A DNA stretch of 64,000 bases from Bugula neritina (taxonomy: Eukaryota; Animalia; Bryozoa): positions 35,116,080 to 35,180,079 of the forward strand of contig OZ037765.1 of NCBI GenBank assembly GCA_964035545.1. Reading direction: 5' to 3'. Below, one piece after another: positions 1-64,000 of the stretch. The position numbers and the translations under genes were made by a program. Below the pieces are notes generated by a model. It worked only from the letters and a program-made list of their open reading frames with translations, did not search any database and was not told where the DNA came from. The stretch's first letter is position 1; every line of letters begins with the position of its first letter.

Positions 1-1155
1 TTCAAATTGATTTTGTTGCAGCAAAGGTCTCCATCTGTTAGAGAGAGGAACCCGAAGTCTAGTTAACAACATTGCAGGTCCTAAACATGCCTCGGAGAGC
101 AACGCTGTTCAGACAGGAAATGTCCGAAAATATGTGACATCTGCAAAATCTAAATACGTGTTAGCATTAAGTCAATCTAAAAACTGACAACTGATTGTAC
201 TATAGCTCTCTTAGTTTATAACATTATACCTACTGACATTGTTCTAATTATATAATAATAATATACTAATATAACATATATAGCTCACACGGAAATGCGT
301 ATTTAGTATAATTTGTTTTTATCATGCATATGTATTATAAAACATGTATATATTCATTGTGGTTTATATTAAATAAAATTTCTTCACTTTAATATCTGGG
401 GAAAGTTCTTGATGTATTATCATCTATAGGTGACAGCCCAATCACTACAAGAGGGTGTTATTCATTCGAAAGCAATCATCTTGTTATTGTCAGCATACAT
501 TACAACTCCACAGCTGTAGTACTGTATCATTTGAGGTTTAGAGCTAAGATGTGGGATTATCACACCAGAAAATGGTAAACTTTCGGAGTTGTCTATTATT
601 GCTACCACGTAAGAGTTACGATCTTGGCACTATTCTGTCAAGTCGAAATGTTACGATGCAATACAGACGCGTAAGAAGCAAACCTGTCGTACAATATTCA
701 CCCTATTGCATTTCGTTGAAGTAGGGAGCTCAATGTGGAGTTACCAGATCCTATCTCATATATTTCTAAGGTACCTTCTGTTCGAGTCTCACTCTGATTG
801 GAATATCAGGTCGGATTTTACTTTATAACTTGAGTCTGATTTCAGAGTCTGGTTACAAAACAGTAACAACATTACAATAATGAATATGGTGACAATTAGT
901 ATTACTAATTCAAAATCAAAATGCTTTGAATTTGATAATCATAAGTTGATTAAGTGATAATCATATTTATAATGATAAACTCATAATGATGATGTCAATC
1001 ACAATAATATTAATATTATAATTGTTATTAGTTCTATTTTTATTTTAATTTAATCCAATTTAATTTCATTATAATTATTCAATATTTTGTTTTATTTTTA
1101 CACTAATACTAATACTAACACTAATAGTAATACTAAGTAATACTAATACTAATAG

Positions 1156-1273
1156 TACTAATAGTAATAGAAATTTAAATTGAATCAGAATATTATAATT
1201 ATTGAATACTAACAGTGATTAAACTTAATTGATAATTCAATGTAATTGTAAAGTTGTGTTAAATTTAATACTA
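1156..1273. repeat. Left arm of perfect 118-bp inverted repeat flanking the LINE
   Basis: Base-for-base reverse complement of 3523-3640. Confidence 0.95.
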
Positions 1274-1279
1274 ATAGTA

Positions 1280-3343
1280 CCAAATCTCTTAAAAACACAA
1301 CCGAAAACAATTAAACTATACAAAAATGCAAATATAACTGGTTTCAGAGACAGTATGCAAACTGTCTGTAACAAACTTGAGGACATGTCAGACCCGGACA
1401 ACATGTGGCTCCTTTTTAGAGAAGGTCTTGCGCAGGCTTGCAAAAATCACATTCCTACAAAAGTTTTAAAATCAAAAAACTCTCGCTGGCCTGTTTGGTT
1501 TGATAAGGAGGCAAAGAAGCTTGCTCAAAAGCAAAGAAAAACTTGGTTTAAGTATAAAAAAACAAGGGATGTGTTTTTCTTGGAGAAGTATAAAACAGAG
1601 CGAAAATCTTGCAAAACATTGCTTCGTCACAAGAAGAGGAACTATGTAGTTGAGAAGGTATGTAAACCATTAGAGAGGGGAAATTCCAAGCCTTTTTTCA
1701 AACACCTGAGGCAAAAAACTGGTCAAGATAATATTTCTATGTCTCTTACTGACCCTGATACTAATCAACTAACTGACAACTCACTGAGATGCGCTGAAAT
1801 CTTGAACAGTTATTTTTATAGTCAGTTCTGCCAAGATCACCAGGTGTCACAATATCCAAATTATAGCAGTGATACTCATAACATATGCATATCCATCAAG
1901 GGGCTTGAGTCACTTATTAGAGGTTTGGCAAATGGTAAATCACCGGGGCCAGACGGCATAAGAAAACCAGACCTATTAGTTGATACTGGAATAAATGCCA
2001 CTTGTCTTCAGCACATATACCATGCCTCACTTAAATCTGGAAAACTACCAAGAGAGTGGAAACTTGCTAATGTAACCCCAATACATAAAGGAGGAAGCAA
2101 GGAATCACCACAGAATTATAGGCCTATCTCTCTCACAAGCATTCCGTGCAAAATGCTTGAGCACATAATCCTGCACTACCTGAATGCAACCCTTGACAAT
2201 ATACTTCACAACAGGCAGCATGGTTTTCGGAAGGGAATGTCATGCGATACTCAGCTGTGCTCAACATACCATGACATTGCCAAAGCGCACGACCAATCAC
2301 AAGACACACATGCAATTGTTCTAGACTTTAAAAAAGCATTTGACAAAGTCCCCCATTCCCTACTACTACTGAAACTACGTCGCATTCCAGAAGTTAACCC
2401 ACAGATTATAAATTGGATTCAAGATTTCATCACCAACAGAAAACAGAGAGTTGTAATCAAAGGCTCATGCTCAACTGAGCTCCCAGTAACATCGGGCGTC
2501 CCCCAAGGATCTGTACTAGGACCCACACTATTCTTGGTCTATATTAACGATTTACCAAGTTGTGTCAATTGTTGTGTCAGTCTTTATGCAGATGACACCC
2601 TGTTGTACCAAAGAGTAAACTCAGAAGCAGATGCTGCAGACTTCCAGGTCAATATCGATGCAGTATATAACTGGTCCCAACAGTGGAAGATGCCTTTTAA
2701 TGAAAGTAAATGCCATGCTATATCATTTGGTCGCCAAACAGGCCTTCCATCTTATAAGCTTGGGAGTACACCTGTCCAATGGACTGAAGAGACCAAGTAT
2801 CTCGGTGTGACCATGCAGAGTAACCTTAAATTTGACAAACACATTGTGCTGAAATCACAAAAAGCTAGCAGAGTCCTAGGAGCAATAAAGTTTGCTCTCC
2901 ATGATGCTCCAAAAAATGGCAAACTCTTGGCTTACACCAGCCTCTGCCGTCCATTGTTGGAGTATGCAGATACCCTCTGGGATCCTTATTTAAAAACCAC
3001 CATACATGATATAGAAATGGTTCAGAATCGTGCTGTGAGGTTCATATCAGGTCTCAAGGGGCGAGAGAGTGTTAGTGACGCTCGATGCGAACTGGGTCTA
3101 CTACCATTACAAACGAGGCGTAAAAATCATAGACTCACACTATTGACACGTATTCTACAGTCTGAAGCCACACACAGTACACTTGCATCAGACTATGATG
3201 AGGTTGTGGAAAATCGCTCTCTCATGTCCGTAACTACGAGATCAGCAGCCCAAGGTTTACCCAACTCCATTTCTTCTCGCTCTAGCTGTTACCACCAAAG
3301 TTTCTTACCAAGAACGATACGCGACATGAGAGGATTTACCTAG
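1280..3343 (+). CDS. LINE ORF2 reverse transcriptase (endonuclease domain missing)
   Basis: Motifs KSPGPDGI, NYRPISLTS, QHGFRKG, LDFKKAFDKV, SGVPQGSVLGPTLF, YADD, KYLGV and C-terminal RPLLEYA / EMVQNRAVRF typical of CR1/L2-type RT; the called start at 1229 lies in flanking DNA. Confidence 0.92.
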   Translation, partial: PNLLKTQPKTIKLYKNANITGFRDSMQTVCNKLEDMSDPDNMWLLFREGLAQACKNHIPTKVLKSKNSRWPVWFDKEAKKLAQKQRKTWFKYKKTRDVFFLEKYKTERKSCKTLLRHKKRNYVVEKVCKPLERGNSKPFFKHLRQKTGQDNISMSLTDPDTNQLTDNSLRCAEILNSYFYSQFCQDHQVSQYPNYSSDTHNICISIKGLESLIRGLANGKSPGPDGIRKPDLLVDTGINATCLQHIYHASLKSGKLPREWKLANVTPIHKGGSKESPQNYRPISLTSIPCKMLEHIILHYLNATLDNILHNRQHGFRKGMSCDTQLCSTYHDIAKAHDQSQDTHAIVLDFKKAFDKVPHSLLLLKLRRIPEVNPQIINWIQDFITNRKQRVVIKGSCSTELPVTSGVPQGSVLGPTLFLVYINDLPSCVNCCVSLYADDTLLYQRVNSEADAADFQVNIDAVYNWSQQWKMPFNESKCHAISFGRQTGLPSYKLGSTPVQWTEETKYLGVTMQSNLKFDKHIVLKSQKASRVLGAIKFALHDAPKNGKLLAYTSLCRPLLEYADTLWDPYLKTTIHDIEMVQNRAVRFISGLKGRESVSDARCELGLLPLQTRRKNHRLTLLTRILQSEATHSTLASDYDEVVENRSLMSVTTRSAAQGLPNSISSRSSCYHQSFLPRTIRDMRGFT

Positions 3344-3515
3344 CTTACCTATCAATTTTCCTTTTAAATATCACTATCTAAATTGAATAATATCAGCGGT
3401 AATGCGGAAGCACTAAAAAAAAAAACGGAGCACTCACTGTCACACACATGAGGCGCTCTACTAACGTCATATGATGGTCAAGAGCGTTCTACCTCATCAG
3501 AGGTAATCAGAGGTA
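1280..3515 (+). mobile_element. 5'-truncated non-LTR retrotransposon (CR1/L2/Jockey-group LINE)
   Basis: Uninterrupted RT ORF, short 3' UTR with an internal A-tract (~3415-3425), tandem tail (ATCAGAGGTA)x2 at 3496-3515, candidate TSD TAATAGTA at 1272-1279 and 3520-3527; no APE endonuclease domain or ORF1. Confidence 0.9.
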
Positions 3516-3522
3516 ATAGTAA

Positions 3523-3640
3523 TAGTATTAAATTTAACACAACTTTACAATTACATTGAATTATCAATTAAGTTTAATCACTGTTAGTATTCAATAATTA
3601 TAATATTCTGATTCAATTTAAATTTCTATTACTATTAGTA
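3523..3640. repeat. Right arm of perfect 118-bp inverted repeat flanking the LINE
   Basis: Base-for-base reverse complement of 1156-1273; extends ~12 bp further with one 3-bp indel. Confidence 0.95.
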
Positions 3641-6294
3641 TTAGTATTAGTAATAGTAGTACAGTAATAGTAAATGTAGTTGTAATACTAATAGTGATGA
3701 CAATAGTCATGGTGATTATTGATGATGATATAATTATAAACTTAAAGTTAAATAAACTCTCAGTATGTGCACGGCTATGAGTACTACTCACAAATAGTTA
3801 GCAATACTATAATAATGCTAATACTAATGTAATACTAATAGTTATAGTACTGATAATGTTGCTGTTGGAGTTTGGGGTTATATTATATTTTTTTTGATAT
3901 AAATAAATTTATACCACTACAACTACACATCTATGCCTTCAGTATCACTATCACTATGCCTTAAATGTCAGTATCAGTATGGCTTTTGACTATCACTATG
4001 ACTTATGACGATGAAGAACATAAATTTAAAACTACAATTCCTTATCAAAACCCAATTACGATTTGATTTAGTATGTAAGATGGATTATTTAACTGTATTT
4101 GTTAAGTTGATTTTGAAGGCGAAAATATAATTCTATAACCATGGGGAATACTGATACACATACTAACTTATGTCGCTTATGTTACTGTTAACTTCTGTCA
4201 TATTAATAGTCTTAGTAAGTGTGTTGATGATCATAATGATAATGATGATATTGTAGATAGATATTAGTATGAGTGGTAGTAATCACTATAATAATACTAG
4301 ATGTAATAGAAGGCCTGCAACCAGCACAACTTAACTTTTAAACTGCAATAAATGATGCAAATGTCTCCACATGGGATTATATTTATTCGCAAAAACTGTG
4401 GATATTGTATTGACTATGGCTATTAGTCTTGGTGTTGGTTTTGCTTTGTGTTTAATGATATTCCTATTATAGATAATAGTAAATATAAAGAACCTTATTA
4501 ACATATAATGTTTTCATTTGCAATTTTATAAATTTCTTAAGCTGTCAACAATACTAATAAGTACAAGTCTAACAATCTGGTTTTCATCATGAATTTCGGA
4601 GATAGAAAATTTTATGCTGCTTAGTTTCAATTCAGTAATTTTTCAATTTAAAGATGGCTGAATTGGAGTTCATATTTAGATAACTATTAGTGATGATGGT
4701 GATAGTGTAATATTTATTTATTTAGTTGCAAGCAGCAACCATCATATCTACGGGTACAATTGGTATAACTCAAAAGTATACAACATTTTAATAAGCTTGG
4801 ACTTTTTAGAGATTATATATCTGAGTGTTGGCAGGCAAAGCTTACAATTGCAGGTTTTATAGTAACGGACAGTGTTGCTAGCAGCGTAATGATGGAGTGT
4901 AGTAAGATTCATAAAAGAAATTAATTACTAAAAGCTGCATGCATATACATTTAGTATTGATGGGAGCAAATTAACTACTTTTTGTAATAATAGATGGTTA
5001 TGAGCAGCGGTGGTTCTCCATTCAATGATTACATCTACTTATACTTGGTGGGATAAAAACTTGAAACTAAATGCTTCTGGTTCTAATTTTATGATGAGGT
5101 ATTTAACTATTTAGTTAGAATAACTGGAAAACTGTTTTTGGTGTGGTGGGGCTGTCTTTAGGAAATGAAAGTCAAGTAAAAGTTTACCTTTTCAGAAAAT
5201 CATCAAATAATACTAATATTTAAAGCTGATAGCGCATCACTTGTTAGTTCAACATGTTTGAATATGTATCAGCTTATTGGCTGAGGTGTGCTGCCTACCT
5301 GCTCACTCATGCATAGCGGCATTCTGCAATCTGTGGACATTTAAAAACTCAATTTTTCACTTGGCAAAATAATTCCTTGTTACAAAAAAGACAGAAAGTT
5401 ATATTTTGTTATAAAGCATTAAAGCATCACATGATGGTATTCCGTGAGCCTAAATCATACTTTACACAGTCTTGGCCTTCCACATTCTGAATACATAAAA
5501 GAAGTCACTTTATTTCGCTGCTCGTCCACAATTGTTGGAAGGTAAATAGACTCTAGTAATGACCATATTGCTCACAGAGTGGAATATAGCACACAGTTAC
5601 TAAACTCTCTCATTACCAACATTTCCCATAATACTTTGCATACTGATGAGGTTAGTAAATTCTAACCCAGGGTAAGTGATGACAAATTACCATCAAGCTT
5701 ACTGTCTGCTCAGGACATCTGGTATGGAATACGTTTCTATGATATATTCTATCACTGATGTAGTGAATGTCTTTCAACTTACTCTCTGCGTCATCCTACA
5801 CTCACGATGCCAAAGCCGTGCTCTACTAACCTACATTTATTTAGTGCACTCTGACCTATTTCTTAGTCAGTCAGTCTGTCTGTTTGCCAGTTTATGTTCC
5901 TGGAGGAGTACGTCACAGTTTTACTTGATTTGTTCAAGTCCTTTCTTAGTTCCCAGGGTTTTCTATTTGGGAAAATAGTTTCATTAGAAAAATGTTCTCT
6001 AAAGTAGATTTATGCTATTCTGACGTTGTTTTTCATATGAAAGCTTAATTCTACTACCAGCAAATGTGTACATCAGAGGAAATATTGACTTGGTGATAAT
6101 ATAGGATAAAGAAATAGTACGTTTTCAAGAGTCAGCAGATTTAAATATTTTAGTAATACAGCAAATGCTGAACCACATAATACCCTCTATAGAATCTATC
6201 TAGGGCAATAATACCCTCTAGAATTTAGCTAGGACAATAATACCCTCTAGTAGGGCAATAACACCCTCAGCTAGGACAATAATAACCTCTAAAG

Positions 6295-6550
6295 CAGGGC
6301 TGTCCAACAGGTGACCTCAGGGCCGAATGTGGCCCCCAGCCTACATTTATATGGCCCTCAAAGGTCTAAAGCTGAAATTAGCTTTCACACGTATTGAAAA
6401 CCACCTTTACCATATCTTATTTCTACACATGCTATAAAAAACATCATCTTCCAGTAACTATTGGGACTTGATTGTGCAACAATTCATAAAATGTTGGAAT
6501 AAAGTAACTTGAAAGATACTGGTGCTGTGGCCCTAGCTTAAACTGAAGTT
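6295..6550 (+). mobile_element. Non-autonomous hAT/Charlie-like DNA transposon fragment
   Basis: Begins CAGGGCTGTCCAAC...GGGCCGAATGTGGCCC after CTCTAAAG (Charlie-type NTCTARAN target); sub-terminal TGTGGCCC at ~6526; right TIR not seen. Confidence 0.55.
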
Positions 6551-6976
6551 TAGAGTCTAGAGGGTATACAGTTTAGAGTGTAGAGGGTGTACAGTGTAGA
6601 GTGTATACAGTGTAGAGTCTAGAGGGTATACAGTTTAGAGTGTAGAGGGTATACAGTTTAGAGTGTAGAGGGTGTACAGTGTAGAGTGTATACAGTGTAG
6701 AGTCTAGAGGGTATACAGTTTAGAGTGTAGAGGGTATACAGTTTAGAGTGTAGAGGGTGTACAGTTTACAGTGTAGAGGGTGTACAGTTTACAGTGTAGA
6801 GTGTATACAGTGTAGAGTCTAGAGTGTATACAGTTTAGAGTCTAGAGGGTATACAGTTTAGAGTGTAGAGGGTGTAGAGTGTATACAGTTAAGAGTCTAG
6901 AGTGTATACAGTTAAGAGTGTAGAGGGTATACAGTGTAGAGGGTATACAGTTAAGAGTCTAGAGGGTGTACAGTTT
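6551..6976. repeat. Degenerate tandem repeat (TAGAGTGTAGAGGGTATACAGTT-like)
   Basis: Direct inspection. Confidence 0.9.
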
Positions 6977-8678
6977 GCAAAGTCTATAAAGTCAGCAAAT
7001 TCCTCTAGCACAAGCTGACTTCCTTTCAGCCACTTTAAAGTTACTCACTGAAGCCTTTATAACATCCAATGATATCCCAATGTGGTATTAATTATTTCTG
7101 GCAATGCTAATACCATCATTTAAAATGATTAAGATTACATATGCAATAGCTGTGAGCTAATCTTATATCTTCTGATAGATGATAGGATGGAGGTTGTATT
7201 ATGTGGGTTAGTGTGATGTACTCAGTGGGTAGTGTACATATTCTATTATGTAATAACATATTGCAAATACTCTGTATAAGTTAATATCCTACTCACACGT
7301 ATGCCTGTCTCTCATATTCAACAACTTTTATTTAAAGAAGGGCAAGAAAAGGAATCTTTCTCACTCATTTATTATTATTATTATGAAGACTACTTCTAGT
7401 GTAAAGACTGCCCCATGTTCTGTTGAGAGTGTGCAATTATATATCTCCTATATTATCATTATAGTCTCTAACACCTGCCTCATCACATGCTATCTCTGGC
7501 ATACCTGACTTTACCTGTACATAAATAACTGTTTATGGCTTTTTGACCTAACAGGATGCTAACTGCTAATAATTAATAACGCTAATGGCCTGTTGTCACA
7601 TGCCAAGTATGTGCTTTCAGGTGATTGTAAAGTGATACTTAGGCATGTATCACGTGACTGACATTTGTTATTGTCATGGTGACCAAAGTGACACACAGGT
7701 ATTAACCTAAATAGTTTATATGTCAATTATAGTTTAATGTTGTGTCTCTGCTACAAGAGTTTAGTACTCAACAGCAACAGTCTCTCGTATTCTAGACTCT
7801 AGAGTATTCTAAAATATATTAAATTGACTTGATTTTCAAATATATGAATTCATAATGATTGGCCTGACCCCTGTTCATGTGGTATATCATCCAAAGGTTT
7901 ACTTCCTGTCCACATTTAGCATGCTTTTAAATGTGGCACATTTTACTTAATAAGCATACACAATGGTAAATAAAGATTGTAAAAATTAAAGTTGGTTTGA
8001 AAGTTTTGAAATTCTAATAGTAGGTAGTATTTTATACCCTGATTAGGGGATTTAGCTGAGACTGTGCCCTGCAACGTAAAACTATGATCATATAACCGGG
8101 TGGGTGTGGGACCGTAACACCCTTTTCTAAAAAGATTTGATTTAGCTTCTGTCATGGCTGCTAGATGAAAATAATTTGTATCTGGTTTAAACCACTAAGA
8201 TCTGTATGTTTGCAGATTAGTAACTAAAACTCTAGAATTTATACAGGCTGGAGGGTTTCTAGTTATTGAATCACGTAAACTTGAGATTTTGACTAAAAAT
8301 AGAGCAGAAATACGCAAAAATGAAATACTATGAAAAACATATTTAATATTATTTATTAGCAGTTCATTGAGCAGCTATATGTATACATATATATAAATAT
8401 TTTAGCAGCTAGAATAGGAGAATACTATATTCATTAGTGAGAAGTTAGAGTTGTGCTGTGAGAGCTAATGACAAGTTCAGACTAGAGCTGTTAGTCTGAG
8501 TGTATTTACGAGTTGGTTGTGGTGAATTTAGGACTGTTCTGGTTAACTCTTTGGGATAAGAAAGCAGGAAATAGAAGGTGAGAGAAGAGAGAGCTGGAGA
8601 AGTGTTGTACTTATTGTATAGCTGAGAGAATACTGGATGTTGACAGGAGGCCCTTCCTTCAGCTGAGTTGACTGCCAA

Positions 8679-11600
8679 ATGGTGAGTACATCAACTCACT
8701 TAACTATTAGTCATAGCTTGGAAACTCTGGCTCGTACTAGCACCACATTCAGCTGGTCACATGACACTAACATTCAGCTGGTCACATGACACAAGGGTTC
8801 AGCTGGTCACATGACACTTACATTCAGCTGGTCACATGACACTTACATTCAGCTGGTCACATGACACTAGGATTCTTGCTGAGGGTTTGGTGTGAATTAT
8901 TGATTGGTTGTTTATGATATTTACTGGGTAAATGTCAACATGTTTAGTGATGGGACTGAGCACAGAGTTTCTCTTATTTATATCAACCTTACAGTAGTGA
9001 GTATTCCAGCTCCTGCTTTCAGCTGAATCTTATCTAGTATATTTTTAAATTTACTGGAAAATTGTATAGTTTTGTTATTGGAGAGCCTTTGACACCCAAT
9101 CCAGTTACGTTTGCTACTTGTTACTTGCTAGCACTTGCCACTTGCTAGCACTTGCCACTTGCTAGCACTTGCCACTTGCTAGCACTTGTTACTTGCTAGC
9201 ACTTGCCACTTGCTAGCACTTGCCACTTGCTAGCACTTGCCACTTGCTAGCACTTGCCACTTGCTAGCACTTGTTACTTGCTAGCACTTGCCACTTGCTA
9301 GCACTTGCCACTTGCTAGCACTTGCCACTTGCTAGCACTTGTTACTTGCTAGCACTTGCCACTCGCTAGCACTTGTTACTTGCTAGCACTTGCCACTCGC
9401 TGTAGATGCATGAAAGCAATATTAGTCACACACCCTCAGGGTTTTATGGTGTTAGAAAGCCAGTAGATTACAGACTGAACTGTGCTGCTGGTTTGTAGAA
9501 TATTATGCTGAGTTAGCACGCTATGTGAGGTGCTGAGTTGTTGAAGCTAATGCTAGACTGGAACAACAGCTGCAATATGTATACATGCTGTAGCTGGCTG
9601 TAGTTGGCAGTCTATTAACTTGTATGGTGTACACAGCACCTCTCTATTTCTGTGTTTCTTCTCTCCAGCTTATTGTTGATAGATGAGAACATATAGTACT
9701 GTTGATAGATGAGAACATATAGTACTGTTGATAGATGAGAACATATAGTACTGTTGATAGATGAGAACATATAGTACTGTTGATAGATGAGAACATATAG
9801 TACTGTTGATAGATGAGAACATATAGTACTGTTGATAGATGAGAACATATAGTACTGTTGATAGATGAGAATATATAGTACTGTTGATAGATGAGAACAT
9901 ATAGTACTGTTGATAGATGAGAACATATAGTACTGTTGATAGATGAGAACATATAGTACTGTTGATAGATGAGAACATATAGTACTGTTGATAGATGAGA
10001 ACATACAGTACTGTTGATAGATGAGAACATACAGTACTGTTGATAGATGAGAGGTTATAATTCTGGTATAAATTTTCATTCAAAGTTATATAATAATCTA
10101 AGACTAGTTTATTTTGGTAATGGTGGGCGTGCCACTCACTGCCTAATGACTTTAGCATATTAGCTGCTGATTGCAGATGAGTTCTAATATTAGAGACTGC
10201 AAGTTATAGCATGCTATAGACACACTACATGCTATGATCACTACATGCTATGATCACACTACATGCTATAAACACACTACATGCTATGATCACACTACAT
10301 GCTATAAACACACTACATGCTATGATCACACTACATGCTATGAACACACTACATGCTATGATCACTACATGCTATGAACACTACATGCTATGATCACTGC
10401 ATGCTATGAACACACTACATGCTATGAACACACTACATGCTATGATCACGGCCCCTGTATCACATAATATTGTATTACTTTTAGAATTCAATCCAGGCTT
10501 TCATTCACTTTGTTATTCCAGTGTTCTGGTGCAAATATTTTAACTAATAGTTTAGTTAAAATAGGTCATGATGGGTCCAAGAGATGAAACATGTTAAGTT
10601 AGTTTACACCAGTTGGTTGGCCTGCTTGATATTGTTCAAAGTTGTAGGTGTAGATATATAGGTGTAGATATATAGATGTAAGTATAGGGTGTAGGTATAG
10701 GTGTAAGTTGTAAGTGTAGGGTTTCTTCAGAGGGTCACAGTGGCTTAATAAAGGTGTACTAATCTTAATATCTTCACTGTCTGTTTGTTAATGACTTACA
10801 GTGAATTTTCAGTCAGACTAAGTGTAGAGTAGTACTGAGAGTAGAGTATTACTGAGAGTAGAGTAGTACTGAGAGTAGGGTAGTACTGGGTGTAGAGTAG
10901 TACTGAGAGTAGAGTAGTACTGAGAGTAGAGTAGTACTGAGAGTAGAGTAGTACTGAGAGTAGAGTAGTACTGAGAGTAGAGTAGTACTGAGAGTAGAGT
11001 AGTACTGTGAGTAGAGTAGTACAGTGAGTAGAGTAGTACTGAGAGTAGAGTAGTACTGAGTGTAGAGTGGTACTGAGAGTGGAGTATTACTGAGAGTAGA
11101 GTAGTACTGAGAGTAGAGTAGTACTGAGAGTAGAGTAGTACTGAGAGTAGAGTAGTACTGTGGGTAGAGTAGTACTGAGAGTGGAGTATTACTGAGAGTA
11201 GAGTAGTACTGAGAGTAGAGTAGTACTGAGAGTAGAGTAGTACTGAGAGTAGAGTAGTACTGAGAGTAGAGTAGTACTGTGGGTAGAGTAGTACTGAGAG
11301 TAGAGTAGTACTGGGTGTAGAGTAGTACTGAGAGTAGAGTAGTACTGAGAGTAGAGTAGTACTGGGTGTAGAGTAGTACTGAGTGTAGAGTAGTACTGAG
11401 AGTAGAGTAGCACTGAGAGTAGAGTAGTACTGAGAGTAGAGTATTACTGAGTGTAGAGTAGTACTGAGAGTAGAGTAGTACTGAGAGTAGAGTAGTACTG
11501 AGAGTAGAGTAGTACTGAGAGTAGAGTAGTACTGAGAGTGAACAAGAGAAAGGTGAGATCATAACTTTTCTGCTTTTCAATATTTATTTTGATTTTTTAC

Positions 11601-14600
11601 GTTTTTACTTTCAGTCAAACACAAAGAATGGCCGACGGAAAGGGTTAGTCCGGCGCCTGAACCACTCTACTAGTAGCATCTCGGACAGCTCGGGCAGCGT
11701 GGTGAGACAGGTGAGTCAGTGTATTCATCACGGCACTGCTGTCATAGTACCATTACTCAGTAGCTGATACCTTTAGATATGGTAGTATATATACAACATA
11801 ATACTGTATGCTTCCACAGTATCTAAACAGAGTTGAAGAGCCTATTACCTAATGCTATATGCTATACTTACTTAATGTGTATATATAAATATACTTACTT
11901 AATGTGTATATATAAATATACTTACTTAATGTGTATATATACTCAGCATGTGGTAATTAAAGCTGTTGCGATGAACATTGTCTGAATATTTGACCAAGGG
12001 ATTACCTAAATACTCCCCTACCTGTGTTTAGCTCCCCACATAAACTGCTCCTACACTACCACAGTAGCTGCTACACTGCTACAGTATCTACTACACTGCT
12101 ACAGTAGCTGGTACACTACCACAGTATCTCCTACACTACCACAGTATCTCCTACACTACCACAGTAGCTGCTACACTGCTACAGTATCTCCTACACTACC
12201 ACAGTATCTCCTACACTACCACAGTATCTCCTACACTACCACAGTAGCTGGTACAGTATCTACTACACTGCTACAGTAGCTGGTACACTACCACAGTAGC
12301 TGGTGCAGTATCTCCTACACTGCTACAGTATCTGCTACACTGCCACAGTATCTGCTACACTACTACAGTAGCTACTACACTACTACAGTATCTCCTACAC
12401 TACCACAATATCTGGTACAGTAGCTACTACACTGCTACAGTATCTCCTACACTGCTACAGTAGCTGGTACAGTAGCTACTACACTACTACAGTAGCTACT
12501 ACACTACTACAGTAGCTACTACACTGCTACAGTAGCTGCTACACTTTTCTCCCTTCCCATGCTGGGCTGATATAATGTAGGTAAAGCTGTGAGAGCCACT
12601 CAAATGTTGTAGTAATCTCTTCTGGCAGCAACAGATTTGTTTGATGAAACTGTAGGCAGAGTAGCAGTTATTGTCTTCCCTTGTGTGTTTGGAACACTGA
12701 GGTGTTGTCTACTAGTGTATATAGCCATGGGGCTCTTTATACTAACACCTTTACCACACACAGGCCCATTACCTGTTGACAGTATGTAGAGAACCTGTTG
12801 ACGGTATGGAGATAACCTGTTGACGGTATGGAGATAACCTGTTGACAGTATGAGTGAAGCAGAGAGTATATACTCTACAGGAGTGAAGCAGAGAGTATAT
12901 ACTCTACAGTAGTGAAGCAGAGAGTATATACTCTACAGGAGTGAAGCAGAGAGTATATACTATACAGGAGTGAAGCAGAGAGTATATACTCTACAGGAGT
13001 GAAGCAGTATATACTATACAGTAGTGAAGCAGAGAGTATATACTCTACAGGAGTGAAGCAGAGAGTATATACTCTACAGTAGTGAAGCAGAGAGTATATA
13101 CTATACAGAAGTGAAGCAGAGAGTATATACTCTACAGGAGTGAAGCAGAGAGTATATACTCTACAGGAGTGAAGCAGAGAGTATATACTATACAGGAGTG
13201 AAGCAGAGAGTATATACTATACAGTAGTGAAGCAGAGAGTATATACTATACAGTAGTGAAGCAGAGAGTATATACTATACAGGAGTGAAGCAGAGAGTAT
13301 ATACTATACAGTAGTGAAGCAGAGAGTATATACTATACAGAAGTGAAGCAGTATATACTCTGCAGGAGTGAGCTAATGACTAAAGCATGTAATAGTTAAG
13401 GAAATGAGGGTGGCTGCAGCTAAGGAATGTACTCTTCCTACAGAACTATGTAGAGTCCAGCCTAATGTCTTCCAGTTACTCATAAATTGCTTATAAACGA
13501 GCTGATGGTATTAACTCAACTGCAAACAAGGCAATTATTAGTTTCCTCACCTCATTTATACCTAATTCTTTAAATCAGGTTTGTTTGCTGCTTGCCATTA
13601 CTACTGCTGCCTGGCTGCAGTGTTGTTCTAGTCTCTCACGTTAGTTTCTCACCTACTGCTGCTGCTTTCTCCTCACCTCAGAGGATTAGCTATATATTTC
13701 AACACTTTCGCTGCCTGCTACTGTAAGCATGGCCGATGCGATGGTAAGTGTGGCTGGTGCTGCCGATGGCATGGTAAATTCTGGATATCAGGAAGATGAG
13801 GACTTCTGTTCAGTTGGTGAACTCTCCTCGTCTACGGGCAGCGAATTGGGGGAAACTCCGGTGCTGTCGGACTTGTATTGCTCTAACAACTTTGATGTAT
13901 CTGGAGGTCAACAATCTCCCCGAGTTCATTCCCTCCATTTAAATGAGAACAACTTGGATGAAGTGGTAGGTTACACTGGGAAAGATCTCTCTTGTATTAC
14001 TCTACTTTGGGAGGTTGTTACTTTGGTTCTTCCATTGATTGATCACAGTTGTTATGACTTTTACAAGTTACTTTTTATACTGGATGTTTTCATAGTGTGT
14101 TGACTACACTAACTACTGTAAATCACTATATAATTATCTCCAGTTGAGGGCAATTACTAGTGGATATGTTGTGTGAAATGCCTCCAGACAAAGGAATGGA
14201 AAGACAACAGTGTGAGATGATTTGATTATAGCTGTTAATTGTCAATGTTTCGGTTAACAAGGGATTTGTAAAAGAATTATGTAGAAGTTGTCCATTAGTT
14301 TGCTGACCAATATTTTCTGCCTTAATGGAGGTTTCTCAGTCATTTTTGTTTTTCACCTCGGCTAACATGGATGTGATAGGAAGACTCACACCAATGTCCT
14401 TCTCGAGTCGAATTATACGTAGAATGAGCGGGAGTCAAGATGACTTTGAGCTGGAGATAAATCACCCCCCTATGAGCGAGTATTTTCAAGAGATCTACAA
14501 CGCTGAGCACCCTGAACAGATCCAGGCCAACCACTCTCCAGGAGTTTTAGAGGGCATCAGAGAGCGACTTAGTCCTGCTGGTGCGGCCATTGGTCAGGTG

Positions 14601-17600
14601 ATCAGGAGACTCAGTCAGACTGAAGCTAACATCCGGGAAGAGTTACCAGAGTACCTGAGGGAACTGAACCAGACAAGGGATGGTCAGAGTGGATGCCATC
14701 TAGACAGCAGCAGTGATAAGAGTCGTAGAGGGAGTCTGGTAGCTGATATTAGACAGAAGATAGGGTCCGCCGTACGCAGTCTCAGCACCTTTGAGAACGG
14801 CGAGTATAGCCAACTCTCTGTGGGAGAGACTTTCAGACATTTCCTGGCGCCAGGAGGAGAGAGGAAAGTGGAGGAGGAGCCATTTTATACCGGCCTGGTT
14901 CTGCCAGTGCTAATGAAGGATACAGATGTGACCAGTATCTTCTCTAAGAAGAAGAAAAAGAAATCATTTCGGGAACTTTTTATCCATCCGAAAGTAAAGC
15001 GTCAGGTATAGTTTTGACAAGTTGCTGCAGGTATAGTTTTGACAAGTTGCCGCAGGTATAGTTTTGACAAGTTGCCGCAGGTATAGTTTTGACAAGTTGC
15101 CGCAGGTATAGTTTTGACAAGTTGCCGCAGGTATAGTTTTGACAAGTTGCCGCAGGTATAGTTTTGACAAGTTGCCGCAGGTATAGTTTTGACAAGTTGC
15201 CGCAGGTATAGTTTTGACAAGTTGCCGCAGGTATAGTTTTGACAAGTTGCCGCAGGTATAGTTTTGACAAGTTGCCGCAGGTATAGTTTTGACAAGTTGC
15301 TGCAGGTATAGTTTTGACAAGTTGCCGCAGGTGGGATTCTGGTAAGATGCCCCAACTTGCTGACAGGCAGGTTTTATTGCAAACTTGTAGTTTTGTAATT
15401 TTAGAGTGAACTATTGTTAGAATAGTATTTTAGTTTTCTCATGAGCTGAGCTAGTGTACATATAGTTATACTTACACATCAGTACGTACATATAGTTATA
15501 CTTACACATCAGTACGTACATATAGTTATACTTACACATCAGTACGTACATATAGTTATACTTACACATCAGTATGTACATATAGTTATACTTACACATC
15601 AGTACCTACATATAGTTATACTTACACATCAGTGTGTACATATAGTTATACTTACACATATTGTTTCTAGTGTTTAATGTTTGCAGGAATCTGGAGACTC
15701 CAACTACAGCCACCATTCCCAACACTCCTCTGAACTCTCTCTGGATGAGGACAGGGAAGCTGTGCGGAGGGAGAAGGAACGGCTAGCTCTTGCTCAGTTA
15801 GAGAGGGCCAGGGTCTGTATCCACTCTCATGTCCTGTGTCTTGTTGGTCACACTCACTAGTCACACTCACTAGTCACACTCACTAGTCACTTTCTACTAG
15901 TCACACTCTATTAGTCACACCTGCTAGTCACACACTACTAGTCACACTCTACTAGTCACACTACTAGTCACACTCTACTAGTCACACTACTAGTCACACT
16001 CTACTAGTCACACTACTAGTCACACTCTACTAGTCACATTCTACTAGTCACCCTCTATTAGTCACACTCTATTAGTAACACTCTACTAGTCACACTCTAC
16101 TAGTCACTGCTGCTCCTGTTGAGGAACGTCACACCCTCTGTCTCCACTCTATTACGCTGCGTGTAAACACTACTAATTACTGGCTGATTGATTTCTCATC
16201 TCTCATCTGCCCGCAGGCACAGATGGCACTGTCAGCATCATGTACGGCAGCACCCGGCAGCGCTCTGTTACCCAAGTGCTGCCGCGACTCTCTGTCCGTC
16301 AGCTGACTCATGTTTCAGAGGGCCTGTCTATGGCTGTTTGAAGGAGTGTTTTATGTACTTTCAGACAAAGGCTGTAGCGTTTGCTGTGCGGACGAACGTT
16401 GCGTACGACGGGTCACTGGATGATGACTCACCAGTTCACGGGTGTGCCGTCAGCTTCAGTGTTAAAGATTTCCTGCATATAAAGGAGGTGAGTGGGAGTT
16501 ACTCTCTCTCTCTGTGCGGGGGGGGGGGGGGGAGAGAGGGTTGAGGCAGGGAGTCTACTGAGTTAGTTGTTTACACACAGCAGCCTCCCTGCCTGCTGCC
16601 TTCAGCTAGCCCCTGTTACATAATGTAAACAGTGTTGGGTAACCAGGCCTGCTAATTAACTAGTCTCTCCTCACTTAATTATTTTCTCCTAATTAATTGA
16701 CTAGAGTGATTGCAGGTAACTGACTATTGATTCTGCGTATTGGAGGCTTTGTGTGCTAACTGCATGCTAGTTGTTGAGAATGTAATACTAGTGAATAAAG
16801 TTGAATGTTTAGTTCAAATTTATTACAGAAGTACAATGATGAGTGGTGGATAGGTCGTCTGGTAAAAGAGGGGTGTGACGTCGGCTTCATACCGAGTCCC
16901 ACCAAACTGGAGAGTATTAAACTTCAGCAGTCTGTGGGAACATCTCGTAACACACCTAAAGTGTAAGTTACTACCCCCACAGTGTGACTCACTGGCTAGT
17001 TACCACCCCTACAGTGTGACTCACTGGCTAGTTACTACCCCCACAGTGTGACTCACTGGCTAGTTACCACCCCTACAGTGTGACTCACTGGCTAGTTACC
17101 ACCCCCACAGTGTGACTCACTGGCTAGTTACTACCCCTACAGTGTGACTCACTGGCTAGTTACCACCCCTACAGTGTGACTCACTGGCTAGTTACCACCC
17201 CTACAGTGTGACTCACTGGCTAGTTACCACCCCTACAGTGTGACTCACTGGCTAGTTACCACCCCTACAGTGTGACTCACTGGCTAGTTACCACCCCTAC
17301 AGTGTGACTCACTGGCTAGTTACTACCCCTACAGTGTGACTCACTGGCTAGTTACCACCCTTACACTGTGACAACTCTCACACTAAAGAGGTAGAAATAT
17401 AGTGCTATCAGTGTTTGTACCGAATATTCCATATTCTCATATTATCTGTCAACTGAGGGAGTATTTATAACTGTACTACTATCTAATGGATAGACTGGGC
17501 ACCTGAGTATACATAGCCTTATTCCCTACCTCATGTCACTCACATAGGAGGGGCAACTAAGTGATATTGAACCCTTCGCACTGAAGAAAACTTCCACTGA

Positions 17601-20600
17601 TAGAAAATTCCGGTGAATTAAAGCCCAGGTTCTACTTGCAGCTCCCTAGACAGTAGAGGGGGAGGGGCACTGCCTGTATCCACCTCCACTGCGCTGATAT
17701 TTCTATTACATAAATATTTATATGGCTGTTGATAGGGGATTTGATTATTATTTTCATGTGTTGTTATTTATTGCATAATTTATTGACTAGAAATGTAAGC
17801 TGTTAGTCCAACCTTTGCCCTCCTCTGAATACTTCATCAAAATATTTCACAACAATTTCTACTGTATTATTTATTATTTAATTCCTACATTGTGTTTCGT
17901 GTCCTCCTGAAGGATAGAGTTTCACCTTTTCACCTCACCTTGACCTTAGCTTGACCTTGACTAGTGTAGCTGCCTGATTATTTTATAATTTTGTCAGTTT
18001 TTCCTACACTATTTGGAGTTGAGAGTTTTTACTCTGTAGTTTCTCTATACTCTGCCCTTCATATAATATTATATAGTGTTATATTATATTATATAATATA
18101 ATAAAATAGTTAATGTATTGTAGTATATAATAGTATATTTTAATATAGTTATTGTATTATAATTATATATAATGTAATATTATATAATATGCTGATTATG
18201 TGACATTCTATTGTATTATTATAGCATATGCTATTATTATATCATATGCTACTATGCTATTATGATTTCTAATTGTAGAAAAACAAGTTCTTCGTCAAAT
18301 CTAGACTCTTTTCTTAACAACTCAACAAAGTCTACCAACTCGCGGGGCTCCACTCCCCCCACCCCAGGTGAGCGACCTCCTCCATTTTATTTCTATCTCT
18401 CCGCTGTGACCTTGAACGCTGCTCGGTGTTTGACGTCAGTCAGCTGCCGAGTTGTTTATTTACCCGCTGCCGAGGTCGTGACCCCTTGGATCAGTTGTGA
18501 TGTCCTTGAGCTATTATTAGCTACCAGTCCTTGTGAAGTCTGACCAATCAGTGGACACGTGCTGCCGGCAGCTCAACTCTGCTCTCACAACAAGTTTATT
18601 GTTTATTGAATTCAACTCACAGTACTTTTATTTCTTCTTCTTAAACTCCTTCCACCGGCCGACTGCACCCACTTTCTCACTTTATCTCTCACTTTCTCAC
18701 TTTATCTCTCACTTTCTCACTTTATCTCACACTTTCTCACTTTATCTCTCACTTTCTCACTTTATCTCTCACTTTATCTCTCACAGTTTGAGTGCAGAGC
18801 TATTATTCACAGCACGTTATGATTTGCCAGGCACCGACTTGGAGCCGAATCATATTGAGGAGGAGGAGATAAACACTCTGAACAGAGCGAGTAAAGTGGC
18901 CAACACGCCCTCTGTTGTCAAGGACAAACAGCGCAAAACTACTTTCTTCAAAAAGGTAACCGTCAGCTCTGAGTCAGCTCTGAGTCAGCTGTGACTCAGC
19001 TGTGAGTCAGCTGTGACTCAGTGGTGTAACAGGGGGAGAAGGGGCTCAAACCCCCTCCACAGAATGAGTATTACCTCAACATTATGTAACACATCCACCA
19101 CTGTATTATTTAGTATATGGTTTTGTTGTGTGACGTACGGTATAATTTAGAGTTACTTTCTCCTGTTACAGGTGTGCTATATTATACTAAGTAGTATAGT
19201 ACACTATATACTTAGGAGTTATCTGTTCACTAGACACTGTATCTCGTGTCTTTCTGTGTGTGACTCGTATGTATTGCTGTCGCTAGAGCGCTGTCGTTGT
19301 CACAGGGTGGGGTTCCCTTGGGACACACGCCTTTTGATAGGCAGCAGATGAAATATTCATGATAGTTTGATTTTACTGCTTTGTTTTATTATGGTCTACT
19401 ATAATGTATACTGTAATATAATATACTGTAATATACTATACTGTAATATACTATACTGTAATATAATATACTGTAATATAACATACTGTAATATAATATA
19501 CTGTAATGTAATATACTAAAATATAATATAATATAACATACTGCAGGCTGATAATATACCCTCCTATGAAGTTGTCCCCTCGATGCGGCCCGTCGTGCTG
19601 GTAGGACCGTCACTGAAAGGTTACGAGGTGACGGATATGATGCAGAAGGCACTGTTTGACTTCCTGCGGAAGAGATTTGAGAACCGAATCATGATAACCC
19701 GCGTCTCTGTCGACATCTCCATGGCCAAGAAGTCCACTCTCACCAACTCCTCTAAGAGGGCCGGGTTGGAGCGCTCCAACAGCCGCACTGCTGGAGGTAG
19801 TAGATCTCAGTCTATTTGTCTCTCCAGTCTGCATACTGTATGTGTATGTATACTGTACGTACGTAGTAATTCAGTATTCTCTGTTAGCCAATCATATCGC
19901 TTAGCCTTAGGTTCTCTACTTACACTCTACATAATGCTCACATTCTGAGTCTTTGTCTTGTTATTTCTATCGGCAGATCCGCAGCTGAATAACGGTTAGT
20001 ATGACATCACTTCCTCTTGCTCAGCCTCTTTCTGGTCACAGCTGACTCACTCGTAGTGCTAGTAGCAGTTTCACTTTGTATAGCAGTTTGTTTCACTCTA
20101 TCACTCTGTGACTATGTAACTGTGTGACTATGTAACTGTGTGACTATATAACTGTGTGACTGTGTAACTGTGTGACTATGTAACTGTGTGACTATATGAC
20201 TATGTGACTGTGTGACTGTGTAACTGTGTGACTATGTAACTGTGTGACTATATGACTATGTGACTGTGTGACTATGTAACTGTGTGACTATATGACTGTG
20301 TGACTATGTAACTGTGTGACTATGTAACTGTGTGACGCAAGTGATTGGTTTTTGACGCAAGGTTTATAGAAATATTTTATTCAAACATATTTTGGAGTGA
20401 AATTTTCCAGCTGGGTTAACCAACATGCCCAGAATATCCAAGGGCACCCACCAGTCAGTACCAGCTGATTGTCTGTTGGACCTCTACTCAGGTAGAAACT
20501 TGACTTGAGTTTTGTTGGTGTGACTCATGCTGCCTACTTCTGTGACTCATGCTGCCTGTAATACTGCACCAACTCACACTAGAATGCGCACGGTGTGTTC

Positions 20601-22344
20601 AAGGTCATGTTAAGGTCATATCTCAGCACCTTCTGAATATAGAGTCTGTTTTTAGTTATTCTTTGGCACCTTCTATTTGTATATACATTTATCTGATTGT
20701 GTTAGAGACGCATTATATCGGAGTTAACAAGTTTAGTCCGACTCTTGTGGTGAGATAACTCCACAGGGTTAGTAACTAGTCATAGGGGAGACAAATTCAA
20801 CTTACTCAAGATCAATATAATATATAGTAGAGCATTTCTGTGGGCTTTCAGTTGAAGTACAAGCTGAGATAGAGAGAATATTTGAGTTAGCCCGAGCTCT
20901 ACAACTCGTAGTGTTGGATTGTGACACCATCAACCACCCCTCTCAGATCAACAAGACTTCCCTGGCTCCTATCATAGTCTACCTGAAAATCTCTTCCCCT
21001 AAGGTTGGTTCCTGCTAGAGTACTCTGCTATATACTTCTACGTAGTGTGACATGGTTCCTACTAGAGTACTCTGCTATATACTTCTACGTAGTGTGACAT
21101 GGTTCCTACTAGAGTACTCTACTATATACTTCTACGTAGTGTGACATGGTTCCTACTAGAGTACTCTGCTATATACTTCTACGTAGTGTGACATGGTTCC
21201 TGCTAGAGTACTCTGCTATATACTTCTACGTAGTGTGACATGGTTCCTGCTAGAGTACTCTACTATATACTTCTACGTAGTGTGACATGGTTCCTGCTAG
21301 AGTACTCTGCTATATACTTCTACGTAGTGTGACATGGTGCAATGTGACATAATGTGTCGTGACGTGCTGTGACTGTAGGTGCTGCAGCGACTGGTAAAGT
21401 CACGAGGAAAGTCACAGAGTAAAGACATGAGTGTACAGACAGTGGCAGCTGAGAAGTTGAGTCAGTGTTCAGTGGTGAGTCACTTTCTGTGGTAGTCACT
21501 GTAGTTGTTACTGTAGTAGTCACTGTAGTAGTTACTGTAGTAGTTACTGTAGTAGTTACTGTAGTTGTTACTGTAGTAGTCACTGTAGTTTTTACTGTAG
21601 TAGTTACTGTAGTAGTTACTGTAGTTGTTACTGTAGTAGTTACTGTAGTTGTTACTGTAGTAGTTACTGTAGTTGTTACTGTAGTATTCACTGTAGTTTT
21701 TACTGTAGTAGTTACTGTAGTAGTTACTGTAGTTGTTACTGTAGTAGTTACTGTAGTTGTTACTGTAGTAGTTACTGTAGTTGTTACTGTAGTATTCACT
21801 GTAGTAGTCACTGTAGTTGTTACTGTAGTAGTCACTGTAGTTGTTACTGTTATATTTGCAGGACATGTTTGACATCATACTAGACGAGAATCAGCTGGAA
21901 GACGCCTGTGAACACCTGGCAGAGTACCTGGAGGCGTATTACAGAGCCACTCACCCCCCTCTGCACATCCCCCCTTCTCCCAGCTACCTGCGCAGACACG
22001 GCCCTGACCTCTCTCACCGCTCACACCAGATCCACGGCCACCTGGCAGCACCTGTCGGCCATGACATGCCGCTCCACCGACACAACACGGCGCCAGCCCG
22101 TCACGGCCGCTCAGCGAGTCATCACAGCCCTCTCTCCTCCCCCTCAACCTCACATCACAGTCAGCTCGGCAGCGCTGCCAGTAGACCCTCTAATTATGCA
22201 TATAATGATGATAGACTAAGGACTATGCACCATAACGACTACCAGGGGGCGGGGGCTGACGACTCCTATATTGAACAGTTTGAGATGACCGAGACTTACA
22301 ACAGAGGCTACGGCCACAGACACAGGAGTGGCATCGCTACATGA
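8679..22344 (+). CDS. CACNB: Voltage-dependent calcium channel beta subunit (SH3-HOOK-GK), multi-exon
   Basis: Phase-consistent exons: 8679-8681 (ATG|gtgagt, tentative), 11615-11710 (...GSVVRQ), 15687-15812 ([12 protein letters not shown]...LERAR), 16365-16487 ([12 protein letters not shown]), 16829-16962 ([21 protein letters not shown]), 18279-18367, 18831-18955 (TFFKK), 19547-19796 ([29 protein letters not shown]), 20852-21003 ([16 protein letters not shown]), 21379-21474 ([13 protein letters not shown]), 21862-22344 ([25 protein letters not shown]). Confidence 0.96.
8746..8868. repeat. 24-bp tandem repeat x5 (TTCAGCTGGTCACATGACAC core)
   Basis: Direct inspection. Confidence 0.9.
9116..9401. 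repeat. 17-bp tandem repeat (ACTTGCTAGCACTTGCC)
   Basis: Direct inspection. Confidence 0.95.
9674..10052. repeat. 26-bp tandem repeat ~14 copies (TGTTGATAGATGAGAACATATAGTAC)
   Basis: Direct inspection. Confidence 0.95.
10209..10449. repeat. ~18-bp tandem repeat (ACACTACATGCTATGA)
   Basis: Direct inspection. Confidence 0.9.
10821..11539. repeat. 17-bp tandem repeat ~42 copies (GTAGAGTAGTACTGAGA)
   Basis: Direct inspection. Confidence 0.95.
12048..12545. repeat. 20-bp degenerate tandem repeat (CTACACTACCACAGTATCTC)
   Basis: Direct inspection. Confidence 0.9.
12852..13371. repeat. 29-bp tandem repeat with internal palindrome AGAGTATATACTCT
   Basis: Direct inspection. Confidence 0.95.
13729..13965 (+). 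CDS. Candidate alternative first coding exon of CACNB (acidic/Ser-rich)
   Basis: ATG in good context, 79 open codons ending GTG|gtaggt in phase 0, compatible with acceptor ttctcag at 14339. Confidence 0.5.
14340..15005 (+). CDS. Alternative long N-terminal exon of CACNB
   Basis: 222 open codons ending KVKRQ|gtatag in phase 0, the same position and phase as the VVRQ exon, so it joins exon 15687. Confidence 0.75.
15003..15332 (+). repeat. 25-bp tandem repeat x13 containing the CAG|GTATAG donor
   Basis: Unit GTATAGTTTTGACAAGTTGCCGCAG starts at the first intron base. Confidence 0.95.
15456..15659. repeat. 30-bp tandem repeat ~7 copies
   Basis: GTACATATAGTTATACTTACACATCAGTAC. Confidence 0.95.
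15847..16108. repeat. 12-14-bp tandem repeat (ACTAGTCACACTCT)
   Basis: Direct inspection. Confidence 0.9.
16966..17372. repeat. 32-bp tandem repeat x12.7 starting inside a donor site
   Basis: AGTTACCACCCCTACAGTGTGACTCACTGGCT; begins at +4 of gtaagt. Confidence 0.95.
19977..19994 (+). CDS. Candidate 18-nt microexon of CACNB (DPQLNN)
   Basis: Pyrimidine tract + cggcag|ATCCGCAGCTGAATAACG|gttagt; phase 1-1, frame preserving. Confidence 0.55.
20105..20337. repeat. Minisatellite (ATGTAACTGTGTGACT)
   Basis: Direct inspection; same unit at 36611-36980. Confidence 0.9.
21006..21338. repeat. 47-bp tandem repeat x7 starting inside a donor site
   Basis: TGGTTCCTGCTAGAGTACTCTGCTATATACTTCTACGTAGTGTGACA. 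Confidence 0.95.
21487..21850. repeat. 12-bp tandem repeat (ACTGTAGTAGTT) filling almost the whole intron
   Basis: Direct inspection. Confidence 0.95.
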
Positions 22345-22697
22345 TCTGTACTGTAGTGTGACTGGCGTCGCTACAGTCCACTGTAGTAGCGCGTGTGTTA
22401 CCACAGTAGACTACACACTTACTGTAGATATACATTCTCCCTCTCACGGCTCCACTCACACACAAACCCGCATTACCCGACTAGGTTAGGATAACTCCTG
22501 AAGTTCACAGGCTACACAATGACTCACTCGTTACACTCACTTCCTGTGAAGGAAAGTTGACTGGGCGGAGGCAGGCTGTATTCTGTTGACCTCTTCAGCC
22601 AGTCTCCCTGAGCTCTACTCCACCAGTACTCTCACTTCTAACCTGTTTTATGGAGCACAAGTCAAGATTTATTTATTATCAACAGATTATTTTCTTA

Positions 22698-23134
22698 ATT
22701 GTAACTGAATGCCCACCCATCTCTGTCTACTACTTGTAACTCAGTGCCCACCATCTCTGTCTACTACTTGTAACTCAGTGTCCACCATCTCTGTCTACTA
22801 CTTGTAACTCAGTGTCCACCATCTCTGTCTACTACTTGTAACTCAGTGCCCACCATCTCTGTCTACTACTTGTAACTCAGTGCCCACCATCTCTGTCTAC
22901 TACTTGTAACTCAGTGCCCACCCATCTCTGTCTACTACTTGTAACTCAGTGCCCACCATCTCTGTCTACTACTTGTAACTCAGTGCCCACCATCTCTGTC
23001 TACTACTTGTAACTCAGTGCCCACCCATCTCTGTCTACTACTTGTAACTCAGTGCCCACCATCTCTGTCTACTACTTGTAACTCAGTGTCCACCCATCTC
23101 TGTCTACTACTTGTAACTCAGTGTCCACCATCTG
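22698..23134. repeat. 34-bp tandem repeat ~12 copies in the probable CACNB 3' UTR
   Basis: GCCCACCATCTCTGTCTACTACTTGTAACTCAGT. Confidence 0.95.
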
Positions 23135-23539
23135 CCTCATACTTTGGCTCTTGTTTCCAGTTCATTCTTTTTACTCGTTGATTTTTTTGTACTTTTTAAA
23201 TTGACCAGTTGAGGTCAAGGTGAATTCTGTAGTGAGGTAACTCCTAAATTGTATCTTTTTTGCATATTTCGACGAAGCCTCATTGACATGTGCTGTGGGC
23301 TATATATCACCCCCTCCCTATCACACTACACCCCTATTCGGCTAATGCTGCTAACCCTCTCACCCCCTGTTGTACTCAGTCTACTACACTCCTAGCTCTA
23401 TGACCAGCGATGTAGTTTAATTATCTTTCATTCTTAATTTTTTCGACGATTTTGAATACTAATTCAATAATTCAACATATTTTTGAAACCCTATTTTATA
23501 CACACTCATTTTATTTTATATCGAGTATGCATATTTTAT

Positions 23540-23549
23540 ATTAAATAAA
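23540..23549 (+). terminator. Candidate CACNB polyadenylation signal
   Basis: Overlapping ATTAAA/AATAAA followed by GT-rich sequence. Confidence 0.45.
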
Positions 23550-25486
23550 TGTCGTTAAAAACAGTTGCTGTGATTTGTGTGCCATTTTGTTATTGTTGTG
23601 TTCACCAAGTCACTGGGCGAGTATATAATTCATGAAGAAATGTTGTAAATTAAAATGTTTACCTAACTGTTTGATTATCCAATCAGAATTCAGCAAACTT
23701 GTGCTCGTGTAACTCATGTGTAGCTCTTCGGCATATGAGAATATTGAGCTAGCGAAAGGTTTATATATCCTACTGACTAAAATGAACTTTTTCAAGGTAA
23801 ATTAGCAATAATTTTAAAATGGTATACAGTTTACATCATATCCACTTGAGATTCATAAAGAAACAATTTTTCTGTGTTGGTTAGTTCTTTGCTCGGATCA
23901 GTTAATTAATAGAAAGTCTAGTTCGCTTGGATTAAGAAATTATTTTATCAGAAGTTGTCATCTCATAGCATCATTTCAAAACTTCTGATGTGATTTAGTT
24001 AATTTGCAACTATTTCAGCTGTTAACCATAAAATATTTATATGTATGTGCACATATATATATATATGTGTATAATATGCATGTGTCTATATTATATACAC
24101 GTGTGTATATTTGTATACACGCATATATAGGTCTTAAAGCTCCTTCTACTGCTGCAGTTGATGACAAAAAGTGATTATGAGTATACAATGATATTATATA
24201 AACATGCTCACTTTTTAACTGGAATGGAACCTCGACAAGTTAACTGCTGAGACCATACCATTACTCTAAGGTAATTAGTACGATTTCGAGTGTATTATGA
24301 GGCATGTGTATCAATAATACCATATCCTGTTAACCAATCACAACAGAGCATTGCTAACAATACTCAGGATATTATAACATCTACAATAGCTGCATAGTGT
24401 GACGTCATCTGACACTGCACTGAGTGAGTCATGAAGTACTGAGATTATACCAACTATTAGTTTAGGTGCTACCGACTAGCCTCTCAACAATATGCAGACT
24501 AATTTCTATCAGAGCTCAGTCTAAACTGACAAGCTTACACCCAGTACTGCTACTCACTATATACTTGTCATTACTTGACCTTGAAAAATTAACTTATGCA
24601 AATAGTAGTTGTGCTCTCTCTATGTAATACAACTGAAACATCTCAAAGAACAAATCAAGTGTCACAGAGCACTGATCAGTTGATTTGAGAAAAGCGCTAG
24701 CTATTATATCTGAAAGATAGAATAGGCTAAAAGTTTTGAGATGTAATAAGCCCAGGACGTGGAGTAATACATATAATATCTGGTCTGGAACTACTTAGTA
24801 ATGACTTACATTATAACAGTGTGGCAAATCTTGTTATTACAAAGCTAGAGTTTATATATATTCTTATATTTCGGCAATTTATTGAGTAGTAAGAATAAAT
24901 AAGTCAGTACAAATGTTCCTTATATGACATGACGTGAAGTCTAGGGCATACAAACCACTCTGCTAGGTCATAGTTCCAACCCTATCGCTGTCAAAAGGTC
25001 TCTAAAAGTTCAGGCAACTTGTAAGATTAGTGAATACTGGTGTTATCTCCACCTGACTAATACTTAGTATGATATGTACTTTTATTCTTTACATCCTGTA
25101 ATTGTTTCCCAGCTGCAAATTAACTTCTACAGGATATTGTTGATGTATTATTCAGTAAATATTTATCAAAACCAAATCTCTATTCAAATGTGTGTTTATT
25201 TTTAGAGCAACATATAAATCACAACAGAACTATATATATTATGTAACAGAAGATAAATATATCATAAATATTCATTAGTTTAAAACCAACAATCCAGAAT
25301 GACAAAAATATAAAAAATTGAGCAAAATACAAACAACTATTTTAAATATTGTAATGTTCAATATTACGTCATACATACTTTCAGTTTAGAATATGAAATC
25401 TCACAACCAACATTGAATACTGGATGCATTATTATGTCTTTAATGAGAGAGAGCTCCAAGAGCTGAGAGAGAGAATAACTCCAATA

Positions 25487-27588
25487 CTACTGACTAGGTT
25501 TAATGTAGCTGCACTCCAACCGAGCTAGCCTCATCTTCTCATTGAGATTGTTGGTGGACATGCAGAGTTTTCTCACCTTGTCTTCTAAAGCATCACACTT
25601 TGACGAGCTGACTAGAGAGGAGAACAAACTTTCCTCCGACTGCAAAGAATTGTACGACGAGCAACTCACACCTTGACTAAGACTGGCCGTAAAATCTTGC
25701 AGAGACGGACGGGAATGACTCAGAATGACGTCTGCTTTGCTGGAATCTACACTCAAGGTGCTTCTGGACGAGCACTTAGAGTCGGAGAATGACTCAGTGT
25801 CGGCCATATTGCATTCACTGTCAATACTCATGCAGCCGGCTGATTTGTAACCTTCTGAAGGTGAACCTAAGGTCGCATATGTATCTTTGTCATAGTCGAT
25901 CTTTCTGACGGGTATTTCTGTGGCGGTGCTGCACGTGCTGGCCAGAGATTCAGTGCTGTTAGTAGAATACTTGTGCGCCACGTCTGCGAGACTAGACAAC
26001 GTCTGGTCCTGTGTGGAGACCGTCAGCTGCTCCCTCATCAACTCCTCCACCTGACAGCAAACAACAAAACTGAAAGGGATGCGAGGTAGGAGAGAATTAA
26101 AATTAATATGCAGTACTAACTAATATAATGCAATGAAGTTAAATAATTAATTTATTATGATAATATGATGTTACTTCTGCCACTTGTACTTGGAGAATGA
26201 ACTGTATGGCTTCATATGACTTCAAATATGAGATTTTTGGGTCAGTTCTGATAAGTACGAATACATTATGGCGAGGATGTGCCAAATCACATGTCCTAAG
26301 ACTATTTTTACACCCCATTGCAAGTCATTGTGATGATAATTATGCATGCATGTTGCATTTATGCTGAGGACACATGACGTTATGTTATATTTATATTAAT
26401 TACATCCGAATTAATTAACTTTATTATTAGGGTTTCTGTCACTCAGTATTTTCTGATGGTAGTTAATTGACTTTTCCTCAACATTTCCACAAAAAACTGA
26501 CACTGTTTCTCAAAACAAATAATACTATTGCTCTTTACAAGAGAGTAATTCAGCTCTGAACATTTCAGTCTTATGAAACTATTTTATTCTTCTGCTGCTT
26601 TTTCTATCATTTGACTCGTGAGATACGCTGACTTTGATTAACATGATAGTCTTTGTACAATATAAGTGTATTCTGTAGTCTAGAAGACTATTCTAGTAAC
26701 TACTAACTACTAACTAGTAACTAGTAACTACTAACTAGTAACTAGTAACTACTAACTAGTAACTAGTAACTACTAACTAGTAACTACTAACTAGTAACTA
26801 GTAACTACTAACTAGTAACTACTAACTAGTAACTACTAACTAGTAACTACTAACTAGTAACTACTAACTAGTAACTACTAACTAATAAAAAGCCCGACAC
26901 TCACCTCTGATATGAACCTGGAAAGGCGGGGCTGAGTGCGCCTGTCAACTCTTCTCTCTCGATGCGACATCTCCGTCTTTTCCTTTGGCAGCGGTAACCA
27001 GGGGTTGGTCTTGATGCGACTTCGCCTCCAGGTAGGCTGTGCTGCCGAAGACCTGGCTGCTGCCGACAGAGATGCCGTGCGACTAGAGGGCAGCGAGTTG
27101 TAGTGAATGTTACTAGAGAGTTGAGACTGACTGACAGGCAGAGAGTGGTAGAGTGACTGGCTACTGGGAGCACATTTGAAGCATAACTCCGTCTTATTTA
27201 TACTGTCACAAGTACACAGCTCCGCCCTAACATGACACTCAGTGTGGTCTCCTATACATAGACAGGTGTGTGCAGGTGTGTGGAGAGAGAGGATGGCATC
27301 TGTCTGAGACTCATGGTCCACCATGAGTCTCCCAGTGTCGGCTGCAGCAGGATAGCCTGAGGGCAATGCTCCAGTAAAGCTCTTTGTCATGTCGGAACGA
27401 TCAGATACCCGACCTTCTCTCTTTGGCCTCAGGTACATGTCATCTTTAGAGACTGGGGCTATGTCTCGGGTGTCATTGTCATTGTAGTCAATAAAACTGC
27501 TGTTGGCTTTACAGGTCGGTTCGTTTACGTTTAGCCGAGAGAGCTTCCTCTTGAGCTTCTTGGCGCTGAGATAGTGCTTCAGTTTCAT
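25487..27588 (-). CDS. Uncharacterised Ser-rich protein, two coding exons (~415 aa)
   Basis: Acceptor tctctctactttcag|acccaccATG (27588) to FISE|gtgagt (26905); phase-0 join to 26050-25487 (VEELMREQ...); no family recognised. Confidence 0.75.
26695..26885. repeat. 7-bp tandem repeat (ACTAGTA/ACTACTA) just inside the donor of the minus-strand gene
   Basis: Direct inspection. Confidence 0.9.
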
Positions 27589-28029
27589 GGTGGGTCTGAA
27601 AGTAGAGAGAGGAATATTCTTACTATCAGCCACAAAGACTTGACTCCTTTTGCTTACTAAACTTTACAAAAATGTTAGAACAGCTGTAATCACAAGCAGA
27701 GTTAAATGCCTGTTCACTCCTTTTTAATAAGTTGAAAGTTTCAACAAAAGAGAATATGAAATGAACAAATCTGAACATGAGATTGGAGCAAACAGCTGGA
27801 CTAATGCAGGTAATAATACTGTTTACTCTGGGGGAGGGAATAAAGGAAGTATGTTCACTAGGAAGGTTAGTAATTATGGAAATCAAATACCCCCTTTGGT
27901 AATGATTAGCTAACCATGTAACCACCAGCTAAATATACAATCTCTGCTTTCATAAGAAGTATATTTAGCAAACAGTGCACCTGGGTAAATTAACTGCAAT
28001 TGAGACATTAATATAATAAAATAGCTTGT

Positions 28030-28096
28030 AAAAAAATCTGCCTGAATGGGGAATCGAACCAGCAACCCAATGTGCTAACTGTTACACTGTAAAGCC
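28030..28096 (-). pseudogene. Degenerate tRNA-derived (SINE-like) fragment
   Basis: Minus strand: A-box-like CAGTGTAACAGTTAG, B-box GGTTCGATTCC, then T7; no anticodon arm. Confidence 0.5.
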
Positions 28097-29881
28097 TACT
28101 GGGAATCTCAACCCTACAGCTCCTAGGAACAAAAGTTATAACCTTATGCAAAATAGGGTTAGTAACTTAGCCCAGCTGGCAGAGGGAGTGCCAGCTAAAC
28201 TAATCTCATTAGAAAGTGGGGCAGCTAATTTCGGTCACAGAGATGCCGCCCCCTACTATTGAGCAGAGATATGTTACACGTCAAGAAGCTCTAGCAAAGC
28301 ATGTGGCTCATACTGATACTATACTGGGAAACCGACCAATTAAAATTGATTCACTTAGCTATATTTGTATAACTTATCACACAGCACTTCACTGCCATTA
28401 TTACGACATTTGAGATTCGAGAAAGTAAAAAATACTCTCTGGTTTGTGTCAATTGGTTGTAAAAATAGATTTAGAGTATAAAACAAAACATTGTATGTGT
28501 ATAAACTCCATCAGCACTAGTTTGTGCTGTAATTAGATAGCTTGACCCTTCATTACATATTATATTGTATAGACATTTAAAGTGTACTATATGATAATTA
28601 TACAAACCAATTAGGTATAATAATCTAATCTCCAGTATACTACACACTGCTATATACAGCACACAGTACTATATAGTAGACACTCAGGCAGTAATTAATA
28701 GCAGCTTGTAGGGCCTAATTAGTTTATACGGCAGCAGCTAGTTGACTGAGGAGGCCTAGAGTCAGCCTAGAGTCAGCATTGATTGCTCTCTGATAATCTA
28801 ATGATAATCTAATGACAATGAGCTCTATTCAAATCTCTTCACTTTCCCCAGTAAATCAATAACATAATATACTCTGCGCATCAAATTACTGCCCACTTAT
28901 AAATATCCTGACAATATCTCCAGATACTTCAGACACCCTGTTTGTTTTTTCTACTTTGTCAAAGAATCAATGGTAACCTTGCAACAACCTGCTGCATGTG
29001 TCTGTGGTTTGTGATGTTGTAATTGATAGAGTATTGACCTGGCACCTGCCACTGAAACATGACATACATTGGCAGGTGCTCTAATATTAGCCCCATCATA
29101 TACATCCCCACTGCTTTAAGAAATTGCCATTGAAAGGAAAATATTTATGCAATATAGAATATAAACTATGCCTTAAACCATGTTTACACCCTTTGGGTTA
29201 CTTTTAGCATGAAAATAGAGTTTTACCAGTACAGGTATACACACAGGTGAAGAAATAATAACAATACAATATCTAACTTTATTACTATGTCTATCTCCAA
29301 GCAAATAATCACTATTGTGGAATGCAAACCCCCTCTACTGAAATCAAGGGTAGAATAATCATTACAGAGTTTACAGTTCTTTTGTTTATAAATACCAACC
29401 AATAGATGAATCATAACCTGTAACTTCACAATAGACTTGCCTTGCTTTCAAAGGTTTAACTTTTCAACTGCAATTTCTGCTTGACTTAAGGCTTTCACCT
29501 TGTAAACATCATTGAAGATATCGATTACGTATGATCAACACACTTGTGGTGAATAACCACTTCCTATAGACGTATCACGTTGGCATGGCTGTTTGACTCA
29601 AATTTGAAATCTGTAACTGAAGCTCTTGCTGATAGAATCGGTTATTACTTTAGCCTCAGGTGTGAATAAATTACAGCCAGTTTTGGCCTGAGGAATTCGA
29701 CTTAGAAAAGTTAACACAATTTAATAATTGACCATCAGCTGTGTAATTGATAAACAAAAGAACACTTGAGTAAACAGTTGCCTGTGCTGCCGCTACATTC
29801 CAGCTGACAAGTTCTTTAAATTGAGAGTTTAATGTTTTAAAAATATATATTTCAAATTTCATTATATTATAATAATAATGC

Positions 29882-29885
<4 letters not shown>

Positions 29886-29934
<49 letters not shown>
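29886..29934. repeat. (TA)n microsatellite
   Basis: Direct inspection. Confidence 0.98.
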
Positions 29935-29937
<3 letters not shown>

Positions 29938-30418
29938 GAAGACATATTGATATAATTATATTTATAGAAACACCAACACTGAATACTAAGTCTAATGTAG
30001 TAATAATATAAGTCGTAAGTACCTTCTCTTTAATTAATCTAATGATTCTAGCTGCTTTGCCTAACTGATTATAAGCACTTAACACCGACTCTGCTTTATA
30101 TCATCTGAAGCTGTGCGGTGTATATTTATTTATTTATTTATTTTTTTGTTTTTGTTTTTTTTTTCTCTCCTGGCAGTAGCTAGCTATTGAGCTTTGAATC
30201 AAGGCATAATTAACTATATTCTTATCTCGTAGACAAAATAGTTTTCTTCTTACTACTGATAAACTAAACAATTGTTCATACACCACTGCATCTCGATAAA
30301 GGAGCCAAAGCGCTCCGAGTGAGATTAATTAGATGAGATGAGATTATACTAAAAATACTTAAACTTGTTTAAATTTAAAACTGGTTATAAATAGCTCTTC
30401 AAACAGAGTTGAAAATAA

Positions 30419-30600
30419 ACTTACCAATTGTTAGATCGTCTTAAATGTCCAGATACATTTACATGAGCTAAACCTCTGTATTCGTTAGGAATGAAAATGA
30501 ATAACACACTTGCGCTTTATTATAATACGCCGTGCTAGAAACTGTACATGCAATTAGCCAATCATCCGTCATATAGAGAGAAGCAGCCAATCACAATTGA
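30419..30600 (-). promoter_or_regulatory. Candidate promoter and non-coding first exon of the Ser-rich gene
   Basis: Minus-strand donor G|gtaagt at 30424, TATA-like TTATAATAAA ~30515-30524, two GCCAATCA boxes (~30557, ~30586). Confidence 0.5.
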
Positions 30601-32440
30601 GTAAGCCGTAGTATAAGAAACGCACGAGATTTCATTCATTTTTTTTCAACCAACAAAGATAAGAACCGAATTAATACGGACGACTAACATTACAATATCA
30701 ATTATCTTATAGAATAATAAGTGATTAGAAACTAGCAAACACTGGCGTCTTGCAAAGTTTTTGTCTAATTTCTAATTATCATATTTCACTTTCTTTCAAA
30801 GGGCCCAATATTTGCTTTAAGACAATATTGTAAAGGCCTAGTTAAGCCACATCTCTATCCCAAATGGTGGAATGGAGTCAACTCATTATTTATCAAACCT
30901 TAATAATTATCAGCAATTTGTGATTTGTTCATTATATCTTGTTTTTTATAGACAGTTGGCATTGTTTTGTAGATGACTGTCAATGTTTACTCCAACAAAC
31001 ATGAAAGCACATGCAACTGAATGTCATCCATCAATGACAGGCCAAGAAAGTGTCACCCAAAGAAGTGCCAAATATGGGTAACAAGCAAGTGACACCTAGT
31101 CTAGTAACTGACTTTTAAATGAGGATTTACTACACTCTGTGACTAATCTAGGTTACCAGAGCGCATCTGAACAGCATGGGGGGGGGAGGGGGGTTGAGCA
31201 GAAAATTCATACTTAATATCTGTTTCAGCAGACAGTTTCTTGTATAATACCTGTTTGTTGTGTTAACTGGAGATACATTACCTGGGAATTCTACATGCAG
31301 CCCTGGAAATAAGAACTCAAATCTTTACTGAATAAATATAACCATATCTGTCTGCCATTGATGGAATTTAATTTTAGATTTTCATTGAAATTATACAACG
31401 AATAAATTACCTCAATTTAATTTAATTAAAAGATCAGACATTACGTAATGAAGACAAGCTGTGGAGTTGATAGTTTCTTACAGCAGCAGCTATTGTGATG
31501 TCACAGGTTAGTGTTGCTAAACCAGGATCTACAGGAGGGGGTGTCCAGTGACTATCATAAGGGGGGGGGGGTAGCATATGAGACTGAACAAAGCTAGCTA
31601 AGTTTTACCTCACATACTTAGTAGTTCAAGACAATTGATGTTGTTTATGAACTGCCAGTGTCTAGTGACATCAGTAGCCAGTTAAACAATTTAGAGGGCC
31701 GATACAATCACATCTAATAAATACTAACTGAATAGAAGAGCTTTTCAGAGGTTGACTTCAAATAGAACTGTGGTGCTTATAATAATGTAAACTCTCAGGT
31801 GACACATGCACAGCCTTTCATGTTTATAGGCCAATCAAACCACACAATGTAAATCAATATTTTCAAAGCTTAAAAACAAAAATAAAAAGTTGGGAATCAT
31901 GAATATGACATTTATAACTGCACTTGGTTAGAAAACAAAAGACAGGTAAATGTAGTCTCAGAAGAGAGTTAACTGACTGGCACATAATTGGTAGTTAGTT
32001 ACGTAATGGCATCTATTCTAAAGATCAATACTTGGTAAGTATTGACAGGTAAATGAAGGAGAAATAATCATCACTTGACAGAATAAAATATAATAAATAA
32101 AATCAATAAATATAATAAGTGGAGTAATTGTATAGTGTGAAGCCCTGGAGAGATCAGTGTAACTTGTATTGTATAACGGCTAGCTGTGCAGACTAGATAC
32201 TGTATAACGTATCAGTTTAATTGGAAAATAATGTAGTTTATATGACTTGTTGGAGATGTCATATATTGCCCAGCCTGACATGTCTGACAGGGGATAACAG
32301 GTGTCTGTTCATCACTGCAGATCATGATGCAACACTGGACAGTAGCTAGCAGGTGTCTGTTGGGTAGTATATATAGTAGCACACACATAGAACCTGCTGC
32401 TAAGTGTCAGAATGTACTAGGGCTTCTCCAGTGACAGTTT

Positions 32441-35400
32441 CTAGCTTCCCTTCATACTAATCTCTCTACAACCAAACAAGTGCATACAAATTTCAGTGGG
32501 AAGGCAATTTGATAATTATTATCAGAAGTGACACTAAGTAGATGGAGTGGTGGGACTTTATTTCAGCACATAGCCAGAGTATTACATGGTCACACATTCA
32601 GCACATAGCCAGAGTATTACATGGTCACACATTCAGCACATAGCCAGAGTATTACATGGTCACACATTCAGCACATAGCCAGAGTATTACATGGTCACAC
32701 ATTCAGCACATAGCCAGAGTATTACATGGTCACACATTCAGCACATAGCCAGAGTATTACATGGTCACACATTCACTGAGCTAAAGGCAGTGTTATTATA
32801 TAGTACTGTATAATATATTATACTATATAGTGATATAATAGGCATATCAAGTTACACCACATCAAACACTTAACCTCCACACAAACAACTCATTATTAAC
32901 AAACATTTGGCAGCGTCCCCAGTCACTCAGTCTCCAGTCACTCAGTCTCCAGTCACTCAGTCCCCAGTCACTCAGTCTCCAGTCACTCAGTCTCCAGTCA
33001 CTCAGTCCCCAGTCACTCACAGAGTAGTGGTGAGAGAGTGAGGTAATCTACTCACAAGGTAGTGGTGAGAGAGTGAGGTAATCTACTCACAGGGTAGTGG
33101 TGAGAGAGTGAGGTAATCTACTCAGAGGGTAGTAGTGAGAGAGTGAGGTAATCTACTCACAGGGTAGTGGTGAGAGAGTGAGGTAATCTACTTACAGGGT
33201 AGTGGTGAGAGAGTGAGGTAATCTACTCACAGGGTAATGGTGAGAGAGTGAGGTAATCTACTCACAGGGTAATGGTGAGAGAGTGAGGTAATCTACTCAC
33301 AGGGTAGTGGTGAGAGAGTGAGGTAATCTACTCAGAGGGTAGTGATGAGAGAGTGAGGTAAGCTGAGAAGAGGTTAAGTAAATCTAAGTTCATATTTCAA
33401 ACGGCGTGAATAACTGTGAGAAAAGAGGCTTTGAAAGTTGAGATGTTAACAGCTTGTTGAAAATAAGAATGGGCACAGTACAGGGTAACACAGTACAGGG
33501 TAATACAGTACAGGGTAACACAGCACAGTGTAACACAGTACAGGGTAACACAGCACAGGGTAACACAGTACAGAGTAACACAGTACAGGGTAACACAGCA
33601 CAGTGTAACACAGTACAGGGTAACACAGTACAGGGTAACACAGTACAGGGTAACACAGCACAGTGTAACACAGCACAGTGTAACACAGCACAGGGTAACA
33701 CAGCACAGGGTAACACAGCACAGGGTAGCACAGCACAGGGTAACACAGCACAGTGTAACACAGTACAGGGTAACACAGTACAGGGTAACACAGCACAGTG
33801 TAACACAGTACAGGGTAACACAGCACAGGGTAACACAGTACAGAGTAACACAGTACAGGGTAACACAGCACAGTGTAACACAGTACAGGGTAACACAGTA
33901 CAGGGTAACACAGTACAGGGTAACACAGCACAGTGTAACACAGCACAGTGTAACACAGCACAGGGTAACACAGCACAGGGTAACACAGCACAGGGTAGCA
34001 CAGCACAGGGTAACACAGCACAGGGTAGCACAGCACAGGGTAACACAGCACAGGGTAACACAGCACAGTGTAACACAGTGTATGGTACAGTATAGTATAT
34101 AGTATAATACAGCACAGTTGAGTGGCTTGTATAACAGGTTTATGTAGTATTGACTCATCTTTGGGTACAAACAACTGTAATAAGTGTCCAGAGTGTTTCT
34201 AAGAGTGCCGAAGGGGGCATAAGGGGGGCATATCCATTTCTCCACCACTACACTACGCTATACTATACTATATACCACTATACTATATACTACACTATAC
34301 TATACTACACTATACTATATACTACACTACGCTATACTATACTATATACTACACTATTCTATATACTACACTATGCTACACTGTACTATACTATACTATA
34401 TATACTATACTACACTACGCTATACTATACTATATACCACTATACTATACTATATACCACTATACTATACTATACTATACTATACTATACTATACTATAT
34501 ACCACTATACTACACTACACTACGCTATACTATACTATATACCACTATACTATACTATACTATACTACACTATACTATACTATATACCACTATACTATAC
34601 TACACTATACTACACTACGCTATACTATACTATATACTATACTATACTATACTACACTATACTATATACCACTATACTACACTATACTATACTATACTAC
34701 ACTATACTATACTACACTATATACTACACTATACTATACTACACTATACTACACTATACTACACTATACTATACTATACTATACTATACTATATACCACT
34801 ATACTATACTACACTATACTATACTATATACTACACTATACTACACTATACTATACTATATACTATACTATACTACACTATACTACACTATACTATACTA
34901 TATACTATACTATACTATATACCACTATACTATACTACGCTATACTATACTATATACCACTATACTATACTATACTATACTATACTATATACCACTATAC
35001 TATACTATACTATACTATATACCACTATACTATACTACACTATACTATACTATATACTACACTATGCTACACTGTACTATACTATATATACTATGCTATA
35101 CACAATATTTACTCCACTGTAAGTATCGCCAGTTGAGTAACCTACTATTTGAGACACTTACTTGAGTTTCAACAAGAGTAAGTCTCGTTTCCTCCTCAAC
35201 TCCACCAGCACATCGTCATCAGGGAACTCCTCGTCCGACTCTGAAATAACAGAGTCTATGAGCAGAGGTAGGGACAGAGGTAGGGACACAGGACAGCGGC
35301 AGCGACACAGGACAGAGGCAGCGTGGAGGGGTGGATATAGGGAGGGGGTATGCAGAGTGGATATAGAGAGGGGGTATGCAGAGTGGATATAGAGAGGGGG

Positions 35401-38400
35401 AAGGGGGAGTGGATATAGAGAGGGGGAAGGGGGAGTGGATATAGGGAAGGGGTATACAGAGAGGATATGCAGAGTGGATATAGAGAGGGGGTAGGGGGAG
35501 TGGATATAGAGAGGGGGTAGGGGGAGTGGATATAGGAAGGGGTTCTACAGACTATATAATAAAGAGACAAGAGCAAACTGACTACAGTGACAGTTACACA
35601 CAGCACATATTACTACACAAGTCGTAAACCTGGCCCCACCAGTCTATCTCTGTATCAACTCATGAGTAATTGCTGCTACTCAGTTACACTACTCAGTTAC
35701 ACAGAGGGATGATTCCACACCTTCTGCTAAGTGCGTTACTCTACATGATATAACCTGCTCACTGCTGCCAATTATGATTCACTGCTGCTGGGTGCTGCCT
35801 GGCCCCTGCAGAGTTATTATTCATTAACAGGCAGCACATGCTTAATTATTTTATGAGTATGTTATAGTGTGTGTATGTTATAGTATGTGTATGTTATAGC
35901 AGTATGTGTATGTTATAGTATGTGTATGTTATAGTATGTGTATGTTATAGTATGTGTATGTTATAGTGTGTGTATGTTATAGTGTGTGTATGTTATAGTA
36001 TGTGTGTGTTATAGTATGTGTATGTTATAGTATGTGTATGTTATAGTGTGTGTATGTTATAGTATGTGTATGTTATAGTATGTGTATGTTATTGTATGTG
36101 TATGTTATAGTATGTGTATGTTATAGTATGTGTATGTTATAGTATGTGTATGTTATTGCTACACCCTGTAGGAGGGGAGGGGGAAAGGGCTGGTGCTCTA
36201 CACTATATAGTATATAGAGAGAGGGGGGAGAGAGAGAGGGGGGAGAGAGAGAGGAAGGAGAGAGAGAGGAAGGAGAGAGGGGAGAGAGGGAGTAATAGTG
36301 ATATAGAATACATACTAATAGGTGATAACACAATAACACATCCATCAATCAACTCATTATTTATATTTATCACTATGACTGATTATTACTGTCTCTACTG
36401 ACATGTGCTGTGATGTATGAGCTTTATTTCTCTGTTTATTTCTCTGTTTATTTCTGTGTTTTTATGAGCCATTTGTGTGGTGTTTGTGTGGGTTTATTGC
36501 AACAACCAAGCTTGACTTAACTTAGTATTATAATCTGCTATGTAATGTCACGTGACATGTATAATATTAGTGTCATTTAGCTGAGTAATAGATGAGTGTA
36601 GAGATTAGAGATGTAACTGTGTGACTATGTCACTGTGTGACTATGTAACTGTGTGACTCTGTAACTGTGTGACTATGTAACTGTGTGACTATATGACTGT
36701 GTGACTATATAACTGTGTGACTATGTAACTGTGTGACTATATAACTGTGTGACTATGTAACTGTGTGACTATATAACTGTGTGACTATGTGACTCTATCA
36801 CTATGTGACTATGTAACTGTGTGACTATATAACTGTGTAACTATATGACTGTGTGACTATATGACTGTGTGACTATATAACTGTGTGACTATATAACTGT
36901 GTGACTATATGACTGTGTGACTATATGACTGTGTGACTATATGACTGTGTGACTATATGACTGTGTGACTATTTGACTGTGCTTTAGTCTCAGTATATCA
37001 AGTGAGCAGAAGAAATAGTTTTACCTTCAATATTAGCTGCTAGACCATCCTCAGACACAACCGGGTCATGTGACGAGACAGCAGTGAGCTGGTCATGTGA
37101 CGAGGCAGCAGGGAGCTGGTCATGTGACGAGAAAGCAGGGAGCTGGTCATGTGACGAGACAGCAGGGAGCTGGTCATGTGACGAGACAGCAGGGAGCTGG
37201 TCATGTGACGAGACAGCAGGGAGCTGGTCATGTGACGAGGCAGCAGGGAGCTGGTCATGTGATGAGGCAGCAGGGCAGTGTGTAACAGCAGCAGTGTCAG
37301 AGTTGGTGAGGTGAGAAGAGGCAGCCATCAGTCTATGAGAGGTCACCTGTGTAAGGAGAAGCAGGTGAGACAAGTCCGGCAGACACAACATAATCAGAGA
37401 CATACAGAGGCTGTATCCTGGCCAGGGATTCCTAGAGGAATATATCTCTTCAAAAAGTTACAAGATTTCCAAAATTTGTAAAATCACTTAAAATCTCCTT
37501 TCTTCCCCCTAAAAAGTTGTGTGCTGCATTTGCACTGAAACTCTTATTCCGTGTAGCTTCAGAGATATGAGGAGATGTTACGTGAAGTGGGGCCCCTGCC
37601 CTCCCCCCACTACCAGTTAGAAGTTTGAAGTAGTTAACATTTGTGCCCCTCTTTACAATCACTTGATTTCAATTAGCAGGACAATGGCAGACCTGTTTGT
37701 GTGTTTCCCTCAGCCGGTCTCTTGAAACGGAATTTTGTTTTTATCTTTAAAATTCAAACCACAGAAATTTGCTCAAATAACTCATTAAAGGAGGAATTTT
37801 GTGGTCACACAGTTGATTGTGTGTCATTGTGAATGCCCCCCCCCCCCCTAAACAAACAATCACGGCAGGAGAGAGAAAGAGAGAGAGAGGGGGGAGAGAG
37901 AAAGAGAGAGAGAGAGAGGGGGGGGTTTAGAGAGGATAAACAGGTTACAAAGAGAGGCTAGATAAAGGAGATGGTGTAATGACAGCAATATATATATATT
38001 AGTTGTTGTAGCAGAGGGTTACAATGGCCAGTCTGAGAAGAGTCTACAGAGTCTACAGAGTATACAGAGTATACAGAGTATACAGAGTATACAGAGTATA
38101 CAGAGTATACAGAGTATACAGAGTATACAGAGTGTACAGAGTATACAGAGTGTACAGAGTGTACAGAGTGTACAGAGTATACAGAGTATACAGAGTATAC
38201 AGAGTATACAGAGTATACAGAGTATACAGAGGAGAGTATACAGAGTATACAGAGTAGAGTATACAGAGTATACAGAGTAGAGTATACAGAGTAGAGTATA
38301 CAGAGTATACAGAGTATACAGAGTATACAGAGTGTACAGAGTGTACAGAGTAGAGTATACAGAGGAGAGTATACAGAGTAGAGTATACAGAGTATACAGA

Positions 38401-41400
38401 GTATACAGAGTGTACAGAGTATACAGAGTGTACAGAGTATACAGAGTAGAGTATACAGAGTAGAGTATACAGAGTAGAGTATACAGAGTAGAGTATACAG
38501 AGTAGAGTATACAGAGTAGAGTATACAGAGGAGAGTATACAGAGTAGAGTATACAGAGTATACAGAGTAGAGTATACAGAGTATACAGAGTGTACAGAGT
38601 ATACAGAGTGTACAGAGTATACAGAGTATACAGAGTAGACAGAGTATACAGAGTACACAGAGTATACAGAGTACACAGAGTATACAGAGTATACAGAGGA
38701 GAGTATACAGAGTATACAGAGTATACAGAGTGTACAGAGTGTACAGAGTAGAGTATACAGAGTAGAGTATACAGAGTAGAGTATACAGAGTAGAGTATAC
38801 AGAGTAGAGTACACAGAGTAGAGTATACAGAGTATACAGAGTAGAGTATACAGAGTATACAGAGTAGACAGAGTATACAGAGTATACAGAGGAGAGTCTA
38901 CAGAGTAGACAGAGTAGACAGAGGAGAGTATACAGAGTATACAGAGTATACAGAGTGTACAGAGTGTACAGAGTATACAGAGGAGAGTATACAGAGGAGA
39001 GTCTACAGAGGAGAGTATACAGAGTATACAGAGTAGAGTATACAGAGTATACAGAGTATACAGAGTATACAGAGTAGAGTATACAGAGTCTACAGAGTAG
39101 ACAGAGTAGACAGAGGAGAGTATACAGAGTATACAGAGTATACAGAGTGTACAGAGTGTACAGAGTATACAGAGTATACAGAGGAGAGTATACAGAGGAG
39201 AGTCTACAGAGGAGAGTATACAGAGTAGAGTATACAGAGTAGAGTATACAGAGTATACAGAGTAGAGTATACAGAGTATACAGAGTAGACAGAGTATACA
39301 GAGTATACAGAGTGTACAGAGTATACAGAGTAGAGTATACAGAGTAGAGTATACAGAGTAGAGTATACAGAGTAGAGTATACAGAGTAGAGTATACAGAG
39401 TAGAGTATACAGAGTATACAGAGTAGAGTATACAGAGTATACAGAGTAGACAGAGTATACAGAGTATACAGAGGAGAGTCTACAGAGTATACAGAGTAGA
39501 CAGAGGAGAGTCTACAGAGGAGAGTATACAGTGTGAACACAACTCTAACAAGTAGAGAGAGAGGAGACATCTCAACTGGTCTGATGAGTTTGAGAGTTTC
39601 CTACAAGAAGCTGCCAGAAGAAGCTGTCAGCACGAGATGACGTATGACTCACGCCGTGCCAACTTGTCACCAACTGGTTCTCTTCCCTCAGGAGGCAGAG
39701 CTGGGAAAAGTGAATCAACGTTAACCAACTGCAACTCTTAGAAAGCCCGTGTCCAACATTACAGCTAGCAGAGACGTGTGGCTGCCAAACAGCTTGTAAG
39801 ATGACAGCTGATTGGCTGCGACACGCAGTTGGCAGTCAACTGCATCTCACTAACTACTCATTTCTCACTCAACTTTGACGCAACCAGACAGTAGTGAAGT
39901 GAAGTTTCTGACGGCAAGTAAAGTGTGTGGACTGAGAAGTGGGAGGAGCTATGCACAGGAAGTGTGTGGGTTTCCTGCAGACGAGAGAAAGATGATGAAT
40001 AGAGATGCTGTGACACTGTGGGTGTGATGGATTGCAGACGTCTTAAGACAGTTCTGGAATGTTCCATGTCAAGTATTACATCATCAGATGACAAGATTTG
40101 CCAAGGAAAGTTTCATAAAAACTATCAGCCATGTTTCATACTCAACTGTTGAGGGGAAAGTTAGTTACTATTCTTAAGATATTCTGCTAGAAACACGACC
40201 CAGAATACCTGAGAGATGACTCGCTGTACGTCTGCTACACTGTAGCCTGAGTTCTCTGCTACACCGTAGCCTGAGTTCTCTGCTACACCGTAGACTGAGT
40301 TCTCTGCCTTAGCCCTAAGCCTCTTGCCAATACACGACTTAGGAGTTGTCGCTTCCACTTCTGAGTCAGCGAGCAATGTTGGCTGGCAGCAGAGGTGATC
40401 TCCTGAGGGCAGACAGCAGGTTTGATGGCGGCAGCGTTCACTAAACACCAACAAGTGACATAATATTATGATGAATATATACCATTACTATATACTGTAC
40501 TGTGACACAGAGTAGAAGTACATGTAAGATATACTGTACTGTGACACAGAGTAGAAGTACATGTAAGATATACTGTACTGTGACACAGAGTAGAAGTACA
40601 TGTAAGATATACTGTACTGTGACACAGAGTAGAAGTACATGTAAGATATACTGTACTGTGACACGGAGTAGAAGTTACTTCACTATTTATGTCTGGCAGG
40701 AAATCAATCAATTATCAAAAATTTAAGGAATAATAACTGTCAGGAGAAGAAAGTGTGAACACACGACCGTACAGTGAAGGCAGACAGACAGACAGACAGA
40801 CAGAGAGAGAGGAGGTGATGGATTACACAGACAGACAGACAGACAGCACCCAGACACATGAATTTAACTCCTCTACATCACACGACACTCAGAGTGAATA
40901 AATCACCACAATATATAATATATGACCTGCTCAACACACCACAAAATATTTACTTGATTCTCAATAGACTTTCTCCACAGTTTCTATTTCCACACCATGT
41001 CGCGTCACGTTACAACACGTCATGTCACGCCACACCACGTCATGTCATGTCACAGCACGTCACGTCACAGCACGCCACGTCACAGCTGAACTTACTTGTG
41101 GTGCTGCCGAGTACGCAGACAGGAAGTGAGGGACTGTTGAATTATGGGACAGGTACAGACTCTGTTTCCAGAAGGAGGATGGGGGGCGGAAGGGTGGATA
41201 CTGGCCCCTATGGGGTCAACCTACACAAGTTATAGTCATAAGTTACAGAGTGGAGATAACTCCTGAATATATACACAATACTAATAGTACTAACAGTGTA
41301 TATATTATATATGATATAGTACTAACAGTATACATATTATATATGATATAGTACTAACAGTATATATATTATATATGATATAGTACTAACAGTATATATA

Positions 41401-44400
41401 TTATATATGATATAGTACTAACAGTATGCATATTATATATGATATAGTACTAACAGTATATATATTATATATGATATAGTACTAACAGTATATATATTAT
41501 ATATGATATAGTACTAACAGTATATATATTATATATGATATAGTACTAACAGTATATATATATTATATATGATATAGTACTAACAGTGTATATATTATAT
41601 ATGATATAGTACTAACAGTATATATATATTATATATGATATAGTACTAACAGTATATATATTATATATGATATAGTACTAACAGTATATATATTATATAT
41701 GATATAGTACTAACAGTATATATATTATATATGATATAGTACTAACAGTGTATATATTATATATGATATAGTACTAACAGTATATATATTATATATGATA
41801 TAGTACTAACAGTATATATATTATATATGATATAGTACTAACAGTATATATTATATATGATATAGTACTAACAGTATATATATTATATATGATATAGTAC
41901 TAACAGTATATATATATTATATATGATATAGTACTAACAGTATATATATTATATATGATATAGTACTAACAGTATACATATTATATATGATATAGTACTA
42001 ACAGTGGGCGTGGTCTGTGTGGCGGATTGTGTCAGCTCTGCGTCTGTCTGTGCCATCCTCTCTACTCCTCCCGGGACACCTGATGGCGTTCGAACTTCCT
42101 GTTTTCCTGATGTTTCCTGTTGCACGCAGACTGCAGGGCTTAGCCGAGGTCCCACAGCTTCCTGTTTGGGTTGAGGGGGTTTAAACGAGACTATCTGGTC
42201 TCTTAGTCTTTCAGAAGACATCTGCAAACAGCAGTTCAATTTAAATAAAATTATAAACAAAATTTTTAGTAACTGAAAGTATTTTATAAAATACTTTCAT
42301 CTCCGACCAATCAAAGTGACCGACTCATCAATGCTTGGCAGGAGTACCTGGTACTGAGTGTCAGTAGCAGACGTATGCTGAGAGTACCTGGTACTGAGTG
42401 TCAGTAGCAGACGTATGCTGAGAGTACCTGGTACTGAGTGTCAGTAGCAGACGTATGCTGAGAGAACCTGGCACTGAGTGTCAGTAGCAGACGTATGCTG
42501 AGAGTACCTGGTACTGAGTGTCAGTAGCAGACGTATGCTGAGAGTACCTGGTACTGAGTGTCAGTAGCAGACGTATGCTGAGAGTACCTGGTACTGAGTG
42601 TCAGTAGCAGGCGTATGCTGAGAGTACCTGGCACTGAGTGTCAGTAGCAGACGTATGCTGAGAGTACCTGGTACTGAGTGTCAGTAGCAGACGTATGCTG
42701 AGAGTGTTTGGCTCGTAGCTCCGCCTCCTCCACTCTCCTCCTCGCCAGCTCCACCCTCCGTCTCAGTCTCCACTGGTACAGGATGTCACTCTCTGCGTCA
42801 GCCTGTCTGCTGCCTCTGTTCACCTTGTCTGCAGTGATGACTGGCCTAGTCTCTGAAGTGAGCAGACAGAGAAACAGGTTGGAACTCATTGGAAAACTAT
42901 GAGGTAATTACAAGTAAGGACAACTTTTCAAAACGAGAGTGTATACTGAATCTGGTTACCTGATGGAGGAATATACAAGCTACAAGCTACTAGTTACTAG
43001 TTACTATTTACTACCTACTAGTTACTAGTTGCTATTAGTTATTACTAACTACTAGTATGAGCAGAGAAGTATACTGACTGTTAGACACAGTGTCTCTGTA
43101 CAGTACTGGTCTCACACTATCCTCTTCAGGTGTGCTGTGATACACGTGTTTATAATCAGTGCGAGTGAGAGATGAGAGAGACGAGACATCACTGGTACCA
43201 ACCCCGTCTGACGAGACAATGCCGTGTGACGCTACAACGCCGTGTGACGAGACAGTACTAGGACTTGCATCACTGAGAGAGAATAAACACATTACGTAAC
43301 CTTCACCCATATAATAATATAATAAACTATTCCATCAACTTGTTCAGAATAACTGACTAGATTGACTAACCGTAACAAAGTCACCACCTAAATGTGGTGT
43401 TTTATATGTTTTCTATTTCAATGACCTTCACCCTGGGTATGCAGACCTGGGTACACACTGGGTATGCAGACCCGTGTATTGTGGCTAGGCTACTATTACT
43501 GGGAGAACAACTCCCAACTCTAACAAAACATTCCACATTTCCTTAAACAATACAGTATATAATATATATAATATATAGAGAGGGCAGGCACCTTTGTTCT
43601 AATAGCTGATTGGTTCTCTCCACAAGGGCTTTAGTCTTTGGGGTGGAAGGCTCAAAACTGATCCGCTTACCTCCCTACAATAGACTTCCTTATAAGAGCA
43701 TTATATTGATTCAATATCTCACATATTCATTCTAACTATTTAACAGCCAACATCCTCTAGACGTGGGAGGTCTTGCCGTTTACAAACAATTGATGAGGAA
43801 TTATCCCCCCTGCTGAATCTGATGAGAAGAACTATTGCAGAGTTACCTTGGGTGTGTCTGACACTCTGGTAGGAGTGCTACTGTCGCTGGACACACAGAG
43901 CTCTCCGCTACTCTCCCGTGTGGCTGCCACACTAGAGTTCTGGTCCCCAACTCCTTCTGAACTGCTAGCAAAGTCTATTTTAGCCTGAGCACCACCACTG
44001 CCAGACTGTGTGGGCCCAGTAGTCGTCCCCCACCAGAACTCACTGTGAGAGGGCGCTCTGCGGTCTTCCCTTCTCCGGGGAGGGGCGGTACGAAACCGCC
44101 TCAAATACCTGTCCAGGAGAAAGAGAGCTAAATACACTCTAGTCCACACACTAACAGCTAGCAGTGCAGCACAGCTAGCAGTGCAGCACAGCTAGCAGTG
44201 CAGCACAGCTAGCAGTGCAGCACAGCTAGCAGTGCAGCACAGCTAGCAGTGCAGCACAGCTAGCAGTGCAGCACAGCTAGCAGTGCAGCACAGCTAGCAG
44301 TGCAGCACAGCTAGCAGTGCAGCACAGCTAGCAGTGCAGCACAGCTAGCAGTGCAGCACAGCTAGCAGTGCAGCACAGCTAGCAGTGCAGCACAGCTAGC

Positions 44401-45431
44401 AGTGCAGCACAGCTAGCAGTGCAGCACAGCTAGCAGTGCAGCACAGCTAGCAGTGCAGCACAGCTAGCAGTACAGCACAGCTAGCAGTACAGCACAGCTA
44501 GTGGTTAAGAAGATGTAATTATGACTCACTTAGAGAGAATGCTGTCGTCGGCAGCAGAAGGTGATATCTGAGACTGGCTGGACGCTACTTTCCCCTCTTC
44601 ACTACAGAAATCAGTTTACAGATAATGAGTATAGAAACACACAGGGGAGACAATCTACTCAGCAATACACAGGGGAGATAATCTACTCAGCAACACACAG
44701 GGGAGATAATCTACTCAGCAATACACATGGGAGATAATCTACCAATAAATGAATAATAGATACCTGAAAATGGAGGGTTTATCTGAAGAAGGCCACGACT
44801 CATCAAACTTGAGGGTGGAGGGAGGACTGGGGGTCGGGTGGTTGGGGAGACCCTTCTCAGTGTCGTAGACGTAGTCTGTCTGTCTCATGTACACCTCAGT
44901 CTCAGGAGTGACGGGCTGCTTCGTACCCGACTCCTTTTCCGGGAGTCTGTGGGGACTCATTGCTATCTGCACATGAACAGTAAAGACACTACAAATAGTT
45001 GAGACAATTCTTACAGCTTATAACTCTTACTCTTAGTACTAATACTATCACCACGATAATCAGTAATCGCTATTATAATTAGTGCTAATGCTAGTAAAAT
45101 TGAGTGGCATAAGGTGTGCATCATGTATGAGTATTAACGTATTAATATTTAAATTACTATTAAACTTAATAAAAATGTTATTATTAATATGATCATGTGT
45201 GAATTATTGTCGTTATGATTATCACTATCGTATCAGTAATGAATAATTATAATATATTTATTAATTTATACTATTATATTTAACAAGCTATTAATTATTA
45301 CTTACTTCTTTTTGTTTTTCAGATAGCTGTCGAGGCTCTGTTGGAATGTAGAAAGCTTTTACTAATGCAGGATCATTGAAATAGGATGAATAATTTGGCA
45401 TAACTTTAGCCTTTGAATTGGGTGAAAACAT
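32441..45431 (-). CDS. PROSER3: Proline and serine-rich protein 3-like, multi-exon
   Basis: Phase-consistent exons 45431-45306, 44966-44764 (FDESWPSS), 44601-44530 (DSILSK), 44108-43847 (YLRRFRTAPP..REDR..FWW), 43674-43592, 43272-43075, 42979-42960 (20 nt), 42852-42668 (DILYQWRLRRRVELA), 42221-42003, 41220-41096, 40440-40209, 37346-37025, 35240-35162 (DEEFPDDDVLVELRRKR), tentative last exon 32465-32441; motifs match my recollection of PROSER3. Confidence 0.8.
32562..32775. repeat. 35-bp tandem repeat x6
   Basis: ACATTCAGCACATAGCCAGAGTATTACATGGTCAC. Confidence 0.95.
32916..33362. repeat. Adjacent 15-bp (CAGTCACTCAGTCTC) and 35-bp (GAGAGTGAGGTAATCTACTCACAGGGTAGTGGTGA) arrays
   Basis: Direct inspection. 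Confidence 0.93.
33474..34079. repeat. 15-bp tandem repeat (CAGGGTAACACAGYA) with 270-bp higher-order period
   Basis: Rare variants recur 270 bp apart (33571/33841, 33721/33991). Confidence 0.93.
34246..35100. repeat. Degenerate (TATAC)n microsatellite
   Basis: Direct inspection. Confidence 0.95.
35857..36155. repeat. 16-bp tandem repeat (TATGTTATAGTATGTG)
   Basis: Direct inspection. Confidence 0.93.
36611..36980. repeat. Minisatellite (ATGTAACTGTGTGACT)
   Basis: Direct inspection; same unit at 20105-20337. Confidence 0.93.
37064..37275 (-). repeat. Coding 27-bp tandem repeat x8 (SSHDQLPAx) in a PROSER3 exon
   Basis: In-frame within exon 37346-37025. Confidence 0.85.
38039..39531. repeat. 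1.5-kb compound 9/14-bp repeat (AGAGTATAC)
   Basis: Direct inspection. Confidence 0.97.
40490..40675. repeat. 39-bp tandem repeat ~4.7 copies
   Basis: ATATACTGTACTGTGACACAGAGTAGAAGTACATGTAAG. Confidence 0.93.
41284..42005 (-). repeat. ~32-bp tandem repeat ~23 copies containing the ACT|GTTAGT donor
   Basis: First copy overlaps the exon end at 42003. Confidence 0.95.
42342..42705 (-). repeat. 40-bp tandem repeat x9 spanning an exon end and donor
   Basis: Minus-strand unit GTACTCTCAGCATACGTCTGCTACTGACACTCAGTACCAG. Confidence 0.95.
44154..44501. repeat. 17-bp tandem repeat x20 (ACAGCTAGCAGTGCAGC)
   Basis: Direct inspection. Confidence 0.97.
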
Positions 45432-45985
45432 GGTACAACTGATAAATATCAATTGATTAGATACTGCTCTTGTACTAAAAATGTTTTATTCAGGCTCAAT
45501 ACCAATTATTTATCTTATCTATCAACATAAAGTCAAGATGAAGAAGAACTAAAGATAGTATCGCACAGTAAATGTAATACTAATACTAGTAATAGTTATT
45601 GTGATTGTAAAAATGGGTTGGCCATAACCTTGGATTTGAACTTGGTGCGTGGCCTATTGTAACACCAAATCTACTTAAAAATTTTGCTCAACATTTAATT
45701 CAATCGATGCATTGAAAAAATGAATTCTAATTTTTTTGTTGTATTGATTTCAAAAACAATTTATTTCATATTTTATGTTGAGAAAAACTTGACTTTGATA
45801 CTAATAAAAGACCGCAAATGAATTAGGTATAATATTACTAATCACATTTTTTTTGCATTTCTGTGTACTTCGTCGAGGATACTACTTCTTTACTAACAAT
45901 AACAATCAATTTAAATATTAACCTCAAGTGTTTGGATTCAATTTTAGAACTTTCTTACTGGCCATTAACATTTATTAAATTTAGA
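45432..45985. promoter_or_regulatory. Probable bidirectional promoter PROSER3 / PFDN2
   Basis: Divergent start codons at 45431 (-) and 45986 (+), 554 bp apart. Confidence 0.65.
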
Positions 45986-48900
45986 ATGGCTACGGAGACC
46001 AAAAGCAAAGTGCCAAATCAAGAACAAATAATAAATGGATTTAATCAATTACGAAATCAACAAAGACAAATCGTTATGAAGATTTCCGAAATCACAGATG
46101 AAAGAAAGGAACACCAGTAAGAGCACTAGTTTATTAAATTGTTTTTAAGGAAAATTAGGCAGTCACTGCGTTTAAGCTGAATGTTTTAAAATTTATCCGT
46201 AGAAAATACTATGCTAAGCCTAATACTAATAGTAATACTAATAGTCATACTAAATCTAATACTAAGTCTAATAGACTAATACTAATAGTTATAGTAATAG
46301 CCAATACTGCAATAAGCAATACCTGTCGATACCTGTCGATGTTATTTCCACACTGGACCTCCCTAGAGGGAAGAAGGGGTGTGCCTCATATAAAAAACTA
46401 AGTTGTCAGTACTTGGGCAGTAGTCTGAAAAGTGTTAACATTCTTGTGCAGATTAACTTAACAGGCTAACTAGCCTGTCTATGTGTGATCAGTGCTGATC
46501 CTCATATCTCTTATCATTCTTGGGAGAAAACTGTAAAGATACCCATTCCTGTTCGTATAGGTTATACTTATACTTATACGTTATAGACGTACTCATAGTC
46601 ATAGTAAAAGTAAATATAATACTTATATAAATGTAGATACTAATACAATTAATATTACATTTACTGAGTGATACTAATAAAATTTAGTAGTTTAAGTAAT
46701 AAATATAATAGTAATGATTTTGAATATATTTATATAAGGTCATCATAATGATTATGGTAATACTAGTAGGTCTAGGATAACTGGATAAATGGTTTCATCC
46801 CGGATAGATGCTTCCCAGTTAGAGGCTAGGCTAAGTTTGCCACTTGGATGCTATTTTTATTTTGATACCTGTATATAACTGTTGTATTGATTGCTAAATA
46901 GCTACTGTGCTTATAGCTATAATAGCTAATATAAGCTATTTGTAATAATAGTCCTACTTTCACGGATTTGTGTGGGACAAACAAAACAGTAATATATTAA
47001 TAAAAGGCACTATCTTTAATGATTACTTAATAACTAAATAACTTCAGACAGCAAGAAGTATAGAACATGCAGAAAAATGAGTCAATGCAGGTCAAAGGAA
47101 TTTATTTATGTGCTAAATAACAAGCAATTGATCCTAGTTTAATTAAATATAGGTATATTTCAATAATATTCAAATAAATTGCACATAAAATATATATTGT
47201 ACCAAAATAAATAATCTATGTAGGAAGCGTTTATGTGGGAAATTTAGCTTAGTGTCTAACTGGAATGACACTGGATAAAAGAGACGACTTTTACTTTTGC
47301 TTCTAGTTTTACTTTTAGTTTTATTAAATCTAATGCTTTGAAATACTGTCAATCTTAGTCTTGGAGTTACTTTTTACTCTTGCAGTGTTGATGACTTACA
47401 CTTGCACAGTTACTGTTACAGTATCAATTCCAATTCTCAATTAACATTGTTATGATATTCACATTGAATTTGATGATCATTTGATGATTATGATACTAAT
47501 ATGGTAATTACTCGTTAAGAGTTTGCTTAATTTGGACCAAGTTTGGCTTAATATATTGGCTGTACCAGGATCTGAATTTAGTGGGTCAGCTGTTGATATG
47601 TCGTCTCTCTCACTGAGTTATTACTATGAGTATATATTTGATTTTCCTAATGGATATAAGGCCAAATACTTTAACTCGTGTTCTAATCATCCTGAGAATG
47701 TTCATTGCTGTGATTTCAGTGGGAGTTGATAAGCTCTCTATTAAGATGATTAGATATTAAAAGCAAGTGTTGTTATAATTGGTTTAATAGATTATTATAA
47801 CAGCATTTTGAAATTATTTAACTAGTAAATACCATTTGACATATTATATATACTTATTGTGTTTCCCCGAACACTTTGTATATGGCTGATGAGTTAGTAG
47901 GATGTAGACCTAGTTGACATAAACTTGAGTGTGATATCTTCTATTGTTTCTTTACCTGCTGCTGTTTGTTGTGAGACTTTACCTGCTGTGTTTGTTGTGA
48001 GACTTTACCTGCTGTGTTTGTTGTGAGACTTTACCTGCTGTGTTTGTTGTGAGACTTTACCTGCTGTGTTTGTTGTGAGACTTTACCTGCTGTGTTTGTT
48101 GTGAGACTTTACCTGCTGTGTTTGTTGTGAGACTTTACCTGCTGTGTTTGTTGTGAGACTTTACCTGCTGTGTTTGTTGTGAGACTTTACCTGCTGTGTT
48201 TGTTGTGAGACTACCTGCTGTGTTTGTTGTGAGACTTTACCTGCTGTGTGTGTTGTGAGACTTTACCTGCTGTGTTTGTTGTGAGACTTTACCTGCTGTG
48301 TTTGTTGTGAGACTTTACCTGCTGTGTTTGTTGTGAGACTTTACCTGCTGTGTTTGTTGTGAGACTTTACCTGCTGTGTGTGTTGTGAGACTTTACCTGC
48401 TGTGTTTGTTGTGAGACTTTACCTGCTGTGTTTGTTGTGAGACTTTACCTGCTGTGTTTGTTGTGAGACTTTACCTGCTGTGTTTGTTGATAGGATGGTG
48501 TACGAAACACTGAAAGACACTGAGAAGGACAGAGCTTGCTTCAGAATGGTGGGCGGAGTCTTGGTTAAACTGACAGTTGGAGAAGTTGTGCCCTCTCTAC
48601 AGAACACTATTGAGCAGGTGAGTGGCTCAATTCAGAGTATTCGCTCAGTTACTCATTCACTCACTCTCTCACTAACTCACTCTCTCTCTCATTCACTCAC
48701 TCTCTCACTAACTCACTCTCTCTCTCACTCACTCATTCACTCACTCTCTCACACTCTCACTCTCTCACTAACTCATTCACTCACTCAGTCAGTTACTCAC
48801 TAACTCACTCACTCATTCACTCACTCTCTCACTCTCTCACTAACTCACTCTCTCACTCACTCTCTCTCTCACTCACTCATTCACTCACTCTCTCACTCTC

Positions 48901-49635
48901 TCACTCACTCACTCACTCACTCTCTCACTCTCTCACTAACTCATTCACTCACTCTCTCACTCTCTCACTAACTCACTCTCTCACTCACTCAATCACTCAC
49001 TCACTCGCTCATTCTCTCTCATTCACTCACTCGCTCGCTCGCACGCTCACTCGCACACTCACACACTCACTCTCCATTAATCGCTCATCCATATATTTAT
49101 TAATTTATAGATGGGTAAACTGTTAGATATATTTATAGATGGGTAAACTGTTAGATATATTTATAGATGGGTAAACTGTTAGATATATTTATAGATGGGT
49201 GAACTGTTAGATATATTTATAGATGGGTGAACTGTTAGATATATTTATAGATGGGTAAACTGTTAGATATATTTATAGATGGGTAAACTGTTGGATATAT
49301 TTATAGATGGGTAAACTGTTGGATATATTTATAGATGGGTAAACTGTTAGATATATTTATAGATGGGTAAACTGTTAGATATATTTATAGATGGGTAAAC
49401 TGTTGGATATATTTATAGATGGGTAAACTGTTAGATATATTTATAGATGGGTAAACTGTTGGAGATGTTTGACAAGCAACTAGAAGAAAAGGGCAAGGAG
49501 CTATTAGAATACAGAGAGAAACATGACCTCAAAATACAAGGCGAAGGGACAAATCCCGGCCCTTCACAGCCCAGCACTGATGTGGCAGCAAAAGGTGACA
49601 GTTCAAAGTCAACTGGCGTCCTGGTGACATCATGA
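45986..49635 (+). CDS. PFDN2: Prefoldin subunit 2 (3 coding exons, 147 aa)
   Basis: Exons 45986-46116 (QIINGFNQLRNQQRQI..KISE..EH), 48494-48617 (ETLK...DRACFRMVGGVLVKLTVGEVVPSL), 49447-49635 (QLEEKGKELLEYREKH...STGVLV); phases 2 and 0 consistent. Confidence 0.95.
47950..48489. repeat. 26-bp tandem repeat x20 ending 4 nt before PFDN2 exon 2
   Basis: TGTTTGTTGTGAGACTTTACCTGCTG. Confidence 0.96.
48650..49074. repeat. Degenerate (CTCA/CT)n microsatellite
   Basis: Direct inspection. Confidence 0.93.
49103..49462 (+). repeat. 28-bp tandem repeat with 13 copies of the PFDN2 exon-3 acceptor
   Basis: Unit ATATATTTATAG|ATGGGTAAACTGTTRG; ATG at 49111 + n x 28 up to 49447. Confidence 0.96.
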
Positions 49636-50542
49636 GCTGATGACTCAGATCCATAGAGGAGACGTCATTCTCGGACACTTGCTAAATGCATGACTCATCA
49701 CTCAGCGCCATATTCTCAAGTGACTCATATTTCCACTGAGTAACTCATGACTGACTCCATCTCTAAATACCTCTGAAATCAGGCATTGAATTAGTACATT
49801 ACATAATGATCACCAATTAGTAACAAGCAATCAACTGCGTCTTAATAATGTTCTTTTTACGTTGAAGGATATTTATTTGATATGGACATGTTTTACCATA
49901 AATATAAAAGGTAAATTGTACTCTTCATGTAAAATATACTGATGCTTCACTCTGCTCTCTGGTTGACTTGCAGTTATTTCATTGTTAGTTATGTTCTAGA
50001 TTATTCTTGGGATATAAACATTATATTCAAGGTGAGAAGTACCCATAATGCAGTTGAGATGTACTTCCTTCCACAGCTGGTGATGAGACTTAGTAACATG
50101 AGTCAGTTTACTTGAGGTGATGGTATAGCCTTGCAGTTGTGTTGAAACTTTGTGAAGTTGTAGGAGTTATGTTATCATTTGAATGCCTAAACGCCCTAAC
50201 GCTTAATGTGCAACTATTTGGAATTTTGTTGAGTTTGTAGATTACACAGTGATATTCTGCAGCTTGTATATTACACAGTGATATTCTGCAGATTACAAAG
50301 ACGTTATTGTTACAATATACACAAAGACATATTTATTTATAAAAGTTCAACACAGAAAATAATATTAGTGACTAGTAATAGCATTTTCTGTGGTAGCTTG
50401 AGCAAAGTATATGATGGTACTCAGGGAAGAAAGAGAGGAAACTTGTACTGTGAGTTGAGTTACTGTTTCAGTTTGAGTCTACTGAGTCTCTGGGGTTCTG
50501 TTCACAGATATTTCTATTTGCAGTCAGTAAAACTTGCCCTAC

Positions 50543-50733
50543 CCTCTGTCTGCCCCCTCTGTCTGCCCCCTCTATCTGCCCCCTCTGTCTGCCCCCTCTA
50601 TCTGCCCCCTCTGTCTGCCCCCTCTATCTGCCCCCTCTGTCTGCCCCCCCTATCTGCCCCCTCTGTCTGCCCCCTCTGTCTGCCCCCTCTATCTGCCCCC
50701 TCTGTCTGCCCCTTCTATCTGCGTCCTCTGTCT
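50543..50733. repeat. 13-bp tandem repeat (CCCCCTCTRTCTG)
   Basis: Direct inspection. Confidence 0.92.
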
Positions 50734-51038
50734 GATCTCTCTTCTCCTCTTCTGAGTTTATCTGCTCGTAAATAGTAAAGTAGTAATGAGAGTTTTCTCC
50801 TCGTGACATATTGAACAATTGGCTATGGAGATGCATTTAAGTGAATATCTAAAAACACTGAGGGAGAGTGAATGCTAATCGGAGCAAACCTCTTGCCCTA
50901 ACTGTAGAGCAAAATTCTTATTCAAAGTCCCACCAGGTTTTATGTTAAGTAATTCTGCAAACTGTTCTGGTGTATTTAAAATTGTTATTTGATCATGAAG
51001 TTTAGCAAGCCACTAGATTAGTTGTTAGTAGCTCCAAT

Positions 51039-54000
51039 TTATATCTTTCTTACTTTCTCCAGCTCAAACAAGAAGACTACTCTCTGATGAGCCACTTCTG
51101 CTTTCTTCATTCTCTTCTGTTCCAACTGCTCGTTCTGTCTCAGCGCTTTCAGCAACTAGAAGATAAAATAGTTGCAAGTTGTGTTTATTACAACCTGCAA
51201 TAAGATAGTCTCAGGCCCTTGTTCTACTGAAATAAAGTTGAAGGCTAACATAGTGCTGAGGCTAACATCTGAATGCATCAATCAGAGAAGCTATATCAAT
51301 GGTTAGAAAAGGATAGCTTTAGTTAGCTAAACATTCTGCGCAGTCAATGCTTAAATTCCTTCATAAACTAATATATGGCTATTTCTGAAACCTGAATCTA
51401 AGGTCTAGGAGTTTATTTACTAGAGAGTACTGGTCTCTAATTCAGGAGAAGACGATTACAAATCATTTGACTTTAGTTTAAAGATGACATTACGTTACAT
51501 TCGTGATATTAAAACTTATATAAATATAACTTTATAGTGTCAGTGGTAAAAGGGTTTAGAAACCATCGTAATACATGACGTTTGGTGAAACCTCAACATA
51601 CGGAGAAATATTGGACAGAATGACAAGATAGTGACATCTATGTGACATCTGCGTGACGTGTGCGTGACATCTGCATGACGTGTGCGTGACGTCTGCATGA
51701 CATCTGCGTGACGTGTGCGTGACGTCTGCATGTGACTAACCTTGGCATTCCTCTCTTCAGCCTCAGCGTACAGCGAGTTCATCTTAGCCTTTCTTTCCTC
51801 ACAGTAGGGAGATTTCTTGTCTGCAAGGACGTTGGTGACTGTAGACTGTCTATACTCCTTCCAGCCGAGTAGGGACGTGTACCTCTGCAGTAGTTCACTG
51901 TCATTAGGGTATCTGCCAGGAACACAGGCTAGTATTATCAACTGATTATAAAACTACACATTAGTGGCTCAGGTAATGGGTAGTACAGCTGTACAAAGTA
52001 CTTGCAGTCACAGACGGGGGGGGGGGGGGGGGGGGGGACTTTAAAAATAATATATTGAATTATTAACAAATGTTTCACAAACATATTCTTAGAGCAAATA
52101 TAACTGTAGAGTTACTGTTTATATTACATAACTCACTTTTCTGCAGCTGTGATAGTTTTGATGTACTGCAGAGCCTCGAACTTGGCCAGTCTGTAGAAAT
52201 CTGCTCTCTTAATTCTCAGCATCTTAGCCCCAGAACTTACCAGAATTAGGGAACTCTGAGGGAGGTTAGGGTCAGCCCCCCACAGTATTGAGTGCAGGTC
52301 CTACAGGTTATGTTTTGACATTACAAAACACACGAGTGATTAGTGAGCTATTAAAGCTTTTCTTCTATAGTCAGATATTTCTTACTTCAACAGGTTTACA
52401 GCCCAAACAACTCACAAAGACAATAAATGCATCATGGTGGTCAATTATAAACAGTAAACAATGTTGCATTCAGGTATTATTTTTAAAGACGCAAATAGAA
52501 ATCTAGATGGAGGAGACAACCCTAAAAACACGTGAAAAAGTCGTCTTACAAAGACATCTTGTTGATGGACCTCAGCGACTTGTACAAACACGACGTCTTC
52601 TCCCCTCTTCTGGGCGTTTCCTCTGGCGTGACGCATGAGGTAGGAGAGAGTTCTGAGTCCGCTGACGAGGTTGCTGCTTTCCTCGTTCTGGTCTCTCGTC
52701 TGCTGCTTGATCTCTTCCACCTATACAACATAAAAGGGGTCTAGCTACTGGAGATGTCATTGTGTTGCTGCGACTGAGCAGAGAGAGTGGATAGCATAGA
52801 AGGCTTGCTAATGGTAATCAGAAAATATAGAAAGATTTTTGTATCTTTCAAAGTAAAATTCCATGTCATGGTGTAAAAGAAAGTCAAACTGTTGACACTT
52901 ATAACCACTTTCATTAATTTTTTGTCACATAATATAGTTTGCTTCCTTAATTTTAATGAATTGATTCTTGTGTAAAAAATTGAAGTATTTCATAAATGAA
53001 GTAAATTTACAACAATTAACTGAGTATTAGCAAAGCACACAAAAGGTCTAAACTAATACAACATCTGCAGAAATGTGGTACTGAATACACTATAAATTGG
53101 GTTGCTTTTATGAACACAAATCAGATGAAAGCTATAACTAATTTTTCTATAATAAATTAGTTGCTAATACAATTAGCCTGAGCTAGATGAAAACATAATC
53201 ATATGACAGTAAGTCTATAGTACTAGTAAAGGTGATGCCATAGAAACTGTTAGAGCTAAGGCTATGGCTGTTACAGGATGTGCTGTATATACTTTACCTT
53301 GGCGTAGAAATTCATGTCATCTCTACCTGTCTACATATACGTTGTACATAATATATATTACATAATATATGTTGTATATAATATATATTGTTTAAAATAT
53401 ACTATATATTTAGAGACTAGACAGTGTATAGTGTTTGAAGACATGGGATCTAATTTAGATAAACAGGAGTAGACAATTGTCACCAACTACCCACCAACTA
53501 CCCACCAGTTAACCACCAGTTACCCACCAGTTACCCACCAGCTACCCACCAGCTACCCACCAGTTACCCACCAGTTACCCACCAGTTACCCACCAACTAC
53601 CCACCAGTTACCCACCAGTCACCCACCAGTTAGCCACCAGTTACCCACCAGTTACCCACCAGTTACCCACCAGCTACCCACCAGTTACCCACCAGTTACC
53701 CATCAGTTACCCACCAGCTACCCACCAGTTACCCACCAGTTACCCACCAGTTACCCACCAACTACCCACCAGTCACCCACCAGTTACCCACCAGTTAGCC
53801 ACCAGTTACCCACCAGTTACCCACCAGCTACCCACCAGTTACCCACCAGTTACCCACCAGTTACCCACCAACTACCCACCAGTCACCCACCAGTTACCCA
53901 CCAGCTACCCACCAGTTACCCACCAGCTACCCACCAGTTACCCACCAGTTACCCACCAACAGAATAACAGCATATGCCTGTGTTACCTGTTGGTGAACTC

Positions 54001-57000
54001 TGAACCACTCAACTGCCATGGAGTTTAACATCTGAACTTTGTTTAAATCTTCCTTTTTCTGTTCACAGTCTGTGTTTGTGTCAGATCTGCTAGCTTTAGT
54101 ATCTACACAATAGAGTACATGTAAATAATAGTATATAGTTTATTTTTATATGCGGAGTTTTGTAGTCTTACTGTCGGCTGTCCATGAATTACTTGTGCAA
54201 AGTTTACCCGACGAGAATTTATTGGTATAGCAGTTACCTGCGTGACGATTAGACTTGGAAATCTCTCTGGTGATGTTTGAGAAGAGGTCGTAACTCCCAT
54301 CTGATGATTCTTCACACTCAGGAGTTAGCTTCTCTTTTAATGCTAAACCTTTCATAATTCTACACTTTCCCTACAAGTGGCATTGTATTATATCTAATGT
54401 GTATTATGTAATGTGTATTATATATACTGTGTATTATGTAATGTGTAGTAGCATGTAATGTGTAGTAGCATGTAATGGAGGTATTGCCACATTACTACCT
54501 TCTATTGTATTATATTATTTTCTAATTTCTTCAATGAAGGAAATATTTGACTGCATTATAAGCAGTGACCAATCACAAACCTGCATACAGATGTACATCC
54601 AATCATCTACCTTGCTGTCAGCTACTATAACCTGATCATTCTTATAGTGTTTGATCTGTCCGTTGAAGCATATGGACTGCAGACTGCTCTCTCCCCACAG
54701 GTTGCACACAAATATCGGCAATTCTCTAAATATAGTAAATCAATAATGCAAATTAATTGCTAGCAAGTTTAAGCAACAGAAAAAATATTTACAGATATTG
54801 ATTGTTGAAGCTTACGAGTGTTGGTTTATGTTAGACAAACATGTTACCTGATAAAGTTCAACTTCTCCTGCATTTCCTTCTCAAATATGGCCGGACATAC
54901 TTCTGCAAACACTTCGCTGTCGACTGTCAGCAGTTCACAGTCCTCTCGGCAGGTTATGGTAGCTGTCCTGGCAGTGTTCCTCAACAGAGCCAATTCCTGG
55001 TAAATATTGTAATAAGACGGAGGAGGTAACTCCTAGTAAATGTTGTTTTATAAAGATAGAGTAGAGGTAAATATCTGACATATTTGATTTTATGACAATC
55101 CTTTGTTCATGCCAGTTATTATTATTAAATTAAAAAATTATGAAACTCTACATCTAAACAGGAAAATATACAAAAATCCTCTATGGTTTTAGTGGAATTT
55201 TGTTAACAAAAATTGCCAAAATATTCTACTCTCTTTGCTTAGTCTAAAATAACTTAATATAAAATCAGCAAATTAATTATAATAATGGGAATATTTAATG
55301 TTTTGTAAGAAGCGAAACATGTGACTGTTTTCCCTCACTCTAAAACTACCTTCTCAAATATCGAGCTGACACAAGCAATGTTTCAGCTTCAACCAGCCGA
55401 CAGTAAGTCAGAATAATCCTGTGACCTTTCAGTTAGCTCGTTACTTAGTGCTCTTAGAAGCAATATGAAGATCCCAGATCACAACATCTGTTCATACTTC
55501 AGAGAGAGCTATTACGGGTATACGTATGATTGGGTATAGAATAAGTTCTTCCCTTACTGGCAGACTGATAACTTAGTGGTGCTTTAGTAGCACCGGCCCA
55601 CAGCTTGTTCTGAATAGCACAGGCTAATGTGTAGCAACTAGCTTTATAAGAAATGAGAAAATGAAAGCATAGCGTGTAGATGGAAAAGCCAGAAGCAGAT
55701 GAAACGAGATGAGAAAGAGAAAAAGTTGAGACGACTACTCACTGTGTAAGGTCCCGCTATGTTCTATAAAACATCATTTCATTTTTATTATTTTAGTAGA
55801 AAAAGGGCTTTGCATAGTATAACTTGATGGCTAAAATATATTACACGCAGACAGAATGCTGAGTTTCATTTGCCTGAAGCATACTAAAAGCTGTAAGTTG
55901 TATTAATATTTTATCACTTATTATAACTACTAACTACCATAACTATTAGCAAATAAATACCATGTGGGAAAGTTTTAGTTTGATCAAGAAGTGCCAAATT
56001 GCGCTCAACATTATTCTAATACCGTAAGTGACGCTAAACTTGACCAAAGAATAATCTTGAATGAATCTTCTTTTAAAAGTTTCTACTGACAGTTTTTCTC
56101 AATTGGAATCAAAATAAATTGTTTCAAAACAAACTTGTGTTCGTATTGCTCATGACTAACACAAATGTAGGACGTATTTACCCCAAATGAGTCCCCCCTG
56201 TGGAGGGTAGAGACGGTCTTAGTGAATATCTTGTTCTGCCGGTTTGTGTCCTCTACGTTGACAAAAGCTGATCCGCTGTACAGGAAGTAGAAACACAGGC
56301 CCGGGTGTCCCTTCCTCAGAATTATTCGCTTTGCATCTACACTAGAATCACATGACATTCAGGGCTATTTAGTTTGTCATAAAGTATAAGACTTAGCGGA
56401 CATTTTACAATGATATATTTTCATATATGTATGACTTTTACTAAAGTTAAAATTAGAATTCAAGCTTTGATAATGTTTTGTTAGACTAACACTTTTGAAT
56501 CAGGTGCAAAAAGTCCTAAAGATTTAACTTTATAAGGCAAACAAATATTGTATATTATATAATGTTTCATAAAAGATAAAACCTGTACTAATTTTACTAA
56601 TACAGATTATATTTATTCTTCAGATTTACACAGCTCTGTCTCCACTCACAACTCATATCTCATGGCCTTGCACATTGCCTTCTGTATCTTCTCTGTGAAC
56701 TTTTCAAATGAGCGGAGAGGCCTCAACAAGGTGTACAGTTTGCTGCAGTCACTTTCAGTTCTCCACTCAGGGGGCTTTCTGAGGAGCTTCTCTGCCCAGG
56801 CTGGAACTTTTGCTGATACCTGTAGAGTGTACACAGAGTTACCAGTATAGGCAGAGTTACCTGTAGACATAGTTACCTGCTGACATTGTATCTACTCAGA
56901 AAGCTGGATTTTAATATTATTGAAATTTTATTTCTATACAATCATTCATTAAGCAAATAAATCTATTTTATTGTCAACTCCTTATATGTGCCTGTCTTTT

Positions 57001-58851
57001 ATTTCAAACGACTCAAGATGAAAGAGTTTATATTTGACATTCAATTTCTTGCATACAAAGTAGCTAAACTGACTTATTTACTGGTAATACATCTTACTTA
57101 TCCATTCAGTATACAATATCGTGCTCAATACTTCTGAGTATAGCAATTCAATGAGATATTCATATTATATATCTCTATAGAGATACTATTATAACAACTC
57201 TAGCAACAACACTTTGAGAAAACCCTGTTACTTTAGCCCTCAAACTGACTGTTGCCTTAGCCCGTAGAATGTTACTATATAAGTATATATATATAGCTTA
57301 TTCGAAGCTCACTCACTCTAGTCTTACTAAACTCCTCTTTCTTGAACTGAGTGATGGAAGAGTCTGTGTTTCTGGTGTGCCAGTCTATCTCCATGGCCGT
57401 CATCACCATCCTGTCTCTACTGATGGCAATCATCACTCTCTTCCACCTGATTATCCACATCACTTTCCAGATGGCCTTGCCAAACCTCTTCACCGCCTGC
57501 AACCAATAACTCACATACTTCTCTTCTATAAACATTAGGCAATTTGAAAATGTCTTTCCAGACGTTTCATTGCTTAAGGTATAAGTAAATAACAGCAACA
57601 CACCAATGCCTTCCTTGCCAAAAGCTCCAATTCTTGCCTTTCTCTTTCCTTCAACACCTGGTAATAACTCTCAACTTTCTCTTCAGCTGTCTGTCTGTGC
57701 TTTCTCACAATGTTAGTTCTATCTTCAGAAGTCAGCTTAGCTGAACGTCTGCGGCAGCTTTGCGCTCTCACTTTACTTACAATGTCCACTCTCTCACATG
57801 ACCTGGTGTTAGACGAAAGTTCAATGAATAAGTACGACTTGATCATTATGATTCTTATCAAGTAGCGTATCACTCACTTTAAATACTTTCCAACTCACTC
57901 TGAATACTCAGATCCCCGAATAGAAAAGATTTCTGAAGTGTGTAGACATGAATTAGCTGTCACCGGTCTTCTGCTAAGGATCTTTCTAGAAGCAACAGAA
58001 CCACTACAACTACAGGAAACAGGTTATACAACACCAACGTTATATATATACTCTGCCCTACATCTACTATGTCTATTGAAATATATTATTTACTTCACTA
58101 TATCTGCTATGTCTATTGTGGCGTGCCTTTCAAAGTGAAAGAATGTAAAGTTAGCATTTACTCTGATGTGGTAGAATTGAAAATTTCAGTGAATATGGAA
58201 AGCTGCAGCAGAACTATCTAAGTGAACAAGAATATAAATGTGTTTGAGCACCTACTAAATCTAAACAATTTAATTTAACAAATTAAAACAAGTGGCATAG
58301 AGCTGATGCCTTCTGGGTACAGAAACTACTGCTAGGTCAACCGTGAACAGACAGATCTGGTATAGCAAACTACACCTCAATAGATGAAAACCTCAAAATA
58401 AAATAGTTTGACTATCTAAATAAAATATTATCTTACAGTTTTGAAATAACTTTGTGTAAAAAGTGAAAATATTTTTCCTGCATGTGATTGAAAATGGTCA
58501 CCTTTTGTCATCTTGAGAAAAACTACGCGTGTTTCTTCTGCTAGTTGAAGCTTTCCTGTAAATGTAGTTTTCTCTACCAACACCCTTAACGTCTGCTGGA
58601 CAGGTGTCTGCTGCCTTGACGTCTGCTGCCTTGACGTCTGCACACACTTTGCTGAACTCAGCATCTGCTGTTTTGGGTCTAGACTTGACATGACCCCAGT
58701 TGTGGGCTGCTTTGACTGCTGCCGCTGTGTGAGGTCGAGGCTGACTGTGGGTGCTCATGGCAGCTTGTCGGGTTTTGACCAGTTCCTGTTTTGTGCTGAT
58801 TGTCCAGTGTGAAGGTCTCAACACATTAATATTTGATGAGTCACTTTCCAT
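51039..58851 (-). CDS. Cyclic nucleotide-binding domain-containing protein (CNBD2-like), 14 coding exons
   Basis: Phase-consistent exons 58851-58502, 58003-57899, 57802-57604, 57496-57317, 56819-56650, 56341-56182 (ILRKGH..FYFLYSGS..GDSFG), 54996-54848 (ELALLRNTARTATI; cNMP phosphate-binding cassette), 54725-54581, 54370-54172, 54102-53987, 52720-52550, 52300-52137, 51912-51741, 51155-51039. Confidence 0.88.
53480..53960. repeat. 11-bp tandem repeat (TTACCCACCAG)
   Basis: Direct inspection; begins ~27 nt inside a minus-strand donor. Confidence 0.96.
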
Positions 58852-59711
58852 GCTTCAGAAACTGCAGAGTCAATCATATAAAGTTTTACAATTATAGACC
58901 AATCATATTAGGTTTTACCATTGTACACCAATAATATTAGGTTAATTACAATTGCCAACAAATTAAATTGAGTTTACCATACTAAGCAGACGTACTAAGC
59001 TGAGTTTATAGGAAAATATTTGACAGTGAAAATTGAAAAGCTATTACAATATTATTAATATTGGTGTTACAACCTTACTTGATACGCTCTCGGCAGTATT
59101 TATATTCAACAGGACACAAAGTCATTATCTAAACAAATAAATAGCTCTAATAATAGCAGCCAATTATGTAATTTGTAATTATTTTGCACACTGTACCCTG
59201 CATATAGCGCCAATATATAGAGAAAGGAAAGCAGTATAATAATAATATATTGATTAAGATTGACCACTGTATTCAATTGAGTCAGTAGAATTCACTCTTA
59301 AAATAAGACAATAGGAATTCAGTGGACTTCTAAATGACTTGAGATTCTAAGTTTGTAATAAGGGCTTCTATTGGACAGACTAAACTCTGACAAAACGTGA
59401 TAATCAGAAAGCATTGAAGTCGCCTACATAATATGCATCACTGAGTAGCCTTAAAATACAAAACAATGTTAATAATGATTTTTTGGAAACCAGCGGTTTG
59501 TCTCAAACAGAACTGTCAGCATAACTTGATGGTTTTAAAAGATGCACAAGAAGTTTAATTTTACTCACATAGGCAGTTATTTCCTAGCCTAGATGCTACA
59601 AATATGTATATGCTAGAAGGGGGGGGGGGTACTTCAGCCGCCCATGTAATGCGGAATATATGCCTACCTGATTAAACTTGAGAGCTCATCCCACCACATT
59701 CAACAGAGATG

Positions 59712-59879
59712 TGTCACACTGTAGGTGTCAAATTGTAGGTGTCACACTGTAGGTGTCACACTGTAGATGTCACACTGTAGGTGTTACACTGTAGGTGTTA
59801 CACTGTAGATGTCACACTGTAGGTGTTACACTGTAGGTGTTACACTGTAGATGTTACTCTGTAGATGTTACACTGTAGA
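59712..59879. repeat. ~14-bp tandem repeat (ACACTGTAGGTGTY)
   Basis: Direct inspection. Confidence 0.92.
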
Positions 59880-62800
59880 CTAACAGAAACAACCACTCTA
59901 TTTGTAACCAAAGAGCTGTGTGCAAACACAGTAGCAACACTTGTATGTGCTGTAACCAATCACTAATTCATGATATTAGAGAATTATAGAATGTAAATAC
60001 TATAAGCTGCTGCCTTGTAAAACTAACATGACTAGAGTTGACAGGGTAAACAAGTATTGAGGCAGCATATAGCTATATGTTCACACTGCAGGTGTTAGGG
60101 CAGCTAAGTCATCATATTCTAATAAATACCAGCAACCCTTAACTTTGAAAAAATAAATTTGCGATAAAAATTATTACACCTTAAAAAAATCCTGCATATA
60201 ATTTACAAAAACTGATGTGAACTAATTTCTAACATAGTTGATGATTCACAAGTAATCTTCTCTCTGTAATTTGATTCAATTTCTATTAACTTAAAGTAAA
60301 CACTAATGCAACATAGTACAATAAATTATAGTCTATAAATTTTAATACAATGAAATATAATATATTTTACAATAGGATATCTCACAATAGCATATAATAT
60401 GACATAATAGAATCAAGTATAATTTATTAATACAATAAAATATACTGAAATAATACAATAAAGTATATTATGATATGAAGTAATATTTTAGAATAACATA
60501 TTATATCATTATAATAGATTATAATATATTGTATTATATAATATAACACAATATAATATAATAACACAATAAATTAGTATAACATAACATAATTAAGTCA
60601 CAGCATAATAGAGTACTATATAAGACAATATAATATTAGTGTATCACATGAACCCTGGTAGACAGAAGAATCAACGAACTGGTGTCTTGTAGAGTTATAT
60701 AATCATTTAATATAATATTTCCTAACGTTCCTGGTAAACGTTTCAATCTCGATACGGAAATACAATTACAAAACATAAAAAAACAAATAATGTCATAAAA
60801 GATTAATATGTACAATAACAAAAACAGCTCAAAAACAAATATATGCAAATGTATAACTTGTCAATTATAGAAATAATCAATAGATCACAAGGAGTTGTCA
60901 CCTTTTCCTCCTTTTAGGTGAATTTGTGATAATTTAACAAATATAAAACAATTTCAAACTGAATACTAATTTCTATAATACTGTAAATTTGCTCCTCTCA
61001 TATTTTATTTAATCAAAGCCAGCCATCATAAAGCTATAAAGCTGGCTTTCAAAGAAGATAGCTGTCATTATAGCTATAAGAAAAACTGCCTTTAATGTAA
61101 TTTATGCTTCTATACTGACTGTATAATTATGCTACAAGTATTACACTGTCATAACATAATGTGGTTATACATTATGTTATATCAAAGTATATAAATTATA
61201 ATATAGTATTATATAGTACGTCATATATCTACCACACTCCCCCCTGATATCACCTATTGCACAGTCTTACAGCAGCTTGCTAAACCTCTTGTACTCTTTT
61301 GCTTTCATAAACTTATTTGAACACTTTTCTATGATTCCACTGAATGCCGTGGATACTTATATAGCTGACGTCAGCACAACAGCCGACAGCATATGTTTCA
61401 GCTGCCATAAATACAATTGTTGCACCAGCTTCATGTAGATATACGTAGACAACCCTGTGTAGAGAGATAATGCTTTATTTGGATAAATTGTTTGTTTACA
61501 AGATTAAATACTTTTGCATTTTTATACAATAAGGTAAATATTATACTAACATTTAAATAATTATGCATTTTAAATAAATTAATGTCTTTACTTAATTATC
61601 ATGGAATTGTTGTTAAAATTCCTTTAAACTTTATCAGTTGATTTAGAATCAGTTTAGGGAAGCCTTCAGTTAAGGCTGTACGTATTATTACTGGCAATGA
61701 GCCAACCCTTATATACTCGACTGCAGATCGTGTGTTTATACTGTTGGAGTGATTTGAGGGTTTTAAAGCAAATATGTTTCAATATTGTATCAACTTTTGC
61801 TAGTGAAATATCAAGAATGCTGTAACTTGATTATTTATAATATTTTGACTTCAAAGGTTACCCTGCAATACTCTTGTTTGAAATTCTAACTCAACTTAGC
61901 ATTTTAAGCTCTTTGAACAATCAGCACATTATGCCTACAGTAAGATGCATATACACCACATATATGTGTAAACCTGCTGTTATATATACATAAAATACCT
62001 CCAACATATATGCATATATTAATCTTGTGTTGAATATATGTATAGAAATACTCAGTTCAAATTGCCACAAAATATTATTTATTCTTTCAAGAAACTTTCA
62101 ACAACATACAAAAATAGATTGAACAAAAATAGATTAAATAATGAAGTTATTTTGCTAGCCATCAAAAACAGTTGTGCCAAAGAGCTGTTATCTAAAATAT
62201 TATCACAAACAAAAATACAATATTATGCATCACATATGACAATATACCAAATATATAAAAATATATCATATATTATTATGTATTACAAGATTGTTGAGCA
62301 ATAGTAAAAACATTACTTTAAAATATTTCAGAAGTCATTAAAACCACAATATAAAAATAAAAGTTTGTTTTACAACTCTGGAGATTGCTTTTAGCAGTTG
62401 ATACAAAAGTCATGACTTTCTTTTGACATTTTCAATGACATTTTTTATGGCAATTATTTCAGTTGCTGAAAAATCTATAACAAACTGAAATTTCAAACAC
62501 TTTTGAAAGTAAACCTTGCGTTCACATACCTCCTACTTATAGCCAAAAATAATCTTGTGTGCTATTATTAGATCAGCAATAATAAACCCTGCTAGGGATT
62601 GCAACTCCAAAAAACCAAACCTTGCTTCTTTTTCACCATCATAACAATCAGATTAATAATGTGCCCATCTTGTAAAAAGTTTAAAACTGAGCGGCTGAGA
62701 GAAAGAAGTGTGTAAATCATAAAACAAACTTTATAAGTACGTAGAAACTATATAGAACTAAACTTGTTAGCAGCACTTCGGTGTTGAGTGAGAAATCAGA

Positions 62801-64000
62801 GAGATTATAAAGTGACATAACCTTGACGTGGAGTGGAGCCTATATAGGGTGCACCTTACCACTACAAATAAAAGCAGTAAGATCTCAGGCTTCAGGGGCC
62901 ACTTTGTTTCTGAAACACAATGAGAGGACAATTCATAACGTGACTAAAGAAAGTATAACGATTTATACAGTAGGATTTTATGCTAAACAATTTTTATACC
63001 AATATGAGTAATTCAATTGATGGTTAGTGAAATAAATAATTACAATTTATCTTAAGTTAGTTATTTCATGAAAAAGTGATTCAAAGAGAGTTATTAAATA
63101 GCCATTTTGTTTCTCAGCTAGATACTGAAGCGATAGCCCATGCTAGTATAAACACACAGCAAGCTGATTGGTTGTTAGAGAAAACTTACGTGGTTGGTGG
63201 GCGGTAAGGTAAATCAGTTCCACTACAAAACAAGCGTTAGAGTTAAAAGCAAACCCGAGTTTAGTAGCAAGTAGTGTCATACTTGTAGTTATTATACTAA
63301 CACAACTCGGTGAGACTGAGTTCCCTACAGTTCAACACTTCAACTTGGTAGATACAATAATATTACATAGAGTAAATGATTGGATTGTTAACAGTCTAAC
63401 AGAGCAAGGTATGTTGCTTAGAGTTATGGTGACCCAACAGAAAGCTTCTGGTGAGGAGATAAACTTTGTGTTTCCAGTATTAACATTTACTGTTTATCAT
63501 TTAGTTTTGCTGGTGTGATGTTTACATAAAGTGCAGTTGAAATGATGCTAATAACATGGTCATACAACTCCTGACGAATTAAACCGTAATTCATTGGACG
63601 AGATTAATTAGGTCAAGTACGTTGAACTATTCATATCTAGATGAAAATAGACAGAAGTAGACAGAGAAAAGAAACATTAGAAATGGAAAAGTTGACAAAC
63701 AGTTTAATTATCTCAGAATCAGTGACTGAAGGCTATTGGTACAGATGAAGTTAGCAACACCCAAGTTAGAATAGGATAGAGGTGGATCAATAGAGAGTAT
63801 AAACTGAAGAACTTTAGTAAACTTCTTCAGCAGACTAAGAATCTGAGAGAATAGAACAGATATTGTTCAAACTTGGATATTTATTTTCAGTTAAAGAAGG
63901 TCAAGGTTATGTTTCATTCTTTCTTTGGCTGCTTAGGTTAACGCAGACATTGAAAGTCGGGAAAAATTTTTTCACAGAACTTTTGAAAACTAATTTTGTT

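Follow-up and report, generated by a model that had tools for sequence, protein, structure and literature searches.

How did a LINE come to lie within a few bases of the axis of a long, perfect palindrome? This is the question raised by a locus within the window, i.e., the whole 64-kb stretch of DNA that was analyzed. Using a script, we could reproduce the original prediction of exact reverse complementarity between 1156-1273 and 3523-3640. The two arms measure 118 nt at 17% G+C, and exact matching stops at these boundaries. A repeat search reported the same pair with 142-nt arms at 94%, and gapped alignment further revealed that, outward of the exact arms, a single 3-nt indel in the outer repeat tract is followed by 12 more matching nt, beyond which similarity is lost. 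An 8-bp direct repeat, TAATAGTA, adjoins both ends of the insert (Table 1). In silico removal of the insert together with one copy of this repeat, which joins 1279 to 3528, restored a perfect palindrome of 237 bp, in which a 1-nt spacer separates the 118-nt arms, as had also been predicted. The reconstructed empty site was predicted to form a single hairpin (−127 kcal/mol, DNA parameters). As the arm pair is the only non-simple-sequence inverted repeat of ≥ 40 nt in the 64-kb window, chance is excluded as an explanation for the symmetry of the arms. The observation of a LINE-split palindrome is thus confirmed and lies far beyond chance.

Table 1. Features of the interrupted palindrome and of the LINE insert (window coordinates).
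Feature	Position	Strand	Remarks
Left outer flank	1095-1155	+	Loose six-base tract of TAATAC/TAATAG type; TRF period-6 array 1102-1154; 1141-1152 extend the palindrome past the 3-nt indel
Left palindrome arm	1156-1273	.	Exact, 118 nt, 17% G+C, single-copy core
Left target-site duplication TAATAGTA	1272-1279	+	Spans the symmetry axis at 1274
5′-truncated LINE copy	1280-3519	+	Corresponds to 1988-4230 of the 4230-bp family reference; ORF2 fragment 1280-3343 plus 3′ UTR
Reverse-transcriptase domain RVT_1 (Pfam)	2093-2812	+	hmmscan E = 3.5e-40; residues 272-511 of the frame from 1280
LINE 3′ end	3490-3519	+	6-bp stem-loop TACCTC-ATCA-GAGGTA, then tail (CAGAGGTAAT)x2 plus AG
Right target-site duplication TAATAGTA	3520-3527	+	Sequence
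Right palindrome arm	3523-3640	.	Exact, 118 nt
Right outer flank	3641-3700	+	TRF arrays 3627-3658 and 3636-3695; alignment

Judged from its sequence, the insert is an ordinary 5′-truncated, non-autonomous LINE copy of very young age. It had been described as an intact, endonuclease-less reverse transcriptase ORF. The open frame at 1229-3343 is only a fragment of ORF2 that reaches into the arm, where it meets no stop codon by chance, and does not represent an intact gene; no record for this junction-spanning frame was found in an exact-protein look-up. In the frame from 1280, hmmscan identified RVT_1 as the sole domain, without an endonuclease. The copy starts at position 1988 of the family reference, directly past the endonuclease domain, while other copies run about 2 kb further upstream into an AP-endonuclease domain and ORF1, so that the lack of an endonuclease in the insert only reflects the 5′ truncation of the window copy. 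No private substitutions were found in its 2240 bp. It shows no substitutions relative to two other copies and a single one relative to a full-length copy in which both ORF1 and ORF2 are open, which indicates that the family is active and that the insertion is very recent. The earlier argument that zero mismatches imply a recent event therefore stands for the LINE; regarding the arms, 118 nt are too short to say much.

A search of the own genome revealed 44 matches. At least eight copies (98.5-100% identity) extend upstream of window position 1280 and are mutually homologous there, and a 4230-bp element was defined from two complete copies. Full-length ORF1 encodes 324 aa with a weak match to a PHD finger (E = 2.2e-4; 21.6 bits, with a Pfam cut-off of 24). 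ORF2 of the full-length copy L037 encodes 928 aa and matches Exo_endo_phos_2 (E = 5e-13), Exo_endo_phos (E = 9e-8), and RVT_1 (E = 6e-40). The same 3′ tail is shared by 20 copies, whose starts vary from reference position 1 to 4048, and all copies carry the TACCTC-ATCA-GAGGTA hairpin followed by a (CAGAGGTAAT)2-3 tail. In the window copy, the fold of the stem-loop has a z-score of −3.3 and the tail is detected by TRF with a period of 10 at 3496-3517. An endonuclease followed by a reverse transcriptase in ORF2, the lack of terminal repeats, a shared 3′ end, variable 5′ truncation, and short duplications identify the family as a non-LTR retrotransposon of the AP-endonuclease type. A 3′ end with a stem-loop and short tandem repeats in place of poly(A), as present in all copies, and an ORF1 of the PHD or esterase type are marks of the CR1/L2-like ("stringent") LINE clade, and the label CR1/L2-type, as given in the original prediction, would fit the 3′ stem-loop, the 10-nt repeat tail, and the PHD-like ORF1. 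Neighbors of the RT domain in the Atlas belong to unnamed RVT_1 clusters.

Target-site duplications of the other copies measure 0-8 bp (e.g., ACTGTTA and TAACAG), compared to 8 bp at the window copy, and their targets are A/T-rich and often start with TAA or TAAT, matching the tail. By these measures, the junctions in the window are typical for the family. Insertion sites of the family further showed only a mild excess of tracts with a TA period of 3 (26% vs. 8% at a score of ≥ 0.5; Mann–Whitney p = 0.03). Inverted symmetry of the flanks was absent at all 19 other insertions: the longest inverted exact match between the 200-nt flanks measured 6-18 nt and was off-register. The palindrome-splitting insertion is thus a one-off, and the LINE family does not habitually target palindromes or engage in fold-back synthesis.

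We next turn to the arms. Within the 216-Mb genome, neither the arm of 118 nt nor its non-repeat core of 95 nt matched anywhere except at the present locus (two matches), even at E ≤ 10. No Rfam family was detected in 900-3900 at E ≤ 1, hence the palindrome is not of a hammerhead-ribozyme type, and exact-pattern scans of metagenomes with words from the arm returned no match. According to TRF, the arms sit within loose six-base repeats of the TAATAC/TAATAG type. The right flank begins with about 15 nt of the inverted six-base repeat, representing the end of the palindrome, and flips to the orientation of the left flank near 3652. At the axis, TACTA-A-TAGTA forms a short palindrome of a kind that arises naturally from this type of repeat, and a head-to-head junction of the same six-base repeat with 19-nt arms was found at another locus (L010, 4971-5011). 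The roughly 187 kb examined (the 64-kb window plus 123 kb) contained no further long palindrome of non-simple sequence. Inverted repeats of 5-9 bp are able to seed palindromic duplications via fold-back priming, and long palindromes with identical arms and no spacer are the most prone to breakage (PMC7999016). The palindrome probably originated when DNA folded back at a short palindrome that occurs naturally in the surrounding six-base repeats.

Ordinary target-primed insertion of a LINE into an already existing palindrome is the best reading of the locus, and we give it somewhat better than even prospects of being correct. It is favored by the fact that the palindrome becomes perfect once the insert and one copy of the repeat are removed, and that every base is then accounted for. 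Of the three models in the original prediction, the first, insertion into a cruciform tip, is partly supported in this respect: a pre-existing palindrome is the most economical assumption and accounts for every base of the junctions, while the proposed targeting of the tip draws on a single case. We envisage two separate events, each of a known kind. In the first, TACTA-A-TAGTA within the TAATAC/TAATAG tract would have served as a fold-back point, at which approximately 130 nt of neighboring sequence were copied in inverted orientation. The product would have been the perfect AT-rich palindrome of 237 bp, or a longer one if the imperfect outer ends are included. Very recently, RNA of the active 4.23-kb LINE would then have been inserted at the axis by target-primed reverse transcription, an event whose anatomy can be read from the junctions and whose mechanism we infer. 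The bottom strand would have been nicked 2-3 nt left of the axis, where the target TAAT matches the RNA tail, and the top strand 5 nt right of the axis, yielding the 8-bp duplication TAATAGTA. Either reverse transcription stopped early, or the cDNA may have joined the upstream end at the near-microhomology ATAG(T)A, resulting in the 2240-bp copy. Positions 1274-1279 indeed show near-microhomology (ATAG.A) to the LINE at the truncation point, and a BLAST alignment to the full-length reference continues to 1274 with one gap. The polarity of this near-microhomology would be as expected for an upstream top-strand 3′ end annealing to the cDNA. The 2.2-kb insert now acts as a spacer, and hairpin extrusion should consequently be much reduced.

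An alternative is that the palindrome did not precede the insertion, but that one arm was synthesized in the same integration event by fold-back or remodeling of the broken end bearing the cDNA. The LINE would then form the loop between the flank and its inverted copy, and the copy would be connected at its outer end to the opposite flank within the repeat tract. This corresponds to the second model of the original prediction, and we regard it as unlikely, even though it has precedents: human L1 integration has been reported with short inverted flanking duplications and L1-containing foldback junctions (bioRxiv 10.1101/2024.12.14.628481). These cases resemble ours in that a LINE is linked to inverted copies of flanking sequence and in that fold-back at very short homologies is invoked; however, they stem from somatic cells or cell culture, the junction of the small inverted duplications is genome-to-genome with 2-bp homology, with the L1 beside the arms and not between them, and the L1-containing foldbacks are large-scale copy-number events (bioRxiv 10.1101/2024.12.14.628481). 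Here, by contrast, 118-nt arms bracket the LINE and the direct duplication spans the axis. The identity of the arms, the extreme youth of the insert, and the rarity of long non-simple palindromes in the DNA examined all speak for synthesis of an arm during integration. Furthermore, TAATAGTA recurs at 1150-1157, at the outer edge of the left arm, and could be the duplication partner of 3520-3527, so that an alternative duplication can be drawn for this model. It is nevertheless less economical than a pre-existing palindrome, since ATAGTA (1274-1279) is left as unexplained filler that happens to complete both the 8-bp repeat and the perfect axis. In addition, the cDNA end appears to lack complementarity of the right polarity for priming on its own strand, and the 19 other insertions of the family without flank symmetry likewise argue against it.

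Other explanations find less support. The size of the palindrome (about 240-270 bp) and its almost entirely palindromic form resemble foldback elements, and both could be accounted for if the LINE had inserted into a mobile element of the foldback or MITE-like kind. The single-copy core makes this highly improbable, as do the lack of an Rfam match, which speaks against a hammerhead palindrome, and the fact that the repeat tract allows neither discrete ends nor a duplication at the flanks to be delineated. The third model of the original prediction, a composite mobile unit with an RT gene between terminal inverted repeats, was suggested by the open RT frame between inverted arms, which is a matter of appearance only. 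It is refuted by the genome search with the arm, as the arms are found nowhere else in the 216 Mb. The same LINE is furthermore present at no fewer than 19 other sites without such arms, and runs upstream into the endonuclease domain and ORF1 at eight sites or more. We therefore rejected this candidate, with virtually no probability left to it: the arm has no further copies in the genome, and an autonomous 4.23-kb family includes the insert as one of its truncated members. A mis-joined arm or a misplaced LINE in the assembly was considered by means of public reads, for which 4401 letters of the locus were compared to short-word contigs only. Contigs of the probable source run (0.87 of sampled words) matched 200-1131 and 3629-4600 without any difference. 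Among the contigs listed, none spans the structure, and the exact flank matches end in repeat tracts at 1131 and 3629, which would be in line with an artefact. However, contigs built from short words are bound to break at microsatellites and at an inverted repeat of 118 nt, and ends within the repeat tracts are thus to be expected for the source run. Fold-back chimeric reads would also have mirrored the LINE, which is not mirrored, so that the anatomy itself renders an assembly error unlikely. Moreover, both junctions are clean, the duplication is typical for the family, and the chromosome-scale pieces of the assembly (216 Mb in 321 pieces) suggest that it is based on long-read data. We thus consider an artefact to be very unlikely.

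Returning to the favored insertion into a pre-existing palindrome, it has to be asked why the LINE hit the axis. Either the hairpin or cruciform tip with its unpaired 4-6 nt was preferentially nicked, or the axis simply carries one of the few motifs of the target type. Five TAATAGTA sites are present in the palindrome and seven in the wider tract, the axis being one of them, and the axis window covers about 3% of positions in the 273-nt palindrome if insertion is uniform. Whether expressed as one of five sites or as about 3% of positions, the weight that this lends to targeting is suggestive only. As no other long non-simple palindrome was found in the roughly 187 kb examined, a random insertion at an axis was improbable beforehand; this improbability is tempered by the selection of the case from a whole-genome scan. 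Uninterrupted perfect palindromes tend to be lost, and those split by a spacer may therefore be over-represented among the survivors. At the tip of such hairpins, 4-6 nt cannot pair, and breaks and nicks are expected there (PMC7999016); the bottom-strand nick implied here would be situated at the border of these nucleotides. It is plausible, albeit less likely than not, that something other than chance led to the axis: in vivo, the palindrome would extrude a hairpin or cruciform, whose unpaired tip would have been nicked by a hairpin-opening nuclease of the cell or by the endonuclease of the LINE. This nick would have primed reverse transcription, converting a break-prone palindrome into a stable spaced inverted repeat. 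For the family, none of the 19 other insertions lies in a palindrome, and hence no structural preference is shown.

In comparison to known systems, the insertion shares several features with canonical 5′-truncated insertions of CR1/L2-like LINEs, namely AP-endonuclease plus RT, a full 3′ tail, a short duplication, near-microhomology, and an A/T-rich target matching the tail; it differs in its target, a long perfect palindrome that was hit at the axis. Stringent-type LINEs are described to recognize a stem-loop in the 3′ UTR (PMC5135761). No report of a LINE in such an axial position was found in the literature searched. Palindromic AT-rich repeats and other break-prone palindromes are similar in being AT-rich, several hundred bp in length, and near-perfect in their arms, as well as spacer-less like the inferred empty state of our locus. 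They yield translocations and deletions, whereas the papers found contain no description of a retrotransposon being captured at the tip. In bacteria, DNA hairpins or cruciforms act as target signals for class C group II introns, whose reverse-transcription-based insertion beside a DNA stem-loop is comparable to the present case. The same applies to diversity-generating retroelements (PMC3240598). In hairpin-targeting bacterial retroelements, the structural requirement is demonstrated and repeated, whereas the present locus represents one event, with no evidence of a family-wide preference.

The value of the locus is that of a single, well-defined, and testable natural case; it is not evidence of a rule or of a new mechanism. 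If the choice of the axis was driven by structure, the locus would be a rare natural record of hairpin tips as entry points for LINEs in the animal germ line, and would show that insertion of a transposon is able to defuse a fragile palindrome. It could then be regarded as a natural germ-line footprint of LINE integration directed by structure, as well as of palindrome "repair" by retrotransposon capture. As the family is active and the insertion essentially new, the insertion site may still be polymorphic, and an empty allele, if still segregating, could show directly whether the palindrome came first. No empty allele was seen in the public reads. The three other samples in this comparison had zero depth over 494-787 and 4022-4168 and are thus without information on the empty allele, and the joint and depth tables of the reads were swamped by microsatellite repeats. 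Regarding other observations in these data, contigs that resemble the arm but carry 6-bp insertions (at 1191 and 1207) were present at approximately single-copy depth; these may be spurious low-complexity matches.

The LINE family to which the window copy belongs looks currently active. Both open reading frames of the full-length copy at locus L037 are intact, ORF1 encoding 324 aa with a PHD-like finger and ORF2 encoding 928 aa with endonuclease and RT, and the window copy differs from this element by one substitution across the common 2.2 kb. Two further copies of the family have altered structures. In one, an internal 267-bp segment (reference 3043–3309) is triplicated in tandem, and the other is split at reference position 2760 by approximately 757 bp of foreign sequence, probably a nested insertion.

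Coordinates of LINE copies and minisatellite arrays
Feature	Position	Assembly location	Strand
Full-length LINE copy, 4230 bp	L037 368–4597	G000:C8	minus
Full-length LINE copy, 4230-bp family	L036 377–4608		
Triplication-bearing LINE copy	L019 442–2679 (L019 = L022 = L028, one place)	G000:C3 about 19914365–19916605	
Interrupted LINE copy	L014 1507–4481	G000:C4 about 17989550–17992548	
Two minisatellite arrays	Window 9615–10158 and 10849–11580		

At distances up to 12 kb from the palindrome, no gene was recognised. The long minus-strand open frames that both minisatellite arrays give are artefactual and contain repeating peptide units.

Among the other public read samples compared as short-word contigs with the window region, X4 yielded a contig overlapping the palindrome arm with the 6-bp insertions ATTATA and ACTAAC (window 1191 and 1207). 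Read depth at these positions was roughly single-copy in X4 and two further samples. The arm-like X4 contig may represent a diverged single-arm allele, or it may be a spurious low-complexity match.

A small perfect palindrome with 19-nt arms and a 3-nt spacer lies elsewhere in the genome (L010 4971–5011). It consists solely of TAATAC/TAATAG six-base repeats arranged head to head, which suggests that strand switches within such tracts recur in the B. neritina genome.
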